A stretch of 63,785 nucleotides of DNA, filler included, from Collodictyon triciliatum (lineage: Eukaryota): assembly GCA_043381765.1 (NCBI GenBank). It is 16 parts of 16 records of this genome, joined end to end, with 100 filler letters (N's around TTAATTAATTAA, not from the genome) between each part and the next. Parts side by side here need not be neighbours in the genome. Positions count along the whole stretch, not along the records: positions 7,991 to 11,885 come from JBHJMP010006745.1; 15 more parts are not named here. The stretch is one strand, 5' to 3'. The notes beneath the pieces are model-generated. The model did not search any database, had not been told where the DNA came from, and saw only the letters and a list, made by a program, of their open reading frames with translations. Below, piece after piece: positions 1 to 63,785 of the stretch. Positions within the stretch are counted from its first letter, which is position 1. Every line of letters starts with the position of its first letter. Made by a program: the position numbers and the translations under genes.

Positions 1-8
1 TTTTTTTT

Positions 9-58
<50 letters not shown>

Positions 59-123
59 GTTATCTGCCCGCATCCAAAAGAGCTTCACCCACCATTAATC
101 CCTCCAATCACGCCTTTCATCAG

Positions 124-629
124 AAGAGAAACTGCGGCGTTGTTGTGTGTGGTGATTTCAACTCCCTCCCTGACAGCATCGTCTACCACGACATGGTCAA
201 ATTCGGGCCGGAGGACGCTTTGCCTCTTACCAGCGCCTACTCCCAGTACCGCGCAGAGGGCGAGCCCGAGTTCACAAACTACAACGGTTCATCCATGTTT
301 ATGGGTATGCACCGCGCGCAATCTTTCACCCAACATCATCACAATTTGAAGACTTTTCTTATCCTGCTTGCATTTTGTTTTTCATTTCTCATCCTTCATA
401 TTTTATTTTACCGGTTCTTTATAAAGCCTCACCGAATCAACCAACACCAGGCACGCTGGACTACATATTCTTCAGCCAGGAGTTTGATTGCAGAAGCGTG
501 CTCACCCTCCCGAGCATAAGCGATGCCGAGCGCCTTGGCCCGATGCCGAACGACCTGCTGCCTTCCGACCACTCTCTCCTGCTTAGCGAGTTGCATCTGG
601 CTGCGTCTTCCGCCCTCGGGTCATCATAA
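124..629 (+). CDS. 3' part of a CCR4/nocturnin/angel-type EEP (exonuclease-endonuclease-phosphatase) protein, spliced, 5'-partial
   Basis: Motifs VVVCGDFNSLP, EPEFTNY, GTLDYIFF and PSDH are split across two frames by an intron at about 288-450. Stop at 627-629. Confidence 0.85.
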
Positions 630-1030
630 AATCCACATAAGGATATCCGTTGTCTGCCTCTGATCCTCGCCGCCTTCTGCGGCAAAACACATCTTCCTCA
701 CTGCCTGTTGGGCTCTATGAATCGCCATAAAGAAAGTCTGCATACTGAAAGGACAAAGCACTCAACCCACCTTGATGAACTGCTGTGCTGCGAATCTTGT
801 TTACTGTAGCTCACTTTTGTCGATTTTATTTTTTTTTAAGGCGACTTTCTTTTTTTTTTTCGGCTCCTCTTCTGTCTGCTGGCGACTGCCTTTCCCACGC
901 CTTTCAAAGGAGAGCGATTCACTCGAGGATTATCACTTGGCTGTATTGGGCGAAGAGAAGGTTTCCACGCTGCTGGGTTCGAAGGAAGAGAAGGACTCAA
1001 GAAGAAAAAGAAGAGGCCATAAGGACAGAT

Positions 1031-3720
1031 ATGAAAGCAGGCTTCTTGCATATCGTGGTTTTGCTTTGTGTTGCTGGGACAGCTCGTGCGGAGTATTTGA
1101 CTATGATGCCGCCTCCGTATGCAGCAGCAAACACGCTCCCACGAGTACCGCTATTGATCGATTCGCCATTATACTGGTTCTTTTCTTAATATCCTGTTAT
1201 ATTTCTTTATTTTTTTTTGTTTGTTTAATGTCGGACTCTCAATACTTCATTTTAGTGTGTTATTTTTATTTTTTTGGATTTTAATTGCGTTTTTTGTTTC
1301 TTTTTTTTTTTTGAGTTTTTACTGTTTAATCAATTTGTCCAAGCCCCTTGGCATCAAACTAACCAATTTTATATAATGTTTATTGTTATGATTGCTGTGA
1401 CAATTACTATCCTTTTCTGTTTCTTTACTTAAAGAACTCGGTATCTTTTCTTTTTAGGTTCGTTGAAGTACAGGATCAAAATAAAGTCCCGTTGGAATCA
1501 CTCATTTCCGATAGAGAGCAATATCTTGTCATTTCTGTTCATGATGATGTAAGTAACAGATTCAGGGAACCATTTTTATGATATCGCCCATGTGTTGTTT
1601 CATTAATTTATTATTTTACGTGCAGATAATTATTACTAGTCTGGAAGCACTAATTGACGATTTCTCATCATTTATTCGCATCAGAACGGATATCGAAAAG
1701 ATGTAACTTGGACAGCCCATCTTACTGGACAAACTCCCAATGTTTATCCGGTGTTTATAGATGCCCTGAAAGAATCGCCAGGACAAGTTACATGGGATAA
1801 AAGTAAGCTTACTGGAGTCTCTCTAATTATTTTTTTTATGTCTTATGAGGAGGTCTTTTACGAAACGTTATTCATGGCGTCACCACACTCATATATTAGA
1901 TGCGAACAAATGGAATTGCCGTATCATAACAAATAAGCGCTCTGCATGGGCGAGTTTCATCATCTCGGGAAATAATCCAAACCCTATGAATGAACTCTCT
2001 GTCGTCTACTCAATCAAATTCTTTATGGCTACAAATCTGCTCCGTTTCCAATATCGTTATCCTGAGGTTCTTTTATTTCATCTTTATTTATTTTTGGTAC
2101 GGGCTGAAATGATTTATCAAATAAAAATACCTGATGACATCGATGTTGGATGTGATTCACTATTGTCTTATTACCGATATACTCTTACTACTTTTAGTTC
2201 GTCATGCATCAAAATGAGTCATATATCGTGGACTCACCAGACATTTTTTTGACTGCATCGTTCGTATCTGGTGTAATAATTTATGTCATCGAATTCGATA
2301 TATGCTATGTTCTTTGATAATGTGTTTATGTTTGGTTGTGTTTATTGCCATTTGTTAATATTTCTTGCTATTTCTTTTTGAGAAAATTACCGGTCAGACA
2401 CTTTAAGAGACTCTGACAGGTTACCTCCTTACAGCTAACTTCGTCAGCCATCGTCATTCCCAAGTCCCCAACGGATGGATACATGATTTCATATGTAATC
2501 ATATATACATATACATGATCATTTCTATCAAGGTAACTGTATTTAATGTACCTGCATGAAAAATCGACTCGCAGAATCATTTCCAAACTACTCATTTCGT
2601 CAAATGGACTGGACAGCCTTTTGGTATGTGAAGAATACAAATAACTGTTCAAGCTTTTATCTACATTTACATGTATCACTTGAAATCTAATAAATTGAAT
2701 CGGGATGGAGATTAGAAAACGTGTCAGCTCCCTACATGGGTTCTTTGCTTGATATGGTTACCCTTCCAAGTCATATAGTGATGAGCACCACCGAAGGGGT
2801 TTACTATTATCTGATGGTACGTACCCAAACTGCTGTTAATGTTTCTTTTTTAAAAAAAATGACACATGAGTTCACCCATCTTGTTCGATTTCCTAAAGCC
2901 GATTTAAAATTGCATATTATCTAGTATGGCAATGCGGCTCAAAGTACCCTCAAAAAGCTAGAGAAAAGTGTGAGCGGAATAAGATATTCACAAACTTTGG
3001 TTCAATATGCAGAGCCTGACTGGAACAACGTAAGAAAATAGCATTTTGGTATCACAATGCGTTTCCGTGAGATGCCTGATGATGACTTAACCATATGAAA
3101 ACAGGCTCTATTTGCTTTTACGAGCAGCCCCCCATCAATCAAGGCTTCCTTCAGTTTTGACAGCGACTTCGTCGAACTTGCAGTTGTTAATAACACTATG
3201 TGTGTCATATCTTTTTCATGTGTTAAATACCTTGTAACATACTTCTCAGGATAAAGAGAAACGGACCATCAAGGATGTTATTACTATGTCAAATGAAATC
3301 ATCGATGTTGCGTATACTTCTTTCTCACCAGATCTTGTACTCATTTTATGTCAAAACACAATAACCAAAGGTATGTTTTTGCAAGTTTCATTTAAGACTA
3401 ACCACCGAAAAGAAAAATCCTTTTATTCGTAGCTCAATAATTCAAGTTAATTAGGGCATTAATAGTGCCAAATGTCGAAATATATTAGAAATGTTTTAAC
3501 ACTTTCATCATTCCGTTGGCAATTTTGTATTTTGCTGCTAGTTTACTACACTGTGCATTTCACTCTCGCGTCTGCAAAGATTCAGTCCAACAATTCATTT
3601 GTTGATGGAACATGGACATTACTCGGAGAACTTCCTCTGCGAATTCCAAAAGGTGAAAAAAAAATAGTCTCGACATTAACTTTCATATTTAATATGCAGT
3701 CGATATGTTTATAATGTAAA
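1031..3720 (+). CDS. Multi-exon secreted or membrane protein of unknown function, 3'-partial
   Basis: ATG at 1031 gives the signal-peptide-like MKAGFLHIVVLLCVAGTARA, then a GT donor. Several later open segments are bounded by AG/GT. Exon limits are approximate. Confidence 0.5.
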
Positions 3721-3896
3721 GAAAGATATATTCTTGCGTTATTATTTCTTCAATGTACTGAGTGTCTTCATATGATTCTTTGATAACCTCATAGTTTATT
3801 TGTATCTTATCTTTTCTTTTTTTTTCTTTTTTTTCTTTTTTTTCTTTTTTTTCTTTTTTTTCTTTTTTTTCTTTTTTTTCTTTTTTTTTCTTTTTT

Positions 3897-3996
3897 NNNN
3901 NNNNNNNNNNNNNNNNNNNNNNNNNNNNNNNNNNNNNNNNTTAATTAATTAANNNNNNNNNNNNNNNNNNNNNNNNNNNNNNNNNNNNNNNNNNNN
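3897..3996. other. Artificial contig linker N44-TTAATTAATTAA-N44. It recurs near 7891, 11886, 15879, 19925, 23917, 27908, 31898, 35887, 39875, 43863, 47849, 51834, 55818 and 59802.
   Basis: Identical 100-nt spacer with stop codons in all six frames, roughly every 3.99 kb. Confidence 0.98.
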
Positions 3997-4198
3997 GTTT
4001 TTGTTTTTGTTTTTGTTTTTGTTTTTGTTTTTGTTTTTGTTTTTGTTTTTGTTTTTGTTTTTGTTTTTGTTTTTGTTTTTGTTTTTGTTTTTGTTTTTGT
4101 CTTTTGTTTTTGTTTTTGTCTTTTGTTTTTGTGATTTATTTTCCATCGAAGAATGCGGGTTGCTGTGCAAAATGACTTACCATCTCTGTGTGTTGTAG

Positions 4199-4548
4199 AC
4201 TTCTATGAGAACACCGGCATTCGCAAGGCGATTCTTTTGGGTAATTCCTTCGTGAGATGAAATGATGACCTAAATTTTACTTGTTTCCTTTCACCCCATA
4301 TAGCATGGCCTAATTGATTTACGGTTTATACATAAGAAAAGCATCACATGATTAAGCACCCGACATTCTAATCACAATACATGAATAGCTAGACCTTTTG
4401 TCTGCTTATATATAGATTTTGACTTAGTGCTCCTGCTTTATTGAACGCATTCTATTATCGAATTTAGTCCGCTATGTCGACATGTTGAAGCATTGGTTGA
4501 CGTCTGAACGCCTTTCCCAGCCTGCATCAAAGCCGACCATCCCAAGTA

Positions 4549-4605
<57 letters not shown>

Positions 4606-4967
4606 GTCCCTTTGCACACGAACAGACACGCACCAGTATGAGTATCACCCGACTCTTTCTTTCGCTCTGACTCCGACTCTGACCCTTTCTTCGACTCTTT
4701 CTCCGACCCGCCGCAGTCTCATACCTCAAGTTCGACCGCGTGATCTGCCCCACAACCGGAATCCCGCCCTTCATCGTGTCCGAAGGCGTCGGCAAGTGGG
4801 AGCGGACGAGCGTGAAGCTCTGCATCGGCCCGCAGACGGCGCAGCTGTGGGAGACGCTGAGGACCGAGTACTTTGGGCCCGAAAAGGCTGCTCTGCAGGA
4901 CGAGACCCTCGACCAGGAGGCCCACATCCTCAAAGCCATCGCCGCGTCTCGTGCCGACAAGTGCTGA
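4199..4967 (+). CDS. 3' exons of a hypothetical protein
   Basis: GC3-rich terminal exon 4717-4967 (SYLKFDRVICPTTGIPPFIVSEGVGKWERTSVKLCIGPQ...ADKC*) follows a pyrimidine tract and CAG. Probable small upstream exons lie near 4199 and 4607. Confidence 0.6.
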
Positions 4968-5383
4968 GCCCGCAGACACCGAACGAACCATTAAAAATAA
5001 TAATCATAATAATAATGATAATAATAACTATATTAGATATTACTCACAGAGACAGTGACAATCAAAGTCTCAATGACAGATGAATTATTTATTTATTTAT
5101 TTACCTATTTGGAAACTGCAAATATATTTACTAATATGCCTGTTGGGCAATAAGAGCAAAACAAAAAAAAAAAATAATGGAAAGAAAACAAATCAACCAA
5201 GTAAATTCAACGAAAACAGCAACGGGAAACGAGAGGGACTTTGGTTGATTGGGAAAAGAAAGAGATAACCCGGCCCGACGAATACGCGAAGCAGATCAAA
5301 TCAAACCAGGACAATCAAATAGGAAAAAAAAAAAAAAGAAAAAAGGAGAAAGGAGAAAGAAAAGACAACAGCAGATACCAAGA

Positions 5384-7610
5384 ATGGACGGATTGCTGGG
5401 CGAGAAGGACGCCGCTGCTTTGCGTCGAAGCGAACTGCATCTGCTTCTCGTGCGGATCGAAAACATTGTAAGCTCTGCGCGCGAGAGAAGCAGCTCCGAT
5501 CGCGAGACAGCCTTCTCCAAAGGGCCCGAAACAATCATGGAGCAGCTTCTCAGACAGTGGCCTACACAAACACCACACGCGGCAACAGTGGCTTCTTCGA
5601 AGCCCGCACATGTTTTGGAGCTCGCTTTGCTGCTTTGGCTCTTGGCTGAATTCGACCGGCCCAGGCTTCTAACCAGTTTACGCAAACGACTCGAGCCCCT
5701 CCCAAACACGCTCGACTTTGCTGTCTCCAGAATGAGGAGCTCGCCGATTCACCGTGCATTGGAGGTCCAGGCGAAGGTCTATCGTCTATCGTCCATCGTC
5801 AATTGCTCATTGCTCATCGTTCATTATTGATGTTTGATTATTCGTTATTTATTCATTTTTGATTTTTCACTTTTCACTTTTTCACTTTTCACTTTTTCAC
5901 TTTTTCACTTTTTCACTTTTTCACTTTTTCACTTTTTCACTTTTTCACTTTCCACTTTCCACTTTCCACTTTTCGTTATTCATTATTCATCAAGTTTAAT
6001 TAGCTATTCACAATCATTTGACCTTGACGTGTTACCGAAATATTTATCATCTTTCAATCGGCTTATTTGATTCATAGAGAGAAACTATTCAAGAGCTCTT
6101 AAAATGGGGATTTTCGGTGGACTGTGTCGGTATTTCTCAAGACAAGCAAACACCTTTGCATGTTGCAGTTTTCATGAATCGCTGTGAAATAGTGCAAGAC
6201 TTGGTGAAAGCAGGCGCATCACTAACAAAAGTAACGTACCATTAAGATTGATTTTATTTGCCTCTTCATCTGCTAGCAGTAAATCATTTTCATTTGAAGA
6301 CTTGTGGCAATAGACATAATTTTTACTATTCTTCCTTTCAATTTGTGCATGATGGTTTTGTACACATAAAATTCTTAATATGACATGTCTATTCCAGGCT
6401 GATTTTCAAGTATCGACTCCTCTCCATATAGCAGCTGGAAATAACAGAGTTGGAATAGATATCATGCAAATTTTACTGGATACTATATCTCGCAGAGTGG
6501 TGAATTACACTACATTTAACCAGAAGATTAATACAGGATAATATGAAAGAAGCGCATGATCATACCTTTGAACATACAATACTTGGCATTTTTCCATATT
6601 GCTCTATACTGCGATATTTGAAGTAACATCATATCTAATTTATATATGACTTCATCACACAGGATAAAAATGAACTTTTAAATGCTAGAGACAAGGACGG
6701 AGATACCCCTCTTCATCTTTCAACAATAAGAGGTGGCTCCAATCCTCACGAAGTAAGTTTCCCAGCAAATATTCAACTTCTGACTGTCCTTTTTTTTATC
6801 TCTCTTTTTTACTTCACTATATCAAATGATTTTTTTCATCTTTTTTTTTTTCACCAGATACATATACATTTAAAATTGTCAAGACTGTATCAAATCATCA
6901 TAGTTTATGAAATTGTTATTGTCCCATGGTGCAAGTCCAAATATCCAGAACAAAAAATCGGAGACTCCGCTTCATATGGGTATTCGGCATGAGGATTTAG
7001 TAAACATTAGTTGATTTATAGAAAAATGGAAAGATAATTCCGAATTCTTAATTTTTATTTGTTTCTGCTCACATAATTTTTTTTTATTTCGTGATTATCT
7101 TGTCAAAAGTCACAATGGGTTAGGGCGTAATTAAAAAAATTTACAGGTAATTTTATTACTGGACTACGGTGCTGACCCCAATATTCAAGACGCACGTGGC
7201 TGCACACCGCTTCATGAATGTGTTCATGGAATTCATGCTAGTTCCATTCTGTCATCAAAGTTGGTGGCTAAAGGTGCAAATCCTTACATACAAGATGAAA
7301 AGGGAAATACCCCAATAGATTTAGCGCAGGTTTTTTTCCCCGCTAACATTCACCTTCGATCTCTATGATAAGCAAATGCATTGTCCCCTTAATATTTCTA
7401 ACACTCATATCTCATGCCATCGGATTGGTTATTGTGCTTGATTATTATCACAAATTCTTAACTCTTTGGTCGCCTCACCGATTACTAATTCAGTTTACCC
7501 GGCAAAACCACATCGCATGAATTAAATAGGGCTCTAGAATCGGAAGAACATTATTAGTTGATGAAGAAGCGATGAAAAAATTCCAAGAAAAAGCGAGGGC
7601 TTTGAGAAAA
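5384..7610 (+). CDS. Ankyrin-repeat protein, multi-exon, 3'-partial
   Basis: Spliced exons give TPLHVAV, STPLHIAA, DKDGDTPLH, LLLSHGASPNIQN, ETPLH, LLDYGADPNIQDARGCTPLH and GNTPIDLA. Confidence 0.9.
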
Positions 7611-8030
7611 GTAAATACTTTGTTATTTCTATGTTCTTATTTACATTAGTTTTTTATATGGACTGAAAAAGATAAAGACCATCTTAATGTTACTTTTACA
7701 TAATTTTCCATTATCCATTTGTTTGAATCATGTTTACACTTCAAGCTTGTAACAAAATATAGGGCAACACTCTACTCAAAAACTTTAATCTTCTTCTTCT
7801 TCTTCTTCTTCTTCTTCTTCTTCTTCTTCTTCTTCTTCTTCTTCTTCTTCTTCTTCTTCTTCTTCTTCTTCTTCTTCTTCTTCTTCTTCTNNNNNNNNNN
7901 NNNNNNNNNNNNNNNNNNNNNNNNNNNNNNNNNNTTAATTAATTAANNNNNNNNNNNNNNNNNNNNNNNNNNNNNNNNNNNNNNNNNNNNTCCTGTGCGT
8001 TCAAAGTCTTTTTTTTTTTCTTTCTATAAC

Positions 8031-8096
8031 AACAATAAACTCATTTTCTTTGAATCGAATAAAGGAAGAAAAAAAAAAACAATAAACTCATTTTCT
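8031..8096 (+). mobile_element. Ultra-short retroposed insert (8050-8077) flanked by a 19-bp target-site duplication
   Basis: aacaataaactcattttct [ttgaatcgaataaaggaagaaaaaaaaa] aacaataaactcattttct. Confidence 0.8.
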
Positions 8097-9159
8097 GTCG
8101 CGCTAAGTAAAATTGTATAATTCATACATCAATTTACAATTTAGAAGAAAATATATCTCGCTTCATGCCAAGGTTCTGTGCGATTAACATTTTGGGCTTC
8201 GTTTATCGGTTCATTTGTCATATCTAATATGTCATGTGAATATATATGTGCTTGTGATACAGGGTTATTCTAAGATATTGTGTCGAAAGCCCCACAAGTA
8301 GTGTCTATGTGCACAATGGCTGGAGAACCCAGTTCAAAATCTCCCCTCCCGCACGAATTAAAAGGGAAAATTAAAAAAAGAAAAGAAAAGCTCTAGATAG
8401 TCATTTGAAACAAGCAGACTGGTCCAGATTGCCCTTCAAATCTTATTTTATGTGCTGAGATACTGAGTCATACACACGCATTATTCGAAAGACTGAATTT
8501 TTAACATGATTTATCATTCAAGATTTTGCCTACTACACCAATTTTTAGTTATTCTTCCTTTCCATTTGCGCAGGGTAGTAGGTTTTAGCTTTGAAGACAA
8601 AATTTGATATTTGAATATCTCGAAGGCAAGCGATGAAAGGTGCAAATGTCGAATATGATTATTTCTAATTTATATAACCCAGAGAAACAGGAGGGTCCTA
8701 AGGCAATCCAAAGGCATTCATAAAACGCTATGGTGGGCGTCTGAAAAAGATTTTTGGGCCTCCGTTCCGTTCACTGGCGGCATCTTGAAGGAAAAGGAGG
8801 GTTCACTCGCCTGCTTGATATACAGTTCTATATTTTCAAGTATCATGTCGCCACGCTCGGTGCTTATTTGTGCGAGGGTGGTTTACGTTGTTGATGTTTA
8901 AAGGAGACGGAGAATACTGTGCAAGAGTTGCTAGATGCGTTGAATGATTCTGGTTGATTCGATTCAAAGTATGAATCCCATGGAATTTTGGCCAATTGCT
9001 TTTCTGCAGCCGACAAGTGTTCATTTTGAGGGGAAATGGTTGGTGTGAGTGTTGCTTGGTTGCGTTATAATGGAGCAAACACAAAAACAAAATCATTGAG
9101 GCTGGGTGGTGAAAGACTAATGGGGAGCCAAAAGGGAGGGGTTAGAAAGAACAAAAATA

Positions 9160-9233
9160 TGGTTTTGCCCAGGATCGAACTGAGGACCTCCCGCATGTCA
9201 AGCGGATGTGATAGCCAACTACACCACAAAACC
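9160..9233 (-). tRNA. tRNA-Val, anticodon GAC
   Basis: Reverse complement GGTTTTG TG GTGTAGTTGGCTATCAC A TCCGC TTGACAT GCGGG AGGTC CTCAG TTCGATC CTGGG CAAAACC A folds as a full cloverleaf with A and B boxes. A short T run follows. Confidence 0.92.
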
Positions 9234-10974
9234 TTCCTTGTAAAATTGTGTAAGGTAAGCTATTATCATACTCTTATTATAGTATATTTTGATATTTCTT
9301 TTTTATTTCCTTTTCGTTGTTGGAGATAAGGAACACAACATGATAAAAGTTTGCAATAACCCATCACTTTCTCTTAGTTGTACCCTAATTAGTGCACACT
9401 TTTGACACAACTAATCAGAGAATTGCGTTCATGTCGATTTCCTTTATTTAAAAGACCGGCGTGTTTTTTTTCCTGTCGCCTTTACCTTATGGCCGTTGAG
9501 AATATTGAACAAAAGAACCCAAAGAACCTAGTTGATAAGTATTCTAATTGCATCTGGTTTGAATAAGAAAAGAACTATGTTTTTATTTCATAGCTGCATG
9601 AAGAAAATATCTCCACTTTTGTTACACTGTGAAACTATTACGCCTGACTTTCTCAAGCATTTCATTTATCTCATCGTTTCGTATCTGTAAAGCGCTTTGG
9701 TCAGTTCATCTTGGAACTAACAATAAAAAAAAAAAAAATCCCTTCTAGATAATTTTTTTATTATGTCAATGAGAATATCATGGCCGCAAGTGATTTGCCC
9801 TATGACCAGGTAAAGTCCTTGTTGAGCCCAGCACACAACAATCGGAATGTCCAGCACAAACAACTTTGCAAACACACTGAGGATTATATGCACAATAATT
9901 ATGTGAATTATGTGCTTATTTGAACTTCGCTGCTTATCCTAATTAATGAAATCTACAACAGCATAATAAAATTATCGGCGACAGAAATTAGTCAAAATAT
10001 GCATTTGAAGGGTTCACTGAAGATATAAAATTATGGGCTTAAGACTCCATTATCTTTGTGAGTGTCTATATCATTCTTTTCTTTTTCTTTACTAAAAGTA
10101 GCAAATGTTCCTTTTATGAATATTCATATATTTAAGAACAATTCATATTGCTATGAAATAACGAAAACCGGTGGAGACATTTGTTTTTTTTTCCGACTTG
10201 ACTCGAGTCCGATATGCTAGGTTTACTTAAGCTCTTTCATTGATTCTAAATGAGGGGAAATATATTGGGTTAAATTTTGCATAGCGAGAAGTCTGTAAAA
10301 AATCAAGTATCAGATGCGACCAAAGTAATATGTATGAATTATTCGAGTGAATCGTATGATATTTTTTCAAGCCATATTTATATCTCCGTATTTGTGAATT
10401 TTTTTTCATTCGAATAATTTTTTGTCTATGCATTTATTAAATCTAACGGAACGAACACATCAAAAAATTGTTTATTTATTCATACAGGAGAATAAGTGAT
10501 GTAGCTCTTAACAAATACTGAGACCACATGCCGATGTGCTGATTACAAATTAGTCTTATTGATAAGAATCAGCATGCGTACTCACTAGCTTCTATATTTT
10601 AGTCTCATGTGTGTCTTTTTGTTATTGGAGCATTCTATTTTTTCAGTTTGAATCTCAGAACTATATGTAATTCAAGAAAAAAAAACTATAAATCATATTT
10701 TTGCCTGGTAACTACAAGAGTTTATGTTTGCTCAACTTGAACTATACTTTAATAAAGCTAAAAAATTTTATGCCCTTGGGGCCGTTGACATAGGCTCTTT
10801 TTTATCATTCCATTTATATTTCTGCATACATTTATATCGAGGTATTTCCTGTAATATAACAAGAGTGTCCTGTGTTGAATTATCCTTTTAATGTTCAATA
10901 TGGGTCGTCAAATGTTTTCAAGTGCGTTTTTTCACTACTTTACAATGAATGCATTACTCTCATGCATCACTAAA

Positions 10975-11170
10975 TTTTTTTTCCTTTATTCGATTCAAAG
11001 TGTAGCGAGGTTATGCCATACAAAAGGGCGGGATGGGAGCGCATGGGAGAGAGCAAACGCGAGTAGGGGAAGACCCTACCGTGGAGAGGGTAGCACTGGA
11101 AAGAAGTCAGTGATAGCGACTTGGTCAGGTGGGCGTCCCAACTGGTTGATTGGTTGCGTGGGCAGCAGGG
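10975..11170 (-). mobile_element. 5'-truncated 3' end of a LINE-like element, copy 1
   Basis: Clearly alignable with 15541-15729. On the minus strand it ends in CTTTGAATCGAATAAAGG followed by an A tail. Confidence 0.8.
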
Positions 11171-11505
11171 AACAACAACAGAGAAATAGCAAATATATAT
11201 ATATAAAGGAAAGGTTTTCGATTCTCTATTTTCAGAAAGTTGCAAGTTCTATCCACACAACTGGTTATTTGCTTATTCCCTATTTACTTGCAATATATAG
11301 GTGATACATATTATTAATAATTTTGGTTTATACTATTTTCATCGATTTACAACCAATATTTCGTCTTTAGCTCTATTTGTTATCTAAAGCAAGATATTGA
11401 TTAAATTCCACATGACTAAATAAATGTATATTTTGAACCCATTTGAATAAATACTGAAGATAATTATTTCAATCTTTCTCGGTCGATTAAAAATAAGGGG
11501 AAGAT

Positions 11506-11565
11506 TACAAATAAAACGAGAATTTTTTCCCTTTATTCGATTCGAGGTACAAATAAAACGAGAAT
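11506..11565 (-). mobile_element. Ultra-short retroposed insert (11524-11547) flanked by an 18-bp target-site duplication
   Basis: tacaaataaaacgagaat [tttttccctttattcgattcgagg] tacaaataaaacgagaat. The insert reverse complement is CCTCGAATCGAATAAAGGGAAAAA. Confidence 0.8.
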
Positions 11566-11985
11566 AAATAGGGAAACCTTCTCCTTTTTTTCATATAATC
11601 TTGCCGTTTTCATTCATGTCGCGCATGATTTATGTTACCTCATTATATAATTCATTCGTTAATTAGTTACAAAATTATATCCTCCGTTGCTAAGCTCTTC
11701 ATAAAATTTAAGTTTATTTTTTACAACAAATCATTAAATATAAAAATATAATGTCCAATGGCATTCCACACATTATATTTTTGCTCCAATTTGTGCGAGA
11801 TGGTGACATTTGAGTTTGGTTCGCTGGCCTTCATTCAAACAAGTAATCCTTGAAGGCCGTGTGGCGGAGAAGTGGGCAGTTATCANNNNNNNNNNNNNNN
11901 NNNNNNNNNNNNNNNNNNNNNNNNNNNNNTTAATTAATTAANNNNNNNNNNNNNNNNNNNNNNNNNNNNNNNNNNNNNNNNNNNN

Positions 11986-12567
11986 TCGCCTTCGCTTGGG
12001 TGGCGACGGGCTTTGTTTGTGTCCGCTGTGGGGCGGCGTTGGGTGCGGCTTTGCCTGTGAGCGTGCCTGCCGAGTTGGAGGGCGCGTTTGGGTCTTTGTC
12101 CGCAGCGGAAGGGGAGCCTCTTGTGGAGTCTTTGGAGTTGGCGGGGGTTTTGCCGGGGTTGGTGTGTGCGCTGACTCTGGGATCGGCACGAGCTGTGGTG
12201 TGGCTTCGCCTTTGTTGTGGCGCAGCGTCCAAATTTTTATGCGTGGGTACGCAAGGCCCAGGCCGCTCGACCGGTCGGATGCCAGCAGCACAACGCCCTC
12301 CGTGGCGCACTCGCGGGTGCGGTGGACTTCGCACAGCTGCTCCAGCAGACGCAGGCGTGTGGCGCGCGTCAGTGTCTCAGTGTACTCGCCCACAAGGCGC
12401 ACCACGCAGCCAGCCGGGTAGAGTCCCTTCTCCTGCAGCCCCGCTGCTCGCTCCACCGGTCACGTCCAGTAATGCTTGTAGACTACATTCTCGTGTTGAA
12501 GTTAAGGTTCCTATCTCATGTGCGTTTTGCTTGCGCTCACCGCACCTGAGCTCGGCTCGGTTGCCAT
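11986..12567 (-). CDS. Hypothetical protein, 5' part with a Pro/Thr-rich region, 3'-partial
   Basis: MATEPSSGA|gtgagc...cag|EKGLYPAGCVVRLVGEY... splices in frame. The segment is GC-rich and stays open to the contig end. Confidence 0.55.
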
Positions 12568-13599
12568 ACGTGTGATTTTTGTGCAAAACCAATGGGAAGC
12601 GTTGTTTTTTTTTTAAACCCAAATAGAAACGTGGTTTTTGTCAATGTAAAAACAAGACTGGAGAGGTGATCGAGATAGAAAGGAGGGAATGTGGCAAAAA
12701 TTCCTGACAAATTATGAATAGCATATGTAATATGTGCGATGAAAGGGAGTTGACGGGTTTCTTAAATTGAGTAGCCATGTGAATGTACAGTATTCTGTCT
12801 TTTTTCTGTAAGTACGTATGTGAATGATCTTCGGCTTTATGGAAGACCGTACAAAAAGGTGAGCTATTATACGATTTTCCAAGCTTCAATCCTTTCTTGT
12901 TCTTATTAGAACAATTGAGGTTTAGCGAATATTTACTCATGTACCAGATACGAAGAATAAGGTCTAGCTAACATTCTAGCACTTGGTTTGTTGGGAGAAT
13001 GTGAGCTTGAATTTCCAGTGTTTAGTTTCGCAGTTCTGGGCATATCGTTGTAAGGAATAAAAAAATAACTCTGCGCCAAAAATAAACTTGCCACATTTAT
13101 ATTGAATTAAGTGGGATATTAGTGAGTTACATCCACTACAAAGCTTATTTCATCGCGCTTATTATATTGTAGTGGAAGAAATATCCCCAATGTGCATACT
13201 CTCTAGATAAATACCCTTTTAAATGGAATGAAATGCATGTGGTATTTGATCTATGGAAATAAATATAGTGACATGTGACTGTGATAGAAACCCCATATAA
13301 CTATAGAGTGAGAAGTGTATGCTCGCTCCGGTTGTCACGCGAAACGTCTTTAGCCCAAATGAGCTGTCTGTTGAAAATAGATATATATATATCGCTCCTG
13401 TATGCACTAGTTCATGATTCGGCGCTTTGGCCCTCATCAGTAGCGTCGTATGAAATTCGTAACCTTTGCCTTATTTTGTGTTATAGTCGCTCATTCCAGG
13501 GTGCCGACTATGATAGCGTGAGCTCGCACCAAACGGCAACTTGTTTGTTAAAAGAAAAGTTGAAGCAGTGTATGTCATGGGAAAATATGCATGGTTGTG

Positions 13600-14870
13600 G
13601 TAGCTTGCCTTCACGATTCACCGAGCAAGTGTTGAAGTACTCTGTTCCCCTGGGTGCACAAAATTGTAACACCTCGTTAAAACGAAAGGTGCCAACAAGA
13701 GAACTCAATTTAGTCAGTCGGTAGTTGATGCACATACCTTTCGACTTAATATCAAGACGAATTAAATAATAGTATAATAATACTTTTGATACAGTACGAA
13801 CGACAGACGTGCTGTCCAGTAATAATTAGTAAGTATCCCTATTGGTCTAGTCAATCGGTTAGGACGCCAACTTGACGAATCTGCGGCTTTGAATTTCTTC
13901 TGGTACAGCTTCCTTGCAGGAACGTTTACTACTCATGCTTGCTCTTTACCAAGCACGCCATTTATCTCCCCTTGTACTGCCATGTACTCATGCGGTCTGA
14001 ATAAAGGAAAATGTGCGTGTGTGCTGCCTCCTCTCTCAGAAAACTATTTTTGATAGATTATGTTAGCTATTATAAAATATGTGACCGCAAAACTGAAGTA
14101 AAATGTAAAGGTCTTAGATTGATTTTGACCCTTCGGGGCTTAACACACTTACCTTCGTTCTATTAGTACCCTCCTCTATCCGTCATGCTAATGAGTTCGT
14201 GCTTAAAGGAAAGTATAAATAATGGTAAAAAGGGTTGTGTGTAGAGTAATAGACACATATCAAAATAGCTGGAAGGACGAGTTAATGGAAACCAAGTCTT
14301 CATAAAATGAAATAGACACTGGAGGGGTGTAGGAGACATGGCGTTGTGCAAGCGGAAGGTTGAAATGTTGTGGTGGCAGTACAGATCATAACATTGACCT
14401 TCGGAGTCACAGAGTCTGTATGTTCAGAGTAAGCTTTCTTGGAGTTCAGGCTATGGACTACATTGTTACTATCTAGTACCCTTTGACCTTTGCAATGTGA
14501 AACAACGGACCGCAAGATACTAATTGCTGGTCCAGTGGTATTTACCTACTATAAAATAAAAACGGTGCAATACATATTCAGGGGAGATAAAGAAAGTAAC
14601 GATGCGGTATTTAATATCACTAGACTTACTAAACTGTGTTTATAATTAAAATGTAGGCACCAAGAGGACGTATGCAGCAATTTGATACCCTGCAGCCCAG
14701 CTTGCACGGAGCAAAAGCCTGGGACTGACCTCTAGAATGTTTGTAAGTTTCTTAAACATGATAAAATGTTGAGTTGAAATGGGGGCGTCGAAATATGAAC
14801 CCGGCGATGGAATCTAGAAATTTATTTGATTTTTCGAATGACTCCATCGAACTAATCGTCTTGTGTGGAA
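13600..14870 (-). pseudogene. Heavily decayed non-LTR retrotransposon remnant (RNase H plus possible CCHC finger)
   Basis: Frameshifted motifs appear in the expected order: ISxDGSF (~14845), SVQAGLQGI (~14700), HIAKVKG/DSNNVVHSL (~14480), then C..FC...TE.LQHLLGE (~13640). Confidence 0.5.
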
Positions 14871-15540
14871 GCGCAGCAGGTTAATGTCCGAATATCTCGA
14901 GTTCTGTGGTATGTTGCGCTAGTGTATATGAACCAAAAAACCAACAAACAGACCACAATTATCCTGAAATTAAGCAGAAATGATACGAAAATAGATTTGT
15001 TGATAGAATATTTGACTTAATTTTCTTTATTTGTATAATTTTGTTCTTTTGGTGCCGGAAACGGATGTGCAGGATTTTATACAATTTCGTACAGATTCTA
15101 GATATAGACCACAGATTTAATTTGGTATGATTAGTATTGTATTCGCTTCAATTCGCTTCCTTCTTCCACCCACAACAGAACTGTTCTGCGGCAAATTAAC
15201 CCGCACAGCAAGTCGCTCGAATGGAAGTCGTGTGAAAGGAATGGAAGTCAGAGTCTATAACAAAACCCTCCTTCATTGTCTCGGTTGTCACTCTACTGTC
15301 CTTCGTCTACAATAATCATTGATGAATCACTTCCACTCACTCAACCCTTTAACTACGAAAAGAGGCGAGGTAGCTTTCTCCGTCCCAAAGCGCGGAAGTT
15401 TAGAAGGATTGTCTTGAATCCTTGGCTTCTCTTTGGTTATCTCAACAAAAAAAAAAAATTATGCCCCCACCGGACACCTCGTCTTCCTCTCTTCCCACGC
15501 TCTCCGAGGAGATTGAAATATTAAGGGGGAATGAAAATTC

Positions 15541-15833
15541 TCTCCTTTTCTATTCAAAGTACAGCAAGGTTATGTTACATATGGTGTGAGATAGATGCGC
15601 ATGGGAGAGAGCAAACGCGAGTAGGAGAAGACACTACTGTGGAGGGGCTAGCACAGGAAAGAAGTCAGTGATAGCGGGTTGGTCAGGTGGGCGACCCAAC
15701 TGGTTGATTGGTTGCGTAGACAGCAGGGGTTGGATATGCTGTGGGAGATATCGCACGACACAAGAGAGCACTTCATAAATGTGTGTTCGATAGTCATCTC
15801 CACTATGGCACATGACGCATTCTGCGGGTGGCT
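15541..15833 (-). mobile_element. 3' end of a LINE-like element, copy 2, including the ORF2 C-terminal CCHC finger
   Basis: Homologous to 10975-11170. The upstream part translates as EPPAECVMCH/(frameshift)VEMTIEHTFMKC. Confidence 0.75.
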
Positions 15834-15978
15834 CTTTTTTCTTTTCTTTTTTCTTTTCTTTTTTCTTTTCTTTTTTCTNNNNNNNNNNNNNNNNNNNNNN
15901 NNNNNNNNNNNNNNNNNNNNNNTTAATTAATTAANNNNNNNNNNNNNNNNNNNNNNNNNNNNNNNNNNNNNNNNNNNN

Positions 15979-17443
15979 AAAGCAAGGCTCGTTACAATTC
16001 CAGTGTGTCCACTTAATGTTCTAATTAATCTTCCATCAGATATGTTGGTAATTTTTATTGTTTCATCGCTACTTCCTGATATAACACTAGTTCCATCCGT
16101 TGTGGTTACAAGACAGTATATGGACTCACTATGGACCAAGAATGATTTGATCAAAGACCCGTCGTCAACATTCCAAACTTTAATCGATTTGTCATTGCTT
16201 CCAGAAATTACTTTGGAGCTATCTGGTGATAGTATTAATGTGTTAACGACATCTGTATGTCCAATTAATGTCCTGATTAAATTGCCATTTAACAGATTCC
16301 ATATCCTAATGATATTATCTGAATGCCCTGATATTGTTATTGATTTCGATTGAGACGAAGTTATGCTTGAAATTCTAGAGCCTCTTGAGTATATAAGAGA
16401 TCCATCAGAAAGATTCCAAAGTCTTACAGTTCGGTCATGGCTTCCAGAAATAATTTTTGAGCCATCAGGGGAGACGAAAACACTCAATACACGATGTAAA
16501 TGACCAGTCAATGTGAGAATCAAACCTCCATCGGAAATATTCCAGATTTTTATTGTACTGTCCCAACTTCCAGAAACAATTTTTGAACTATCAGGAGTAA
16601 GAAAGGTACTCTCGACTCTCGATGAGTGGCCAGTCAGTGTGCGAATCAAAGTTCCATCAGAAAGATTCCAGATTTTGATTGTTCTATCATCACCACCAGA
16701 AACAATTTTTGAGCCATCAGTAGTTATAGCAACACTCCAAACCCAATTAGTATGACCAGTCAATGTGCGAATCAAAGTTCCATCAGAAATATTCCAAATT
16801 TTGATTGTAGTATCCCAACTTCCAGAAACAATTTTTGAACCATCAGGAGAAACAGAAACACTCCTAACAGTACTAGTATGACCAGTTAATGTGCGAATCA
16901 AAGCTCCATCAGAAAGATTCCAGATTTTGACTGTATTATCCCAACTTCCAGAAACAATTTTTGAATCATCTGTAGAAGCAGCAACAGTGTAAACCCCACT
17001 TGTATGACCAGTCAATGTGCGAATCAATGCTCCATCAGAAAGATTCCAAATTTTGATAGTATAATCCCAACTTCCAGAAACAATTTTTGTGGAGTCATAT
17101 GTTACAGCAACACTAGTAACATCATTACTATGACCAGTCAATGTCCTAATTAATGCTCCATCGAAGAGATTCCAAATCTTGATAGTTTTGTCTAAGCTTG
17201 CAGATATTATATTCGAGCCATCAGGCGAAATTGTAACACCACGGACAAGGTCTATGTGACCTGTTCCAACAGTGTAAATCGATGATACTTGCCCTTTAAC
17301 AGGACACAATTGGCAGTGAAGCATCAATCCTAAAATTATATTATTAAAATTCTATGTAATTTGTAGTCAATAAAATTAAAACAAATAATTTGTAACTCAC
17401 CCAACAGCAACAGAGCTGCAAACGACTTTGAGTTCAATCTCAT
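15979..17443 (-). CDS. Signal-peptide-bearing WD40-repeat protein, 3'-partial (exon 1 17443-17401, exon 2 17329-15979)
   Basis: Splicing gives MRLNSKSFAALLLLGLMLHCQLCPVKG-QV, followed by about 11 WD40 repeats of 42 aa/126 bp (LIRTLTGHxxxVxSV...DGSKIVSGSxDxTIKIWN). Confidence 0.92.
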
Positions 17444-20024
17444 TCTAAACTAATGTGATGAGCGTTTAAAGATTTATACAAAATTTTATGAAGTGATGTA
17501 ATACCCAATGAACCCATTTTCTTTAACAACTAATATTGAATCATTCTACTCAATTATCATTGATTCATTCAAAAATACATAGATAGATTATCTTCACATA
17601 ACTTCAATAATACTCATATAATAAAATCTCTCAAAATCTATAAAATACTCTTATTAATATCCATTGATAAACATGACCATTTCATTTGATGGTATAGTGA
17701 CTTATTCAATTAATTTATTTATATTAAAAATGCAAAATAGTCATCATATCAAAGTAAATCGATATCAACTGTTAGTTGATATAATTGATAAAAATTCATT
17801 AGACTTCGGTTATATTTTTAGCAAGGTCATTTTTGTATCAATTATAATTAGATTTTGATTTGATATTTATAGGAAAATCACTAATCAATTATTAGATAAA
17901 TCATGCCTTAAAAACAAATCAATCAATTTACGACATACGGAAAACAATATTAAGTATGGGACTCATGCAAATAAGCCTTATTGTGAATAGAACATGAGAA
18001 TAAATCAAAGGAAAAATCAAGCAAAAGTTTAAATGATAGGATAATACATGTTTCAGTTTGAGAAGAATAGGTCTGCTTCGTCTAAGTGATAAATCAATAA
18101 ATTGTGGTGACCAAAAATAGCTGACGATTCCACAACAGACTTTTTAAATCAAAATATATCACACCTATAATTAAAAAATATGGAATTAATTATTATTATT
18201 CAAACAATTGCACGATTTTAATAGGATTCAATATGATGAAACAGTTATATGTTATGTATATCAGGAAATTAAATCTATAATAAAATTATGAATAAAACAT
18301 GTTATCAAGGAAAACCGTGTCAATCATTTGCTTACATTTTTCACATTTCGTATATAAATATTGATAAAGTAAAGAAATAATTAATAAATTGGTTGTTCAA
18401 TCATGTATTCTTTATGATGATTTCTTAATGCACAAAACATCCAATATTTTAATTAATCGACCAAAAATACATCATATATTTAATTTGTTTTTTCAGCATT
18501 CCAGAATTGGATTAGCGGATTATATGATATTTCAAAGTAAGAAGTGGTTAATGGCATATAATTTTAATATCTTATCGATTGTTATATTGATTAATCATGA
18601 GATTTATGGGAATAACATTAAAATTAAAATGACATATACGATAATTAATTTAAGTGCAAGTATTAATAGATTCTTCATCAGATGAATATTGTAAAATATA
18701 ATTTCATGAGATATTGTTTACCAGAATCAGTGATATCCTTTGATTAATTGCTTTATTTGTTGAACATTTATCTTAATATTCCTCTAAATGGAAAACTATA
18801 AATACCAAGATATTCCAATAAAAATTAATCAAGCTATTATTAATTATTCATTATCACAATGTGCATATTCGTCGAGATACACTGATTCAATTCGTTTATT
18901 GCTTCCGTATAATATTTATACATATAATTAATCAGACAATCATAACTTTATAATAGTCATATTATTAGATAACTTACTCTGATATAACGATAAAATAATT
19001 ACTGTTCGCTTGACTATATCGAATGAATATCATACAGGAGCAAACAGAAATATTTCCTTTAGAACATGGATTTCGATAATATCTGATAGAAATTAAAATT
19101 ATGATTTAATGTAACTTAGCAAATTGTCTTTCAGTTAACTATATTATTGATTATATATAAAATATTTTAACCCTTGAAGTATAACCGTCTATGTACAAAA
19201 TAGGGGCTCAAGCGATGAACTACATCCTAATATTCAGTAAATTTTCAGCAACCAATCGATTGTAGTATTAAAAGATGTTGTGTGAGTATTGGATATCATC
19301 TCTAATAGATTTCATGATTCACAACCAGTTTCAGAATTATTATGCATTTATTTTCCTGATTCATATCAATTATTATCTCATTCCCTATCATAAGTCCCAA
19401 ATATAGTGATTTTTAATTAATCTCTCTTTAAAGTGACATATTTGTGACAGTAACCATATTAATATGATTCATCGAGCTAAAACCAGCTATACTAATCAAA
19501 ACCAAATCACTCTGATAAAAAATTGTTCTATTATTATGACTTTTAATAGTGATATGTTTAATGTAAATCATATATTTCATTGAGATTTTAAGACTGTGTG
19601 CTATAAAGTTTCTTTGGAGCTTTGAATAGAATAAGTCTATTGCACTAAGGTTAGTACTAGATTTTGATACAAAATATAATTATTACTATGATAAAGGAAA
19701 CACAGGTCTGAATATTAATAAATTTACTATCACAATCGTTTCAACGGTAATTTATAATTGAAAATTTAGTCATTGAGGTATTTTACGTGTGCATCAATAC
19801 AGAGATAATGTTCCTAGTTGAAAACTGATGAATAATAGATAAAGAAATTAAATTGTAATCGTATTTAATACTTGTACTCTGCCATATTTTGACCAAACAT
19901 AATAAACTGAACACTATCAGACTTNNNNNNNNNNNNNNNNNNNNNNNNNNNNNNNNNNNNNNNNNNNNTTAATTAATTAANNNNNNNNNNNNNNNNNNNN
20001 NNNNNNNNNNNNNNNNNNNNNNNN

Positions 20025-20188
20025 AGTGAGAGAGTGAGAGAGTGAGAGAGTGAGAGAGTGAGAGAGTGAGAGAGTGAGAGAGTGAGAGAGTGAGAGAGTG
20101 AGAGAGTGAGAGAGTGAGTGAGTGAGTGAGTGAGAGAGTGAGAGAGTGAGAGAGTGAGAGAGTGAGAGAGTGAGAGAGTGAGAGAGTG
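20025..20188. repeat. (GAGAGTGA)n microsatellite
   Basis: Tandem 8-mer at the contig end. Confidence 0.95.
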
Positions 20189-20193
20189 ATATT

Positions 20194-23100
20194 TTAAAGA
20201 GATGTTGCAGTATCAGCAAAATCCATCATTTCATTTCTTTTTTTCATCGATTCCCATTTTTTTCTCATGTAATTGATGGCAGACGATTTCACCACGGCTT
20301 CATAAATTGGCTCTACAAATCTTTCTATTTTACCCAAGAAAGACACAAGCAAAGCAGGCCCAGCTTTCATTAAAGATACTGCTGCAATCATTCCGTTCAA
20401 CATAACAACCAGTGCCACAAGAAAATATTCGGAAAATAAACTTAGTTCTGTAAATCTAAATAAAAGACTTGTCATCAAGGTAAAGTAAAGGACCGATATT
20501 GAGTAAAGCTGTGACTTCCTGAGCACTTTGGAAATAAATGGCTTGAAATAAAGCGATGATGCAATCGTCAATAAAAGTAACCATAAGCCAAAGTAAATTT
20601 GCAAGGCTGATGAAAAGAAAATGGTTATCAGAACAACAAGCAGTTTTTGCATCATAGTCACGATTTCCCAGTAAAAACATTCTTCAGTGTATCCATCAAC
20701 CAAAAATCGGAGTAAGTTGTAAGTACTTGAAGCCGGATCAATCAGTGATGACCTTTTGTAAAACATATATGCAGCGAGAATAAACGGGCCACCAAAGCAA
20801 TACAGAATCACGTAAACAAGAGCAATATTTTTCCAAATGAGGTAAGTCGCATCATCACACATTATTGACATGTCAGCCATCAGGAAAATTTCATCACCAA
20901 ACCTCTCGCAACGGAAGATGTTTGATATTGACGACATAATCGTGGGATGAACAAAAAATAGCATAACCATCATGGAAAAAATAAACTCTTGGTTGATTTT
21001 GAAGAAAGTAACATCTCTGCTATTGATTTGATTGGTTCTTAATTTCCAAACTATTTTGGCTGTAACTATAAAAAGAATCACTCCTATCAGAATCAAAGGG
21101 GTTATCATTGAATACAAAACCTTATCATATATTGTCATTTCAAATCTGCATTCCATGGGATACGTGTCTATTGATAACGAAAAGGAAAAGAGAGCTGGTA
21201 TTTTCATTATTGAGAGTATGGCGGAGCTCCAGTCGACATCAAAGTTCGCTAGATATGACAAAACTTGGAAATGGGATGCAAGTGTTTTTAGAATCTGTAT
21301 TTTAGTTGTCTTTGGTTGTCTTGATTGCTCTATCATGAAAAAAACAAATAATAGCGGTGCTGCAATACTTAGGAATACTAGAAACCCGCTCGTTCCTTGG
21401 TTGGGGCATTTAGTGCAATAAACACCGGTTTTACCAAATCCCTTTTCACAAACACTGCATAAAGCTCCGGTATATCCTGTCGCACATGTGTTGTTTCCTC
21501 CTTTACAAGCATCTTCATTTAGGCATTTGTAAGCTATGTATTTTCCATTTGATGTTGATGCTTTCCAATATCCTGGTGCGACACTAGGTTTAATGCTTCC
21601 ATCACAGATAAAACCTGTTGGACAATCTATGCATTTCTGAGTCTTTGCCTCGAGATATGTAGATGGAAGACATTTGCAATCTGAAAAATATTCTGATGCA
21701 GTCATATTTGTAAATGAATTTATTGGGCATTTTTCGCAAAATGTTTGTCCATAATTTTCGTTGTAAGTGCCTGGTGGGCATTCATAGCAGTTCTTCTGCT
21801 TTTCATACCATCCAGGTTTGCATTCACAAGTAGAATTTCTGAGATCAAATCCATTGCTGCAGACACAATCGGTTGAAGTAATCGAGCCATTATTTTTTGT
21901 CGTAAACTTATCTCCGCATGAAAGGCAGAAATTTGTGTCGTGTGTTGACTTGTATGAACCTATTCTGCAAGGAACACATTTATTGCTATCCTCAAATTGC
22001 CCGGGAGGGCATGTGCAGGCACCATTGAATGATATATAGGAATCTATACATTTGCACTCATAGATTGATTTGGAACCCTCTTTAATTGTGGTTGAGCGTG
22101 TGGGACATAATGCACATGATGCGCTTCTCTGTGGACTGTAGCTCCCTTTTGAACATTCAATGCATGATGATTTGTTGAATGAACCAGTTTTGTTGTTGAA
22201 TGTACCAGCTGGGCACGATAAACATTCATCTCTTTGTTCATTTCCATACGTTCCTTGTGGACACTCAATACATGATGCCTTGTTTGTTGAGCCAAATCTT
22301 GGATTGTATGTTCCGTCAGTACAATTTTTGCACCCATTTTGACCAAGATTTGGATTGTAAGAACCAGGTTGGCAAAGCTCACATGTTGATTCACCCGATT
22401 TTGATGAAAATCTTCCTTGTGGGCACGGCTGACAGTTGCTTATGCTGGTTGATGCAACATTTGGATTATAAGTCCCAGCCGAACATTTTTCGCAGGTGAT
22501 TGATTTTGTTTTGTTTGAGTAAGTGCCAGTAGAGCACGGATTGCAAAATTGCTTTCCTTTCTCATTCATGAAAAATCCAGCAGGACAATCAAAACAACTC
22601 GACTTTCCATCAACGCTATTGTATGTTCCTGGTTCACATAAAAGACAGGACGAATTTCCAGCACCTCTAATGCTTGTACTGAACGTTCCTGCTGGGCATG
22701 GTCTACAAGACCTATATCCCTCATCGCTGTAAAATCCGGCAGTACAGTTGTTACATATTACTTGCCCATTAAGATTATTGAATGTCCCAGCCTCGCATTT
22801 CTTGCAAATTGATTGGCCCACAAGATTATTGTATGACCCTTCCTCACATAGAAGACAATCTTTAAGACTTGTTGAACCAGTTGATGGGTTATAAGTTCCA
22901 GTTGGGCATAGTAAACAAGAGGTGAGCTCATTTCCATTATTGTAAGAACCAGTTGGACATTTCTCGCATGCATTTGATTGTTGATTGAAAAAGTATCCTC
23001 CTTGGCATGGACTCCATACTTTGATAAATGTGTCAGAGCTCGCTGAAATTATTTTCGAATCAATAGTAGCAAATACACCATTTACAGTATTGGTGTGACT

Positions 23101-23916
23101 GAAAAGCGTCCGAACCTCCCGTCCATCTGACATTGTCCATATTTTTACTGATTTATCACTGCTTGCAGAATAGATTTTAGTTCCATCAGATGTCACTGAA
23201 ATGCTATTGACTGAGCTTGTGTGTCCTGTTAGAGTTCGAATTAACAAGCCATCTGACATGTTCCAAATTTTGATTGTGTTATCGCTGCTTCCAGAGATAA
23301 TTCTTGTCCCATCTGGAGATGATATAACACATCTGACAGCATTTCCATGACCGGTTATGGTTCTGAGTAATGCTCCATCAGACATATTCCATACTATTAT
23401 TGAAAAATCAGAACTTCCTGATATAATTTTTTTATTATCTGGAGTGATAAAAACAGAATTCACTCCCTTTGTATGACTCGATAAGGCTCTAATTATGATT
23501 CCATCTGAAACCCTCCAAACATTTATATTCATGTCATCACTTCCTGATACTATAACAGAACTATCTGGTGATATAGCAACGCTTCGAATAGCTGCAGTAT
23601 GTCCACTGAATGTTTTTAATAGTAAACCATCTGAGAAATTCCAAATTTTTACCGTCTTGTCGCTGCTTCCTGAGACGATATTTTTTCCATCTGCCGAAAC
23701 AACAACACAATTCACAGCACTTGTATGGGCATTTATCGAAAGAGCTTGAGAACCATCAGCATAATACCAGATTCTTACTGTGTTATCACTACTTCCTGAC
23801 ACAATTTTTGATTTATCTGGGCTCAAATAAACGCTATTCACTGTACTTGTGTGACCTGAGACTGTCAGAATCAAGCTGAAATCAGGAAAATTCCACATTT
23901 TAATTGTTGTGTCATC
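20194..23916 (-). CDS. WD40 repeats + Cys-rich (GCC2/GCC3, ephrin-receptor-like/TNFR-like) repeats + multipass membrane domain; intronless, 5'-partial
   Basis: The open frame exceeds 1234 aa. It holds 7 WD40 repeats, many CxxCPxGTY/F units, CxxGYTGALCSVC, then about 8-9 hydrophobic segments with FQVL, HPTI, FRC, ADMSIxC and YWEIV. Confidence 0.92.
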   Translation of the reverse strand, partial: DDTTIKMWNFPDFSLILTVSGHTSTVNSVYLSPDKSKIVSGSSDNTVRIWYYADGSQALSINAHTSAVNCVVVSADGKNIVSGSSDKTVKIWNFSDGLLLKTFSGHTAAIRSVAISPDSSVIVSGSDDMNINVWRVSDGIIIRALSSHTKGVNSVFITPDNKKIISGSSDFSIIVWNMSDGALLRTITGHGNAVRCVISSPDGTRIISGSSDNTIKIWNMSDGLLIRTLTGHTSSVNSISVTSDGTKIYSASSDKSVKIWTMSDGREVRTLFSHTNTVNGVFATIDSKIISASSDTFIKVWSPCQGGYFFNQQSNACEKCPTGSYNNGNELTSCLLCPTGTYNPSTGSTSLKDCLLCEEGSYNNLVGQSICKKCEAGTFNNLNGQVICNNCTAGFYSDEGYRSCRPCPAGTFSTSIRGAGNSSCLLCEPGTYNSVDGKSSCFDCPAGFFMNEKGKQFCNPCSTGTYSNKTKSITCEKCSAGTYNPNVASTSISNCQPCPQGRFSSKSGESTCELCQPGSYNPNLGQNGCKNCTDGTYNPRFGSTNKASCIECPQGTYGNEQRDECLSCPAGTFNNKTGSFNKSSCIECSKGSYSPQRSASCALCPTRSTTIKEGSKSIYECKCIDSYISFNGACTCPPGQFEDSNKCVPCRIGSYKSTHDTNFCLSCGDKFTTKNNGSITSTDCVCSNGFDLRNSTCECKPGWYEKQKNCYECPPGTYNENYGQTFCEKCPINSFTNMTASEYFSDCKCLPSTYLEAKTQKCIDCPTGFICDGSIKPSVAPGYWKASTSNGKYIAYKCLNEDACKGGNNTCATGYTGALCSVCEKGFGKTGVYCTKCPNQGTSGFLVFLSIAAPLLFVFFMIEQSRQPKTTKIQILKTLASHFQVLSYLANFDVDWSSAILSIMKIPALFSFSLSIDTYPMECRFEMTIYDKVLYSMITPLILIGVILFIVTAKIVWKLRTNQINSRDVTFFKINQEFIFSMMVMLFFVHPTIMSSISNIFRCERFGDEIFLMADMSIMCDDATYLIWKNIALVYVILYCFGGPFILAAYMFYKRSSLIDPASSTYNLLRFLVDGYTEECFYWEIVTMMQKLLVVLITIFFSSALQIYFGLWLLLLTIASSLYFKPFISKVLRKSQLYSISVLYFTLMTSLLFRFTELSLFSEYFLVALVVMLNGMIAAVSLMKAGPALLVSFLGKIERFVEPIYEAVVKSSAINYMRKKWESMKKRNEMMDFADTATSL

Positions 23917-24435
23917 NNNNNNNNNNNNNNNNNNNNNNNNNNNNNNNNNNNNNNNNNNNNTTAATTAATTAANNNNNNNNNNNNNNNNNNNNNNNNNNNN
24001 NNNNNNNNNNNNNNNNTTTTTTCTTTTTTTCTTTTTTTCTTTTTTTCTTTTTTTCTTTTTTTCTTTTTTTCTTTTTTTCTTTTTTTCTTTTTTTCTTTTT
24101 TTCTTTTTTTCTTTTTTTGGCTGTTCATAAATGTTCAAAATAAAACATCATTGATGGAGCAATCGCCTTGCTGTTGTACGTGAACATCTGTGCTTGTATC
24201 TTATGAAACAATTGCTGATACAGAACTCATATCACTTTATCTTATCCCTTTCAGCCCCATTATCACCGCCATCAAAATGCTTGTCACGCAAACCACACAC
24301 GCCCTAAGGAAAACCAAACCCACAAGCACAACGAGCTAGCGTGCGCAAGAAAAAGGGGTATCATACCCTATATATCAATAGGTATGGTATCTGTTTGGAT
24401 TTCGGATTCGTTGAATAAATTCCAGAAAGAGGTTT

Positions 24436-24469
24436 TGCGTCACTGAATGCGTCATCTTTGTGACGTCAC
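24436..24469. promoter_or_regulatory. Cluster of CRE/ATF-type sites upstream of the bZIP gene
   Basis: TGCGTCA at 24436 and 24448, plus the palindrome GTGACGTCAC at 24460-24469. Confidence 0.55.
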
Positions 24470-25111
24470 TTGATTACACCTGCTCATGAACATCGATCTG
24501 GAAACAAGCTAGTGCCAGGAAACAACGAAGTGGCACGAAACATTGGGGTCGGTTTATCTGCGTCTCTGTAGTTGCATGTCTCTGTTGTCGGGCTTCGACC
24601 TGCAGAGGGACAATAGTATGTAGCCCGTCGAATATATCGTATTGCCTTGAATTGTCGTCGAGTTTATTTTCGTTATTCTATTTCTATTTTTCATTATTCA
24701 TTGTTTTTTTTCTTTTGCTTTTCTATTTTTCTTTTCTATCTTTCTTTTCTATCTTTCTTTTCTATTTATCTTTTGTTTTTTGTTTTCTATTTTTCTTTTT
24801 CTTTTTTCTTTTTCTTTTTTCTTTTTGTTTTTTCTTTTTGTTTTTTCTTTTTGTTTTTTCTTTTTGTTTTTTGTTTTTTGTTCTTTTGTTTTTTCTTTTT
24901 CATTTTTCTCATTCTATGACGAAAAGCTGCTGTAGTGCTCGTGATTCTGGTCTGTCTAGGGCTTTGTTGGCTCTTGCTTGCCACATGAAAAAGAAGTAAA
25001 AAGGAGATGCTCACATCCCCAAGTAATTGTCACTGTGGGGGAACTGTAAATATGAAAAACTGACTTGCCTATTTTTTCTAGAATAGCATAACTCGGCAGA
25101 ACTGGTAATAT

Positions 25112-27305
25112 ATGAGTACTCCACGTGACTCTTCAGCGTAAGCGAATCAATTCTACTTTCGCTATACTCTCATATTTATCTAACTTTTTTTTTATTGAAA
25201 AAATATCAAAGATTCAATAAGTAATTATTCAAGACATCTGTGTTCGTGTATGTGAATATGAGCTGTACCCTTCGCAATATCTAATCTCTTACATAACGTA
25301 AAATTATAAAATTGTCTTTGAATAGGCGTCGTGTGGTCGACTCCGCACAAGGTATTATTTCCATCGCTTATCTTTTATATCATGGTATACTTTTTCACAG
25401 ACTTTATGATATGCTTGTGATTTGAGTTTTGTATAAAGTTTGAAGTTTGAAGGGTACGCTTCCGTTTTCAATCACACACATCATTACGAGAATTGAACGC
25501 TTTCTCTATGCAGCCATTATGTTGAGCCAGTTCCCATCAATTCCGCTCAACTTCTCGTTTGCAAACTCACCCGGACAGCCGCATACTCAGAATCACTTGT
25601 CAATTTATGATGGGCAGGTTAATGAGATTATGCCGCATGAGGAAGGAAACGTGGAAAAGCGCTCCAAAAGGTAGAGTGAATATACGTATTCACTATAATA
25701 ACATATATTTTTGCTGTATTCTCTCGAAAACCTCTTTGCATTTGAGAAGAACACTAAAAGGGATAATCAAGCGTGCCAAGAAAGTATAAGCATTCAAATT
25801 ATTCCGCCAGATTGGAAAAGAACAGAGAGTCCGCACGGCAGTGCCGCAGAAGGAAGAAAGAATACATTACAACTCTCGAAGAACGTGTTTCCGAGCTAAC
25901 ACAGCGAATCCAGGAACTGCAACAAAAGTATTGGTACACAAAAGAGAAACTCACCGAAGAGCAGCGCAAGGTGGCTATTGAGCTCAGTGGCATAGCTCAA
26001 GTCCCCAACAAGGAGCGTGATTGCGCCGTCCTCTTATCGCGCTTCTCAGACATCTGCTACAAGCAAGGAACAGCCGCCATCATCTACCACTTGGACCAAC
26101 TGAAGGAGCTCTTGATTCCGGCGCAGCAAGTCAAGTTTGTTCTGTGGGGTCTAGACCAAGGCGATGAGTTTTATGAGAGCAACGGCCGCGATGCGGATAG
26201 TGGTACCATATGGTCAGTTCTCTCGAAAGAGATTGGATGGACTGCTGAGCAAGGCGAACAGCTCAAGCGGATGCGCGAGATTGTGCACAGAGAAAACAAA
26301 GAGATAGCAGCTTCCATCTTGCAAGTGGAGGCGCTTCGCTCGAACATGTGCACCCGTCTCGAAAGCATCCAAAGGTCAATCAACGAAATCAGAAATCTCT
26401 TCACGCCCCAGCAGCAGGCAAAGTTTGTTGTATGGGTTGAGCAAAATTCGGCTGTAATGAAGATGCTAAACACCATAGGAACCCATACCTGGCTTCCTGA
26501 AATCCACAGTGGTACAAGAACTGACCCGACGACCGAGATGGCTGCTCATCAACCCCATTCTCATCTCCAACCACCACAGCAGCATATGAAAATGAATTCC
26601 TCATCCAATATCCCACCTGTGGAATCTCAGCTGCCCATAAGCGCAAGCGATTCCACTGAGCCCCAAACCAAACCTGTCGCGCCGGCTAACACTGCACATC
26701 TTCAACCTCCGACTTCAGCAATCAAGCCAAAGGGTAGAGCGAAGCCCCCGCCAAGCAACATTAATCATGGACACCGCCAGCATTACCAGCAGCAACAACA
26801 AAGTTATGCTAGGGGTTTGCCTCGTCCCCTTGCCCAATTAGGCGACCCACACAACCCGGCACATATGGACGAGCACGTTTCGTATCAAAATCCACTGCAA
26901 GCCCAATTGCAATCCCATATGCAGTCACAGATTCATCAAAGCTTGCAAAATCTCTCCGCACTGTCTTCAGCAAACTATCCAAATGCTGCTGGACACATGA
27001 TTTCGGTGCTCGGGAATCATCAAATGCAAAGTCAGGCGCGTCCTTCTGCCCCTCAGTCAACCGCAGCGGTGCCCTATCAAAATGGGGTGTTTGGTCTCTC
27101 TGAGAATCAGAGCAAGACTTACGATTCCTACAAGCACAAAGGAATGGCTCATTTAAATAGAAGTGGTCAGAGCATCGCCCCGTGCAGAGCACCAGACTCC
27201 CATAACATAGATTCATCCATCATGTCTCGATCAACTGTCGATTCAAGTTCAGAGAGTGATGATGAGGATGACATGAATGAGGAGTTGGAAGATTCTGAAA
27301 AATGA
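25112..27305 (+). CDS. bZIP transcription factor (exons 25112-25137, 25326-25351, 25514-25670, 25811-27305)
   Basis: KRSKR|LEKNRESARQCRRRKKEYITTLEERVSEL forms the basic region and zipper. A helical domain (QQVKFVLW...TPQQQAKFVVWV) and a Q/P/S-rich tail follow. The exons splice in frame with GT-AG. Confidence 0.92.
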
Positions 27306-27816
27306 TACGAGTGAGTTGACACTTTTATTTATATTTTCGTTTCCTTTTTTCTTAAATAAGGGCTCTTGTGTTTATTTTACATTTTGACGTCATTGATACT
27401 ACTACAGTATCCCCTGGCAGCGTTTTTTCACATTCGAATGTTCCCTTTGTTGTCAACTAGGATTAGCTGGACACCTTGTTCTTTTACGCTTTCGATTTTT
27501 GGGTCATTTTACTCCGCATCATTCTATAGCTAGTTCCGAATTGCTCTCTCCACTTCCGTTCATATTTTTTCTCTGCAACACATTCGCCAATTACGAACCA
27601 CAAACCAGTCAATGATGGCTACCTTCATATAAATGGATATGTTCACCCCCCTTTGGAGACATGTGTTCTTCTGGGTTGTTTTATTCATCATATTGTCTGG
27701 GCACATATGTTATAGGTTCTGTCAGGAGAGGGAAAAGTTTAACTCAAAATCCCTCCATCTCGTCTTCGATTTCCTCTGAGACACTCTCACTTTCACTCTC
27801 GCTTTCACTTTCACCT

Positions 27817-27907
<91 letters not shown>

Positions 27908-28007
27908 NNNNNNNNNNNNNNNNNNNNNNNNNNNNNNNNNNNNNNNNNNNNTTAATTAATTAANNNNNNNNNNNNNNNNNNNNNNNNNNNNNNNNNNNNN
28001 NNNNNNN

Positions 28008-28106
28008 AGAGCCAAGGAGCAAGAGCCAAGGAGCAAGAGCCAAGGAGCAAGAGCCAAGGAGCAAGAGCCAAGGAGCAAGAGCCAAGGAGCAAGAGCCAAG
28101 GAGCAA
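28008..28106. repeat. (GAGCCAAGGAGCAA)n 14-bp tandem repeat
   Basis: About 7 copies at the contig start. Confidence 0.95.
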
Positions 28107-28435
28107 TAGGCAAATCAGACAAAGAAGATAGATGCCTCATCCATCCCATCGTACCATAAAGCCCAGTGACCTCGCATAGAGGCGGTCAAACGCAATTTTT
28201 TTTTCGTGAAAATTATCTGTGATACTGGAAAATGCGCACTTATGAAGTAATGTTACTACCACGCTGCTTATTCATTTTCGACAGGCTTGCGAAGATAAAA
28301 TAAAATAAAATAAAAAAAAAGGAGCCATTCGTAAAAGAAATCGATTTGTCAATATATGAGCGATTCGTGGGAATAAAAAAAAAATAATTATTTCGCGGCA
28401 ACTGGTAAAGATTGATGATTTAGTTTATTTGATTT

Positions 28436-28664
28436 CTAAGAATATCTTCCGTAGAGTGGAGCCGGTAATACCCCACAGTTTGATATCATGATTTCCTATA
28501 CCCCACAGCGTAAGGATTTATAGTCTGCATGAATTATGTCTACGTAATATGTCGTGGACCAAGAAAATGCAGTAAACTAATAGGTGACGCAAGAAGCCGG
28601 TGTACAGTATTTCTCAAAGTGAAGAGGGAAATGAGCGGCCCATAGAAATAAGTACGCACAATTC

Positions 28665-28722
<58 letters not shown>

Positions 28723-29694
28723 AGAGGAGAGGAGATGAAGCGAGAATGAACCAACTAACCCGAGTAGGTCTATCCTCAATACCATTTTTCCCAGTAGGCG
28801 TCTAAAATTAAAGTCTCATTTTAATGGGCTCATGACCATGATACAAAAAACAATAATAATAATTTCATTTCGCATTAAATAAACTTTGGAATCATAGCCT
28901 CCGGGCTGGCTCCGCTTACCCGATTTATTCTTTGAAGAACATCCCAACCGCTGACAACCTTGCCAAAAGCTGTATGGTACTGATCGAGCCTTTTGCAGAT
29001 ATTAATAGCATTTTATTTTTATTTTATTTTTTACGGATAACTACACTGATTAAAGGTGTAAAATATATAAGAGAGAAATGATATTCACCATGTGGCGGGC
29101 TTAAAGATAATAAAGAATTGGGATGAGTTTTTTTCTGGTCCTGCATTTGCCATGGATATGATTCCGGCTGCGCGATGAGATATCTTTTCACATGTATGTA
29201 AATTAGAATGAAAGCTTGTCTTTCGATTTTTTCATTTTTTAGATATCAAGATAAATTTTTTTGCACGTAACGATATCTTTGTTTTTTCCTTGTTTTTGTT
29301 TTTCTATTTTTTTTTAAAAAAAAAGGAGCCAATCATTAATCAGATGCATGTACCAAAGAAGAGGGAATGAAATGAGAATTAAACCTTAAGATTTTCGTTG
29401 GGAAATAAACCATTATTAAAAATTGACCTCCCTCCTGAACCATCACCCTGTAATAATAACTCATAACCAACAAATTGACGAATAACAAACCGAATTGATA
29501 ACATTATTTATTCAAGCGTGGCATGTTAGAGCAAAAATACGTTTGTGTAATCTCCCCCCTGGATGACAAATCCCTTGACCACGCGATGTATTCTAATTTT
29601 TAGTTAAGAGATGAGGAACATGAATTCACAAGGGGCTGGGCGATGTAACACACCTTGAGTTTTTATATCCGTACCCGCGAGCTCCTGACGCTTT

Positions 29695-29790
<96 letters not shown>

Positions 29791-30714
29791 CAAAATTAGG
29801 TTATCCAGAACTATTTCATTAATGCACAACCAAATATTATATGCTAAGATTGCAGCAAATATATGAGGAAGGAACTAACAAGTGTTAAGCATTCATCGCA
29901 ATAATCGTACAAACCTAATGTTACAAAATTTAATGTTGTATTCGGACATGTTTCCCCAAAGACCCCTATGACAAATCGGCCTGTATATAAAATGAAAACG
30001 TATAAACAAGCACGGAATAAAAGTGAAGACGATTTTATAAGCAAAACATCACAAATGACATTCAAACACATGATAATACGGATTTACGCGAGCATTTTAA
30101 CATATATATCTTTACCTATCCCTTTTCCATCCTCAGCTTTATGATGCAGAGGGATTTAGGTGAAAATTACAGTGAGCGATAGGTGAAAACCACAATATGT
30201 AACAGATAAAAAAACTGCACTAACTTATATCGAAGTACACCAAGTTTGTTATCCTTGGACCGCCCTTTTAAAAGGAACATGTGTCAAAAACACATAAAAA
30301 AAAAAAAAGGACAGCAAACAAACAAATAATCAAACAAAGAAATAAATTCATGAATGAATAAACGAATAAACATGAAAAACTCCACGGTTCAACGAATAGT
30401 AATTAGAGAGATTATATATTTACGGAAGGCAAAAGCACAATCAACTTGTTAAAAATAAAAAAAATCAACATAAAACTAATGAAGAAATTACAAAATCATT
30501 ACGTGCTCATGATATTACATAATTTAGATATTGAGCATTTCGAAAGTTGTGTGTCAAGAAAAAGAAAAACCTTAGGGTAGCCATTGTTTTCGCTGTCATA
30601 GGAGAGGATAGCAAAAAGGATGAACAGCAACAACAAAAACCAGCGGGATGAGTGGGCCTGTAAGGCACGATCGAAAGGTAACTTTCCTTGGAGGAAGTCT
30701 TCCTGAAGGCTCAT
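28436..30714 (-). CDS. Cyclophilin-type peptidyl-prolyl isomerase with a hydrophobic N-terminus (cyclophilin B-like), multi-exon
   Basis: Exons give RFVIGVFGETCPNTTLNF, HRVVKGFVIQGGD, GDGSGGRSI, SMANAGPEKNSSQFFI, WLDQYHTAFGKVVSG, EDRP and IMISNCG. The start position is tentative. Confidence 0.92.
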
Positions 30715-31640
30715 ACTATACTGTAAAAGAGCGAGTGAAGAGAGTGTTGTATACTTTCCTCAACGGCCATAATATATGGCCACGCACATAGGCACGGGCA
30801 ATTAAGGTATGCCCCAAGAGAAATAAACGGAGAAAAAGTATGAACCCAAGAGAGGAAAGGCACAGAGTCTCAAGTCTGCCCTTGTGACTTCCCGCAGTCT
30901 AGTCAAGTCAGGTCAAGTAAGGTACTTTTGAGGGCTTTGGACACAAAGACGGTAGAAAGTTGCTGGCACGTATTAATAGCAGCAGCACCTGACAGACAGT
31001 TTGATGGTATGGCAACATGACCCTTTTACCCTCTTTTTCGTTTTTTTCTTCCTTCTTTTTCTTTTCCTTCCCAGCAGCGTTCTGACTACATCTGCTCCGT
31101 TTTCTGCGCCTTAGCAATCGGGCTGCCTACTCACATATCAAACCTACTAGCCGAACCCACCGCCCTCTCTTTGGGCGCCATGGTCTTCCTGTCCACGGAG
31201 TCGGGATTCACGAGGCAGCTTCGGTTTCGGCCTTGGGCCATTTTCTTCGTCCCGGATGGAGTCTGTCGTATCAGGAGGCAGGCCAACCTTCTTTTCTTTA
31301 TTAGAGGGGTTCTCTCGCACTTGAATCCGGAGTGGATTCGCAAGCGCGCCGGATGACAGATGCAGCAGTCAATCAACAACAGAGAATTTATTTTAGGGTG
31401 TATGTTTTGTTATGTTCACCAAGACATGATGCGTCGTTTTACGGTTCACATCCATTGCTTCATGGGAAGGAAGAGATGTGTGAGTGTTTAGGTGGGATGA
31501 GTAGGGCTGGTGGCATACTCTAATTTATCTTTTAGTTTTGTTTTTCACTATTCCTCCATCTGCACGCTTCTATATTATTATATTTAATCCGAGTAATAAA
31601 TGTCAATATCCATGAACAAATTGAAAGGAAAGGAAAATAT

Positions 31641-31897
31641 TCAATGGTCGTCCTTATCCTGGTGGATGAAATCATTCGTCTCGTCTCCAGGCTTTCTTTT
31701 CTTCTCCATCGTGGCTTCGTACATGCTCCTTGTTAGGGATACAAAGGTTTGCATACTCTGGAACAGGAACTCTTGATATTCGCGCTGTTGGTTAAGCATT
31801 TGATTCAATGTCTCGTTCATTAGCCGTATCTCTTTTACTATCATATTAGAGTCAAGTTCTTGCCCAGCTGCTCTCCTTTCTAATTGAGATATTTAGT
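31641..31897 (-). CDS. C-terminus of a hypothetical coiled-coil-like protein, 5'-partial
   Basis: Open frame from the contig edge: ...IVKEIRLMNETLNQMLNQQREYQEFLF...DKDDH*. Confidence 0.5.
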
Positions 31898-32287
31898 NNN
31901 NNNNNNNNNNNNNNNNNNNNNNNNNNNNNNNNNNNNNNNNNTTAATTAATTAANNNNNNNNNNNNNNNNNNNNNNNNNNNNNNNNNNNNNNNNNNNNATA
32001 AAATAAAATAAAATAAAATAAAATAAAATAAAATAAAATAAAATAAAATAAAATAAAATAAAATAAAATAAAATAAAATAAAATAAAATAAAATAAAATA
32101 AACTTGAATTTTAGTTTTATTTTTAATATAAACGATAGAAATTGACATGATTAAGGTCAATGCTCTCCTCTATATTCTTCATCAGCCCGTCAGAATCCCC
32201 GCCTCCTTGTTCTCTTTCTTTCAGAGCTTATATCTTGGTTCAAAAACTTTTGCTTCTCATTTCCATCTTACTCAAAACTGAATCATT

Positions 32288-32369
<82 letters not shown>

Positions 32370-32402
32370 TATCCTGCGTTCCTTTTTCATTTTTCCCCAA
32401 TA

Positions 32403-33130
32403 GGAAAATTTGATGTCATAATAATAAGACCAGGAGATGTTTACGGAATCAACTCTATTCCTTGGATTGACAGACCCTTAGAAATCATTAAGACGGGTAA
32501 CTCTGATTATTTATTTCTTTTTATTTACGTGCGATATTTCAAAATCTCCCCCTCGGGATGTCCTTGGAATTAATAGACGCCCTTTGAAACCATCAAGTCC
32601 CATCTATTCTCGAAGCTGTATGAATGCCTATGATTTTGTATTTGAAATTAAAACTGTTATTTTCACATATCTCAAGGTAAGTTTGGTCTGCCAAATTGGG
32701 GCAATTCGATTTTCAACCACGTGCATGTTGACAATCTTATAGACGGTGTATTAGCTTTCTTTCTAGTTTTTTCAACTCATCAACTGTGAATTATATGAAT
32801 TGATGGATTGTAAATCAAAATATCTGTCTTCTTTCACTTTTTCTTCTTTTTCTATGCATTTGTTAATTCTCTTAACCCAACCACCTGAAGGTTTTCTTGG
32901 CCATAGAGCAGCCAAATGTTTCGAGTGGAGAGGCCTTTGTTATAACCGACGACCCACCCAATGAATCACCAACAACATACGCCCAGTTCTTTAGTTATCA
33001 CTATCGCTGGTTAGGTATCAAGAAAATGCTTGTGTTGCCTACGTTTTTGATGTTATTTCTGGTTACTGTCATGGGGTTTATCGACAGACTGTTGGGACGG
33101 TATATATTGAGAAAACAAAAGGAGATATAA
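32403..33130 (+). CDS. C-terminal part of an extended SDR (NAD-dependent epimerase / 3-beta-HSD-like), partial
   Basis: IIRPGDVYG, FNHVHVDNLIDG and GEAFVITD across spliced exons. The 3' end is uncertain. Confidence 0.8.
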
Positions 33131-34216
33131 TGTGTTTACTTTATGATGTTGAATTATTTATCTATAAATCTTTAAATACATTCCAGCCCCTTATTGTATG
33201 CTGGGATGCAACTCCAATATTTTTTTTCTGTGGGATACGACATGAAGATTTGTTGATTATGATAACATAATAACGATGAAGAAATTCAAATATTGACCAG
33301 TATAGTTTCTAAACAGACGTCCAGCTGGTTCCCCTGCAGCAATCCATTACCTGAATCGCCCGAACAAGTATTCTTGTGAAAAGGTACTTTTTTTTTTTAA
33401 AAAAAAACAAACTTGGTTCTGTCATATATGAACGATGGAGCACCAGAATGGTGAAATCCTTCTTACTGTCACGTGTTGCGTTTTAAGCACCGCTGTTCTG
33501 TTGCCAAAAGTAACAAAGAGCCTCAGAAAAAAGCAAACAAACTTGCACATGCATTAAGCCTCCCGATTTTAGGCTCGCCATCTTCTTGGCTATGCGCCCC
33601 GAGTCGGCCTCGAACAAGGAATGGGCGAGGTTGAAGCCCACTTGAGGCAAACGGGGCGAATCAAGTAGCAGATAAAATAACATCCACAACAGGATATCCA
33701 CAATTGATTACTTACACGGGAGCTTCAATTAACTTCGCTGCAATAGTAACAATCTCTGGAAAATAACATCACTGAAAGCGTGGAAATTTATTGAATGTTC
33801 GATCCGTCTTTTTCATCACTCAGGCTGTTTTTTTTTTCCCGGTGATCCTTTTGATCAATCACATCAACGCCTTCGCTTTGAGATCGTCTTTCCGTCGGGA
33901 AATCTGCCTGTCTTGTGTTGCTGGCTGACAGCTTCATACCCATGAAACAATAAAAGAAAAAAAAAAGTAAAAAAAAAAGAAAAAAGGATTTATTGTAATC
34001 ATAACTGCAATAAGATAAAGATAAACTCATCTCAAAAAGATCAGGAAAGCGTTTGTTTGTTTTGTTCACAAACAACAAGTATAATAGTGTGAAGATCATA
34101 AAAGCGCTTTCCTCTTTTCGATGGGGATTTCTTTTCTTTTCAAATGTGTATATTTCTCTTTCGTATTTTGTCTAAAGCGCAGTTCGCCTGTAGTTTACCG
34201 AATCAACGCACAAGAA

Positions 34217-35699
34217 ATGTCAGACGCAAAGTGGAAGGCTGCGAGTGGATACGGTGTTGGTGAGTTTATTCTTGTCTACATCACATACTTTGCAGCCTTG
34301 GAATGGGACACATATTCTTTTGCTTCTAAGAGGACCTTCCCGTCAGCAGCATCGGCTGTTGTATAATAAATAAACAGCAAAAATAATTCTTATAATGAGA
34401 CAATAAAATAAAATAAACTAGCTGTTTTCCCGTTCCACTCGAATGGGACACATCAGCTGTCTCTCAACATCGGGGACGAGATCCAGGTATTGCTGTCCGA
34501 TAATTGTGCTCAGCGATAATATAGGCTTAAGTGTCGATGCAAGACGCCGGGCTTTTTCTTTTATGTATTTGTGTTGAAATACGCCTTCCTTTTCTTTTCT
34601 TTTCTTTTCTTTTCTTTTCTTTTCTTTTCCTTCCTTTTCTTTTCTTTTCTTTTCTTTTCTTTTCTTTTCTTTTCTTTTCTTTTCTTTTCTTTTCTTTTCT
34701 TTTCTTTTCTTTTCTTTTCTTTTCTTTTCTTTCTAGTGAGTCAATAGATACTATGATTGTTTTGTCATCCTTGTTTTAACCGCTCAGATCAACGAGGAAA
34801 ATGGCGGATGGTACAAATGCTTACATCTGACGACGATGAAAGGAGGTTTGTACGCTTACCATTTGTCCCTCTGTCCACATGCTATTCACAAACTACACTG
34901 CTCCGTATTATTGTGCCATATTGTCTAAAGGAAAGCTAACTGGCAAAGTTGAATTCAAGTCGCGTGCGATAATATTTTCGATTCCCTTTTATCTTTCCCT
35001 TTGTTCCTTTTCTGTTTCTCCTTTTCCTCCTTTTCTGATTTTGTTATTTTCTTTTAATATCCCCCTCTAAATACTTGTTGAACCCTTCTTACCGCTATTT
35101 GACTAGGCATCGTCCCGTCCAACCACATCCGACTGATCGACGGGAAAGGAAAAGGAAAAGAAGTTATCCTTTCGATGCAGCATACAAGGTTTGTTCATAG
35201 AAGGATATATGCTTGCCATAATTACGATTTCTCTTGAGGTATCAATTAGGAGCGTCCCAAGTAAATGAAAACAATGCTCACTGCAATTGATTACAGCCTA
35301 TCGTCGTTCCCGGACCCTCTTGTGAACGAAATCTCCCGCGTTCTCCGCGAGTGGCAAATCATGTTGAAAGCATTCTTCGCCGTATGTTTTTGTCTTCTAA
35401 TGAAAACAACTGATGCACTCATGAAAATCACACCGTCTTCAAGATGTTTGTGCGAATTGATAGACATTCCTCTTTTGAAGCATACATACATATATATGAG
35501 TAATGAGGAGACACCATCTACACGCAAATACGAAATCAGCTCTACACTAGAGTTTCGACGCGATATTCTGTCACACGCAATTAAAAATGCTGATCACAAC
35601 CCACAGGACAAAAAATATGCCGAATTCAAACTTATCAAGCAGCGGATGTCTCTTCTGGCCGAGTGGAGAAGGATTTTGCTTGACGCAAAGACACCAGAG
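34217..35699 (+). CDS. DOCK-family (DOCK180-like) Rac GEF, N-terminal SH3 + DOCK_N region, 3'-partial
   Basis: W...GYGVAVFPF...LSLNIGDEIQINEENGGWY...GIVPSNHI (SH3), then DPLVNEISRVLREW and LAEWRRILL. Confidence 0.88.
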
Positions 35700-36422
35700 G
35701 TAGTTGATGTTCACTATTTGTAAATATATCGTGTTAGTTGCATTTTTTAAATTCTTAACGAACGGTGACATAGGCAAAAGAAATAAAGAAATAAAGAAAT
35801 AAAGAAATAAAGAAATAAAGAAATAAAGAAATAAAGAAATAAAGAAATAAAGAAATAAAGAAATAAAGAAATAAAGAAATAAAGAANNNNNNNNNNNNNN
35901 NNNNNNNNNNNNNNNNNNNNNNNNNNNNNNTTAATTAATTAANNNNNNNNNNNNNNNNNNNNNNNNNNNNNNNNNNNNNNNNNNNNGAAGAAAAAGAAGA
36001 AAAAGAAGAAAAAGAAGAAAAAGAAGAAAAAGAAGAAAAAGAAGAAAAAGAAGAAAAAGAAGAAAAAGAAGAAAAAGAAGAAAAACGAAAACAAAAAGAA
36101 GAAAAAGAAAAGAGATAAGAAAAAGAAGAAAAAGAAGAAAAAGAAGAAAAAGAAGAAAAAGAAGAAAAAGAAGAAAAAGAAGAAAAAGAAGAAAAAGAAG
36201 AAAAAGAAAAGAGATAAGAGAAATAAAAAATGAACGTTCCATGCATTACAATTTCCTGGTTTCCAGAAGCCTTGGTAGACTAGTGACACGTATGATTGAT
36301 CAATTTGGAGGGAAAAAGTAACTTTTCGTCCAATATTTTTTTATTATTTTGACGATAATTTAAAATCGATGTAAGTAGCATTATGTGAGCACTTATGTGT
36401 TTAAGAGAATACAGATGATTGA

Positions 36423-37824
36423 CTATGAGACCTTGCGCCTGGTCTCTTCTTGTGCTTGCAGATGTGGTGAAATCTTTCCATAGAAGAAAGCATAGTAAAG
36501 CAGAGTGGACGAAGTCAAGACTATCACCGAAAAGGAACAAATGTAGGAGATTTCTCGAAACATATTCAAGTGAGAGAACGCAGGATTTCTGTCCGATCGA
36601 GAATGCCGTTAAAATTGAAAATATTTTGATGCATAAAGTAGAGTTTAAATATAATTCAAATAAAACAAAGATAAACCAAATTACTGAAAAATTAAGAAAA
36701 TAACTCATTTCGATGTCCATAAAAGTGAAAATATTATTTGTTAAAATATTTCCGAAATCCGACCCTTTTTTTTCGTGGTTGACCCATTGAAGGAGAACCA
36801 CGGTGCTTAGGTATCCCAGTCCATCGGTGAGGTAGATAAGGAAAACAGACGTAACTTCCAACCCAGCCATGGCGACCAGCCTCTCAAATATCATGCTACC
36901 CGCTGGGACATATGCTATCCAAAGACCAATACCAGTGATAATCGTCCAAGTCTAGAAGTAGAATTAAAAAAAAAAGAAGCCGTCGTAAGCTTCGATGGCT
37001 TAGAGTCGAATATGTGTCATTACAGGGACTATCTAATATACCATGTTTCCAATCGCCAATGAAATATGAAGCTCTGTGGCCAACGAAATGAGTATAGCAC
37101 CTGTCATCTTAATTGTATGAATGTTTAGAAATAATGTTAACAAAAATTCATAAATACCATGCACCAAACATAAACTTCTACGCTATTCCACATAAAAAGT
37201 GAAACAAGCAGAGGGAACATGCTCATTGTGTTGCCCAATTTCATTCATTACAATAACAAAATACCATACTATAAACCCAAGCATGGTGAAAAATGCTGAT
37301 TGATTCGAACGAATCTGGCTCATACAAGCGAAAGCCAACATAGCAAATATCCCTATAGGGACTTCAGGTCCAACAAGATTAACGGGGTCGGCCGGTCTCC
37401 CAAGAAGCTCGCTCCAAATCTCCTACGAACAATAGAGTAGAGTTACTGAATGTATTTTTTTCTCTAGTTTGTCAAAAATGATCGTTACACCTTTATTAAG
37501 GACGTGATGAATTGAGAAACAAGAGTCGAGAGAAGTACTATTCCTAGAAGTAATTCCGCGATGAAAAAAAAAAAAACAACTGAAATGCTACGGTATAGAA
37601 CTCACGTAGGCGAAGTATTCTCGGAATGCTCGGAACGAATTGAGGAAAGAATAAACAAATATGAGTGGCCATACACCCATCCCAAGAGAGGAGAATACTT
37701 TAGCGCGGTCTTTTCCTAATTCAGGAAAATATTGGGATGAATGATAGAGCGTTTTTTTTTTCTTTCTTCCTTTCTTCCTTTCTTTCTTCCTTTCTTTCTT
37801 CCTTTCTTTCTTCCTTTCTTTCTT

Positions 37825-37916
<92 letters not shown>

Positions 37917-39673
37917 GAGAGATTTTGAAAGTCCGGGATATAACATTCAAATATTAATCATAATACTTGTTGACTAATTTATCAATGACAAGATTCAAGA
38001 ACAATAACAAGAGAAAATGAAATGAAAGGTGAGTTAATAATTGGACCGAATAAATAAACAGATGAAAGGCAGGGCGAATACCATCCATGGGCTTGCGTGC
38101 GTTTCTGGAGGCTATATCATCGGCGGTCGGTGGGGGAAGTTTGTCCAAGAAAGAGATGATAATAATAAAGAGCACCAGACTTACGCTTGCACATAAGAGA
38201 GGCACAGAGTTTTCCGCAACACCTGACTGATTTATTTTTAAGAGTGATATTTTAGAGATGAGCATTCTTTGCTCATTCGATCGATAAAACTGTGGGTACT
38301 ATCCAAGGATGATTTTTAAACAAAATACTGAAACTAAAATGACACATAAAAAGCAATAAATAACATAGCAATAGAAATAATAATGGATACAAACCTGAAT
38401 TAGATGGGCGCTAAAAGAACGAGCAAAACCACCTGCAAAAATGGGGCTCATGCCAACAGCTGCAAACAGGATTTCGCTTTGTCCACGGCCCTCCAGATAC
38501 ATTACAATGATACCCCAAATCCTGATGCCATGCAACGGATATTAAATCAAAGGAATCATTAGAGTGCTCTTTAATGAGCAATTTTGTGTTGTGATATGTT
38601 GCTCCCATTGGATATTACTTATTGCACTTATGAAATCACGATTAATCGAAAGACATTTTAAAATATACCATATAATTGGATATGAAATGGTATAAATTAA
38701 AATGAATAAATGAATCTGTGAATAGACCAAGATTACAACTCCAGTTATCTTTTAAGACACTCGATTTCATGAATGTGTCCATATCTCGACTGATATTCAC
38801 TTACGGTGCCAAACACACACCAGATAGAAAAACGCCCATAACTTGCAAAACCCCCAGAAAATCAAAATATATTGGCACAAGCCCACAGGCTGCTCCTGTA
38901 GCCAGTGAAACTAATGCGCGGAATCGGTCGCTTGGGTGAAGAGAAGGGACATAAAAAGTGGCTGAGAGTTTCCCCACAGCGATTCCAATTGTTCTAGGGA
39001 TAGAGAAGCTAGAGTTAAAATATGAATTCTGCTGGAAATGGTTCACACTAAGAGACGTAGAAGAGGAAGAAAAAAAGAAAAGAAAAGAAAAGAAAAGAAA
39101 AGAAAAGAAAAGAAAAGAAAAGAAAAGAAAAGAAAAGAAAAGAAAAGAAAAGAAAAGAAAAAGAAAAAGAAAAAGAAAAAGAAAAAGAAAAAGAAAAAGA
39201 AAAAGAAAAAGAAAAAGAAAAAGAGAAGAAAAAGAAAAGAAAAAGAAAAGAAAAATGAAATGATGGGTTCACAGTTGTCTTCATCAACGTATAGCGGGCT
39301 TATCACAAATGATGATTACAAGTTCTTTCCCTTCTCGCACGCATCAGGCACATAGAATGGTGAGATGATGGAAACGCGAAGCACAGACTCTTTGAGCCTG
39401 AAAGAATACCCCACCACGCGGGATCTCACGAGACCGAGACGAAGAAGCAGGCAAGGACAATCAACGTGGATGCAACAGAGACAGGTTGGGCTGCGCTTAG
39501 CAGAGTACTCACTGGGCCATGGCAAAGGCCACTTTCAAGTCGAGATCCAGGAACGTCCGCCCGCGGAACTCTGCGGCAAAGATCGGCATGCGGATCCCGT
39601 AGACGCAGGTGTACGCAAAGAAGGAGGTCGCGGCCGCGTAAGCTACAAGAGCGACGGGGTTGCGCAGATCCAT
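36423..39673 (-). CDS. DUF5690-family multipass membrane protein, intron-containing
   Basis: YTCVYGIRMP...DLKVAFAMAQ, IWGIIVMYLEGR, LPPPTADDIASRNARKPM, RAFREYFA, YVPAGSMIFERL and FLIYLTDGLGYL all match the recalled DUF5690 consensus. Confidence 0.8.
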
Positions 39674-39822
39674 CGATGCGGCGGCTGCTTGAGTGGGCGG
39701 GGCGAGGAAGAAAGCAGGTGAGTTGCAGGCTGCTCTCCTGCGCAGACTGGCAGACTTGGATGGGTTGGATGGCGTATTCCACAGCACAGACAGAATCTTA
39801 AGAAAAACTTTGGGAAAAACGA

Positions 39823-39874
<52 letters not shown>

Positions 39875-39974
39875 NNNNNNNNNNNNNNNNNNNNNNNNNN
39901 NNNNNNNNNNNNNNNNNNTTAATTAATTAANNNNNNNNNNNNNNNNNNNNNNNNNNNNNNNNNNNNNNNNNNNN

Positions 39975-40034
<60 letters not shown>

Positions 40035-40089
40035 TTTTTGGCTGTTGATCTCATGTGTCTGGCCCATACTTTCGAGTCGGATATGAATC

Positions 40090-43000
40090 TCAATATCCAA
40101 CTCCTCAGACTACGACGACAGTGGAGAGTATGGTCGTAGTTTAGAAGACGATGTGTCAGGGCTCACCCCAGACACCGGTATGTACGTTCTTATTGGTCCT
40201 TTTTTTTGTTTGCAAAACAACAGCGACGCTGCCTGCTTCGATATTAATCATCCGTTATACTATTTAAATGATGACAAATCATGCTATCTTTGTCTCTACC
40301 ATCGTTTTAGCTTGTAATTGGGTGTTTTGGCTATTCTGTAAGCTAATTGGACATATTTTAAACGATCAATCAGCATCACAGTACTTGTATCGAAGAGGTG
40401 CTCCTAGTGAGAAGGTTTCATCTTGATCCACCAGAATACCATGATTAATCTATGCCACCAGAAGAAAAATAGAACATTTTGATAAAGTCATTGTCAGTCA
40501 TACTTCAGCTACTCTTTAGTAAACTGCATTAGGGGGAAATACTTTATCGTATGTAACTCTTTTAAAAAAATGTAAGTTGGAGGTTCAAGTCAAGAAAGGC
40601 TACGCTGGTCGATATGGTGACGCAGACGTTGATGAATACGAGGATGATGGTAATCAACTTTATTTTTTCTTGTGTTTACTCTAGTTGAGTGCACGCATGG
40701 TCTTTGGTGAATTTACCAACCGTTCGCATCTATTTGATTTATATATGTATGTATTGGTACGATTCTATGGTACGATTCTATGGAACACCAATTTCATGCA
40801 TACGAAAATCCCACGCAAAAGATGACTATTTTTACGCCCTGATGGACCAAGTTTATGATGTTGTTGGAGATGAGTTCGCTGACCAAGATATCAGCAAAGC
40901 GCTTGAATTAGCTGGAGAAAATGTCGCAGAAGCAATCGACTTTTTGCTAAATGGTGTTGTAAAATCGACAAAGAAGCCGATAGGTATGTAGGAGATTTTT
41001 ATATTTTTCCCTTCATAATATGATATGATTAATCATTTGGTTTGTTTGTTGTCTAAGTAATACATCGTGTGAAAATCTTATAATGTGTTCATTTTTATAC
41101 AAAGTTCACACATAGAGTATGCCAGTAATTAAAAAAAATTGTGAAAAATTACTTCACCGTTGGTGTCTTTAGCAAAAGCCGCTATACCAATCAAGAAAGC
41201 AGAACCTCCAAAGATGCAAAAGCCGAAACAGCCCCCTACAAAACCTATCACATCACCGTTTGTCAATTTTACTAACTGTTCCATAGCAAGATTGCGCGCA
41301 ATTATTTTCAGCTTGTTATTTTATTTTCTTGATAATTTCTATTATCATTTCTTTTAATTGAAGGATGTTATCTCGACAATCTTTTCATACCTTGTCAGAG
41401 AACATTGATTTATTTAATCCCATGTAGGGCCCAAACACCGTCGAAAGCATCGAATACCCTTTTGAAAGGCTCGGCTAATAACTCCACCTCGAACAGCCCT
41501 GCTTCATCAACAAGCTCTGTGAAGAAAACAAATACTCCGGTTGAATCAGCAAAGACATTAGTAGATCAAGCGTCCACCGCTGAGACGAGGTACTTTCCTT
41601 ACCTGCAACATGTTTGGAAATCTGGCTTTTTTGCATAAACAATTCATATAATTTCATGTTTGTCGTATATCTTTTTATATTTACTATAATAAGCACTAAT
41701 TTTTATGTGATCTGAATCAGTTCTCCAAAGATTGCTCCTCAAAGGAGTTTGACAAAGACGAAAGAGATGCTCAGAGAAATATCCGAAGTTTGTGGCTAAT
41801 AATACCAATTATATTAATATCTATTCTCAATTGCAGACGCACACGTACTACAATACCTTACTCACTAACATTTAGAATGTTTGAACAGACAGAGGGTGTT
41901 GTTTGTCTAAGTTTATATTTTCAACTTACGTTCCCTATCTTTTTGTTTTAATTTTTGTTTTAATTTTTGTTTTAATTTTTGTTTTAATTTTTGTTTTAAT
42001 TTTTGTTTATGTTNNNNNNNNNNNNNNNNNNNNNNNNNNNNNNNNNNNNNNNNNNNNNNNNNNNNNNNNNNNNNNNNNNNNNNNNNNNNNNNNNNNNNNN
42101 NNNNNNNNNNNNNNNNNNNNNNNNNNNNNNNNNNNNNNNNNNNNNNNNNNNNNNNNNNNNNNNNNNNNNNNNNNNNNNNNNNNNNNNNNNNNNNNNNNNN
42201 NNNNNNNNNNNNNNNNNNNNNNNNNNNNNNNNNNNNNNNNNNNNNNNNNNNNNNNNNNNNNNNNNNNNNNNNNNNNNNNNNNNNNNNNNNNNNNNNNNNN
42301 NNNNNNNNNNNNNNNNNNNNNNNNNNNNNNNNNNNNNNNNNNNNNNNNNNNNNNNNNNNNNNNNNNNNNNNNNNNNNNNNNNNNNNNNNNNNNNNNNNNN
42401 NNNNNNNNNNNNNNNNNNNNNNNNNNNNNNNNNNNNNNNNNNNNNNNNNNNNNNNNNNNNNNNNNNNNNNNNNNNNNNNNNNNNNNNNNNNNNNNNNNNN
42501 NNNNNNNNNNNNNNNNNNNNNAAGAGTACCATAATGGGACACATGCTTGTCCTCCTTGGCAACGTTTCTCAACGTCTTATGCATAGGTAAAAGGTTTATG
42601 AGCAATTATCTGATGGTTTTATTTCATTAAATTGCTTTTGCACTTTTATAAAACAACCTCATTATGAATGTATCACACCAAGGTATCAGACAGATTCCCA
42701 AAAGATTGGGAAGGGTTCTTTTGCTTTCGCGTGGGTGTTAGATGAAAATGAACAAGAAAGATCTAGAGGTGACCTATTCCACTGAGTCCTCTCCTTTTGT
42801 TTATTTATTTAGTTTTGTGTTTATTTAAGCCAAATTCGATCGAGTTAACTTAATCCAAGTCGCGGTTTTCACAGCACATATAATTGCTTTTATTTAATTT
42901 TGGACTAATAACACCTTGTAAACCTTTTGCTATTAAGGTGTTACAATCGATATCGGAATCACTTATTTTGAAACGCCAAATAAGCGAATCACTCTTCTTG

Positions 43001-43713
43001 ATGCTCCAGGCCATCGTGATTTTATTCCAAACATGATTTCTGGTGCTTCTCAGGTAAAAAAAAAAAAAACATAACGAATAATACTGTTCTCTAATCGGGC
43101 ATTAGCTGTATACCAACTGCTGGATTATGGATTTATTGTTGCTGTGTTCACTAATGAGAAGGAAACTAAAGGCTGATGTTGCTATTCTTGTCGTTGACTC
43201 CACAGTGGGGGAATTCGAGGCCGGGTTTGATGGAAACGGACAGACTAAAGAGCATGCGGTAGGTTTTAACTTTTCTTTCTGTGTACTTGCATGATTTTAA
43301 CTTAATCTTATTAGTACTTGCCTCTATAATTCCTTTTTGTGCTGCTTTTAAACTGTAAGATGACGATAATATAATAGTAGTACTTTAAAAGAAAAAAAGG
43401 GAAAGATAAATAAATGACATACGATAATATACCAGAAACACATACTTATAACGAAATTACAGATTTTAATTCGAAGCCTTGGTGTAACAAATCTATTGGT
43501 TGCTGTGAATAAAATGGACAACGTTTGTAACTAAATTCTCCCTTTTAACCATACACGAATGAAATTTATGAGTCATATTTTTCTCATATTTGAAATGGCC
43601 ATTTTTTTTCAAGATTGAAACCCCGCTTTGCAATCAAAATTTAAGGCTAATTGGTCAAAAGAGCGCTTTGATGAAATCAGCGGTCGACTCCTAACATTTT
43701 TGAAACAATCAGG
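40090..43713 (+). CDS. HBS1: HBS1-like translational GTPase, multi-exon, partial, with an internal gap at 42014-42521
   Basis: N-terminal [12 protein letters not shown] and [13 protein letters not shown]. The GTPase part has [49 protein letters not shown] and VNKMD. Confidence 0.92.
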
Positions 43714-43962
43714 GTAATTTGCTATCCTTAATATTGTGTTTATTATTATAATAATAACCATTACTTGTTCCTTGTTCCTTGTTCCTTGTTCCTTGTTCCT
43801 TGTTCCTTGTTCCTTGTTCCTTGTTCCTTGTTCCTTGTTCCTTGTTCCTTGTTCCTTGTTCCNNNNNNNNNNNNNNNNNNNNNNNNNNNNNNNNNNNNNN
43901 NNNNNNTTAATTAATTAANNNNNNNNNNNNNNNNNNNNNNNNNNNNNNNNNNNNNNNNNNNN

Positions 43963-44045
<83 letters not shown>

Positions 44046-44081
44046 CGAGAAATGGCTTGAAACATGGGGGAAAGAAAGTAC

Positions 44082-44138
44082 CTTGGCCTTTGCAACACGG
44101 CTTACTATATTTCGTGGAAGTTCAATATCCTCGGACAT
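44082..44138 (-). CDS. First exon of a histone-fold protein (POLE3/DPB4/CHRAC17-like)
   Basis: MSEDIELPRNIVSRVAKAK followed by a GT donor. Only 19 aa are visible. Confidence 0.6.
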
Positions 44139-44599
44139 GACAGGCTTAGCTATGATAGCTAGTCAGTGAAATACTTGCATGCTTTTTTTTTGTTTTTTTT
44201 TTGTGTTGTTTTGTTTTGTTTTGTTTTGTTTTGTGTTGTTTTGTTTTGTGTTGTTTTGTTTTTGTTTTGTTTTTGTTTTTGTTTTTGTTTTTGTTTTGTT
44301 TTTGTTTTTGTTTTTGTTTTGTGTTGTTTTGTTTTTGTTTTGTTTTTGTTTTGTTTTGTTGTTGTTTTATTTTTGTTTTTGTTTTTTCCATATTTGATAT
44401 GTTGAAACAGGTTTATCAACCTACCAAGTCTGCCGTTCACGCACCAAAAAAAGAGAAAAAAGAAAGGTGGGGCACGGCCATCACCTTTGATAATATATCC
44501 ACCAAAATATGTGAATGAATATACTTCTAATTTTGGGATCTGTCTTCATACTTGTTTATTTGCCGCTGAGTGAGCGACATCTATGTTCATACATATTCT

Positions 44600-44790
44600 T
44601 TGCATTCTAGACTAGGCAATGCTTGGTATTCGAGTGTAATTTTATTCAGTACTAGAAGGGATACACCATCTTTCGATGGTAAACTTCGTCCAGCAATATC
44701 CAAGGTCTCACCACTTTTTTCATACGGATTGTGTAGTGATGAAGGCTGCCAGGGAAGACCCAACAGTCTGTTTTTTAAAGGAATGTGTAC
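44600..44790 (-). ncRNA. Candidate Fanzor omegaRNA region
   Basis: Lies directly 3' of the Fanzor ORF. Stems: GGTCT/AGACC, TCATCACT/AGTGGTGA, and ACCATC-GAAA-GATGGT with a GNRA loop on the Fanzor strand. Confidence 0.45.
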
Positions 44791-46660
44791 GCATATTTTG
44801 AAGGGTTAAAAGAACTTTCTTGGGTATATTTTTAGCGCTGTTAAAGTCTCTTGTCAAGAATACAGTTTGCTTGCTTTCTGAGCGATTGCATTCTATACAT
44901 ATGAGACATATATACAACCTTTTTTGTATTTCCTTTCGGATTCATATATTCCAGTTCTTTTTCGCAGTTGTAGCACATCTTCAAGGTTATAAATTTATTT
45001 ACACTAACTGTTTCAAAACGTTTGGATGGTATTTTTTTTTTAATTCTCTTCCGATTATTGGCATAAAATGCTTCATCGGGAATTTTCTGCCCAGTCTCCA
45101 TACGCCAGTACAACGTCCTTGCCAAATGTCTTATCGATTCGGTCCATAAACAACTGTTCACTTCTTTTTGTATTAACATACTGTCTCCATCTCATCTTTC
45201 GAAAAGTCACGTGTTCATAAAATCTGGATAATTCTATCTGGTATCTTGATTTCATAGATATATTCTCAAAATTTATCATAATCGACCGTGCACGAACTAC
45301 GTTTACTCAGTTCTGTCTCTAAATCGATTAAAGATACTCTTGATGTCTCAAACTGCTGATTCTCTTCAAAAGTCCTGTGACCAAAAGAAATAGCACTTTG
45401 TAAATCTGTTGCCATGCATATCCTTGAAGCATTGTACTTATTTTTTTCTCGCGGAAGAGTATTTTGTGTTTTTTAAGAGATTTGCTATCATGTCTTCTTC
45501 GGTATGCGGTGTAACGTAATTTCTTACCTGTCTCATCTACCATGTAAACCAAATTAAACTTGCCTGCGTCCAGTCAAACTATTTTTTTTTCCCTAGTAAA
45601 GATAACTGCTCTTCGGAAAGTTCATCCATATAAACATATTCTTGGGTTTTTTTTATTATATTAGTATTTTGAATTTGAAATACCTTTCTTTTCAAACAAT
45701 AATGACACCGCCAAGTTGTCTGTTTGTATCATATATTTAAAATTGTAGTCTCTTTGATGAAAGACTCTCCTCTTCATTTCAAAGAACTTATCCCATAGGT
45801 TCTCTTTGCATCCTGATATATTCTTCAGTAATAATGTTTTTCCAGTTGGCACTAATAGATCTATCAAACATGCAGCATCTATATTAATATGGTATGGTAT
45901 ATTGTTAGTTCTTATAGAGATTGGTTGAAACAGTTTGGTTCCAGTGTCCTCAAAAATGCGATTCATGTAAATCAGACATGGAATGTACTTATTTGGATTG
46001 ACTTTGGCGTCATACTCAATCCTTCTAACAATATCGCTGGGAATTGTATGACACAAATGCGATTTAGTCCATTCTTTGTATATTGTTCCGATATTTTGAG
46101 ATACAGGAAGATGGCTTTTTTTTTTAACTTTCGTAACTCTGTCTTTTTAATAGGTGCCGTCATATTCTCGTCTTTAGGAACTGTTTGATTTATAAAGCGC
46201 AGTAACCTCTTGACAAAATGTTCCTAATGTTATAACGATAAGCTGTTAACATTTGCTTCGCCAAGTACGGTAATACATGAGACAGTGCAACCAATCAAAA
46301 GCGTTCTTCTCGGGACAAAAGGAATCGAAAATCATAGATAAAAAGTCATCGTGTCTTCACTCAAACCTGGATGTTTTAATATTGTGAGTTTATCTTGTGA
46401 GACTATTTCAACTTTCTTTAAAGCGTACAAAAAAAAACATTTGATTGATTGTTGGGGCTTGTTGTGATTTGAATATCTAACATCTTGCAAAGAGATAATT
46501 GTCGGTAACCAAATTATGACACAATAAAACCGTATCGTTGACTTTGTAATAGTCATCCGCATTCTTTACAATCGACTTTAGGGATGTTTTCACATTTCGA
46601 TACTCTGGTTTTATATACTTTAGATTCTCAGACTCGAGACGTTTTCTTTTCTTCACCTGA
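44720..46660 (-). pseudogene. Decayed Fanzor1 (eukaryotic TnpB-like RuvC nuclease)
   Basis: Fragments in order: YRNVKTSLKSIVK; FKYMIQTDNLAVSLLF; IV*LDAGKFNLVYMVD (RuvC-I); LRYT; FRKMRWRQYVNTKRSEQ; VVLAYGDW; VNKFITLKMCYNC (RuvC-II plus Zn finger); CIEC; TRDFNSAKNI (RuvC-III). Multiple frameshifts and stops, no introns. Confidence 0.88.
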
Positions 46661-47749
46661 AATTCTTTGTTTTACTTTTTCCTTTAGAGAACTACTGAGT
46701 TTTCAATTTTAATAAAACTCTAGTCAATCAGTCAACTTAATATTAAAAAAAACGCACAAACTCAATTTATGTAAAATTAAGCATCTACCGAGGCTCTCAA
46801 AATATGCACATTGTGGCAAACAAACACACAAAGCTTTTGTTATAAGTGATTTGAGACAAAACGTTGAGAGCCGATTCGGCGAGTTCGAAAGGACGGCCGT
46901 ATAGCCATTGCGACTGAAAGTCAATATATCGGCCCTAAACAACATGATTACCGCCGCAAGTGTGGATAGTATGCTTTTTTGAAATGCATGTTTGGTGGAA
47001 GGTTTGTGGGTGGGTTATGTCTGGGCCAAGGCAACAGCTTGTTTGTAATCTTGATTTTTAACGATATTAATAGATAAATGAAAAAAAATATAAATTGATT
47101 GTAGGAGTAGAATGAGATTATAAAGTATTTTTAACCTTATTATACATACTAATCACACAATTATTTTATTCAGGTTCTTTCTTGGATTCATCAAAGCTCC
47201 TGCTTTCGTCAATCTGTATTTAATTTGATGGTTGTCTGCGCAATAAACTGCTATGGATGGGTACACTTTTGTTGTATAAAAAGTATTGTCCTTGAAAGCG
47301 ATAAAACCAAGTTCGTCACAACATTTGTAATGAACTTTATCCATTTACAGGCTGAATGAGACCGAAGAAAAAGAAAAGAAAAAAGAAAAGAAAAAAGAAA
47401 AAGAAAAAAGAAAAAAGAAAAAAGAAAAAAGAAAAAAGAAAAAAGAAAAAAGAAAAAGAAAAAAGAAAAGAAAAAGAAAAGAAAAAAGAAAAAGAAAAAA
47501 GAAAAGAAAAAAGAAAAGAAAAAAGAAAAAGAAAAAAGAAAAAAAGAAAAAGAAAAAGGAAAGGAAAATGAAAAAAAGAAAAAGAAGAAAAAGAAGAAAA
47601 AGAAGAAAAAGAAAAGAAAAACAATAAGAAAAAAAGAGTAAAAAAGAAACGGATGAATGAATCAGAGCAACTAATACTGAACAATATATTCATACTTATT
47701 TTGCTACCCGTGTGTCGATGGCTTGAGCTCGATGAGTCTTTTTTATTCC

Positions 47750-47828
<79 letters not shown>

Positions 47829-47948
47829 TATTTGTTTTTTTATTTTTTNNNNNNNNNNNNNNNNNNNNNNNNNNNNNNNNNNNNNNNNNNNNTTAATTAA
47901 TTAANNNNNNNNNNNNNNNNNNNNNNNNNNNNNNNNNNNNNNNNNNNN

Positions 47949-48012
47949 TAAGAACTTTGTCATTGTAATTCTTAATACGCATGTATTTCGCTTCAGAGGG
48001 AAAATCGGACAT
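47949..48012 (-). CDS. Start of a hypothetical ORF cut by the contig end
   Basis: MSDFPSEAKYMRIKNYNDKVL starts about 20 nt after the stop of the upstream minus-strand ORF. Confidence 0.45.
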
Positions 48013-48033
48013 ACTATAATAAAGAAAATAATT

Positions 48034-48393
48034 TTATGTAAAAGGTCTAAAGGGGTGTCCGGTTGATGCAAGCACGTAAGCCTGACCCAAGTCTTGAATG
48101 CCTGAGCCTATCTGTTGTGCATTTTTTAATTTAAAATCTGTATTTCCTAAAGTCGATAACCCTCGCCCCAAGTAATTCGTCGCTGTAATTGCTGTTACAA
48201 ATGGGTTTGTAATTGTTTGAATTGCTGGTTTAACACCAGTTCCTTGGAGGGCTAATTCAACAAGTCCACCGCTAGCTTTATTCAAAGTTTGATAACCTCG
48301 GTCGATTCTGTCAATCCTGTTCATCACGTCCTGTGTATTTCTTGTTAGGAATCGCCCCACGCCCCTGGCCATTTTTCTCGCGTCTACAATCAT
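48034..48393 (-). CDS. Small intronless hypothetical protein, Gly/Thr-rich and amphipathic
   Basis: MIVDARKMARGVGRFLTRN...GHPFRPFT*. The start codon is uncertain (48393 or 48372). Confidence 0.7.
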   Translation of the reverse strand: MIVDARKMARGVGRFLTRNTQDVMNRIDRIDRGYQTLNKASGGLVELALQGTGVKPAIQTITNPFVTAITATNYLGRGLSTLGNTDFKLKNAQQIGSGIQDLGQAYVLASTGHPFRPFT

Positions 48394-48476
48394 ATCATTG
48401 TAAACATTTTTTTTAAAAAAAAATGTTTGCAACAATTGCAATATCATTACATACAAATTAATTTATTGCTCATAAC

Positions 48477-51404
48477 ATGGATGCATTTTTACAAGAGAGA
48501 ATAAAGTTTAACGGAAGTACTTTAGATTTTGTAAAACAGAAGTTATCAAAAGGAACAGGAACTTTAAAAATAGATGCACTTCTGGCATTACCAGGATTTG
48601 ATACTCTTTCAAGAAAAGCAAGTAACACTAACTTTTTATTAAATTGGATAGCACAAATAAGATATGGCACTTATGAAAGAGCTAATTTAGTTATTAACCA
48701 ATTTATCGCTGCTAATCAAAATGATCCTAATGCAATATCTGCATTTGTACGGGATGAATGGGGTAATGCTAGATTAGATAAAGATACTCTTCTCAGAAAC
48801 GTAGCGACGACCATGGACGTAGAAATTGCAAGAAGGCAAAGTATCGGTGAATTGCCCCTATACCCCTCTGCTGCTCCTACTGTTGCTCCTGCTCCCGCTG
48901 CTCCCGCTGTCCCAATCTTTGCCGCTGCAAATCAATTAGAATATGGAACTGCAGAGGATTACAAAAGAGCCGTCAAAGAAATAAATGGCGTCTTGCCAAC
49001 TGGAAAAGCCAATCTAAGAGATCTAAATAAGTGGCAGGAAATATTAAATAGTGTTCGACAAACACGAGCTCAATTAATTGCAGAAATACAACAAGCCTAT
49101 CCAAGAGGCGACCCAAATGAGTACATGGACAAAAATAATAAAGAGTTGACACAATTTATAAAACTATTACCTGCTATTAAGGACGAACAACAGGATCCAA
49201 GTCTAGCACCTGGTCCAGTATTTGGACCTCAAAGTCCGGCACCTCAACCAGCCCAATCTGCTGCTAAACAACCAGCTCAACCTCAACCTCAACCTCAAGC
49301 AGGTTCTGATAATGATACATATGAAATTCCTGTTCTAGGGTTGACTAATCTAAATAAAAGATTAATAAAGTATATCTATGTCATTTTATATAAAAATAGA
49401 AACTTTCCGGAAGTTTTACAACGAATGCAAGATCAAAATAAAAAATATCAATATATCACTTATTGGTTGAACTTCATTTTTCATTATTATGGAAGTCAGG
49501 ATCCTACTTTTATTGATAATGCCCGACGAGACATAGTAGAAAGAACTGCTGTTTTACCAAGTAGGTACAAAATGCCTATGCAACTTTATGATATGAGTGA
49601 CATCACTCCTCAATTAGAAAGTGACATACTAAAAACTCATGCTTTGGCTATTCAAATGCCATTGGATCAAAAGACTATTCCAGTAACTCTTACAGAAAAT
49701 GCTCAGGGGGTATTTGATGAAAATACTATAGATGTTAACATGACTGGAGAAATTCGGCCTGCTGCAAGTCCAGCTATTCAAAGACAAGGCAGCTTTTTAG
49801 CGGCTGTTGCAACTAGCCCCATTATGCCTATTGCAATTCCAACAACAACAACACCCGCTAGACCTACTCCTGGCCCAATTGCACAAAGTGGAACTAGACC
49901 TCCTAGACCTCCTATAACCCCCGGGCCTGCTGCTGGGCCGGCATTTGCTACTCCGGTTATTCAAAGGTCTAGACCAGCAGCAGGCCAACAAAATCTAATT
50001 TCTCCACCTGACCCAAATGCAAGCGTTGCTGATGCGTCGTTTGTTTCTGCTCAATCGAATATTCCTAGCCCTATAGATACGTCTGTCCCTGTACAATTGG
50101 GACCAGGTGCTTTTCAGCTATCTGACTTGGCTCAAGCAAATGCACATATTGCTGGACTGCATAATCAAATAGGTCTAAAAGATGTTGAAATTGCGAATAT
50201 GCAAGCTGTTGTTCAACAGGAAAGAAGAGACGCACAAATCGCTACAAATCTAGTTGAGCGACTTACAAATGAAAATGATGCATTAACACTAGAAAGTGCA
50301 GCTCTTCAGAATGAACGTGATACTTTGACAACTCAAAGGGACGCTTTACAGGCTGAACTGGATAATGTAAAAGCCGCATTGGAACAAAATGAAGAGACAC
50401 TAGAAACTATTACTAATCAAAGAAACCAATTTCAGGAAGAAAGAGATACATTGTTACAACAAATAAATCAAATTCGAGCATCAAATCAACAAGCAGTATT
50501 TAATACAACCGAGCGGGCTAAAACACAAATTCAAGAAAGAGATGCACGTATACAAGAACTTGAGACAGAGATAGAAAGACTACAAGGTGAAAATGAAACA
50601 CTAACAGATGAAAAAAATAATTTAGAAGCTCAACTTTTGGAGATTACCCAACAATTAGAAAATGCAGTTCAAGGTAATCTGCAATTACAACAACAAATTC
50701 AACAACAGAATGCACAAATGGGCAACCAACAAACTGAAATAGATAGACTCAATGGATTAATGAGAGAGTATCACAATTTAGCTCAAAGAACACAGACAGA
50801 TCTACAAAATCAATTAACGGAATTACAGGGTGATTTTGATACTGCTGTAAATAATTTAAATGAAGAGAAAAACATGGTAGGAAGAAGAAATAATATGATT
50901 ATACAACTTCGAGAACAATTAGCTAGAGCTGAAGCATCGGCAGAACAAGGAGGTAGAAAGACCTTTTCGGATTTACGAAGAGAACAGGAGTTACGAGCAA
51001 GAGCTGAAGCACTTTATGCCGAAACAGATCGTATAGCTCAAAGAATGATTGAAATGAATGAACAAGAAATAGAAAGACTAAAAGCCGTTATCGCTCGTAG
51101 GCGACAAGAAAATGACGATTTAGTTTTAAGGTTAGCAAATGAGAATAGACAAAGTACTGATTTGACCCGACAATTAGAAAGAAAGGATGAAGAAATTGCT
51201 GAACTAAATATTGAATTAGCTGCATTACATAAACGCAATGATGACATAGTTATAGAAATGAATGAAAGAATAGCCGCATTAACAGGCGGACCAGATTGGG
51301 AAGACGTTGATGATCCATCTAAACAAAAGAAAAATCTTAGTAATGATATGCCACCAAAAAAAATATCCGAGATCTTGCAAAACAAGATAGAGCTAAGTTG
51401 TTAG
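48477..51404 (+). CDS. Large intronless hypothetical protein with Pro/Ala-rich linkers and a long coiled coil
   Basis: 975-aa ORF with consistent A/T-ending codon bias and a heptad-like E/Q/L-rich region of about 380 aa. Confidence 0.85.
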   Translation: MDAFLQERIKFNGSTLDFVKQKLSKGTGTLKIDALLALPGFDTLSRKASNTNFLLNWIAQIRYGTYERANLVINQFIAANQNDPNAISAFVRDEWGNARLDKDTLLRNVATTMDVEIARRQSIGELPLYPSAAPTVAPAPAAPAVPIFAAANQLEYGTAEDYKRAVKEINGVLPTGKANLRDLNKWQEILNSVRQTRAQLIAEIQQAYPRGDPNEYMDKNNKELTQFIKLLPAIKDEQQDPSLAPGPVFGPQSPAPQPAQSAAKQPAQPQPQPQAGSDNDTYEIPVLGLTNLNKRLIKYIYVILYKNRNFPEVLQRMQDQNKKYQYITYWLNFIFHYYGSQDPTFIDNARRDIVERTAVLPSRYKMPMQLYDMSDITPQLESDILKTHALAIQMPLDQKTIPVTLTENAQGVFDENTIDVNMTGEIRPAASPAIQRQGSFLAAVATSPIMPIAIPTTTTPARPTPGPIAQSGTRPPRPPITPGPAAGPAFATPVIQRSRPAAGQQNLISPPDPNASVADASFVSAQSNIPSPIDTSVPVQLGPGAFQLSDLAQANAHIAGLHNQIGLKDVEIANMQAVVQQERRDAQIATNLVERLTNENDALTLESAALQNERDTLTTQRDALQAELDNVKAALEQNEETLETITNQRNQFQEERDTLLQQINQIRASNQQAVFNTTERAKTQIQERDARIQELETEIERLQGENETLTDEKNNLEAQLLEITQQLENAVQGNLQLQQQIQQQNAQMGNQQTEIDRLNGLMREYHNLAQRTQTDLQNQLTELQGDFDTAVNNLNEEKNMVGRRNNMIIQLREQLARAEASAEQGGRKTFSDLRREQELRARAEALYAETDRIAQRMIEMNEQEIERLKAVIARRRQENDDLVLRLANENRQSTDLTRQLERKDEEIAELNIELAALHKRNDDIVIEMNERIAALTGGPDWEDVDDPSKQKKNLSNDMPPKKISEILQNKIELSC

Positions 51405-51429
51405 ATCCCCAATTGAAAAAGAAAAAAAA

Positions 51430-51833
51430 GCATTTCATGGAACTCCAGGGGCATATATGCAAACAGATGAATATGCACAAAAATATGGCAGGCCATTTGC
51501 TCAGTCTCCTTCTCCCTCTGATTTTGTAGCACCAAGTCCTAATGTAGACGCTTTACTGGACCCCAACCGCCACCCTAAAATGTTAAGCCCATATAAAAGC
51601 AAAGCACCAAGTCCACCTATGTACGGTCAAAGTGGGGCTGGACAACCTGTTCCAATAAATCCAGGTGCTAGTCCAATAATTACAAATACAAGACCCGGCG
51701 GAACTGCACCAACGGGTGGCTTAGGAGGAGCCGGCGGTGCTCCTGGTGCAGGAGGTCCTGGTGGTCCTCTTGGTGGACCTTTTCTAGGTCAGAATCCTTT
51801 CGGTAATCCTTTCGGTAATCCTTTTGGTGGGGG
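51430..51833 (+). CDS. Pro/Gly-rich ORF with PPxY and NPF motifs, probably a continuation of the upstream frame, 3'-partial
   Basis: AFHGTPGAYMQTDEYAQ...SPPMYG...QNPFGNPFGNPFGG, with the same codon bias as the upstream ORF. Confidence 0.65.
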
Positions 51834-52325
51834 NNNNNNNNNNNNNNNNNNNNNNNNNNNNNNNNNNNNNNNNNNNNTTAATTAATTAANNNNNNNNNNN
51901 NNNNNNNNNNNNNNNNNNNNNNNNNNNNNNNNNTATTTTATTATTTTATTATTTTATTATTTTATTATTTTATTATTTTATTATTTTATTATTTTATTAT
52001 TTTATTATTTTATTATTTTATTATTTTATTTTTTTTGTTCATTCAATTCAAATCTCAGGAGGCTGAGCCATACACAATCATACACCCCCCGGTAACCATG
52101 AATATCTAATGTTCCTCATGCTGCACTTTCTGGCTGTGAACAATATGCAACATATAGCATACCGTGTGTGGGCTCTGGAACGGATGATTTATTTAGAATT
52201 TAGAAAATATCCTCCCTTGGAATGTGAATTTATTTATTTTTGTCGATTTGTTACCATATGAAAAACTTGCGCGTGGGTGTAATAAGAAAATCTTTTTGTG
52301 GGTATCAAAGGGAAGGAGAGTAATC

Positions 52326-52380
52326 AAAAAAAAAATTGGTGCGATCTTTGAATCGAATGAAGGAAAAAAAATGGTGCGAT
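52326..52380 (+). mobile_element. Ultra-short retroposed insert (52346-52371) with a target-site duplication
   Basis: aaaaaaaaaattggtgcgat [ctttgaatcgaatgaagg] aaaaaaaatggtgcgat. Confidence 0.75.
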
Positions 52381-52505
52381 AGAGCTTTCAAATAGCTCAT
52401 GCCTCAACTTGTTTGTGTTGTTGTTTTTCTTATTCTTCCTTTCGATTTGTGCAAGATTAAATGCTGATTGTTTATTTGTTTGCAGTTTATGAAGGTCAAA
52501 CACGT

Positions 52506-54750
52506 TTAGCTTTCAGGTGCTCTTCTCTTCAGGTGTGGGATGTTTATAACAAGTACTTTTTCCTCGTTGGAATCTAGATTTCCCAGAAGCGCCTTTCTTT
52601 GGAGGTCTATCACACACGAGTTTCCGGCAAAAGTTGTTCCCTGTTCGGTTCCAGTTCTATTGGCAAGAGCAAAGAAGCACCTTGTTCGGAGTGAATTTGT
52701 GTTATTTCTTCAATAAAGAACCCAAGTTCGTAACTAGTTCAGACTGCAAAATTAAATTCTGTGTATGCGTGTGTGGGTGCTGGATTGACAAATGAAAAAG
52801 GAAAAGACGAAAATATGCTACAATATGAATATAGAAATGATAGCTACATAATGAGTACTCACTTTTTTCCAAACAAGGGAGATAATCTATTGCCCCAGTA
52901 TTGTATTGTATCAATGCCATTGTCTCCTGACTGTAATTGAAATTTGTGAATAAAAATCGAAACTCATAGGGTCGATGCACCCTTTGTGGATATAGAACCG
53001 TATAAAGTAAATAATTATATTCTAATGAAGATTATAAAGGGCTATATGCAAGATTCCATTTTGAAAGTTTCCGTCATACCAAACATCATGAATAATACCA
53101 GAATTATTTAATTGCTTTTACAGGTGAAAAATCCTGATAGAAATCTATAGAAATAGTACCGATAACCACGCTGATGAAAATGCAATAAGGTCAACTTTGT
53201 TTGAAAGATGAAAATTTGCAAACTCTTTCAGATCGTAGGGGGCGATAAAGTCCTTTTATAATTTATAGAATGTGTCAAATTCGGTCGAGTATTCAGGTTG
53301 CTTTAAGACTATTGTATAATTAGTTTTCAAATTTTCATCAAGAAGAAAAGTAATATATCATGCATGAATCTCAACCACTCGTTCGAAAAGAGTATTCCCT
53401 TTCGGCAGAACTAGTATTCAGTGCAGTAAGTTCCCTTTCAATTAAACATACAAAGAAATACCTTTGGATTGATATCCATGCAAATTCCGAATCCTATCTA
53501 TGTAGATGAGGTTGGTGTTATATATTGTTTGTTCCGAGTTTATATACACAAAACAGACCAAAAATACACCTGGGATTGTGAGTATATTTTGAAAATAGAG
53601 AAAGTTGAGCTAATATTATGACGGCGTTCATATCATCACAGACGAGATATTCAAGTCAAGGACCTAGTCATACCCTTCCTATTTCAGGGACATCGATGAA
53701 TTTGAAGCCACTTCCTTCTTCAGCCCAAGTTTTATCGGTGTCGTACAAGAAACTTTTTTGATAAGTCAATAATAAAGCTCCACTAGGATCCACAAAACAG
53801 GCACTGTTATAGTATTTCACGCCCCCGCTTTCATCTATACCAAGAAGAAAAAAACAGTAATTACTTTTGTAAAAGAAATTTTTTAAACTTTGTAACCAAA
53901 TACAACAGGAACGATGTGACAGAATCACGGAAGAGTCCAAATTACTTGGCATGGAGGGAAATAAAAATGACGACCCCGAGTCGTGGATTCCTTCATATAT
54001 TTAATTGATGCTCAGACCTGTGACTCGTTGGGGATATCCAGCCATGACAAAACAGTTTAATCTAAGTGCATGTTTTGCACACCACCGATAGGTTTCTCCC
54101 CTTTCGTCTTCTGTGTGAGGTGCGATGTCGGTTTTATCGGAAAACATGTATCCTGTTAAATTAAAATGTTTGAGGTGGTTGTTTTTCTTGTTTATTTTCG
54201 GTAATGAAATATACTATGCTCACTCAATTCTGCCAGAGAAGGAGAAGGAGAAGGAGAAGGAGAAGGAGAAGGAGAAGGAGAAGGAGAAGGAGAAGGAGAA
54301 GGAGAAGGAGAAGGAGAAGGAGAAGGAGAAGGAGAAGGAGAAGGGAAAAAACTTTGAAACTTTCCTAAGATTTCTTGAATGTTTTACTTATGGTGAGAAT
54401 ATGTATCTTATTTGATATTTCTTACATTATTACCTTAAAGAGAAGGGATTTATGCAAAAATGGTATTTTATTTTGGAAAGAATAATCGAGAACTTATCTT
54501 ACTTTGATCACTGATAAACAATAAAGGAATGAATAACTGAGAGGAGTGAATGACAAAAAAAAATGCTAGAAAAAATACCTGAAAATCCCATCTCTGGACA
54601 GATGATTAGGTCGACCTGGCTATCAGTATCCAGGCATTCCAGTAAGTTATCCGCTTTAATGCGAGATTTTTCAGAGTCTTTAAAAACTGGAGTCAGCTGC
54701 AGCAAAGCTTTTTGCAAGTAGTATAAAGTCAGTGTCTTGAATATCAGTCC
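52506..54750 (-). CDS. Nitrilase-superfamily protein N-terminal amidase (NTA1-like), multi-exon, start uncertain
   Basis: DLIICPEMGFSGY (Glu), YNS, YQKSFLYDTDKTWAEEG (Lys), GICMDINP (Cys), YWGNRLSPL and ANRTGTE..TFAGNS. Confidence 0.88.
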
Positions 54751-55535
54751 TCTGAAAATAAAAAAAAAATACTTGGCCGAGAGTGGAAATAAGCTTCAGT
54801 TTATGGACATGGTGACAGAACGAGACAGGTGAGTGCTAAATCCTCAAAGAGAAAGAAAAAAGAAAAAAAACTAAATAAGCAACTAAAAAACTGAGAAAAA
54901 GAAAAAGAAAAAGTAAAGAATGAAAGTGAAGCGACTCTATGTGAATTATGAACTGTGTTGTTTAGGCAATAGAGACTGATATGTGTGGGTGGTTTTTCAT
55001 AGAACTAATTGATGAGAGGAAGTAGAGAGTTGAATATGAAGAGGCATCCCTACCGATTTTCATGTGGCCAGCCCTGTCTTTTGTTCGATCGCCTTCTTGC
55101 TCTTGTTGCCCTCCTTGTTTGATGCAAGGCTGCTTTCTCGCGGGATTCTTAGATCTACCAGCATGGAGATTTATTCAGGTAAATCCGAATATTATTTATA
55201 TCTGGAAAATATAATAAATATACTCTTTTTCTTCAGAAGATCGTATGTAAAATTATTAGACCATGTGAACTGAATACAGTATATAAATAATGTATTTGAG
55301 TAATCAATGGAATACTATTCGTTTGAATTTTTGAATGAAACATAGACATTCGTCACGGAAAAGTCGGTGTCTACAGATATCTAACCAAAAAATGCACCTT
55401 TTAACAGAAACCGTTTACCCAAAATGTATGAGTAGGATAAAGTGAATAGATTCTGACTAACCCTCAACGGAACCGTTACAACAAGGGTACATATTGTCCA
55501 TAGGAATAGAACAGAGAGGGCGTATGCGTGTGTGA

Positions 55536-55817
<282 letters not shown>

Positions 55818-55917
55818 NNNNNNNNNNNNNNNNNNNNNNNNNNNNNNNNNNNNNNNNNNNNTTAATTAATTAANNNNNNNNNNNNNNNNNNNNNNNNNNN
55901 NNNNNNNNNNNNNNNNN

Positions 55918-58900
55918 AAAGTACACAATATATCCCACCTTTGTAGTCTCCAGGGTTGTCGTGGAGTGTTGGTCCCTGAAAAATAAAGCCTGCAAACATG
56001 ATGCTGAAGGTCACCAAAGTCAATTCCCTTTGTCTCCACTATCGAAAATGGGTCACTCTTTTGGTACGAGTCCCTAATGATAAATAAAAAAGTTTTTTTT
56101 TTTTTGGATTTAATGTCATCATATCTTTTGTCAATACTGACGTTTCGACATTTTATACTGCTTCACTGCTCTCAATTTTTCTATTTATACATCAACATAA
56201 AAGGAAACTATACGATAAAATAGCATGACAGTAATGTTTTTCTTCAAAAAAAAAAATAAACAAATAAATAAGAAGCTACATAGATGGACGAGAAAAATCC
56301 AACAGTGGTGTAGATTGCGCGTAATCCAAACTGCGTTTTCGTTGATAAGACTTCCAGAGGAAATATTCCTATCATCGATGGGACAATAGAAAAGTGTCTG
56401 AAAACATGTCCCAAGACATTGATAACACACGATATAATAACCTGTTCAAGAGAGTGATATATACGAATGCATGAATTACAACTTGATTCTACAAGCAATC
56501 GACCGCCATACCCTAACAAAGTACACCAACAATACAACTACAATCAACACTGCCCAAAACACCAGGTAAAATAGAGCCCCTCCTAACTTATCCGATGCAA
56601 TCCCACCAATCGTATCTAGAAAATAATCAATGATTTGTTCAATGAGCAAAGTAATGTGCATACCAAAAACATATGTTATTCGTGGACAAAATCTCCATCA
56701 AGGAGTACTGACTTACCGCAAGAAGAATGCATGTATCCTTCATCACACGAATATGGACACTCAGAAGAAGCCCATCCATCTGTCGTGTAATACGCATGTT
56801 CAGGCGCATTTGCGCACTCGAAGCAATCTGTATCGGTGGCCCTGCTGTACGTGCCAGCTTTACATTCCACACAGTTGAATCCGCCTCGGCCACCGGGGCA
56901 CGATGTCCACGTTATGGTGCCGTCTTCACCATCTCCTTTCTCTGCATCGTCATCATATACATCAGCATATGCACCAGCATCTACTTTCCAAAAAACAGCA
57001 GCCTTTCTCTCAGCTTCAATCTTGTCTGCATCGTCAACTCGATGGACTCTTTTTGCAGCCCCGCTCCTTGCAACATCCCCACCGCCGTTTCCGCCGAAGG
57101 CCGAATACCCACCGATGAAATCCAGGATGGGCTCGGACCCGTCATCGGGCGAGACATACTCTACCTTGATTCGCCCACCGCCGCCTCCACCTCCGCCAAA
57201 CCAGCCGTCTCCTCCGTCTGCGCTGATCCTGCCTGATCCGAGGAACGACCGAACTTTTGCAGAGACGAATCCTCCGCTCCCGCCGCCGCCTCCGATGGGT
57301 GTGCTCGATGCGCCGTTTGGCGACCCCAAAGAGACCAGCGAATCATCCGCTGCCGAATCACCGTCTGCCATGACTATCCCGTCCACCCGAAGAACAGCTG
57401 CCCCTTCCAAAGAAATAAAACCTCCTCCGTCTCCGCCAATCCCGTCCGGTCCTCCGCCACCGGACCCGCCGATATCTGTATCGAGGCTGGCTCCATATGT
57501 CGCTCCACCTTTGGAGATGGCGCTGCCTGTCATTCCAAGTCCGCCTTTCCCTCCAAACCCGGCGCCTCCGCCAGAGACGTTAGGAACAGTTTCTCCGGCA
57601 CCTGGTCCGCTTCCGCTTCCACATCCAAGAGCTATGGATGAATTAGATGCAATCGTCAGGATGGAATAACTGTGCGTTGATATAAAGAAGGTTCTTTCAC
57701 ACGGCAAGGTGGTAAGGGGGCAAGAAGATAATGCAGGAAATAAACTTCAAATAATTAGTTACTGAAGGGATGGCAGATATGATGGAAATTCATAAATTGT
57801 ATGTATTTTTGGGTATCGTCATCAATCATCATCAATATTATTGTTAAAAATTCCATATGAACGAAATGGTTCGTTCATACTGGGCGTAATTTCAAGTGAA
57901 CGAGGAAAAAAAAAAAAAAAAGGGAAAATCTTGTTAACCTGAAGATGCAACAACACCATAAATGAACAAAGAATTGGCAGTCATTTTGATATATCCTCCT
58001 TGTACATAACCATTGTCATTAATTGTCAAAGTCTGCAGAGCAGTCAGAGAAATAAACTCCGAGGGATACCCTTGACAAAATCGAGACGGTAAAAGGATGA
58101 CACCGCTGATGTCGATTGTATTCGCTACGATGGCGATTCGAGTCGCACGGATGATTGAGAAAACACTGGCATAAACTGTTCTCATGTTGATCAGATTGAC
58201 TTCGTCGTCCGCAATGATAGAGCCCTAGAGAAGACAAATAAAACATTAGATTATCACCATAGTTTCTTTTTGTAGGTTTTTTTTTTTTTTGGTTACAGCT
58301 TATTACAGCAATTTATTTGAATCGCATGTGTATGATAACAAGTTGAAATGATCACCGATAATTCTATGTCTCCATCGATAACCTTCAAATCATCTCCTAT
58401 CTCTATACGCCCATTTTCGAGCACTTGTATATTAATCGACCCACTATCCCCTCCACTAAATGCCAGAAGAGTGAGCGTGCGCTCAGCCAAGAAAAGGGCA
58501 TTGGATGCGACCAATATATCACTAGTGTAGATTTGTTGGATAGATGACTGAACTCTTAAAATGCCATAAGGGGAGACGACCACAGCATCCTCAATCAGCA
58601 CATTTTGGATGACCTTTGATTCCACCTGTGATGGGACATAAATGAATGCAAATCCATGGGCATCAACAGTGAGCTTTCGAACTGGGCTTTCTAAGAACGG
58701 TAGATAAAGTGGCGTTTCGAACGACTTTCCTTCTTGATTGTGCGCAAAAAGATGCAGTTGTTTCACGTAGTATATAGTTCCACCTCCAGCTAGAATATCA
58801 CAGGTACTCCTGCCACCAAAGACAGATGTGTAATCACTATTCTGTGATGCCTGGTACCACAACGCAATCCGACCACCTGCACCAGCCCCAGGTTGCTCAA

Positions 58901-59801
58901 GATTTGATGACGGACTTACGGCATCTCCTCCGTTTGCAGATATTAAATAATCTGATGGATTGAACAGAGTGTTACACCTGATTTGAATCGAGCCACCACC
59001 GCCACCGCCATTGTTCCCTTTGCTTTCCATTCCATTGGCGGTTATCTTGGAGCTTTGTAACTGAATTCGGTCGCACTCGATCTGAATCACGCCACCTCCA
59101 TTACTACACAGCTGAGTCTGTTTGCAATCAGTATAAGCGGATGCTTTGGATTTCGATATATCGTATCTGTAGAATGGATACTTAATTGGTTGTGCTGCAG
59201 TATTTCTCTCCCTTATAGTACTGTTGTTATCTGATAAGAATCCAGGCTGGCCAGCCTCGATGGGGTATTCAAAGCTCCCAAATGCCCATGCTTCAGAAAT
59301 CGACCTGCCACAAATCGCACCATTCCCACCATGGGCACCTCCGCTCATTGGACCAGAGAAGTCTGTGACATTTGCAAATTTACCAAGTCCATCAGAGTTT
59401 ATATGAGACCGTCTAAGTGTGATAGTGTTTCCATATATATTAATGAAGCCAGCCAGAAGTGTGGTTGAGTCTAGCACAATGTTATTTTTTGTGGCGATAG
59501 ACAGATACCCTTCAATACCGGCTGATATGTAACTCGATTGGAAACTGCCAGTAGATGAGTCTATATTCATGGATATGACTCCTCCTCGGGTATTCGTCTG
59601 AATAATACCGCTGATTTGAAAAGAAAGTGGACAGGTGGCGCTAGGCGAAGCAGAAGGCCCGAGGCTTATCGATGATGCAGACCATACTGATGTCGAAGCC
59701 ATAAACAGAGCTGACGAATTCATATGAAGAACATAATCTGATGTAATATTCCCATAAATGAGCACATCACAGTTGGAATTTATGCGAAGGTTTTGGTTTG
59801 G
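55918..59801 (-). CDS. Large glycine-rich membrane protein (family of plant glycine-rich/'ephrin type-B receptor'-annotated proteins), partial at both ends
   Basis: Repeated SGGAHGG, GGGVI, GGGGGGSI and GAGGRI blocks. Then CPGGRGGFNCVECKAGTY...C..C.NAPEHAYY...CPYSC..GY...C, followed by hydrophobic segments. Confidence 0.8.
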
Positions 59802-59901
59802 NNNNNNNNNNNNNNNNNNNNNNNNNNNNNNNNNNNNNNNNNNNNTTAATTAATTAANNNNNNNNNNNNNNNNNNNNNNNNNNNNNNNNNNNNNNNNNNN
59901 N

Positions 59902-59987
<86 letters not shown>

Positions 59988-60016
59988 GTTATTATTGTTA
60001 TAATTATTTTGAGCAG

Positions 60017-63000
60017 GGAGCATTCCAAATTTCAGTGGTATACTGGGTATCCTTGAAATAAACCTGTCATCCAATCAACTAGGCGGTATGAATATGCTCT
60101 AGTTTATATATTTTCCTTTTTTAATTTCATCTTTTCCCTCTTAGCCTTTCTTTCATTTTTATTTTTACCATTTTGTGTTTTCTGTTCTTCCTTTTATCTT
60201 TTCATATTCATTACGTATGTTTTATTTAATTTATATTATTAAAATTCAATACAATAAAGGATCAATCCCAAGTTTTGATAATCTCCCGAACTGCGAAACG
60301 ATTGACCTATCGAACAACCAATTGATAGGTGATAATTTTGATGTAATTTTTATAACCAAGAATAATTTTTTGATACATTCTATTTTCTTGCTCAAGAATT
60401 TTTGTATATAAAAAATAGGCACAATATCAGATTCTTTGAATCTTACTGGGGTTCATGTTATTGATTTTTCTGACAATAAATTGTCAGGTAAGTGCATTAT
60501 ACTCCTTGATTCAACTTCATATGCTTTTTTATTTTTCAAGTTGATACTCCTTTCTTTCATAGGAACTATTCCAAACTTCAGTGGGTTACCAATTATCGAA
60601 ATTATAGTATTATATTACAACACTTTAAAAGGTTTGTATTTTTTATCGCAACGCGATTTTTTCTAAATTTACCTGATTAATATAAAAGCATTTGAATTTT
60701 AAAATATTTTAATAAACTCAATTTGGGCTTAGGAAATATTCCAGACTTTATAAATATACCAAACTTAGTTGAGATGCATTTGTACGGAAATCAACTTAAT
60801 GGTTGTTTGATTCAATTTCTCTAATTTGTCTCAAAATATTGAAAATTTTATTTTATTTCTTGTTGCGCTGTAACAAGTCTAATATGATTTTACAGGAACT
60901 GTCCCTGATTTTTCTAATCTGAAGAATCTGTTCGGGCTATTTATTCCAAAGAATCAGATAGAAGGTGATACTCATATCAAGAATTATGCGCCCCTGTATT
61001 TTACATTATAATAGTGATTGATTTGTGGTTTTGAAAAATAGCTCTAATTCAAAATATAGGCACTATCCCAAACTTTACAAGTCTCTTAAGGCTCGAATAC
61101 TTTTATGCATTCGATAATAATTTGAAGGGAAGTATCCCTAGTTTTGAGAACTGTCCGTCCATGCATGAGATCGAGAAAGATAGCAATACATTGGACGGCT
61201 CGTTGCCTTCACTGGATTTATGTTCGCTAGTGTCCATTGACGTAAGCGAAAAAGAAATAGCAGGCTCTATTCCATTCAATTGGAACATACCAAATATTGA
61301 GTACATTTATTTGTCATTCAATTCATTGGAAGGGGACGTACCCACCAATTTCGGAAATTTCGAAAACTTGATACATCTTGACCTATCACATAATCAAATC
61401 TCTGGAAGTATGCCAACAAGATTATGGAATCTCCCAAAGCTTGTAACGATTGATTTGAGAAACAATTCATTTAATGGAGAAGTTAGTTCATTTATCATCG
61501 ATTTCAACGGAAATCAAGAGTATTACTTTGAAAATCTTATTCTTGATGACAATAATTTCTTTGGAGAGGTAAATTGGAAGTTTTTTGAATTTTTTGAAAA
61601 CCTCAAGACCTTCAGTTTGAGAAATAATCGAATCGAAAGACTTGAGGAGCCAGGGGTTCCAATAAGTTGGATTAAATTCGATGTCAGTGGAAATCCTGTG
61701 GCTGGAAGCATTCCCGAATCATATAGCCGTTTTTTATTCATCGAATACTTTGGACTGCAAAATACATACATGAATCACGGGACTTCAAATTTTATTCCTT
61801 CATTCATGAATCAAACAAGCACATACACTCTAGAGAAGGTATCCGACGCTTTTACATGTCCCTCTATTGTTACTATTTTGGGGTCAGTAGAAACCAAGGT
61901 TGATATGAATCCAGAGTACTTTAGCTACGGACTTTGTAAATGCCTCCCAGGATATTTTGGATTCGGAAATAAGTGTGTTGAATGTCCCAAGGAGTGTGAT
62001 TGTCGAGACAGAATATCTTTAAAAAAGTGCTTTTTTACTCCTACAGTCACAAATATTGTGGATATAGTTCCTTGCATGAATCCAGAAATTTGCACATTCG
62101 ATATTGATAACTCTATGGAAATGAGAATGGAAGTGTATAATGGTACTTTTGTTTTCCCCTGCAAAGAGGGATACACAGGAAGGAGCTGTTCTACCTGTGC
62201 AGAGGGTTATCTTTTTGATAGTGGGGAGTGCAACCTGTGCTCTTCTGATTATTCAACTCTCAAGATTATCGCATTTGTCGTAGCTCTCTTTTTTGGCATC
62301 TTGTATCAAGTGGGAGCAGCTTGGATTGGGGAAAGTACACAAGAGGATGAGGAAAGCGTACCAGATGACGAGGAAGTTCAAGAACAAGATTCAGGTATAC
62401 CAAACATATAATTATAATATTTCAAATTTTCTAATTTTTTTTATTTTGCGCAGCTTCCGTGGATATTTTCTTATTTTACACTCAGATTCTTCAAATTCTG
62501 GGAAATATTGTAACTATACCAGATATCAACATTGCTGGCAAATTTGTTGGTAATGTTTTTTCGCTCAAGCTACCAACTCTTGAATGCATCGTCGGTAATC
62601 ATCCCCATATCACGTCTCTTTTAAACTTGGCTCGTATACCTTCAATTCTCCTTATCGCTGTGCTGGGATTGAAGAAGTTTCTAGCGAATGGGGACAAAAG
62701 AAATGTTGAAAAGGTACTGAACATTCATTTTTTGTTTAAATTTATTTAAGTTGCGATAAAGGATTCAGTTTTAATACATATATTCTACGCTTTTTTTAAA
62801 ATATTAATATTGAGAGCAACCATCCAAACCTATAGGTGGTGGCAGTTATGTTCATTTTTTTGGAAGGTACTTACTTTTCCGTAGCCCAAGATGTCATAAG
62901 CACCTTCGGATGCACTCTATACGATAAAGGGTTTGAAAAATGGTTTGTGAACACGTACCCATGGATTCAGTGTGACCCTGTGACAGACAGCTATGCTAAA

Positions 63001-63651
63001 ATGCTCTTTGCCGCTATTCCTGGGTTGATTTATATGATGCTGTATCCCACATTCCTGTGGCTCATCGTCCTTCGAGCTAGGAAAATGAGGCGAGGGAGCG
63101 AAGTGGTAGAAGGCATTCTTGGAAACGATGTATATTAAATTAAAATAATATTCCTTCCATGATTTGCTCCTAAATGATCTATTTATCAAAAGGCTGTCAA
63201 TCTCAGTGAATACGAAACTATCGGTATCGAAATGGACTGTATCGAAAGAAAAAGTAACGTAGAGGCTGAAAACCCATGTGAAGAAGGAGCAATCGATGAA
63301 GAGATGACGCAGTCGTCATCGAGCCCGGAAAGCAAATCTAACTCCAAAGATAAGAAGGAAAGACATACGGAAAATCAAACAAGTGGCTTGAATTTGTCTC
63401 TACCAATATTTGATCTTATATGCCAGATACAAATTGCCCGGTTTTCCTCTATATATGAACAGGTGAGACACGCTTTCATGCAAAAACTTGTATGTTGCAA
63501 AAATAATACTAATTTTCGTCTCATATCCCAAGAAATACGATTGGTGGGTAGTTGTACGTGTTTTTCAGTCGATATTGTTCGGATTCACGGCTTTTATTGT
63601 TCCGTACACTTCACCTGCCATCTTGTATTTTGTGTTTTTCATTCTGATTCA
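60017..63651 (+). CDS. LRR + Cys-rich + multipass membrane receptor-like protein, partial
   Basis: Six 69-nt single-LRR exons, then a large exon 61060-62394 with GSIP-type LRRs and CKEGYTGRSCSTC. Membrane exons follow with YTQIL, TFGC, TYPWIQC and YDWWVVVR. Confidence 0.9.
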
Positions 63652-63785
63652 GGTTTGGCATGATTATTTTCCTTTTTCTTCTGTTCTCTTTTTCTTTTTC
63701 TTTTTCTTTTTCTTTTTCTTTTTCTTTTTCTTTTTCTTTTTCTTTTTCTTTTTCTTTTTCTTTTCTTTTTCTTTTTCTTTTTCTT

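Follow-up and report, generated by a model that had tools for sequence, protein, structure and literature searches.

Three loci in the window analysed here (the whole stretch of DNA, 63,785 bases in length) consist only of the terminal 16-18 nt of a LINE and an A-tail. These mini-inserts lie at 8050-8079 on the plus strand, 11523-11547 on the minus strand and 52346-52371 on the plus strand. They are flanked by perfect direct repeats of 17, 17 and 9 bp, respectively, and the repeats are different at each site. An origin of the mini-inserts by target-primed reverse transcription (TPRT) is well supported: they are LINE tails, and the 5′ breakpoint that they share hints, from three cases, at a fixed stop of the reverse transcriptase (RT). 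Our main reading, to which we give a probability of roughly one half, is that TPRT of an L1-type LINE was ended by arrest of the RT at the 3′ foot of a hairpin, a sequence-set point 18 nt into the element.

The window is made up of 16 size-ordered contigs of about 3.9 kb, one of which has an internal gap of 508 N. Contigs are separated by N44-TTAATTAATTAA-N44 spacers, and the real sequence amounts to about 62 kb. The G+C content of the window is 37%. Most of the contig ends consist of a homopolymer or a simple repeat, as is seen when a short-read assembly is fragmented.

The structures of the three sites are as follows (TSD, target-site duplication; negative numbers count LINE bases back from the A-tail).

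8033-8049, plus strand: site 1, 5′ TSD of 17 bp, CAATAAACTCATTTTCT; the CT at its end fits LINE bases −18 and −17 just as well (2-nt microhomology).
8050-8079, plus strand: site 1, insert, TTGAATCGAATAAAGG followed by AAGA11; LINE 3′UTR bases −16 to −1 are 8050-8065, and the tail AAGAAAAAAAAAAA is 8066-8079.
8080-8096, plus strand: site 1, 3′ TSD, identical to 8033-8049.
11548-11564, minus strand: site 2, 5′ TSD (in element orientation) of 17 bp, TTCTCGTTTTATTTGTA.
11523-11547, minus strand: site 2, insert, an 18-nt variant of the LINE tail, CCTCGAATCGAATAAAGG (11530-11547), then G and A6 (11523-11529).
11506-11522, minus strand: site 2, 3′ TSD, identical to 11548-11564.
52337-52345, plus strand: site 3, 5′ TSD, 9 bp exact, TGGTGCGAT; the A10T before it may belong to it.
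52346-52371, plus strand: site 3, insert, the 18-nt LINE tail CTTTGAATCGAATGAAGG (52346-52363), then A8.
52372-52380, plus strand: site 3, 3′ TSD, the exact 9-bp repeat TGGTGCGAT.

An earlier note on this DNA had described an 18-mer with an A-tail between direct repeats at three sites on two contigs. All three sites are present as described, and they lie on contigs 3 and 14. The repeat length of about 15-19 bp given in that note holds for sites 1 and 2 (17 bp each), but the exact repeat at site 3 is only 9 bp. The site 3 repeat can be extended to about 17-20 bp, with one indel, if the A-run preceding the 5′ copy is counted. Likewise, the AATAAA that had been read in the unit is present in two of the three mini-inserts, but site 3 has AATGAA.

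We searched the window for further copies. The 14-nt motif GAATCGAATRAAGG occurs four times against an expectation of 0.04, and four occurrences were reached in none of 100 shuffles. When a 22-mer was searched with up to three mismatches, the same four places were found (0.00 expected). The fourth of these corresponds to the 3′ end of a longer copy (copy A, 10975-11000 on the minus strand), which bears out the claim that the same 18-mer ends a longer copy at 10975. Other structures with poly-A, a TSD and a short insert were absent from the window both in a generic direct-repeat scan and in a scan for A-runs with direct repeats. Thus, the three mini-inserts are the only recognisable fresh retro-insertions in about 62 kb, and they are best read as young insertions. 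A weak extra motif match at 13997-14011, which has no TSD, was taken as chance (0.58 expected).

Fragmentary assembly raises the question of whether the three loci arose by retroposition at all. They might be artefacts of short-read assembly, or filler DNA at repaired double-strand breaks, and many of the 3.9-kb contigs do end in simple repeats. However, three independent loci each carry a different perfect duplication of 9-17 bp that abuts an oriented tail and an A-run, and the sequences that flank the mini-inserts are unique within the window. End-joining filler is not known to create 17-bp target duplications. We therefore give this explanation almost no credit.

Two longer pieces of the parent element are present in the window.

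10975-11172, minus strand: copy A, a 5′-truncated LINE, comprising the terminal 32 codons of ORF2 (about 11079-11172), the stop codon TAG (11076-11078), a 93-nt 3′UTR (10983-11075) and A8 (10975-10982).
15543 to about 15834, minus strand: copy B, a LINE fragment of greater age with a degenerate tail; over 190 nt it shares 85% identity with copy A.

The 18-mer is the last 18 nt of copy A and also of a metagenome copy, L036, which is about 96% identical to copy A. L036 reaches more than 1 kb upstream of the tail. Its upstream frame matches zf-RVT ("zinc-binding in reverse transcriptase", Pfam PF13966) with an E value of 1.5e-7 and a score of 32.4 bits against a cut-off of 27.5. With this domain in L036, and with the C-terminus of ORF2, the stop codon and the 93-nt UTR in copy A, the copy that had been called LINE-like proves to be the tail of a real LINE. 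Copy A is 5′-truncated, because metagenome loose ends beyond 11170 continue into the sequence of copy B and L036. Relative to L036, copy B has lost an internal stretch of about 330 nt that separates the zf-RVT region from the end portion of ORF2. Copy B corresponds to the zf-RVT region in its upstream part and borders on a (GAAAAA)n repeat where the contig ends. It is either a derivative formed by internal deletion or the product of decay. No TSD was found for copies A and B, and the mini-inserts are the only LINE copies in the window that have one.

L036 came from a metagenome scan with the 3′-tail pattern, which gave at least 119 loci. It is the only true copy among the 119 loci listed, and no mini-insert is among them. 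The other listed loci are chance matches in unrelated DNA, with the exception of L005. Positions 300-720 of this unrelated metagenome contig are a tandem repeat of about 59 nt, not a mini-insert; L005 mimics a mini-insert with a 40-bp duplication because one repeat unit contains the motif by chance. The tail pattern had only chance matches in the collections of prokaryote genomes and of viruses (5 and 3, respectively), and a LINE-specific 23-mer was found in neither (0 and 0).

The metagenomes also bear on the abundance and habitat of the element. Summed metagenome depth in the two bins of the element is 453 and 149 (X1) and 263 and 151 (X2), values that are not copy numbers. In every other bin, depth is at most 15 (X1) or 29.3 (X2), and it is 0 in many. 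Because of this depth, and because the sequence beyond the A-tail is heterogeneous in the metagenome contigs, we take the element to be a dispersed repeat with many copies. Difference-free matches to unique parts of contig 3, of 267 nt (X1) and 240 nt (X4), occur in freshwater or lake metagenome contigs. From these matches, the source would be a freshwater microbial eukaryote or its very near relative. The sequencing runs that match the region, with shares of 0.17 or less, are all freshwater, lake or subsurface metagenomes, and no RNA run is among those listed.

The L1 clade is marked by an APE endonuclease, an RT and a C-terminal Cys-His domain in one ORF2, by poly-A and by TSDs of about 7-20 bp. 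In the present element, the A-tail, the TSDs and zf-RVT are present. The recovered part is the C-terminus of ORF2, and the RT and endonuclease domains are seen in remote relatives only. These relatives came from an exhaustive HMMER search, which gave 14 matches, four of them long (1226-1275 aa, 29-38% identity); a word-based protein search found no longer relatives. In Pfam, all four long relatives have RVT_1 and Exo_endo_phos, and three of the four have zf-RVT below the cut-off. As judged from these predicted domains, the combination of APE endonuclease, RT and zf-RVT in the remote relatives is the L1-type ORF2 layout. The shorter relatives P0002 and P0007 have a C-terminal ...ITDFF... ending in common. 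The parent is therefore best read, by sequence comparison, as a putative L1-type, poly-A LINE of a freshwater microbial eukaryote.

The anatomy of the three sites carries the signature of TPRT, as had been claimed: an A-tail, perfect TSDs that vary from site to site, and a 3′ end that is co-linear with the longer element. The bottom-strand primers end in ...TTGTT, ...GAAT and ...T10. The terminal base is T in all three cases, and it can pair with the A-tail. Severely 5′-truncated LINE copies with TSDs are ordinary, and the truncation of LINEs is usually treated as roughly random. For L1, the accessible part of one study (PMC4245944) describes TSDs close to 15 bp in length and 5′ junctions formed directly or through microhomology. 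As far as that part goes, the mini-inserts are like 5′-truncated insertions of the L1 type in their A-tail, their TSDs of about 9-19 bp, their T-ending primer sites and their 5′ overlap of 0-2 nt. Co-linearity with the 3′ end of the element, and a parent ORF2 with a C-terminal zf-RVT, are further points of likeness. In contrast to usual L1-type insertions, however, they hold only 16-18 nt of the element, below normal repeat annotation, and one breakpoint is common to all three.

Breakpoints were counted on the LINE tail ...GCTACA/CTTTGAATCGAATAAAGG. Site 3 begins exactly at C(−18), with an overlap of 0. At site 1 the breakpoint falls in the range 16-18, the CT at the end of the TSD being the same as bases −18 and −17. 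At site 2 the range is 18-19: 18 element bases are present, and the last base of the TSD, A, corresponds to −19. From these ranges (16-18, 18-19 and 18), it follows that the single base C(−18) satisfies all three breakpoints. We simulated the truncation with copies restricted to those that are detectable (at least 14 nt) and counted three breakpoints within 3 nt as the event. With geometric lengths, P was 0.0016 at a mean of 100 nt, 0.008 at 50, 0.037 at 30 and 0.07-0.18 at 25-20; with uniform lengths, it was 3e-5. P exceeded 0.05 only at a mean of 25 nt or less, and it stayed below 0.01 as long as the mean length of truncated copies was about 45 nt or more. Thus, a chance coincidence is unlikely unless nearly all integrations abort within a few tens of nucleotides. 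The near-identical start base pointed out in the earlier note was therefore borne out, in that all 5′ ends fit −18 and that this is improbable under most models of random truncation. With n=3, the shared breakpoint is suggestive, not established. Against a fixed stop, some LINE copies are truncated elsewhere, at about 195 nt (copy A) and at 38 nt (X1).

The exception named above is the basis of another explanation, in which there is no hot spot. The LINE would mostly abort within a few tens of nucleotides, and the equal lengths would be a small-sample coincidence, helped by the 14-nt detection floor. At a mean of 20-25 nt, the P value of 0.07-0.18 for three breakpoints within 3 nt agrees with this idea. 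A copy of 38 nt in X1 does so too, and copies shorter than 14 nt escape the motif. However, P is 0.008 or less when the mean is 50 nt or more, and all ends fit one base, not just a 3-nt range. Moreover, the other LINE lengths are about 195 nt (copy A), at least 290 nt and at least 1050 nt; a single short geometric distribution misfits these copies, so a two-component model would be needed anyway. We judge the absence of a hot spot to be rather unlikely.

Three X2 contigs start matching at 8042, and the sequence before this position is heterogeneous and non-LINE (agreement 0.6). They are perhaps additional short copies of the tail, located elsewhere in the genomes of environmental relatives. 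Among the X1, X2, X4 and X8 metagenome sequences (X8, raw reads, n=2), none bridges site 1 or site 2. A single joint, 8088>11188 (side 20), in the metagenome mapping was taken as spurious.

RNA structure was considered as a possible cause of the common breakpoint. The CTTT...AAAG stem-loop that had been proposed inside the 18-mer does not fold: the minimum free energy (MFE) of the 18-mer is 0 kcal/mol, and that of the 19-nt version from site 2 is −0.2, no better than shuffles. Folding of the last 66-78 nt of the UTR gave the following structure.

11000-11021, minus strand: predicted weak hairpin in the 3′UTR, GUAUGGC...GCUACAC, 6 pairs, from −39 to −18.

The mini-inserts start at C(−18), and this base forms the 3′ foot of the hairpin. 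The predicted fold is weak (centroid −4 kcal/mol, z-score 0.44). It has no compensatory changes in a three-sequence alignment, and two of its six pairs are broken in copy B. There was no Rfam match at gathering score in the window and none at E≤10 for copy A. With an MFE of 0 for the 18-mer, a weak upstream hairpin and no Rfam match, a stable conserved stem-loop of the stringent LINE type is absent. LINE reverse transcriptases usually read through such weak structures. The homology of the LINE tail copy in X1 (two contigs, a loose end) extends from the A-tail over about 38 nt, as far as 11020. This position is the 5′ foot of the hairpin, the opposite foot of which is the −18 breakpoint.

We infer the following order of events, along with what stopped the RT and what part the hairpin played. 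The endonuclease of the element would nick the bottom strand so that the primer ends in T, and the nick would prime on the A-tail of the LINE RNA. The cDNA would then cover only the last 18 nt of the 93-nt 3′UTR and halt opposite C(−18). The RT would be arrested at the 3′ foot of the hairpin (−39 to −18), which is presumably still bound by the element's own protein and may act as a template boundary. After the second strand is cut about 17 bp away, the short cDNA would join the upstream end with an overlap of 0-2 nt. The product would be a TSD, the 18-mer, an A-tail and the second TSD. A stop determined by sequence, as opposed to a random loss of processivity, is probable given that a single base fits all three breakpoints.

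The same DNA product would be formed if the template were already short, and the present data fit both possibilities. In this case, the LINE RNA would be cut or trimmed to a 3′ fragment starting at C(−18), and the RT would run off its end. Such a fragment could be produced by an endonuclease cut, or by 5′-3′ decay halted at a protein-protected 3′ end. The 5′ ends of all three mini-inserts are compatible with exactly −18 and an overlap of 0-2 nt, and a weak hairpin of 6 pairs is not expected to stop an RT. Furthermore, direct joining is the pattern reported, in the accessible part of PMC4245944, for cDNAs that reach the end of the template. On the other hand, no known ribozyme or RNA family matches the 3′UTR even at E≤10, and no cleavage motif was recognised. 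We regard a short template as possible, if on the unlikely side, and keep RT arrest at the hairpin foot as the main reading.

The mini-inserts, together with their first tail bases, have five differences from the LINE tail, and all of these are transitions (T>C twice and A>G three times). In contrast, all 43 bp of the TSDs are perfect in both copies. Among the variants listed for the metagenome contigs, none with a share of 5% or more in the LINE copies falls inside the 18-mer. Given the five transitions and the lack of a listed variant at this share, the source of the mini-inserts could be something other than the common LINE. Error-prone copying, RNA editing or an origin from rare source copies might explain the transitions.

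Another candidate source is an independent micro-retroposon: a master locus would make a short RNA with the LINE 3′ tail, and this RNA would be mobilised in trans as a tail-only SINE. The inserts have a 5′ end in common, as would be expected from such a locus, and the variants CCTC...GGG and AATGAA are absent from the listed common variants of the LINE copies. A SINE possesses an internal Pol III promoter or a head derived from tRNA, 5S or 7SL, and its 5′ end is the transcription start. However, a promoter cannot fit in 18 nt. No SINE head or promoter was found in the mini-inserts, which are 18 nt and a tail: they have no tRNA, 5S or 7SL head, Rfam gave nothing in the window at gathering score, and no tRNA lies at the sites. 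Because the three inserts differ among themselves, one master is argued against, and the window has no longer non-LINE copy bearing the tail. An independent micro-retroposon is thus very improbable.

Dependence on a LINE tail is known from other systems. LINEs of the stringent type have 3′ stem-loops, and some SINEs borrow the 3′ tail of a LINE (the UnaL2 3′ element in Rfam is an example). As in the SINEs that borrow a tail, a conserved 3′ terminal sequence is common here to the LINE and to short dependent copies. Unlike in stringent LINE/SINE pairs, there is no Rfam match (E≤10), the 18-mer is unfolded and the tail is poly-A instead of short tandem repeats.

Tailless retropseudogenes are a second class of short insertions with a defined end. 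Schmitz and co-workers reportedly described truncation hot spots in tailless retropseudogenes in 2004. In the accessible part of Noll et al. 2015 (PMC5322556), these elements are flanked by TSDs, have defined ends tied to RNA secondary structure and are made by the LINE machinery. They are described there as 3′-truncated, without an A-tail and derived from tRNAs, 5S, U2 and other RNAs, and they are explained by internal priming. So far as this account goes, the mini-inserts are like tailless retropseudogenes in being short, in being flanked by TSDs and in having a defined end. Unlike the elements in that account, all three mini-inserts keep the 3′ end and the A-tail, their defined end is the 5′ end, and their template is the UTR of the LINE itself. 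A full-text literature search, which left most subscription journals outside, gave no report of a fixed LINE truncation point at about 18 nt.

In telomerase, the template-boundary element is a TERT-bound helix just 5′ of the template, and it stops copying. By analogy, the LINE 3′UTR might work as a miniature telomerase RNA: a hairpin held by the RT would be the template-boundary element, and exactly the 18-nt tail and the A-run would be copied in a large share of attempts. We consider this extension doubtful. The likeness would be one of mechanism only, in that a related RT would copy a short fixed stretch ending at the foot of an adjacent helix. Unlike the telomerase system, there is no telomerase RNA or TERT here, binding of the helix is presumed, and the mini-inserts, instead of forming terminal tandem repeats, are single units at internal sites that depend on an endonuclease. 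If the template-boundary view is true, thousands of uniform "micro-retroposons" would be expected genome-wide, about one per 7-100 kb on this sample. They would be a distinct programmed output of the LINE, each with an AATAAA polyadenylation signal and missed by standard repeat annotation, and they would form a mechanistic bridge between reverse transcription by LINEs and by telomerase.

The main reading, RT arrest at a sequence-set point, has consequences of its own. If there is a sharp genome-wide peak at −18, a LINE RT can have a sequence-defined early termination point. A true peak at −18 would bear on why most LINE copies are 5′-truncated and on how LINE and telomerase enzymes define template boundaries. 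Repeat finders would then be missing a class of very short retro-insertions, and rates of retrotransposition would consequently be underestimated in such genomes. Each insert puts AATAAA (or AATGAA) beside an A-run and could create a polyadenylation site. If there is no peak at −18, the three loci would be ordinary, very short dead LINE tails.

The ORFs of the window look eukaryotic: they include WD40 repeats, a bZIP protein, LRR proteins and a DUF5690 tail. Pfam searches of the host ORFs gave only bZIP, LRR and DUF5690. A tRNA-Val gene (anticodon GAC) is present at 9160-9233 on the minus strand; site 1 is about 1.1 kb away and copy A about 1.7 kb. The contig that contains it is AT-rich (34.6% G+C) and carries three of the five LINE-derived pieces of the window. 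Long open frames with WD40 repeats lie at 15981-17351 and at 20197-23916, both on the minus strand and both on contigs of low G+C content. Beyond its WD40 part, the latter frame (1240 aa) holds a multi-pass membrane tail as well as numerous Cys-rich repeats. Parts of the same kind of gene may be present on the two contigs. Three further long frames, all on the plus strand, are intron-less. The first, at 25767-27302, encodes a bZIP protein of 512 aa (bZIP_1, E=1e-9), and the second, at 48462-51401, encodes a coiled-coil protein of 980 aa without a clear family. The third, at 61035-62408, encodes an LRR and Cys-rich protein, the best named relatives of which are plant LRR receptors.

Follow-up and report, generated by a model that had tools for sequence, protein, structure and literature searches.

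Among the closest described counterparts of the WD40 array reported here are the HNWD/NWD proteins of Podospora anserina, in which 126-bp units carry four variable codons spaced 2-16-2 (PMC1805685, PMC12222747). These papers place the variable codons of the NWD repeats, numbered 7, 9, 25, and 27, on the top face of the propeller (PMC1805685), list seven variable WD40 positions, and give 80 to 100% identity between HNWD repeats (PMC12222747). Highly repetitive WD40 propellers are widespread in bacteria and fungi (PMC9218822). Two groups of membrane proteins are also relevant. CRMPs (cysteine repeat modular proteins) combine cysteine-rich modules with nine transmembrane helices and an external N-terminus, and exocytosis of rhoptries and mucocysts depends on them (PMC9815656, PMC9670195). 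For fission-yeast Pkd2, grouped with the fungal Flc proteins in Pfam PF06011, nine helices are predicted in addition to a signal peptide and an outer domain (bioRxiv 2022.08.11.503631), and the protein passes Ca2+ on membrane stretch (PMC9727806). In the literature covered, which took in few subscription papers, we found no description of a WD40-headed receptor with a cysteine stalk and a CRMP-type core; WD40 goes unmentioned in the accessible part of a survey of choanoflagellate GPCRs (bioRxiv 2025.04.15.649019), and in that of PMC4046975 CRMP and WD40 come up in separate, unrelated contexts.

The window analyzed in this study is a stretch of 63,785 nucleotides from Collodictyon triciliatum in which contigs of approximately 3.9 kb are concatenated with N-spacers; it derives from a eukaryotic assembly of 75 Mb in 14,576 contigs. 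The focal gene lies on the minus strand of contig C6747 (15979-19924). Exon 1 (17401..17443, 43 nt) holds the ATG at 17443 and the first half of a signal peptide, and is followed by a phase-1 GT..AG intron of 71 nt with 85% AT (17330..17400), assigned from the sequence and by comparison with paralogues. Exon 2 starts at 17329 and is open to the contig end at 15979; its first part (17292..17329) encodes the remaining half of the signal peptide, which closes with a cleavage-type V-x-G before Gln28, and this V-x-G lies within a motif shared by 34 paralogues. Seven WD40 blades of 126 bp each with a homogenized framework form propeller 1 (16380..17261), and blades 8 to 11 (15979..16379) belong to a second, non-variable propeller, whose blades are position-specific and conserved across paralogues and which is cut by the contig end. 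The spliced frame contains 464 open codons and 11 WD40 blades up to that point, and the C-terminus is absent because the gene is cut off by the end of the assembly contig. An artificial N-spacer adjoins it (15879..15978), and the DNA to the left of the spacer is not a continuation of the gene. Pfam detected nine WD40 stretches in the focal protein (E = 2.8e-96), and the 25 families listed out of 49 matching ones were all propellers. This score and the return of the pattern in 568 blades, spread over 93 contigs, together put the array beyond chance. The exact 126-bp spacing proposed in the preliminary description was recovered by TRF (period 126, 5.4 copies, 80% match), and the small separate exon that it had assigned to the signal peptide gives the N-terminus claimed there when spliced, with the GT and AG kept in paralogues. 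Its statement that repeats 2 to 7 are highly similar needs qualifying by the degree of nucleotide identity, which was 67 to 85% among blades 2 to 6 and 61 to 67% for blade 7 in one 126-bp framing, and is thus below the 80 to 100% quoted for het-d/het-e.

The last 222 nt of the focal gene are 97% identical to contig C2722, which runs on to 21 blades and a cysteine stalk. This match indicates, at the sequence level, that the focal gene is a member of a three-propeller subgroup, and we infer from the paralogues a stalk and membrane core for the focal protein, both of which would lie beyond contig C6747. The closest paralogues of the focal gene have three propellers. C2722 and C11993, the latter with a 114-nt overlap at 97%, were both considered as direct continuations of the focal gene and rejected, as identity of the locus could not be demonstrated in either case. 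The AT-rich 2.4 kb upstream of the gene (17444-19924) are 82 to 93% identical to the upstream region of C2722, indicating that the duplications take in long flanks.

The split leader is conserved in the family. Sequences matching the exon-2 motif were found at 34 places in the genome, all 34 of them preceded by AG in phase 1, and the exon-1 motif occurred within 200 nt at 29 of the 34. In all 29, GT stood exactly 43 nt after the start of this motif, and 27 of them retained the ATG; the paralogous introns measured 68 to 83 nt, and their retention would cause a frameshift in 14 and a stop in 11 of the 29 paralogues. In the two exceptions, C11643 and C2001, AGG replaces ATG, and these copies are pseudogenes or assembly errors. 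After splicing, the leader starts basic, continues into a hydrophobic core, and reaches V-x-G ahead of Gln28, where a cleavage site is predicted by the -3/-1 rule. This test anchored on the exon motifs replaced an earlier gene-model search optimized for hydrophobicity, which was circular. Contigs from runs X1 and X2 cover the upstream DNA and cross the donor site with many differences; their sequence resembles genomic DNA, either from a relative or from a paralogue, and carries no information on splicing. A reading in which the focal copy is cytosolic, truncated, secreted only, or dead, with a start at the exon-2 Met or an end near the contig end, could draw on an in-frame Met that exon 2 has at its start, on a C-terminus lying off the contig, and on the existence of broken copies in the family. 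We consider this reading very unlikely, because just 20 of 34 paralogues have the exon-2 Met, whereas exon 1 and both splice sites are kept, the 464 codons are open, and the closest paralogues continue into stalks.

We then compared propeller 1 with the fungal repeats. The residues listed in the preliminary description as variable after GH and in SGSxDx were all present in the focal blades, where the hypervariable positions are 4, 5, 7, 23, and 25 (G of GH taken as 1). In 568 family blades on 93 contigs that agree with the consensus at 26 or more of 42 positions (945 blades at the loosest threshold of 19), entropy peaked at positions 5, 7, 23, and 25 (3.2–3.8 bits), with 2.9 bits at position 4, and the residues between the variable sites were conserved (0.75 bits at position 6 and 0.16 bits at position 24). 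The variable sites were chosen from the same data that were tested, and their spacing agrees with that published for HET-E. The 2-16-2 spacing with conserved middles corresponds to codons 7, 9, 25, and 27 as matched by spacing and flanks, so that positions 5, 7, 23, and 25 match the hypervariable codons of the d-a loop and the b-c turn of HNWD. The earlier assignment of the variable residues to HET-E-type top-face sites thus agrees with both the spacing and the entropy peaks. In 10 three-propeller genes, the variable positions had a mean entropy of 1.6 to 2.7 bits in blades 1 to 7 versus 0.2 to 1.1 bits in later blades. These comparisons show that variation, as far as it can be read from sequence, is confined to the outermost propeller and to four predicted top-face positions of HET-E type. 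There were 391 different four-residue combinations in 422 blades. The variable sites were enriched in Trp, Tyr, and Arg and depleted in Leu, Pro, and Cys, with Trp at 8.8% versus 1.8% and Tyr at 13.9% versus 5.1% expected from base composition; an adenine-specific pattern like that of DGRs was not seen in codon usage.

Despite these parallels, the family is not HNWD. Neither NACHT nor HET was found upstream of the focal WD40 array, and the ATG exon leads straight into WD40. HNWD proteins are cytosolic and carry HET/NACHT, whereas the WD40 domain of the family is N-terminal, predicted to be extracellular, and equipped with glycosylation sequons. The family shares with HET-D, with HET-E, and with HET-R the 126-bp units and concerted evolution within and between genes, as well as the 2-16-2 variable codons, but its repeat identity is lower than the range given in PMC12222747, and where a gene has two or three propellers, homogenization is limited to propeller 1. 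By sequence, the blades come closest to highly repetitive WD40 proteins (WRAP type) from bacteria and fungi, many of them named NACHT/STAND or kinase WD40, and neither the membrane core nor the cysteine stalk occurred in any of the 120 nearest relatives listed.

Exchange of blades was examined by third-position identity. For propeller 1 in seven genes (one further gene was dropped because its blade 7 was not located), the identity was 0.82 between blades within a gene, 0.82 between the same blade in different genes, and 0.81 between different blades in different genes; the corresponding values for propellers 2 and 3 were 0.44, 0.75, and 0.44. Propeller-1 blades therefore lack positional identity, which indicates concerted evolution across positions and genes. 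This result shows, from the pattern of third positions, that blades of propeller 1 were exchanged between positions and genes, so the proposed diversification by repeat exchange stands for propeller 1 only. At the variable codons, the nucleotide identity to the same blade in another gene was 41% in propeller 1 versus 83% in propellers 2 and 3. The nearest neighbor of a blade lay on the same contig in 23% of cases versus 1.7% expected. We also considered the NACHT proteins of the genome as blade donors; in 12 stretches, their WD40 units differed from the family blades (approximately 45 aa, scoring 5–27 bits versus 26–93 bits for family blades).

Selection on the variable positions was assessed using an MG94-type grid test on 326 blades with at least 31 of 42 residues identical to the consensus and on three subsets of 150. 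The framework was under purifying selection (omega 0.22–0.24). At position 7, beta exceeded alpha in five of five fits, with LRT values of 54 to 137, and a separate fit gave an LRT of 20.5, which supports diversifying selection at this position as judged from codon changes. At position 5, the LRT values were 8.4, 10.1, 0.4, 14.5, and 4.5; significance was lost in one of four framework-tree fits and the separate fit was not positive, and diversifying selection is here likely. Beta was high at positions 4, 23, and 25, but alpha was high too, and there was no significant excess under site-specific synonymous rates; when alpha was fixed at the framework mean, all five variable positions exceeded 1 (omega 1.7–15). 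The expectation of dN/dS above 1 at the variable sites is therefore firm for position 7 and mostly borne out for position 5, whereas positions 4, 23, and 25 are not significant with site-specific alpha. Short conversion tracts or multi-base changes may lie behind the raised synonymous rates near both loops. A binned pairwise pN/pS analysis was set aside since conditioning on framework identity biased it. The raised synonymous rates and the lack of significance at three of the five variable sites would fit a neutral explanation, in which the top-face loops are unconstrained and scrambled by gene conversion. Against this stand 500 null sites from simulation, among them hypermutable sites and sites unlinked to the genealogy, in which the LRT reached at most 28 and exceeded 20 in two cases, so that position 7 lies above every neutral, hypermutable, or unlinked simulation. 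The enrichment of Trp and Tyr with depletion of Leu, Pro, and Cys, and the presence of only two stop-containing blades beside 568 open ones, also argue against it; the neutral explanation is largely refuted and, in our view, extremely improbable.

The architecture beyond the focal contig was deduced from other members. A genome search with two blades as the query gave 185 matches, 150 of 3,266 candidates having been scored, and a search with the membrane core gave 97 matches on 92 contigs among the matches listed, some of these contigs perhaps representing alleles or pieces of a single gene. The C-terminal half of one such member is encoded in the window on contig C6748 (20194..23916, minus strand), where the last WD40 blades (23916-23016) are followed by an Ephrin_rec_like stalk (about 23015-21532; PF07699, 14 stretches, E = 1.9e-70), DUF7630 (about 21531-21388), and a nine-helix core (about 21387-20373), then a short cytoplasmic tail and a stop. 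We treat it as a second member of the family, and the adjacency of the two contigs within the window implies no linkage. We further sampled 80 stretches on 79 contigs, 20 picked from the WD40 matches and 60 from the core matches. WD40 and core stood in one reading frame on 45 contigs, and a stop or frameshift lay between them on eight, which are pseudogenes or assembly errors. WD40 without a core in the stretch was found on 13 contigs and the core only on another 13, of which 12 had a frame still open at the 5' boundary of the sampled stretch, one was broken, and none had an intact 5' end. The 45 complete frames contained 7 blades in 21 cases, 14 in 8, 19 to 21 in 11, and other numbers in 5; a stalk was present in 44, and its length was 0 to 2,018 residues with a median of 564. 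Taken together, these frames describe a family of approximately 90 loci that very probably encode surface receptors with a signal peptide, one to three WD40 propellers, an Ephrin_rec_like stalk, DUF7630, and a predicted nine-helix core.

Some members depart from this plan. C2488 (L038, 2-5176, minus strand) has at least 41 WD40 blades, two neighboring ones being 100% identical, and no stalk up to the contig end. C4786 (L043, 3-3647, minus strand) has seven blades and a stalk followed by a non-core segment with FG-GAP/integrin-type repeats by eye, for which there was no Pfam support among the 25 Pfam rows listed. In C2122 (L092, 177-2378, minus strand), a propeller is fused straight to the membrane core without a stalk.

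A model of the core built on a deep alignment has nine long helices (pLDDT 94). The hydropathy and the enrichment of Lys/Arg in most alternate loops fit an N-out, C-in topology, with helix 2 being weakly hydrophobic. The nine predicted helices led us to drop an initial 7TM/GPCR-like label and set the core apart from adhesion GPCRs, which have seven. A shallow model (pLDDT 66) found no match in the fold search, and for the good model Foldseek returned nothing at E ≤ 0.001, with TMq of 0.13 to 0.19 in the rows for GPCRs. The best structural match by VIA, Hrd1 (Z = 7.7, rmsd 7.4, 191 aligned), was within background, and a sequence search of the PDB matched essentially the cysteine modules alone. 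In the atlas embedding, the core fell near DUF7630/PF06011 clusters (0.95–0.96), and a full-length member scored 0.81, which is a lead at most. A profile search with the core returned 13,845 clusters at E ≤ 0.001, with Rigifila, Mantamonas, and Thecamonas among the named relatives. The uncharacterized DUF7630 multi-pass proteins of these and other protists have the same core with swappable heads, but no canonical WD40 array occurred in the best 150 of the 13,845 clusters; the 22 relatives scanned with Pfam carried RCC1, FG-GAP, PQQ-type, LRR, TIG, Filamin, or DOMON heads, or none.

The paralogues, in parts lying outside the focal contig, share several traits with CRMPs, namely Ephrin_rec_like modules, DUF7630 next to the membrane, and nine predicted helices with the N-terminus outside. 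TgCRMPa/b, Plasmodium CRMP1-4, and Tetrahymena CRMP1/2 likewise have a large cysteine-rich ectodomain with Ephrin-receptor-like modules, a juxtamembrane cysteine knot, an internal C-terminus, and binding modules at the tip (PMC9815656, PMC9670195). We compared the CRMPa core (runs of about 400 residues in supplement file 5 of PMC9815656) with the family consensus by eye, without an E-value, and found motifs in the same order: a pattern of cysteines next to the membrane, KI within helix 2, paired Cys residues in the loop that follows helix 4, G-x-P within helix 5, and F-L-x-x-G with WE and RK after it. The family core therefore bears a strong resemblance to CRMPs and has a predicted CRMP architecture, with homology judged by eye and without a statistic. 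The differences lie mainly in the head: the tip of CRMPs consists of MAR, Kringle, or lectin domains, whereas that of the family is a canonical WD40 propeller, and there are two to four CRMP paralogues versus approximately 90 family members with a head under concerted, diversifying evolution. CRMPs form A/B heterodimers with accessory proteins, and their function is known in alveolates alone. Alternatively, the core might work like fission-yeast Pkd2, as a ligand-tethered mechanosensitive Ca2+ channel that opens directly when the bound head is pulled. The likeness to Pkd2 speaks for this, as do PF06011 matches in 5 of 65 aligned core relatives (E ≤ 0.01) and 3 of 22 other long relatives; however, PF06011 matched neither the C6748 member nor other family members from this genome, and the Ig/ML-like outer domain of Pkd2/Flc is absent, the N-terminus consisting instead of a WD40 propeller head on a long stalk. 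We regard a direct channel as rather unlikely; it differs from our preferred reading, a repertoire of contact receptors, in the output step alone and is compatible with it.

The location of the propeller was then evaluated. The sequon Asn-x-Ser/Thr directly follows Trp in six of the seven blades of focal propeller 1 and in 417 of 568 family blades (73%), compared with 33 of 1,454 blades (2%) in NLR-type homologues from 120 listed proteins. The split leader, the sequons, and the N-out core of nine helices agree with one another, which points to a glycosylated ectodomain. An extracellular location of the focal propeller, a domain normally found inside cells, is thus a supported prediction that combines the conserved signal peptide, the sequons, the cysteine stalk, and the modeled membrane core, in line with what the preliminary description had proposed. 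Its more specific wording, a secreted or surface domain, is upheld for the surface by the nine-helix membrane core in paralogues, and secretion is unlikely.

The best reading of these data, which we favor with moderate confidence, is a diversifying repertoire of contact receptors with putative ligands and outputs, and propeller 1 quite probably is its diversifying binding head. The outer propeller would bind ligands while held off the membrane by the stalk, which would set the reach, and propellers 2 and 3 would be structural. Specificity could differ from one paralogue to the next, the targets being surface molecules on other cells, most likely prey or parasites. Recognition of prey, pathogens, or kin, raised in the preliminary description, is a candidate role. 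Via the CRMP-type core, binding may set off a response to contact, for instance Ca2+ entry, regulated exocytosis, or engulfment, by analogy with the role of CRMPs for rhoptries and mucocysts. The host is flagellated, as contig C953, on which a family member is also found, encodes an axonemal dynein. This dynein is 85% identical to one transcriptome protein and at most 60% identical to the other 119 listed. In its fullest form, offered tentatively and by analogy, this scheme would have a recombining WD40 propeller of HET-E type mounted on a CRMP-type contact sensor, with blades shuffled across approximately 90 genes and perhaps clone-specific, and with recognition of prey or parasites leading to extrusome discharge or engulfment.

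Two other roles of a variable surface domain were weighed. The propeller could be a variable surface antigen or decoy that escapes viruses, predators, or parasites rather than binding to them. The large family with birth and death, in which 8 of 79 contigs are broken and 2 of 29 paralogues have lost the ATG, would suit such a role, and the surface antigens of ciliates and Giardia have long cysteine-rich repeats. An escape antigen would, however, be expected to spread its variation over exposed surfaces, whereas here variation is limited to a distal binding face rich in Trp, Tyr, and Arg, and propellers 2 and 3 are 83% identical at the same codons. We therefore consider this role unlikely. Recognition of kin, of self and non-self, or of mating partners, as a surface counterpart of het-d/het-e, would involve the same positions and the same concerted evolution as reported in PMC1805685. 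However, approximately 90 paralogues with 391 of 422 combinations distinct would fit a broad set of ligands better than a few balanced alleles, and we identified no partner locus; this possibility appears quite unlikely to us. For the contact-receptor repertoire, the ingredients are each known separately, and their combination and scale did not appear in the literature covered. The HET-E mode of diversification would operate on an extracellular eukaryotic domain, with propellers 2 and 3 of the same genes as an internal control, and the CRMP core, known from parasite invasion, suggests a general contact-sensor scaffold of protists with swappable heads. A defined, readily expressed seven-blade domain with four candidate specificity positions and hundreds of natural variants would make ligand screens straightforward. 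To our knowledge, prey choice and parasite detection at the cell surface of free-living protists are largely unknown at the molecular level. The family, if read correctly, would provide a molecular handle on selective feeding by protists and an outward-facing counterpart of fungal NLR diversification.

We also noted other repetitive protein families in this genome. Of 44 NACHT matches in total, 41 passed the Pfam threshold, most of them in frames of 1,000 to 3,400 aa (e.g., L154-L159 and L162-L167), and several of these proteins continue with pentapeptide-like repeats, distinct WD40 units of approximately 45 aa, and Sel1-like repeats, as seen by eye. An expanded NLR-like family thus appears to exist beside the surface family. 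An LRR array with a cysteine-rich segment and a hydrophobic helix was observed at 61035-62411 of the window (plus strand) and at L142:5614-6927 (minus strand), with LRR assigned by Pfam for the open reading frame in the window, possibly representing a second, LRR-headed receptor family. Three long open frames abut at 48034-51885 of the window (plus strand), including one for a 980-aa coiled-coil-like protein without a Pfam match; such an arrangement is unusual in an intron-rich genome. Glycine-rich repeat proteins without a Pfam match are encoded at 56676-57746 and 58293-59849 of the window (both minus strand); the first ends in a cysteine-rich segment, and the two are possibly ectodomains of another surface family.
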